Part shown: positions 1-64,000 of the stretch, piece after piece
Position numbering within the stretch: the stretch's first letter is position 1
How the letters are laid out: each line of letters begins with the position of its first letter
NCBI RefSeq assembly: GCF_032191835.1
Contig: NC_083227.1
Coordinates: forward strand, 40,486,001 to 40,550,000
Length of the DNA stretch: 64,000 nt
Reading direction: 5' to 3'
From: Heteronotia binoei
Taxonomy: Eukaryota
The notes under the pieces: model-generated
What the model saw: only the letters and a program-made list of their open reading frames with translations
Database searches by the model: none
What the model was told of the DNA's origin: nothing
Program-made: the position numbers and the translations under genes

Positions 1-507
1 ACTTTGGATTGTATCGATTGAGTGGGGAGCTAGATTGTAAGACAGCAAAGCCCAGTCAGTTCAGACTGATGGTATGTATTTGAGGGGGCCTGTAGGATTT
101 CCTGCATGGATTTTATGTTGGTTCTGGCACCATAATGCTTCTGTTTATCCCTTGACACCTGCAAGCATTTTTGTGCATTTGCTTCAACCCCTTCCTGTGG
201 TGTGGGGAGGGGGTTCCTGGTTCTTTTGAGACTTTTACCTTGGTCTTTTTTCTGGAAGCCAATTTTGAGTCACCTTTGCCCTCATGGCTATCATTTTTGT
301 CAGGTGTTTTCTCCTGCCCGCTTTGATGGGGACTTCCAGACTCTCCCCTTTCCTGCTTCAAACCAGTGCCTTTTCCCTCATATCTCTGCAAGGAAAAAGA
401 CTAGAGACTTGCTTTTTTTAAAATGAGAGGTGGTGATACAGAAAACCTGTCATTACAGTGGTCTATCTATAGTGCCTTTTTCGCAAAATACACTCATATT
501 TATATAA

Positions 508-800
508 AAGGTAAAGGTAGTCTCCTGTGCAAGCACCAGTCGTTTCTGACGCTGGGGTGACGTCACATTTTCATGGAAGACTTTTTTTATGGGGTGGTTT
601 GCCATTGCCTTCCCCAATCATCTACACTTTCTTTCCAGCAAGCTGGGTACTCATTTTACTGACCTCAGAAGGATGGAAGGCTGAGTCAACCTGGAGCTGG
701 CTACCTGAACCCAGCTTCTGCCGGGATCGAACTCTGGTTGTTAGCGGAGAGCTCAGCTGCAGTACTGCAGCTTTACCACTCTGCACCACAGAGCTGCTTA
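508..800 (-). mobile_element. Sauria-type tRNA-derived SINE
   Basis: On the minus strand: tRNA-like head with A box (TGGTGCAGAGTGG) and B box (GAGTTCGATCCC), and an (ACCTTT)n tail. Flanked by a near-identical 14-bp TSD, tcatatttatataa (494-507) / tcatattgatataa (801-814). A second copy lies at 50837-51134. Confidence 0.85.
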
Positions 801-2305
801 TCATATTGATATAAGCATGAGCAAAAAATACGGGGGAGGGAATTGTAATGTCATGGATGCCAACAAACTCCATGCTTTGAAAATCCTAATTATGTAAGGC
901 ACACATGAGGTGGGGGGAATAAACTGGCTCTACAACTGTGCAAGTGGGCAGAAGTGCAAAAGAATGGGGCTCATGATGACCCTATATTGTTTTCAAGGCA
1001 ATGATCCCAGTGTTTGTAGATCAACTGCTAAAAAAACATTGTTAACAGTTGAATCAGATTAAGGTTCATTTAACTAGTATCCTGTTTCCATGAATAGCTG
1101 GCCAGATATTCCTGGGTAGCTCTGAAGCTGGGTACAAAGGGAAGAGGTTTCCCTAGCTGATGTGGAGACAGATGCTGTTTCCAGGTGCTTCTGTTTAGCT
1201 GTTCTCTTAACCATTAGTACATCCAGTCACTATTTAAAGCCCTCTAATATAGTGGCTATTGGCACCAGTGGTAGTGAGTATAATGGCAACTACATTCTAC
1301 ATGTAGTTGGGAGAAAATAGCTGTCCTGCCCACTTATTGGGGGAGGGGGTACTCCCAAGTTTCTAGTGTTACAAGTGTATTTCCTATTTTTTGACCTTCC
1401 CTCCCCTCTTCCCAAACATTTTAAAGGTGGTTTTGTTGCCTGGTTATTCAAATTGCTATTGTCTGCACCCTTCCCAACTACATTCTGCAGTTAGGTAACA
1501 AACAGTACAGAGTATCTGAATGCAGACTGCCCAACCAGCTGATGGTGGAAACAGCCATCAAGTTGACTTATGGTGACCCCCATAGGGTTTTCAAGGCAAG
1601 AGACAACCAGATGGCTTGCCTCTGCATTGCAACTCATTGTCTCCCCTCCAAATACCAACGGGGACCTAGTCTGGGCCAGCCAGGTCAAGGTTCAACCAGT
1701 TGCTAATTGATAAAAATGATCCATCATCTTGTCATGACAAGAAAAGTATCTAAAAGGGGGAGGATTATGGGAAATCTAAGTGTGTGATATCTATTGGGTA
1801 ATTTATTCCATCCGTGCCACAAAATCAGGGTGGCTTACATTATTTTCTCCTCCAACCGGCCACGAGACTGATACAAAAGTCACAAAACAGTTTGCAATCT
1901 TGTGTAGAGCTACTGAATTGCACTGGCAGTTTCATATCTAGGGACTTGAACCGGGTCTCCCAGATTCTTTGATGACAGGCAGGTGTGTTTTGTTCATATT
2001 TGATAAACTTCTTATCAATGTCAACCAGCTCATCATTATTTGGGACCTTAGTTCTTTTAGACACCATCTTCCTTAGTGCATAATATGTGTTTTAGAATGG
2101 AAGTCACACTGTATAGGGCTACACTGTAAGAATGTTTGCAGCTCCTTCATAAACAGAAATCATGTTCAGCAAATGCTGGGAGAAGGGATAACTCCTCCCT
2201 GCATGGGAATTTTTTGTGTTGGGATCTGCCAGTTGGAGAAATAAGACATTTCTGTGTTTGACAAGGAGGACACAGAGACCATGTACGGCATCAAAACAAA
2301 AACAT

Positions 2306-2311
2306 TTTACT
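2306..2311 (-). terminator. Putative RACK1 polyadenylation signal (AGTAAA variant)
   Basis: AGTAAA lies about 50 nt after the RACK1 stop and is followed by a U/GU-rich tract (TGTTTTTGTTTTG). No AATAAA is nearby. Confidence 0.4.
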
Positions 2312-2360
2312 GAATTTTTTTACATAATTATAGCCTGGGTCTTGAGTCTCTTGCATGCTC

Positions 2361-9249
<6,889 letters not shown>

Positions 9250-9293
9250 TCAGCGGCGGCCCTCACTTCGGCCCTGCCAGCTCGCTCAGGCCC

Positions 9294-9392
9294 AGAGAGA
9301 AAAAGGAAGCGGCAGTGACTTCCGGAAACGGAAACAGCCTCACTCTGCCGCTCTTGCACTTTTTTCCGTACAACAAGAGGGCTGCTTCCGGT
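9294..9392 (-). promoter_or_regulatory. RACK1 TCT/5'-TOP core promoter with ETS (GABP-type) sites in a CpG island
   Basis: A 16-nt pyrimidine tract CTTCCTTTTTCTCTCT (9309-9294) lies about 100 nt upstream of the ATG. CCGGAAGT is at 9318-9325, with a further CCGGAAG near 9385. CpG-rich from about 8980 to 9620. This is typical of ribosomal-protein-class genes. Confidence 0.75.
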
Positions 9393-11306
9393 GCCAGCTG
9401 TACGGATGAGCTGTTTCGCCGAAAACATTATTCTCTGGGAGGCAGAGGCGAATTTTAATTTATAATTCTACGCACCTTCCAGTGTTAAGTGTAAGCGCTG
9501 CTACGCTTCTTCGGCAAGTCATGGTGATGACCGCGATAGAGCCATACAAATGCACCTAACAAGGCGGCTCCCAGGCTTGTTATGTATCGCGATGTCGTCT
9601 AATGAGACTCCTGTGGCCTGGGATGCAATATGATGGCTCTTTACTGGACAAGGACAAATCATGCAAGGTTCACGCTCCGGAGCAGCCATTTTCTCCACGT
9701 GAATTTATCTTTGTCATCTGAAGTTCAGTGGTAATAGCGGGAAAACTCCAAGGGCAACCTGGAGATTGGCAACCCTAGCACTGCCCCTTTAATAGAGGCT
9801 TCATGCTTGGAAGTGGATAGGTGAATCTTTTCATTACTTTAATCTTCTTGGGCAAAATATTTTCCTACTGGTTGTTGGGGGCTGGTGCTTGCTTATCGGT
9901 TTCTCCCATCCCTGCAGCAGTTCCTAACTTGTGGACTCTGATGATGCAATGCTGTAACCCTGCAAAAATCTCTATTAAATCCTCGGTGTCAGCATGCTTT
10001 GTATTTCACCCTAGATCTCAACAAGAAACGCAATCTATAAATTAAATAAATAATGTTGATGTGTCATATTCAAATAGCTGTTCATGAGATGTAAGTTTGC
10101 TGTCAGAATAAACTCAGTGGAAGAAAGCACACACATTTGCATACATTTTACGAGATTCCCAAATGCTGGTGTAAATATAAATGCTGACAGTACACAACAC
10201 TGTTCAGTATGATCTGAAGGAATTGTAATCCTGGCAGCCTGTTCCTAATCACAGGCCTTTCCACAGGGTTTATTTGCTCAGAGTTCACTGGTGTAGGTAA
10301 GCAGGTTCTTTTTCCTGCTTTCCATAGCATTGTGCTGTGTTCATGCATCTCCTGGGTTTTCCTTGGTTTTGCTGTGAAATTTTGGGAAAGATCATAGCAA
10401 AGCTTGGATGGCTGCTGTGTGTCTGTGAAAGTTTGGATTTTCTGGGTTCCACCCATGCAGTGCCTAATTTCTCTGTCTCCGTGGCAATTACTTCTTCCAT
10501 TGCCAGGAAAGGGCTTTTTAAAAATAAGCAATTGAAGGTAGCTATATAGTTGTATATCATAATCTGCACATCAAATGGTCCGAATTCCCAGCTTTCATTT
10601 TTTGTAAAAAAAAGAAAAAAGTGAGTCTCTAGCCCATTTCATTGTAGAGATATAAAGGGAAATGCATGTATTCTCAAAAAACAAAATACAAGAGAAGTCA
10701 TTAGAGCTGTGAATATTTTGCTACAAGAAACAAACATGGTTACCCCTCTGCAGTCCTAAGAACACAATTCCCTGTGTGGGAGCCCAACTGAATAAAATGA
10801 GATTCACTTCAGACCAGATTTGCTTCTTTTCTAAGTGTCTCTATTGTACATAAATGCACACATTCACACACAACACAAACGTACCAGCCAGGGGAAAACA
10901 GGGTCCTGTCAATCCAAAGTGCACACATCCCTCCTTATCAAGAGGAGCAAGGAAAGCTTGCCCAGTTTCCTTGAACTAATGCAAAAATGGATCACTAATA
11001 GACCTATCCTGGCTTGGGATAAACATTAGGAAAGATGACTTGTTAGTTTCATAATATTCCTCAGTATACAAAAGTGCCTTGTAATTTTACAAATGCACAA
11101 ATCCCAGTTCAATGCACAACCCCAGAAACTAGTAATTGATTTATTTCCATTGATAAGATATAATCTTCTTTCCCTATTGAAGAGCTTAGTGGTAGCAGTA
11201 ATCACAGAGACACTTTTAACGTCCGTGGAAAACAAACACCAAATCAGAGCGACTCAGACACAAGTTTCCCGTCAGCTACAGCGGCCCCCAGTAAATGAAC
11301 AGCTAA

Positions 11307-11379
11307 GTTTCTGTAGTGTAGTGGTTATCACGTTCGCCTCACACGCGAAAGGTCCCCGGTTCGAAGCCGGGCAGAAACA
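11307..11379 (+). tRNA. tRNA-Val(CAC)
   Basis: 73-nt cloverleaf GTTTCTGTAG...CAC...GGTTCGAAGCCGGGCAGAAACA with intact stems (U6-A67 pair) and a TTTTT terminator at 11396. Confidence 0.95.
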
Positions 11380-13036
11380 AAGCTGCAAAAAGGCATTTTT
11401 CTTCCTTTCCATGTTAAATGCCACACTTGCCCATAAACATTTCGTCTGCTTGTTGCTCAATTATAACACGCTCTGTAGTTAAGCATGGAAGTACTCCTTA
11501 ACAAAATCCAGGGTTAGAACAAAAGAGGAGTCAATTGCACCTTTAAGACCAACTTTGTTTTATTCAGAACGTAAGCTTTCGTGTGCATGCACACTTCTTC
11601 AGACGAGGAATGAGGTACAGTAAGCAGAACCACATATAGCTGGTGGGGTTTGGAACGCCAAGTGGTACAAAGTTAAAAACCCATAGCAGAAAGGTAAAAT
11701 TAATTAACAAAATCCAGGGTTGCAATTCCTACTATTTACACTGCGCATGCATTCAAATAAGCAGACCTCATCCAGGGCTGGGTTCGGATTACTGAGAAAA
11801 GGCATTAAGTTGACTGGCCCATCCAAGAAATATTGGTAAATTTCTGGCCAGGGGTGGGGAAAGCAAGTATAGGAGTGAGTCCTAAAAAGAGGCGAGAAGG
11901 CGTGCACATTTGCATTCATCTTTCGGGTTCGGAAGCAGCAAGTCGATGGAAAACTCTGACCGGATGATGAGAGGATAATGGAACAACGAACTAAGAACAA
12001 GGTATTCTGCTAGTGCGAAAAGAAGAGAAGCCAACGAACCTAAAACAAATTTGATTTTCCAAATGTGAGGCAAAAAGTTGACATTCAATAACCAAGCGCC
12101 GATTTCAAATGGATATTCCAGCCGGCAGCCGCCTTGCCCTATCTAGAGCTCCCTCTTCTGGCCACTGCAAGCCGGCTTCTGGGTAAGGAACGTCGGAGGC
12201 CACTTTTGTGAGGCGAGAATTTCCAAAAGCGCTTCGATCTCCTTTCTCCCGACTGGCGGAGTTAACAACGGAAAGGAGTCAGTCTGTTTGCTTCAAAAAA
12301 GACACGGGGCCCTGTCATTCGAAGGGAGCCAAGCCCAAGTCTTCTAACCTAACGTGTGTCTACTTTCTAGCAAAAGTTGTTAGCAGCCCTATGGATTCCA
12401 ACCCTTTTCCAACATCATTGAGCAAGGTGCCCCATTTGATTGAAAGGTTGTATGTTGCTTTAAAAAAAGCTTAGGTGTGCGTTTTTGAGATAATAGAATA
12501 TATAGGTGGTGGTGTGTTACAGTTAGTCCTCAGTCTTCGCTTTAAAACACTAACACATAACAATCTAAATCAACAATTAAAGATATAGATTCTTGGTGGC
12601 TTTTTATTCCAAAATAAATTGGTTAGTTTTCTTCAACTTCAATTCCAAAATAAAACAAAAACCTAGTAAGACCATAAAGACTGACGTTTATTTCAGCACG
12701 AACTTTCTTCATAAAGCAGAGGCCTCGCTGAATGCTCGCTTTGACTATTTGAAAATGGGGCGTCACGCGCCGCGCATGTCCTCTGCTTCCTCCATTCTGA
12801 AAAGTGAAGAACGACTTTTCCCGCCCAAATCACTCAAGCAGTTACAAATTCTCAAACTGAGTAAATAGAATCCTTCTGGGTTGAACATCTTCGGATAGGA
12901 CCAGACTGAAAACTCCAGTGCTGAAGTCCGTTTCCAAAGGCAAAAAAGGGGCGGGGAACTGTAGATGGACACGCGCCTCGGTGGTATATCTTGGACTTCG
13001 TGGCGCAGTTCGCAGCAGCATCTTGCAGACAGGAGG

Positions 13037-13618
13037 ATGGTAAATGGAAAGCAACTAGACGACTCCCTTCTATCAGAAGAAGGCGCTTCTGGAAGCGCAA
13101 CTCCGGCTTCTCCAGTACCCAAGAAGCGAGGAAGGATCTGCTCTTCCTACAAAGCAATGAAGCCGCCTTATTCGCTGTCCCAGCTTATTCTTCAGGCCTT
13201 TGAGACCTGCAGCGCCCGCAAAGGGCTCTCTCTGGCCGGCCTCAAGAAGCACCTCGCCGAGATTGGTTACAACGTACACAGGCACAACAGCCGCCTCAAG
13301 AGAGAGCTGAACAACTTGGTCTCCCATGGCTTGTTGACCCGTGTAAGCGGCACCAGCGGCGCTTCGGGCTCTTTCAGATTCAGTGGCCAGATGAAAAAAA
13401 CGGGCAAATCCGAGCCAGATAAAAAGGAAAAGGCGGTAGCAGCCAAGAAGTCGCCGAAGATGAACAGAGAACAAAAGAAGGCCCAGAAGCAGCAGCCGCC
13501 GATTAACAAATCAAAAAATCTGCAAAGGAAAAATTCTGGGGGAAAGAACCAACCTAATAACCACCCAAAGGGATCGAACAGGAATGCTTCGGGGGTGAAG
13601 GGAAGGAGAAGAAAATAA
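13037..13618 (+). CDS. Divergent intronless linker histone H1-like protein (193 aa from 13037; 217 aa if ATG 12965 is used)
   Basis: Winged-helix H15 domain PPYSLSQLILQAF...GLSLAGLKKHL...GYNV...LKRELNNLVSHGLL...GASGSFRF, followed by a basic tail. ATG 13037 has a strong Kozak context (aggATGG) and lies downstream of a GC box (about 12948-12956) and a TATA-like TATATC (12985). Confidence 0.9.
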   Translation: MVNGKQLDDSLLSEEGASGSATPASPVPKKRGRICSSYKAMKPPYSLSQLILQAFETCSARKGLSLAGLKKHLAEIGYNVHRHNSRLKRELNNLVSHGLLTRVSGTSGASGSFRFSGQMKKTGKSEPDKKEKAVAAKKSPKMNREQKKAQKQQPPINKSKNLQRKNSGGKNQPNNHPKGSNRNASGVKGRRRK

Positions 13619-13675
13619 ACCTGTACTGTAGTAAGCAATTTTAGTAAGCCAGCAATTTTAGCGAACATTTCCAAA

Positions 13676-13715
13676 GGCTCTTTTAAGAGCCACACAAGAC
13701 TTCCAGAAAGAACTG
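13676..13715 (+). terminator. Histone 3' stem-loop and histone downstream element (U7 site)
   Basis: CCAAA-GGCTCT-TTTA-AGAGCC-ACACA at 13676-13691, with a purine-rich HDE GAAAGAACTG at 13706-13715. Spacing is canonical. Confidence 0.95.
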
Positions 13716-14822
13716 ATAACATTTGCACTTTATTGATTCGTTTAAAGTATTGTGTCCTTTCTGTCCAATTAAAGCCCTCAAGGTGACAAAGCAATGAAAA
13801 ATCAAATGGTACAATGTATATTGATTAATTTGTTAAACCCAGAGTTAAAGCTTGCTTTCACACACACTTTTAATCCACTTTATAACTGGATTTTCCAGTG
13901 TGAAATGGCAAAATACATTTGCAAATGTTAGCGGAAGAGTGCTGAAACAGCATTCTTGTGTGAAAGCATGGTTTTCAGTACTACCTTACAGGACTACAGT
14001 AAGGATTGCAGCAAAATCAGCATCTTGCATGCAAAGTGCTTTGAACATTCAAAAGCATTGCACCAAATGTTATTATTGGCTTTCAAAGAATGCAGAGGTG
14101 CCTGGGAAACAGCACAGAACCCCTGGGTTTACTTATGTTTGAAAATTCAGCAGCCTCATTAGTCCAAAGGACTAATGCAGGCCACTCTCCTCAATACCAT
14201 CCCATAACTCAAATAACTCACGCCATGCAAGCCAACATATATGTTTTATTTCTGAAATGACATAAGGCAGACAGGGAGGGAGAATAGGATGGAAAGGTAA
14301 TGAAATACAATCAAAAAGTCATTAAAATTATTTCAATTCAGAGTTTTACCATTCCCCCCATGTCAATGTGAGTGTGTGTGTGCACAACCTCTAGAATAAC
14401 CTCAGTTGTAAATAGGGATTTTAAAAATCTTGCAAAGTTTAAATAGAAAAAATTGTTTTCAAAAAGAGTATTTGAAGAAAAGTGCATGCACACAAAAGCT
14501 TATACCCAGAATTTAAAATTATTGGTTTTAAAGGGGCCACCAGACTCAAATTTTGTTCTGTTTATCAAGAATGGCAGTTGCCCTCATCTCGTGGGCATAA
14601 AGAACTGCCAGACATGTAACTACACAAACATACCTACAAAGGGCATCCATTCCAAGTAACTACTGGAGGCAGAGTACCCCAGCACCAATATGGAGTTGTG
14701 AAGCTCTGTTTTTACTGACAGATAAGGCACAACCTGTTGTTCTTTGGCAGCAAACTGGGACTTCAATCTAGGGTTGGTTGATGGTTTGTTAATCATCCTG
14801 TATGCTAATTGTGGCTCATTAC

Positions 14823-15006
14823 CAGGGCTTTTTTTGTAGCAGGAACTCCTTTGCATATTAGACCACACACCCCTGATGTAGCCAATCCTCCAACAGTTTA
14901 CAGGGCTCTTAGTACAGGGCCAACTGTAAGCTCCAGGAGGATTGGCTACATCAGAAGTGTGTGGCCTAATATGCAAGGAGAGTTCCTACTACAAAAAAAA
15001 GCCTTG
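14823..15006. mobile_element. Palindromic MITE (hAT-like ends CAGGGC...GCCTTG)
   Basis: Near-perfect 185-bp inverted repeat. Related gcaggaactcatttgcatattaggccacaccc segments occur at about 27895-27990, 28470-28550, 28990-29070 and 44745-44860. Confidence 0.7.
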
Positions 15007-15409
15007 AATATTACAATATCCAGATTCTCTTGTGATTGGCTGGTCAAGAAGATATCCAAGGGAGGATGCAGGAATTTGGGAGCAAGGTAAGGAATGCATA
15101 ACCCAAGGTTTGATATGCACAAACTAGAATTTGTAACACAGAGCAGACTTGGCACAAGCCACGTTTGAAAAGACCCAGCTTGATATGATGTCTCAAATCA
15201 GGCTTAGCTGCAGGACTTTATATTTTATGTACACTGCAGTGGCTTTTATTTATTACTGTTCTATAATTGTTTAAAGATAAACTCTCCTGTTTTTCATTAT
15301 TTTGAGTTTTTCATGATTCTTCGTGTTCTGATGTTTTACAAATTGTAGTTTTTAGGTTTTGCTTGTAAGGATTTTTTAGATGTTTAAAGTAATACAAATT
15401 ATCAGTTCA

Positions 15410-18400
15410 CTATATTAATTTGAGATTAACATCTCTACCCACATAGAAGAAAGGAAACACTACCTCCCCGTTGAAAGAAGCCCTTTTCAGAATCACTTTC
15501 CCCTCTATGTAAAAGGCCACTATACCTGCTTCATAATCCAAAAATATCCCAATGATCCCAGGGCATATGGGAAGTGTGTGGGAATTATTTTCCAATGCCT
15601 GATGCCACCAGAGGCCCTCTTGCCAAATGCCCTCCTCTGGACCAAGCCTGAGATAGACCTTCCTGTCCACACGCTCAAGGGCCACCCCCACTGCCCACTC
15701 CCTCTGGTCTCTGTACTCCACCTCCCAGTAATGCTTCCCAGATAAAAACCCAGGGAGGCCCAGCAAAGCAGGAGTGCTACTGAATCGTTCCGGATTGTCC
15801 GGCACATTTTGGCATCTATTTCCCCATTCCACGTAAACCCTGTCATCTGGAGATATGATGAGCCACGGATACGCTGTGTTGGAATCAAAAATCACTTTGG
15901 CTGTGGGGCAGAAAGAGAGAAAACATTGCAGAGTTAGAGGCAGAATCAGATCCTTGGAGGGGAAGACTCGATCTAGCCAGGTTCTCTCACTGCAGAACTG
16001 ATTTAGGGCAGTATTGAACTAGGCTCCAACCTGCATGCTGTTCTAAGGCTGCACTTTGTCCTTTGTCCATCTGACATCTGTGCTTTTAACAGCGGGATGC
16101 CAATCCACCCACCACCGCCACCATACAGGGATGGAGGACAGTTTCCTTTATTGAATAAGTTGCAGATCGATGAAGATTTCCTCGCTCCCTTCATATGCAG
16201 CTGCTCTTTCTCCCTCACTACTCCTTATGCCTGAAGCTGCCCCACAGAACACCTTTGTGTTTCCTTCACGGGCTGGGGCAGTGGCTCAGGGGCAGAACAT
16301 TTGCTTTGCATGCAGAAGATCCTAGGTTCAGTCACCAGATAATGGATCAGGTAGTCAGTGATAGGAAAGACCCTGGAAAGTCCATGCCATCCTAAGTGTT
16401 CTCAATAGACCAAGGAAGCTTCATGTGTTCATCCCTTCTCAAAACCCATGAAGACTGGTGCAATCCCTGGGTCTCCCTTCATCTCCCCTTTTTCTACTGA
16501 AACAAAGCCTAAGCACATGCAACTGAAGCGAAGGCATATAAGCCCCCCCCCCTTTCCTTGCTTTCCTCTCTGTGACTGTGTCCCTTCTAAGCTCTGGCAG
16601 CAGCCTGCCTAGTACTCCATAAAGCGCCACACCTGGAGATGGCACCATATAAATAGCGCTTTCACATTTTTAGCTCTCCAAGGAGCTCAGGGCAACGTAC
16701 AGGGCTCTCCCTTTCTCCATTTTATTCACACATCACTGTGAGGTAGATTAGGCTCATGACCGGTCCCATTAAGTTTTGTAGAAGAATGGGGATTTCAGCT
16801 CAAGTCTCCGAGGTCCTGCATTCTTACCACACTAGCTAAACAGAGGAATTATGGTGTCAATAGTGTAACTTTCTCCTTGGGAAGTTTCTACTGTTGAATT
16901 TCTGCCTTGTTCAGTATAATAACCGTTTCAGTAAGAAGGGGACAGCTCGGCTCCTGGGGGATGGAAGATGGGGAATTAAAATACTCTTCTGTGTGAACTG
17001 AAGGAAACCTGGGCCGTTTTCCCACTTAGCGTTTGCTCCCCTTATTCCGCGGCGCAATTATGTCTGGATCATTTTTCTCGTTTTCCCACTAGTGACTCTT
17101 TGCGGAGTCGCCTTCCCTGAAGCCCCGGCTCAAATCGTTTTCCCACTGGCATCGACTTGAGTTCGATGCCCTGTCAATCATTTTTTTTTTTAAGCGCAAG
17201 TCTGGTTGCGTAATGACGTACTAACGTACTAAGGTAACATCGAGCTGTTCCCTCCCCTTCTTTTCGTGGACAAACCGCATCACGTGTGCTGCTGCTGCTT
17301 ATGGATTGGCTGCAGCTGTAGAATCCTCCACAGCCCTTTATTTATTAACAGAAGCATTCACAGTAGAGAATCCTAGCACTATATTCCCCCCCCAAATTCT
17401 GAAGTTGCGAAATATCGCAATAACGAAGAGAGAGAAATCGAGGGGTTTGTGTGTGTGTGTGTGTGTGTGTGTGGCAGCTTCTTCCCTTCGCTCCCTCCCG
17501 GGTGGCGAAGCTGGGATTTCCTCCGCTCTCTTTCCCCTCTCCGGCTGGCGCTTGCAACGGAGGACCTGACTGATTCCTGCTGCCAGAGCTCCCCCCCCCC
17601 GCCCCATTCTCTCCTTCCCCTTCTGTGGCGGGTGTGAAGAGCGAGCTCCGTCTATTTTCTAACCGAGCGGAATGTAGCCAGGGAGAAGAATGCAGGACTC
17701 CAACTTCCCATTTTATACATGGCGATTTTGTGCAGGTCCAGAAATCCTGGTGGCACAGCTGAGGGAGGCATTCCCTTTTTAAAACACACACACATGAACG
17801 CTTTGGCCCGCACCGGCACTAGATTCCCCCCCCCCAACAATGGTCGTTTTCGCATTATCGAGATAACGCAACAGCGAAATTACGCAACTAAAGTCAATAA
17901 TAATTTAAAAAAATTCTAGCGAAACCAATTGAAGTGGCAATTGAGGCTATTCCAGGAGGGTTTTTTTTTTCCTTTGTTAATTTCGAAATATCGCTATTAC
18001 GCAAAACTGTGAAGTTTAAAAAAAAAATGGCCGCGCCGGCACTTCGGGGAAGCGCCGCGAAAGGCTGATGATTGGCCAAGGGGGTGGATGGGGTGGGAGG
18101 ACGGAAAGGGAGAGGGTGCCGCCCACACAGCAGTCGATCCGGCGTGGATGGATTTCCCACTGCAAAGTCCGCGGAGTGGATCCGGCGTGGATCCGGAGGT
18201 TTTCAAAAACTCCGGCAGCATGCTGAAAAACATACTCCGGTGTAAAACCCCTGAAGCGCCAGAGCAAAGCGCGGCGCCGGAGCAAGAGGTGCGAAATCCA
18301 GGAAAAGATCCGGAGGTAAATGGGGCGCTACGCTGGAGCAAAGGCTAGTGCGAAAACGGCCCTGGTTAATGCAGCCCTGAGGCCATAGGTTGTGAACTTC

Positions 18401-43419: not shown

Positions 43420-46400
43420 TTAATTTCTGAATCTTGCAAGAGTTCTCTGGATCTTGGACAAAAGTTTATAGGTCTCGATAAAGTAATCATAGGTTATGGT
43501 GACCAGCCAATGTCTTGTCCAGCCGTTTCCAGCTACTGATTTTTGACAGAGTAAAAGGTCACTCTGAAACAGCATTTTTTCTGAGGCACCGCTAGCAGTA
43601 TAGAAAAGGTAGGGTTAAGACCTCATATGAAAGATGCAGCTATTCTAACAATATATTGCAGATATGTTCATTTAAACATCATGCCCTTCCTCACCATGTG
43701 TTCAGAATTTACAGTTTATAAATAATTTACTCTGCACAGGTCTAGCATGAAGTTATCTGCTCTGTATCTGGGAGGAGTCTGGAGATGGCCCAATTCAGGA
43801 GCTACCTAGTTTGGTTTAGTGGTTAAGTGGGAGAACTGGGTTTGATCCCCCACTTCTCCACTTGCGGCTGCTGGAATGGCCTTGGGTCAGCCACAGCTAT
43901 CACAGAGCTGTCCTTGAAAGGGCGTCTGGGAGAGCTGTCTCAGCCCCACCTACCTCACTGGGTGTCTGTTGTGTTGGGGAAAGGTAGAAGAGATTGTAAG
44001 TTGCTCTGAGACACTGAGATTCAGAGTGCAGGGTGGGGTATAAATCTAATATCATCATCTTCTGTCGTCTTTTTTAACAAAGATGGGATTCTGAGTTCCA
44101 TGGGCAATGTGACACACCAAGAGCTGAATCTCTGGGTGGGTCACAAACTGACCAGTAGTTCCATGGCTTGTTTTCAAAGTTGAAATACACGTTGGTGTGC
44201 AACAGCATAACCTAAATATGTACACTGTACAGAGGATGTTCTACAGGGGGTTGAAATCAAATGCTGAGAATATTATTGAAGAGAACCAAATTAAACTCGT
44301 TGCTGTAGCAATAAGGAATATATTTTCAATGGTAAAAAATATAATCCTTAATACTCCACACCCTTCATCAGTGCTTCTCATCTCTACGTCCTGTAATGAT
44401 TGCCTTACTCTGTTCAGTTGTATGGTCAGCTAGGGTTGCCAGCTCCAGGTCGGGAAATTCCTGGGGAGGGTTAAGCCTGGGGAATGCAGGGTTTGGGCAA
44501 AGGAGGGATGGTTCAGTGCCATAGAGTCTATCTTCCAAAACAGCCACTTTCTTCAAGCGAACTTATCTGTTGGCTGCAGACTGTAATACAGGGGTGGGGA
44601 ACCTCCGTCCCTTGATGTGGCCCTCGGGGATTGCTGGGCCGAACCGAGCCATGTGGCAGCCTCTCTGGGGCCTGGCTGGCTGGCCAGAATTGCTGCAGGG
44701 CCTGGAAAAGTTACTGTCACAGTTCAGTTTGCACTTGATTATCCCAGATGGTGTGGCCTAATATGCTAATGAGTGTGTGACCTAATATGCTAATATTAGG
44801 GAATGTGGTCTAATATGCTACTGAGTTCCTGCTGGGCTTTTTCTACAAAAAAAGCCCTGTACCTATGCATTTGCCTAAGGCGGCAGGCCGTGTGTGTGTG
44901 TGTGTGCGCGCGCGCCAGATTAGGCTCTCCCCACATGACTTCAAATAGAAAAACAATTATTTGCATTAATTTTGCTGGCCTGAATCATTCTCCCTCGGCA
45001 GAGCACTGTTTTTTAAGTTGATAATTTTTTATGGCCCATGAATGAAGTTATAAATATCCATACGGCCCTTGGCAGAAAAAAGGTTCCCCACCTCTGCTGT
45101 AATACCTGTAGGTCTCCAGGCCCTACCTGGAGGCTAGCAGCCTTAGGACCAGCCCTTAAAGAAAAATCAAATGCAGGTAAGTAGTGTTCTCTCAAAATGT
45201 CAGTTGTTTTCACTTGAAGAAACACAAAGAAGAGCAGGAAGGAGTTCTAGCCCCTGATTCAGACAGGCATGTCAGAGAAGAAGAGATGGCCATTCATTTT
45301 CATGTTCTGTCTTAAGCTTTGTGCAACATGATCAAGTATTGTAAAGATTTGGTTTTAGAAACCCTGGTGATCTCTCCCAGCTCCCAATCTATAGGAACTG
45401 GAAGGTGAAAGAATGAACTGCCATGATTTCCCTAGGCCTGCCCAAACAAGGGTTTCAGCACCTGTGGGCAGGCTTAAAGTATGTGGGCTATACAACTTTC
45501 TTGTCAGTAGGCTCACTGAATTCTCTAGGGGCTGGGCAGAAATGGCTTGAGAGCCAGTGTAGCATAGTAATTAGAGCGTCAGACGAGGAGACCCAGGTTC
45601 GAATGCCTATTCTGCCAAGAAAGTTTGGCAATCACTCACTCTCATCCTAGCCTGACTACACAGGGTTGTTGTGAGGATAAAATGAACAACAGCATTACAT
45701 CAGCCACTCTGGGTCCCCACTGTCAGGGACAATGTGTCCGACTCTCCCGGTCCCTCCGGGAGATGCAAAGAAAAAGAGTGTCAGTTGGGAGTCACGGCTG
45801 AAAGGTCCCTCCCCCTTTCCCCATTGGCTGAGGTAGTCAGGGGTTACAGGCTCCATGGCTGCCTACTTCATACTCTCTCCTTGATATGTACCCCTCATGT
45901 TACATTGCATGTGCATTTAAATGTACCTATTAGCTAAGCAGGGTGTGTAAGTTAATATTAATTACTTGATTATGCCTGCATACTTGTAACGTATTAGTCT
46001 CTATTGTTATTAATCTTTACTGTTGTCATGGCCTGTTCAACCATGTAATTCCTTTTTACTATAGTAGTTCCGCTTCTGCATTTTAACAATGGCTCATGCA
46101 CCTGTTCTACGGTTCTTAGAGACCTGGTTCTGCTTCTTACCTTTACTAAAGCATCTGGCTCTTTCCCTTGTAAAGTACATTCTGTCTGTTTCAGCTCATT
46201 TTTCATTCCTACATTTCTCTCACCGCTAGGGAGAAAGGTGAGGTATAAATTAAGTAAATCAAATAAGGCAACCTCTGGTGTATGTCACGGGAGAGATTTG
46301 AACATTCAAACCTCTCAAACGTGAAATAATGCTGCCCTAACTTACCAGACTGTAAGGTTTATAAGGAGACAGTATTTTGTGAAGTGCTTTTAATTACAAC

Positions 46401-48748
46401 CATGCTAAACAGTCTTCAGCCCTCCTTCCTCAGCTCACAAAATTTAAAGATCTCTACAGTTTTCCCCTCCCCCACTGTACCACACCAGAGTATTTTAAGA
46501 AAGGTGGTCCCTGCTTATATTCCTGTTTCATCAGTTCTTAGCTTGGAGCTTAAAACTCCAAAGGCTGACAGAACCAACAAGGCCAAAGAGCCTCTAGAAT
46601 ATTTAGGCTTGCCAATCCCCAGGTCCCAGCGGGGGTTCTTCCGCTTTTCCAGGCTCCTTCCTGCCCCCAGTCAGCTGACCGGCAGGGGGAAGCCCCGCCC
46701 CCAGAGGACTATGTGCCTTTCAACCTCCGGAGGCTTCAGTCTCCGATTGAAAGGCTTCCTCTAGGGATGGAGTGTCTGTGTTACTTTGAAGAAGTTGGCA
46801 GCAACTCATGAGTAGAGAGGCCAATCCCTCGCTTCAGAGTAGCCAGAAATGGGGGGGAGGGGGGAAACGTCTGCTGAGCACGTCATTATTCCCTATGTGA
46901 AGATCGATTCTCATAGGGTATAATAGGGAATTGATCTGGAGGTTTCAGGGGCTCTGGGGGAGCTGTTTTTTGAGGTAGAGGCACCACATTTTCAGTATGG
47001 TATCTAGTGCCTCTCCCCAAAGTACCCCCCAAGTTTCAAAAGGATTGGACCAGGGGATCCTATTCTATGAGCCCCCCCAAAAGGTGCCCCTATCCTTCAT
47101 TATTTCCTATGGAAGGAAGACATTTAAAAAGGTGTGCTATCCCTTTAAATGTGATAGCCAGAACTCCCTTGGCGTTCAATTATGCTTGTCACACCCTTGT
47201 TCCTGGCTCCGCCCCCAATGTCTCCTGGCTCCACCCCCAAAGTCCCCAGATATTTCTTGAATTGGACTTGGCAACCCTAAGAATATTTAATTGCTAAGTA
47301 TCTCAGGAATTTTTTTACATCAGTTTCTTCCAAATCCTATATTTGATTTATTGACAACACAATGGTCTGTCTGGTGTTTGGAGCTACCTTAAATGCATCA
47401 AAACATCAGTACAAATCTATCCCAAGGTTGGCCAGAATTTGGCTGCTTGCTCAGAGCCCTTGAAGGTTTGCATGGCTTATTTCAGTGATCTTCAGTTTGG
47501 TACCCATGAGCGCCATACATCAGTGTGATCCCTGGCATCCACTTTCTTCATCCCCAAAGGATTAAGCCAATCCTGCCACTCTTCACTTCACCAGAGTAGG
47601 CAGGTACTTTCCCCAGGTACTGCCCCCAAATCTCCAGGAATTTTCCAAGCCAGAGTTGGCAGCCTTAGAGACAGAATATGCTTCAGAAGAACCCAAAGTA
47701 GGGTTGCCAAGTCCAATTCAAGAAATATCTGGGGACTTTGGGGGTGGAGCCAGGAGACATTAGGGGTGGAGCCAAGATCAAGGCTGTGACAAGCAGAATT
47801 GAATTCCAAAGGGAGTTCTGGCCATCACATTTAAAGTGACAGCACACCTTTTCAATTCATTCCTTCCATAGGAAATAATGAAGGATAGGGGCACCTTCTT
47901 TTGGGGCTCATAGAATTGGACCCCCTGGTCCAATCTTTTTGAAACTTAGGGAGTATATTGGGGAGAGCCACTGGACGCTATACTGAAAATCTGGTGCCTC
48001 TCCCTCAAAAAACAGGGCCCCCAGAGCCCCAGATATCCGCAGATTAGGTACAGCAAGACTCACTAAATCACACCACAGCTTGAGGAGCTCACAAAAACTC
48101 TTCATGTTTACACAAATCTACCTATAATTTCACTAAAATGTTTGCATGGAGTATGAATGTGAGCTGAGTTCCTAAAAATATACTTTATTCAGTTAAAATA
48201 TGCCACTTTTTTTAAAAAAAGAGAACAAACCTGCTGTTTTTATACCTTACTTCACATTCAAAATGGCAAAAATAGCTATTAAAATAGTTTCTAGCAATCT
48301 TGTGACACTCTATAAAGGAAAAGCTCCTCTACTGTGAATGTGAAACAAGAACTCTGAGGGCACAGAATAGGGCACAGACTATTTTCATATAACTCTTCAT
48401 TTACATATATGTCAAGCTAAAGTTGCTTATTGCCTATTCTAATGTTAACCCCCCCACCCACCCCCGCCCAAATATTAACCAGCAGCTGGCAGAAAACAAA
48501 CAGCCCTAATCATGCCAGAAAGAAAACATGTTTCCAAATCTAAAACTTAAAATAGCCCTTGGCCTACTATATACAGAAGGAAATATAGGAAGAGAGGCAT
48601 AGTTAAATTTTAAAAGGCATTGTAGCTTCCAAACAGATCACTATCGTGTAGCACACAGAAAAAACCATAAGAGCTCTGTGTGTGTGTGTGCTTGCTCTCT
48701 TCACATACCCCCATCTAATTTCATCAAGAGACAGGCATCTGTGTTCAT
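43420..48748 (-). other. Candidate unidentified spliced gene (112-aa ORF, or lncRNA/pseudogene) driven by the CpG island at 48.8-49.3 kb
   Basis: Phase-compatible predicted exons 48709-48748, 46141-46208, 44153-44211 and 43420-43591 give MNTDACLLMKLDGGMKNELKQ...VMLLHTNVYFNFENKPWNYCGASEKMLF...RFRN*. No homolog recognised. Confidence 0.3.
46604..47279. mobile_element. Non-autonomous hAT-like element
   Basis: TIRs taggcttgcca / tggcaacccta with an exact 8-bp TSD, agaatatt. An inverted partial copy starts at 47699. Confidence 0.85.
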
Positions 48749-48769
48749 GGCTGACAGTCACAGATCCCA

Positions 48770-49270
48770 GGGACGACTGATTCCGCGCTGAGGTGCCGTG
48801 GCGAGGGCGACGACTGCGCCGAGGAAGGCGCGGGGAGCCCGGTGGAGGCGAGGAGGGGAAACTTAGGGAGCGGAGGGCGGCGCAGGGAGAGCCGCCGCTG
48901 AGGAAGCCAGGGAGGCAGGTCATAGCCCCGGGGGCTCTGGAACGTCCTGCGGGAGCCGGAGCCGCCACAGACCGAGGCCAGGCAGCCGCGAGCCGGCCGA
49001 CCCGCCTTCCCTCAGCCTGCGCCTCAACAGCACGGCGCGCTCTCTCAAACTGAGCCTCAGCCACTGCGCATGCGACAGAAACCTGCGCGTGCCGCTTCAC
49101 ACACGCACGCACACCTCTCCCTCAGAACTTCCTTCTGCAGAGTCAGATTCCTTTCTGAATCTGCAGAAGGCGCCGTTTCCCTCCCCTCCCCTCCCCCCGC
49201 TGCCGTTTTTGGGGGGGGCGGGGGAAGAGACTGGAAAACCTGGTTTCCCCCGCCAGAGCGGGAGGGTTGG
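48770..49270. promoter_or_regulatory. CpG island promoter with an NRF1 site
   Basis: Very GC- and CpG-rich non-repeat DNA, with TGCGCATGCG at 49065-49074. Confidence 0.75.
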
Positions 49271-50836
49271 GACCCCTAACCCAAAGGCATCTTTTGTCCA
49301 CAGGGAGCACCAATTTGGACACAGCTGCTTCCTTTATAGGAGACTACTTGGCTTGGAACTTCCTGGAACATTTTGTGATTAGATCCCAACCATCCCGTTG
49401 GTAGCCATTTTGTGATTGGTCCCACCTCAACAGCAGCCATTTTGTGAGGCACCCACTATTTGTTTTCAAAATCCCAAAAGTGCCCAAAATTCCAAAAGTG
49501 CCCAAAGATTGGGGACCTCTCACTTATTTACTTTAAAAATATATCTTACTTCAAGGCTTAAAACAAAAATGATAAAAGTACAATAGTAATTTCCTAACTG
49601 ATCACTACAAATCAATAAATCAGAAAGTCATTATCCAAGAAAACGCAAACGTTCCAATATGGCTAACTGTTCCTATGAAGCAGGGGCACTCTTAGGGATT
49701 CTGGGGTCCTAAGTAAAAGCTCAGGAGGGAATCCCAGAATTGTCATCATCCCCTGCCAGGGGTCCCTCCTACCCCATCCCGAGGTTCCAAGCAAACAGAA
49801 GTTTTTGCCCTCTATGAGATGTCTGTGGGAGATGCTGCCCCAGCCTTAGATGAAGCAGGCAGCCCATACCCTGAACAACCCAGGTGCTAGGTATCAGGGC
49901 TGGAATCTGCTCTTACTCTGCTCCCCCCCCACCCCTTTCAGTTTGGGGAAAAGATAAGGATGTGGTCTGTCACTCCCCATCCCCCAGCTTGGGCCAGCTG
50001 CTTCTGATGCTGAAGACCACTCCTGCTTTGAAATATGCTTCAGTTAAGAGGCAGCTGCAACCTATAAATCAAAAAGTCAAGAATGCTTCAACAAAAAGCT
50101 GTGTGAGATAAGTAGCCTTACATAGCCTGAATTTAAGAAGTGAACTCATGAAAATTAAAGGGTGGAATAAGATTGGTCCTAAGGAGTGGATGCAATCACA
50201 GTAAATGTTGAGGCTCTTGCAGGCTCCCCAAAATAAGAAATATTTATCAAGTGTTTGCAAAGAGCTATAGTCCCTTTGGTGTATAATATGCATTTATCCA
50301 AGTTTGGGAAGATTCTTATTTACTGTTCCCATAGAGAAGGACTGCACACTGTTGTAGATGTGAATGCAGAAAGTTCAGTTCTTGGTACTGATGCGCCATT
50401 CAGCAAAACTAATGCCATATTTGCTGTTTCTGACCTTCTGGTGGCTTTAAGGCTGCTTAAACAAGCTAAATTCAACTGTGACAAAAACAGAATGTAGTGA
50501 AGTGGGCAAGAGGGTAAGATGTTATGTCTTGGGGACATAGCTGATTTAACAGGACAGTTGCTGACAACAGATTTCTATGATTTTGCAGGACACAGAAAAA
50601 TATTACTGTCTATAATAATACTATCTAACACTTTTAATAAGAAACAAAGATATTTTTATGTGATTTCTATTATAAAAATTATATTAAAATTCCATAAAAT
50701 TTCTGAGGTTATTCATGTTACTTTAAACAAAGGATAAAAAAGATAATTATTATGAGAAAATGTCAGAATACTGATTTTCTAAGCTATTGTGTCATATCTA
50801 AGCTATGATGCCATATATATTTATAAGTCATTTAAA

Positions 50837-51134
50837 AAAGGTAAAGGTAGTCCCTTTGTGCAAGCACCAGTCGTTTCTGACTCCGGGGTGACGTCACATC
50901 ATGATGTTTTCATGGCAAACTTTTTACAGGGTGGTTTGCCATTGCCTTTCCCAGTCATCTACACTTCCCTCCCCCCAGCAAGTTGGGTACTCATTTCACT
51001 GACCTCGGAAGGATGGAAGGCCGAGTCAACCTTGAGCCGGCTACGTGAACCCAGCTTCTGCCGGGATCGAAATCAGGTTGTGAGCAGAGTTTGACTGCAG
51101 TACTGCAGCTTTACAACTCTGCACCAAGGGGCTC
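50837..51134 (-). mobile_element. Sauria-type SINE
   Basis: Same family as 508-800, with a 12-bp TSD tttataagtcat (50820-50831 / 51137-51148). Confidence 0.85.
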
Positions 51135-51184
51135 TCCTTTATAAGTCATAATACCAAAAATATTGAGTCACTTTTTGTGTGTGT

Positions 51185-51377
51185 GTCATGTTGATCTCTG
51201 GTGACTGACCCCTACTTGAGGCCTGGACATTCAGAGAGGTGGCTGAATAGAACCTGCCCCTGTCCGCACAACTGGGTACTTCAACGTAGTTTCCCATCCA
51301 AGTACTAACCACAGCCAACCCTGCTTAGCTTCCAAGATCTGGCAAGATCACGCTTTCCTGGACTATCCAGGTCAGGG
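51185..51377 (-). mobile_element. 5S rRNA-derived SINE (SINE3-like)
   Basis: The minus strand reads gatcttgccagatcttggaagctaagcagggttggctgtggttagtacttggatggga, matching the 5S rRNA internal control region, then diverges into a non-5S body. A second copy lies at about 54445-54660. Confidence 0.75.
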
Positions 51378-52127
51378 TTCATGTCACATTTTTAAAGCTG
51401 TAGCGTCACTTTTTTGTTGTATACATTGTGTGTGTGTGTTTAATTATTTTTTTAACCTAAGGAATGTCCTTAACATTTGTAAAATTGCCCTTTATATTGT
51501 GTCTCTGGTAATTACATTTTTCATGTGTTTTCCCCCATTCCCCTTTTTCCATTCTGCACACCTTTACAAATTCAAAATAAAATTTATTTTTAAAAAGAAA
51601 AATATTACTATTTCTGGAGAACTCCAAATAAGTCAGAGGAAATTGCAAGCTTGGCAAACATACATATATAGAAAGAAGCAAAGCCTATAGTTTGTATCAG
51701 GAAGACATCTGAGCATGTCTTAAAGTTTTTTGATACACTGTATAAGAAGTTAACTCTGAAGCCTTACTAACAGATTCCTTGGGATTACTGAGGTTCTCCT
51801 CTATTCAAATAAAGTTCTGTCTGCTTCTAGAATCTCACCAGCTGGGTTCATCACTGGGCACTGGCACACCAGGCAATAGACCCCGTTGGCTAACAGTACT
51901 GCAAGTTAAATCATCTCAGGTAGCAGATGCTGAATACCTTTCTGTATTAGAGAGGTGCTGCCAGTCAACGTAGATAATACTAAGAGACAGGCTAGTGGTT
52001 TGGCTCAGTGTATTCTTCCCACATACTCAGCTTCATACGTATTCACAACTTAAACCGAATATCTCTGTGGATTCTTAGGTGGCCTTTAGAGCTAACCCCA
52101 CCCCCAGAGCAGAAGGTATATGCAACT

Positions 52128-55100
52128 TCAGGGACACAGTCTGAGCTGTGATCTCATTCCCACCCACAGCCAGGGATAGATGACCTCCCCTCCAAAAGAA
52201 ATTGATGAGAAAGTAAATATACAGGTATCCTGCTCTACATCAAAAAACGCTACCTGGCCTGCCTCATAGTCCAGACATACCTGGACTATTTGGTGCGCCT
52301 TGCTCAGGGGCAGAGGAGTTGGAGGGGAGGTCAGTGCTCGGTAATGATCAAATCCTAAATGCTCTAAAGCCCAGATTCCCTCTTCAGGCCGGAAGTCGAG
52401 CTTTTTCTTCTTCTTCACCGATCCTTTGGCCACGCCCACAGCCCAACATCCCCCTTCCACCACCAGTACCTCCCAGCAGTGTTTCCCAGAGCTAAACCCT
52501 TTGCTGCCTAGCACGCAGGGGTACACATTCATTGGGTCTCGGGATGAGGCACGTTTCTGGCGTGTATCCCCCAACTTCACGCTTTTCCCATTGTCGGACA
52601 GGATAAGGTAGGGGCCTGCTGTGTCCAGATCCAATGTCATAGCTTCTGCAACAAGACAGATGGGATCACAGGATTAGAGCCTGTCTCCACCACTAATCTA
52701 CTACTGGGTAGTGCCCTGACATATTGGAGCTACTGTAAATTGGAGGCTCTGGCCCAAGCCACACTTAATGCAAGAGAACCTGAACCTTTAAGGAAGAGTA
52801 CCACTCCTCTCAAAACATGCATAAAGGCATGCTGTTAAGCAACACCTCCACCAATCTAAGTGAAGCTGCCATTTATTGATCATCCAGCCCATTACTGCTT
52901 TCAGGCACCTGTTTAGTACATCCCCAGTTGCTCCCCTTATTTATTCTTTCATTTGCAAGTTAATTCTCAGCCTCACATACTGACAGGAGGTATAGGTTTC
53001 AGTGTGGGAATACCATTTGGGAGAATCTGATCCTTCTGCCAACATGAACACTTCTGATCTGTCTGACACCTACTGTCACAATTGCATACTTACCTTTTTC
53101 TTGATCTGTCTGCACACCTATTGTCACAGCTGCATCGACTCCTTTTTCTTGATGTGTCTGCACACCTATTGTCACAGTTGCATCGACTCCTTTTTCTTGA
53201 TCTGTCTGCACACCTATTGTCACAGCTGCATCGACTCCTTTTTCTTGATCTGTCTGCACACCTATTGTCACAGCTGCATCGACTCCTTTTTCTTGATCTG
53301 TCTGCACACCTATAGTCACAGTTGCATCCTCTCCTTTTCCTTGCAATTCAAGCGTCAAAATGTCTAAATAAGAGCAAAAGAAGAGAAAAAGTGCTGACTT
53401 CGTTCTACTTTGTTTGATATTTCATGTATCATCTCATTAACATACAAAAACAGTGAAGGGGGTGGAAACAGTCCAGGAGGAAGAGAATCCAGGTTTGAGG
53501 TCATGCCCATGACACCTAATACCCTAAATTCTGCAGTAAATTAACACATCAGAAATATTTTCTCAGTGACCACTGTTACAGGAGTTGCCCCCCTCCAGTT
53601 GCACATCCATAAACCTCTTCGGACATTTCCAAAGGAAGGGGGGACATACTCAAAAAGTAAGCCAAAGGAGGAGATGGGATGGTTACATTCAGCAAGCTAC
53701 TTTGGGCAGAAGCACACATTCAACCTTCATATTGAGTCCTCAAAGCCAGGGTCCAAGTAAGGCTGATAGGATGTGATTTCCAGAGCAGAAATAGACAGCA
53801 CTTAACCCTTCCTTCAGCTGCTGTAACTCCCAGGCATTTCAATTGTTTCTAGAACAATGATTTCATTACAAATTGGATAAGGAATGTGGGTTGAGGAAAG
53901 AGGACAAAACATGTCACAGAAAGAAGACAAAAGCTGTAGGACAAGGTATGGAACACCCTCCAGTTTCTCTCTCTGGAAACTCTGCCTTCATGCTTCTGCT
54001 TCACAAAGAAGGTGCATAGGTCAGGCAGAGGAGGAGAGAGGGAGAACAGGCCATTCTGCATAGTCCAGTTCTTCCAAAGTGACCATTTTTCCAGGTTCCT
54101 TTCATATCCTGCTAGGAGAACAATGCATATGCATTGTCCTTTGCCATCTACCACTTCCAAATATGGAAGTCAGTATATTTTCCATGTCTCCTTAAATATA
54201 ATTCCTACCAAGGAAGAGGAGAGGTAAGCTCTTTAGTTTGGACCATTTTTCTCTTCCTTGCTTACTAACCCTGCCACTCTAGGTGCAGGTATAACATAAG
54301 CACCTTTACCCTTTCAAAAAAATTACATTTCTGGAATCCAGATGAATCAAGCTTCCTGTTCCTTTAAACTTCCTTCTTCTTGTACAGACTAATAAGCAAG
54401 TGTTTACAGTGGTTTTCTTTTTTTCTTTTTGCATTTTTTAATGTGTGTGAGTGCACCTGAAAGTCATGGCAGCTTCTGGTGACTAACCCCTACTGGGGGC
54501 ATGGAATGTATTCAGAGAGGTGGCTGAATGAAGCCTGCCCCTGCCCTCCCGACTGCTGGTATTCCAACAAAGTTTCCCATCCAAGTACTTGCCAGAGTCG
54601 CCCTGCTTAGCATCTGAGATCTGACAAGACTGGGCTTGCCTGGACTATCCAGATCAGGACTTTCCAGTGGTCTTCAATATGTAAAATAACTGTCTGGCCC
54701 AGACATAAACATGGTCTTTTCAGCTAGTGTAACAGGTAGAATACAGAAATATACCCAAGAAATTCAGACACCAGTCAAAGAAGTGCAGTGAAATAGCCAA
54801 TACAAACTGTATTGGGGACTGTTAGCCATAAATTAGGTTTTCGATGCTGAAAGTCAGACATCAGGTTTTGAGGATTTTGTTATTATCTGACAGGTACCCG
54901 ATGAAAAGGACCACTGACTCCCAAAACCTTATATCCTGAAAGTCTTGGTCTCTTGAGGTGCTGAACTTGAATCTAAATGTTTAACATGATCCAAAGAGAT
55001 ATCAGATCTTCAGTTTAAGTTCCCTGATTAGCTACTGGAAGTGTTGCAGTATGCCCAGAAGGGCTTCAATGGATACAGCAGAGATTTTTCTGAGGCATGC

Positions 55101-64000: not shown

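What the first reader, a model, noticed from the sequence alone, without database searches (positions are those of the whole stretch)
53094..53333. The repeat encodes a five-site array of candidate dynein light chain (LC8/DYNLL) binding motifs in a TRIM protein
Seen: each 16-aa unit contains AxVTIGVQT(D/H). Known: LC8 binds proline-free beta-strand motifs anchored on a QT/QV triplet, including G(I/V)Q(T/V)D types (nNOS GIQVD, GKAP IGIQVD, yeast Nup159 GIQTD). Multivalent arrays in disordered linkers next to coiled coils (Nup159, ASCIZ) form rigid ladder-like complexes. Inference: this TRIM may have gained a multivalent LC8 scaffold that stiffens or re-spaces its two B30.2 heads or promotes higher-order assembly, which matters for TRIM5/TRIM21-type activation. 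I know of no described TRIM with such an array.
Basis: inference. Interest (0 to 1): 0.8.

Follow-up and report, generated by a model that had tools for sequence, protein, structure and literature searches.

The report
Gecko TRIM ligase with LC8-motif array
A gecko TRIM ubiquitin ligase carries, in the tether between its coiled coil and its target-binding domain, five expressed tandem copies of a short peptide that by every computational test I could run looks like a docking site for the dimeric hub protein LC8, but binding has not been measured.

Summary
A 48-bp x ~6 tandem repeat lies on the minus strand. Five units fall inside a 270-nt phase 1-1 exon (53363..53094) that encodes (EKGVDAAVTIGVQTDQ)n. 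RNA junction reads join this exon to the upstream L2 exon and to the PRY/SPRY exon. My spliced translation is identical to residues 142-557 of the NCBI model 'TRIM39-like isoform X1' of Heteronotia binoei.

The LC8 reading passes every in-silico test available here.
- VTIGVQTD scores above all 32 published non-binders in an LC8Pred-like matrix rebuilt from the published training set. Unit 4 (QTH) scores poorly, so the array is four strong sites plus one weak.
- A complex prediction puts DAAVTIGVQTDQ in the canonical LC8 groove, with score 0.79 against 0.18 for the best control.
- Across six geckos, exactly the 8-residue window -5..+2 keeps its amino acids while its codons drift. The flanks change.

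New here:
- A single motif is gecko-wide.
- Its G-V-Q codons are homologous to the old squamate 5' splice site (Elgaria: CCGTAG|GTGTGCAG).
- The motif was amplified separately in Heteronotia (5 units), Gekko (3-4) and Euleptes (2, with a different unit).

Binding, ladder formation and any effect on the ligase are untested.

The parts
60962..61057 (-). Exon 2 of the TRIM gene (96 nt, start of the coiled coil)
   Evidence: ag|GAACAAATC...GTATCTG|gtacgt. It is in frame in the spliced model, which is identical to P0195.
58288..58518 (-). Exon 3 (231 nt, coiled coil)
   Evidence: Splice sites. An RNA contig joins about 57945 to 58288 (record 7).
57925..57947 (-). Exon 4 (23 nt)
   Evidence: Joint 56413|57925 in RNA; cag|AATG...CAACAG|gtaagt.
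56301..56413 (-). Exon 5 (113 nt), the L2 helix segment ...NISLEKILKKFK
   Evidence: Joints 53363|56301 and 56413|57925; translation.
53094..53363 (-). Exon 6, the repeat exon (270 nt, phase 1-1). It encodes the tether with five 16-aa units.
   Evidence: Both flanking junctions are seen in RNA. Equals residues 296-385 of P0195.
53296..53319 (-). Motif 1, VTIGVQTD (Q at position 0)
   Evidence: Score 21.6 in the rebuilt LC8Pred-like matrix.
53248..53271 (-). Motif 2, VTIGVQTD
53200..53223 (-). Motif 3, VTIGVQTD. This is the copy docked in the LC8 groove in the complex prediction (P0195 343-350).
53152..53175 (-). Motif 4, VTIGVQTH, the weak copy with H at +2
   Evidence: Score 9.5, below 90% of published binders.
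53104..53127 (-). Motif 5, VTIGVQTD
53053..53100 (-). Sixth, degenerate unit. Its first 7 bases are exonic, then comes the consensus donor GTAAGT (53093-53088). It has lost one G (GTGT-CAG), so the old exon tail is out of frame.
52981..53052 (-). Ancestral tail of gecko exon 6 (QKCSCWQKDQILPNGIPTLKPIPPV) with the old downstream donor TCA|GTATGT. It is intronic in isoform X1 and used in the annotated isoform X2.
   Evidence: Homologous coding tails occur in Paroedura, Eublepharis, G. kuhli and L001.
52128..52645 (-). Last exon: PRY/SPRY (B30.2) domain and stop codon
   Evidence: ORF; acceptor; Pfam PRY 389-436 and SPRY 440-553 on P0195.

Best explanation
The window holds exons 2-7 of a class-IV TRIM E3 ligase of the gecko Heteronotia binoei, annotated 'TRIM39-like isoform X1'. 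Exon 6 encodes the tether between the L2 helix and the PRY/SPRY domain.

In most squamates this tether is about 17-20 residues. Here it is 90 residues and consists of five tandem 16-residue units. Each unit is an 8-residue LC8-type beta-strand motif (VTIGVQTD, Q at position 0) followed by an 8-residue linker (QEKGVDAA).

Proposed mechanism:
- The TRIM coiled coil makes an antiparallel dimer whose two tethers leave near the dyad.
- LC8 (DYNLL) dimers each clamp one motif from each chain.
- This zips the two tethers, in register, into a 2:8 to 2:10 ladder like the Nup159-Dyn2 rod.
- The ladder would hold the two PRY/SPRY heads together on a stiff stalk of roughly 15-20 nm.

Shown here: the repeat, its exon, its expression and frame, the motif match, the predicted docking, and motif-specific purifying selection. 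Inferred: physical binding, occupancy of all sites, the ladder, and any effect on ligase function.

Origin:
- The G-V-Q codons are homologous to the ancestral squamate 5' splice site (AG|GTGTGCAG), so the motif appears to have arisen by exonization in stem geckos.
- In geckos the 48-nt unit is bounded by a short direct repeat (CAAGAAAAAG / GATCAAGAAAAG-like). I infer that this favoured repeated tandem duplication.
- In H. binoei a new consensus donor (AAG|GTAAGT) inside the sixth unit closes the exon.
For: Structure and expression:
- TRF array, translation, splice sites and phases.
- A 416-aa open spliced frame, identical to P0195 residues 142-557.
- RNA joints 52645|53094 (one contig each in X1 and X2, the X1 contig placed at the equivalent 53238, and one X4 read) and 53363|56301 (X2 contig; 2 reads in X4, 3 in X5).
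- No exon-skipping joint was listed.

Motif:
- Published training set of 79 binders and 32 non-binders.
- In the rebuilt matrix VTIGVQTD scores 21.6, above 100% of non-binders and 81% of binders in leave-one-out scoring. The nearest binder is GKAP/DLGAP1 LSIGIQVD.
- A random 8-mer reaches that score with P about 5e-6.
- VQT-anchored peptides of ZFPM1, SON and MAST1 bind by ITC.

Docking:
- LC8 dimer plus two copies of P0195 318-353 gave ipSAE 0.79, 0.79 and 0.78, against 0.18 for the best of three controls. The mark was reached by 51 of 78 solved complexes and 2 of 108 mismatched pairs. The runs share at least 89% of contacts. Partner pLDDT was about 50.
- The interface is partner residues 340-351 (DAAVTIGVQTDQ) against LC8 beta3 and alpha2. 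Q348 sits next to the glycine equivalent to G63.

Selection, from 15 motif instances in 6 geckos:
- Positions -5..+2 show only V/L, T/S, I/V, V/M and one D/H change.
- Synonymous variation is seen at -4, -2, -1, 0 and +2.
- Flanking positions vary freely.
- GVQTD is the longest invariant block of the exon.
- RNA variants in other individuals change the linker (an in-frame 3-nt deletion giving EKED), position -5 of unit 1 (V to A) and position -3 (I/V), but not the Q-T core.

Recurrence: arrays in G. kuhli (4 units), G. japonicus (3) and Euleptes (2, with a different 21-aa unit).

Geometry:
- The 8-residue linkers fall in the 6-9 residue class that gives homogeneous in-register LC8 duplexes (PMC10046861).
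- In Nup159, five QT motifs beside a coiled coil bind five Dyn2 dimers in a rod of about 20 nm (PMC4315244).
Against: - No binding experiment exists.
- LC8Pred-type scoring is only about 78% accurate, and many anchor-containing peptides do not bind (PMC6607443). Non-TQT anchors are the riskier class: three IQT peptides are non-binders.
- The complex predictor has seen many LC8-peptide structures, so a pass may reflect likeness rather than binding. The tool states it is uncalibrated for peptides and disordered chains.
- AF2 on the repeat alone predicts a beta-meander. The best model has pLDDT 75, but the five models range from 44 to 75. If that fold were real, the motifs would be buried.
- Units 2, 3 and 5 are identical in DNA. 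The H. binoei array is therefore young, and its five sites are one evolutionary event, not five.
- The direct repeat at the unit borders could explain recurrent amplification by mutation bias alone.
- The annotated isoform X2 has only one motif.
- Unit 4 is a poor motif.
Confidence: 0.6

Rival explanations
1. A tolerated coding minisatellite. The 48-nt unit is flanked by a short direct repeat and expands by slippage or unequal exchange in a permissive, flexible tether. The match to the LC8 motif is fortuitous, and the protein works as an ordinary TRIM with a longer leash.
For: - Units 2, 3 and 5 are 100% identical, so the expansion is recent.
- Unit content differs between individuals.
- Copy number ranges from 1 to 5 among close relatives.
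- G. japonicus carries a frameshifting 11-nt deletion in its fourth unit.
- The annotated single-motif isoform X2 exists.
- The motif was noticed post hoc, among hundreds of possible linear-motif classes.
Against: - The 8-residue window is conserved at the amino-acid level, with synonymous drift, across gecko families. Its flanks are not.
- The window scores above every published non-binder.
- It docks in the canonical register.
- All length variants seen in RNA are in frame.
Confidence: 0.2
2. A self-structured beta-rich spacer. The units pair with each other, within or between chains, as a beta-meander or cross-beta sheet. This gives a rigid spacer or a self-association module that needs no LC8.
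For: - AF2 single-sequence model of the exon: six strands, one per unit, with best pLDDT 75 and pTM 0.61.
- In the full-length model, short strands fall at four of the five motifs (309-316, 326-333, 341-348, 358-364).
Against: - The five AF2 models disagree, with pLDDT from 44 to 75.
- In the full-length run the array has pLDDT 24-34.
- Single-motif orthologues conserve the same 8-mer although they cannot form such a sheet.
- Each unit has a charged, glycine-containing linker typical of disordered LC8 clients.
Confidence: 0.1
3. The conserved TIGVQTD strand has another partner. It could pack in cis against the PRY/SPRY domain or the coiled coil, or bind a different beta-strand-capturing protein. 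The array would then multiply that interaction.
For: Conservation alone does not name the partner. The motif sits only a few to about 30 residues upstream of the PRY domain in single-copy orthologues.
Against: - The conserved window coincides exactly with the LC8 footprint, -5 to +2.
- Every substitution seen stays within a residue class found at that position in published binders, apart from M at -1 and H at +2.
- Controls with unrelated partners failed in the complex prediction.
Confidence: 0.1

Closest known systems
Nup159 DID-Dyn2 rod (yeast)
   Same: Five consecutive QT-type motifs lie in a disordered stretch next to a coiled coil. Five LC8/Dyn2 dimers bind between two parallel chains and form a rigid rod of about 20 nm (PMC4315244).
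   Different: The host here is a TRIM E3 ligase, and the array lies between the coiled coil and a PRY/SPRY domain. The units are near-identical recent duplicates. Binding is only predicted.
ASCIZ/ATMIN multivalent LC8 clients
   Same: Many LC8 motifs are separated by short linkers. Linkers of 6-9 residues give homogeneous in-register duplexes (PMC10046861; PMC5963919).
   Different: ASCIZ motifs differ in sequence and spacing, and they tune transcription of the LC8 gene. Here the spacing is uniform (8 residues) and the function is unknown.
GKAP/DLGAP1 (LSIGIQVD, QSVGVQVE), nNOS (KDTGIQVD), 53BP1 (NNIGIQTM) non-TQT LC8 motifs
   Same: They share the G-[IV]-Q-[TV]-[DE] core. LSIGIQVD differs from VTIGVQTD only by conservative changes. 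The two 53BP1 motifs lie 17 residues apart, comparable to the 16 here.
   Different: Those are single or double sites whose binding has been measured.
Class-IV TRIMs with a solved coiled coil plus PRY/SPRY (pyrin/TRIM20 4cg4, TRIM72 7xyz)
   Same: They share the RING/B-box/coiled-coil/L2/PRY-SPRY architecture. From established TRIM structural knowledge, the dimer is antiparallel with both PRY/SPRY domains near its centre.
   Different: Non-gecko orthologues have a tether of 0-20 residues with no QT motif (Pogona, Elgaria, Rhineura, turtle, tuatara).
P0002, an unnamed 659-aa non-TRIM protein from an ENA metagenome contig
   Same: It has eight or nine 16-residue units NTTC[IV]GVQTDKEPEAD, with the same period and the same core. 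Its units score 14-19 in the matrix.
   Different: The architecture is unrelated (transmembrane segments), the organism is unknown and no function is known. It is likely a convergent case.

Membership tests
LC8/DYNLL-binding linear motif | An 8-residue strand with Q at position 0, T/V/I at -1 and T/V at +1 | tested here: met
   V-Q-T in all five units. VQT anchors bind in ZFPM1, SON and MAST1.
LC8/DYNLL-binding linear motif | Flanks favourable by binder versus non-binder statistics (LC8Pred logic): no pre-anchor proline, H-bonding residue at -4, strand breaker at +2 | tested here: met
   VTIGVQTD scores 21.6, above 32 of 32 non-binders and 81% of binders. Unit 4 (H at +2) fails at 9.5. This is my rebuild with a generic background, not the authors' server.
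LC8/DYNLL-binding linear motif | The motif lies in an intrinsically disordered, accessible region | tested here: inconclusive
   AF2 on the exon alone gives a beta-meander with pLDDT 44-75. In the full-length model the array has pLDDT 24-34, but that model is poor overall.
LC8/DYNLL-binding linear motif | Docks as a beta-strand in the groove at the LC8 dimer interface, with Q0 next to G63 | tested here: met
   Prediction only. ipSAE 0.79 against 0.18 for the best control (mark reached by 51/78 solved complexes and 2/108 mismatched pairs). Contacts are residues 340-351 with LC8 beta3/alpha2, and Q348 sits next to the G63 equivalent.
LC8/DYNLL-binding linear motif | Measured, QT-dependent binding to LC8 | not testable with these tools
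   Needs ITC, pull-down or NMR.
Multivalent LC8 duplex scaffold (Nup159/ASCIZ type) | Three or more motifs in one chain, with linkers that allow adjacent LC8 dimers | tested here: met
   Five motifs with a 16-residue period and 8-residue linkers. The 6-9 residue class is the homogeneous one.
Multivalent LC8 duplex scaffold (Nup159/ASCIZ type) | A self-associating domain next to the array | tested here: met
   Coiled-coil exons 2-3 and the L2 helix lie directly upstream. That this coiled coil dimerizes is inferred from TRIM family knowledge.
Multivalent LC8 duplex scaffold (Nup159/ASCIZ type) | Formation of a 2:2n ladder or rod | not testable with these tools
   Only one complex job was allowed. 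It modelled one LC8 dimer with two chains.
Class-IV (RING/B-box/coiled-coil/PRY-SPRY) TRIM | All four modules present in one product | tested here: met
   Pfam on P0195: RING 17-57, B-box 94-133, PRY 389-436, SPRY 440-553. The window encodes residues 142-557 exactly. Exon 1 is outside the window.

The most novel reading that the evidence does not exclude
A vertebrate innate-immunity-type TRIM ligase turned its own 5' splice site into an LC8 docking motif and then amplified it. LC8 dimers would then build a rigid, length-tunable stalk under the two PRY/SPRY heads, with copy number (1-5) set by allele, lineage or alternative donor choice. A further possibility is that the array acts as an LC8 sponge or guard against viruses that hijack LC8.
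Probability: 0.3. Interest if true: 0.8.

Novelty: new variant of a known kind. Interest (0 to 1): 0.62.

Why it matters
TRIM ligases of the TRIM5/TRIM21 type depend on how their two PRY/SPRY heads are spaced and how the dimers assemble. No TRIM is described that outsources this geometry to the LC8 hub.

If the array binds LC8, geckos offer a natural series with 0, 1, 2, 4 and 5 sites. That series could test how tether length and stiffness affect a TRIM.

The locus is also an unusually clean example of linear-motif birth. The sequence goes from splice site, to coding strand, to a conserved motif, to a multivalent array, with each step visible in living species.

LC8's binding groove is essentially invariant in animals, so the prediction can be tested cheaply with peptides and any vertebrate DYNLL1.

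Tried and rejected
1. My first reading of the single-copy relative L001 was that the motif was private to this species and intronic elsewhere. NCBI models and DNA from Paroedura, Eublepharis, Gekko and Euleptes show a coding single motif in all geckos sampled. The splice-site origin holds only at the deeper squamate level (Elgaria).

2. phmmer of the repeat exon against 1.84 billion cluster representatives found no TRIM. This was a blind spot of the 50% clustering, not absence. The orthologues came from a later region search with the G. kuhli protein.

3. Cryptic phase-1 donors (ATAG|GTGTGC) in every H. binoei unit could give isoforms with fewer units. No such joint (52645 to 53118 + 48n) was listed, but depth was low.

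4. Isoform X2 cannot be produced from this genome by canonical splicing. It needs a 239-nt skip inside the array, and none of the 14 equivalent placements has GT-AG or GC-AG ends. Possible causes are a collapsed allele, template switching, or an annotation repair. This is unresolved.

5. AF2 of the full-length protein with an 11-sequence alignment was too poor to use (mean pLDDT 46.7).

6. The Nup159 motif paper (PMC3554928) is not held, so 'Nup159 GIQTD' is unverified.

7. The search of earlier findings gave nothing on this locus.

Only sequences returned by the tool were used afterwards.
Full report
**Observation**

Tandem Repeats Finder reports a 48-bp unit, 6.0 copies, 92% matches, at 53055-53343. 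Only one reverse-strand frame is open. It reads DILTLELQGKGEDATVTIGVQTDQ, then EKGVDAAVTIGVQTDQ twice, EKGVDATVTIGVQTHQ, EKGVDAAVTIGVQTDQ and EK.

The open stretch is bounded by an acceptor (ttatttag|AC, exon start 53363) and a consensus donor (AAAAAG|gtaagt, last exonic base 53094). That gives a 270-nt exon in phase 1-1. A sixth, degenerate unit continues into the intron. It contains the donor and has lost one base.

**Gene and expression**

The neighbouring reverse-strand exons have canonical splice sites:
- 61057-60962 (96 nt)
- 58518-58288 (231 nt)
- 57947-57925 (23 nt)
- 56413-56301 (113 nt)
- 53363-53094 (270 nt)
- 52645-52128 (PRY/SPRY plus stop)

They splice into one open frame of 416 codons.

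I laid four RNA runs on 52560-58559. The joints were:
- 52645|53094. An X2 contig shows it; an X1 contig and one X4 read were placed at the sequence-identical position 53238.
- 53363|56301. An X2 contig, two X4 reads and three X5 reads.
- 56413|57925.
- About 57945|58288.

No joint that skips the repeat exon was listed. Depth is low, so minor isoforms cannot be excluded.

The spliced translation is identical to residues 142-557 of P0195, 'E3 ubiquitin-protein ligase TRIM39-like isoform X1 [Heteronotia binoei]'. Pfam finds RING, B-box, PRY and SPRY on it. The RING/B-box exon lies beyond the window. RACK1 and a second PRY/SPRY exon are nearby.

The array replaces the short tether between the L2 helix (...LEKILKKFK) and the PRY domain (AMTLDLDTAGPYL).

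**Is it an LC8 motif?**

The published LC8Pred training set holds 79 binders and 32 ITC non-binders as 8-mers from -5 to +2 (PMC6607443, Table S4). I rebuilt the two amino-acid matrices, binder versus background and binder versus non-binder. My background composition was generic rather than DisProt. The leave-one-out AUROC was 0.84.

- VTIGVQTD scores 21.6. That is above all 32 non-binders and above 81% of binders.
- The nearest binder is GKAP/DLGAP1 LSIGIQVD.
- VTIGVQTH (unit 4) scores 9.5, in the non-binder range.
- A random 8-mer reaches 21.6 with P about 5e-6. In the six-frame translation of the whole window, only one unrelated 8-mer does so.

Because the five sites descend from one duplication, the chance argument applies once per unit (about 8e-5). 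It must also be discounted for post-hoc choice of motif class.

Peptides with VQT anchors (ZFPM1 DKGVQTP, SON VSVQTD, MAST1 QSVQTE) bind by ITC. Several IQT peptides do not.

**Docking**

I obtained LC8 sequences by search and used a bird DYNLL1 (P0191 residues 4-92).

The job held two LC8 chains and two copies of P0195 318-353, which carries two motifs:
- ipSAE was 0.79, 0.79 and 0.78. The three controls gave 0.18, 0.01 and 0.02.
- By the tool's calibration, the mark was reached by 51 of 78 solved complexes and 2 of 108 mismatched pairs.
- The runs agree in at least 89% of contacts. Partner pLDDT was about 50.
- The confident interface is partner residues 340-351 (DAAVTIGVQTDQ) on both chains. 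It faces LC8 residues that correspond to strand beta3, helix alpha2 and the opposite protomer.
- Q348 is adjacent to the glycine equivalent to G63. This is the criterion used to define position 0 in PMC12057147.

This shows likeness to solved LC8-peptide complexes. It does not show binding, and the tool is not calibrated on peptides.

**Evolution**

The best B30.2 relative led to a single-copy genomic contig (L001). Its protein cluster held a Gekko kuhli full-length protein. A region search with that protein returned the gecko orthologues.

Motif copies per species:

| Species | Copies | Note |
|---|---|---|
| Eublepharis | 1 | SLTIGVQTDQ |
| Paroedura | 1 | VVTIGVQTDE |
| L001 species | 1 | SVTVGVQTDQ |
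| Euleptes | 2 | different 21-residue unit |
| Gekko japonicus | 3 | plus a fourth unit with an 11-nt deletion |
| Gekko kuhli | 4 | units diverged in DNA |
| Heteronotia | 5 | |

Pogona, Elgaria, Rhineura, a turtle and the tuatara have tethers of 0-20 residues without a QT motif.

In Elgaria DNA the exon ends CCGTAG|GTGTGCAGGAAAATCAGACG. This is homologous to the gecko coding sequence GTA GGT GTG CAG ACA GAC CAG ACG. The G-V-Q of the motif is therefore the former 5' splice site, exonized in the gecko stem when a downstream donor came into use.

Across 15 motif instances with DNA from six geckos:
- Positions -5 to +2 show only conservative replacements: one V/L, one T/S, two I/V, one V/M and one D/H.
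- The same window carries synonymous variation at five of its eight codons: ACA/ACT/ACG/ACC, GGT/GGC, GTG/GTC/GTA, CAG/CAA and GAT/GAC.
- The five positions before the window and the three after it change amino acid freely.

The conserved window coincides with the LC8 footprint. The instances are not independent, so I give no P value.

In Gekko the GGT to GGC change removes the old GT, so the conservation is not a splicing constraint.

In geckos the unit is bordered by a short direct repeat (...CAAGAAAAAG...GATCAAGAAAAG...). This can explain recurrent duplication with the same borders. In H. binoei, units 2, 3 and 5 are identical, so that array is young or homogenized.

RNA from other individuals shows:
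- in-frame 45-nt units (EKED in place of EKGVD)
- I/V at -3
- V to A at -5 of unit 1
- synonymous changes

None of these touches the Q-T core.

**Mechanism proposed**

From established TRIM structural knowledge (for example pyrin/TRIM20 4cg4, the best solved match), the coiled coil is an antiparallel dimer. L2 folds back so that both PRY/SPRY domains sit near the dyad.

Two tethers leaving near the dyad are related by the same two-fold axis as the two grooves of an LC8 dimer. Parallel in-register bridging is therefore geometrically natural.

Eight-residue linkers lie in the 6-9 residue class that gave homogeneous duplexes in ASCIZ constructs. Five Dyn2 dimers on Nup159 make a rod of about 20 nm.

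I therefore expect up to four or five LC8 dimers per TRIM dimer, forming a stalk of roughly 15-20 nm under the paired heads. The single-motif orthologues would take one LC8 dimer, which is the commonest LC8-client arrangement. All of this step is inference.

**Rivals**

- A neutral minisatellite. This is favoured by the youth and variability of the array and by the mutation-prone borders. It is disfavoured by the motif-specific conservation.
- A self-folding beta sheet. AF2 single-sequence modelling gave a meander with pLDDT 44-75. The array has very low confidence in the full-length model, and the 8-mer is conserved where only one copy exists.
- Another partner for the conserved strand.

**Open oddities**

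- The annotated isoform X2 (P0197) has one motif plus the ancestral tail. It needs a 239-nt non-canonical skip inside the array, and neither of its joints was seen.
- Every H. binoei unit keeps a phase-1 cryptic donor.
- G. japonicus unit 3 has AAAG|GTGAGG at the same place as the H. binoei donor.

**Verdict**

The host exon is real, expressed and already present in an NCBI gene model.

The LC8 interpretation survives all the computational tests I could apply. I found no paper describing a TRIM with an LC8 array.

I put LC8 binding with multivalent bridging at about 0.6. The specific ladder-and-stalk consequence is less likely than that.

Noticed in passing
window 52981-53305 (-), proteins P0195 and P0197: The annotated isoform X2 of the same gene cannot arise by canonical splicing. 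It needs a 239-nt skip within the array with non-GT-AG ends, plus the old donor TCA|GTATGT at 52981. It may reflect a collapsed single-unit allele, reverse-transcriptase template switching, or an annotation repair.
   Followed up: partly
window 53118, 53166, 53214, 53262, 53310 (-): Every unit keeps ATAG|GTGTGC, the ancestral squamate donor, in phase 1. In principle, alternative donor choice could yield in-frame products with 0-4 complete motifs. No such joints were listed in the low-depth RNA data.
   Followed up: partly
window 53217-53318 (RNA variants): RNA from other individuals carries in-frame 3-nt deletions in units (EKED for EKGVD), I-to-V at -3, V-to-A at -5 of unit 1, and synonymous changes. 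The unit content of the array therefore differs between individuals or lineages.
   Followed up: partly
L003:18962-19230 (Gekko japonicus): The fourth unit has an 11-nt deletion that frameshifts the old exon tail. The public model is truncated and has no B30.2. Unit 3 carries AAAG|GTGAGG, a possible phase-1 donor at the same place as the H. binoei GTAAGT donor, which would rescue a two-motif product.
   Followed up: partly
L006:8001-9980 (protein P0002, ENA metagenome contig): An unrelated 659-aa protein with transmembrane segments has eight or nine 16-residue units NTTC[IV]GVQTDKEPEAD. Period and core are the same as here. Its neighbours include an ILEI-domain gene and a retroelement RT, so the contig is probably animal DNA. 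It may be another, convergent LC8 array.
   Followed up: partly
window 6315-6701 (-): An exon encoding the WD-repeat protein RACK1 (...[41 protein letters not shown]). By my recall, RACK1 lies next to TRIM7, TRIM41 and TRIM52 at human 5q35, so this looks like the matching neighbourhood.
   Followed up: no
window 15413-16018 (-): A second PRY/SPRY last exon, from another TRIM or butyrophilin-like gene in the cluster.
   Followed up: no
window 12965-13615 (+): A 217-codon ORF with a linker-histone-like winged-helix segment followed by a lysine-rich tail. It is possibly an H1 variant gene.
   Followed up: no
window 35163-36386 (+): A large exon encoding about ten C2H2 zinc fingers, from a KZNF-type gene.
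   Followed up: no
window 33081-34430 (+) and 62026-62778 (+); also 23069-25790: Fragments of LINE reverse-transcriptase ORFs. Highly expressed dispersed repeats at 54360-54760 and 55360-55760 dominate the RNA depth.
   Followed up: no
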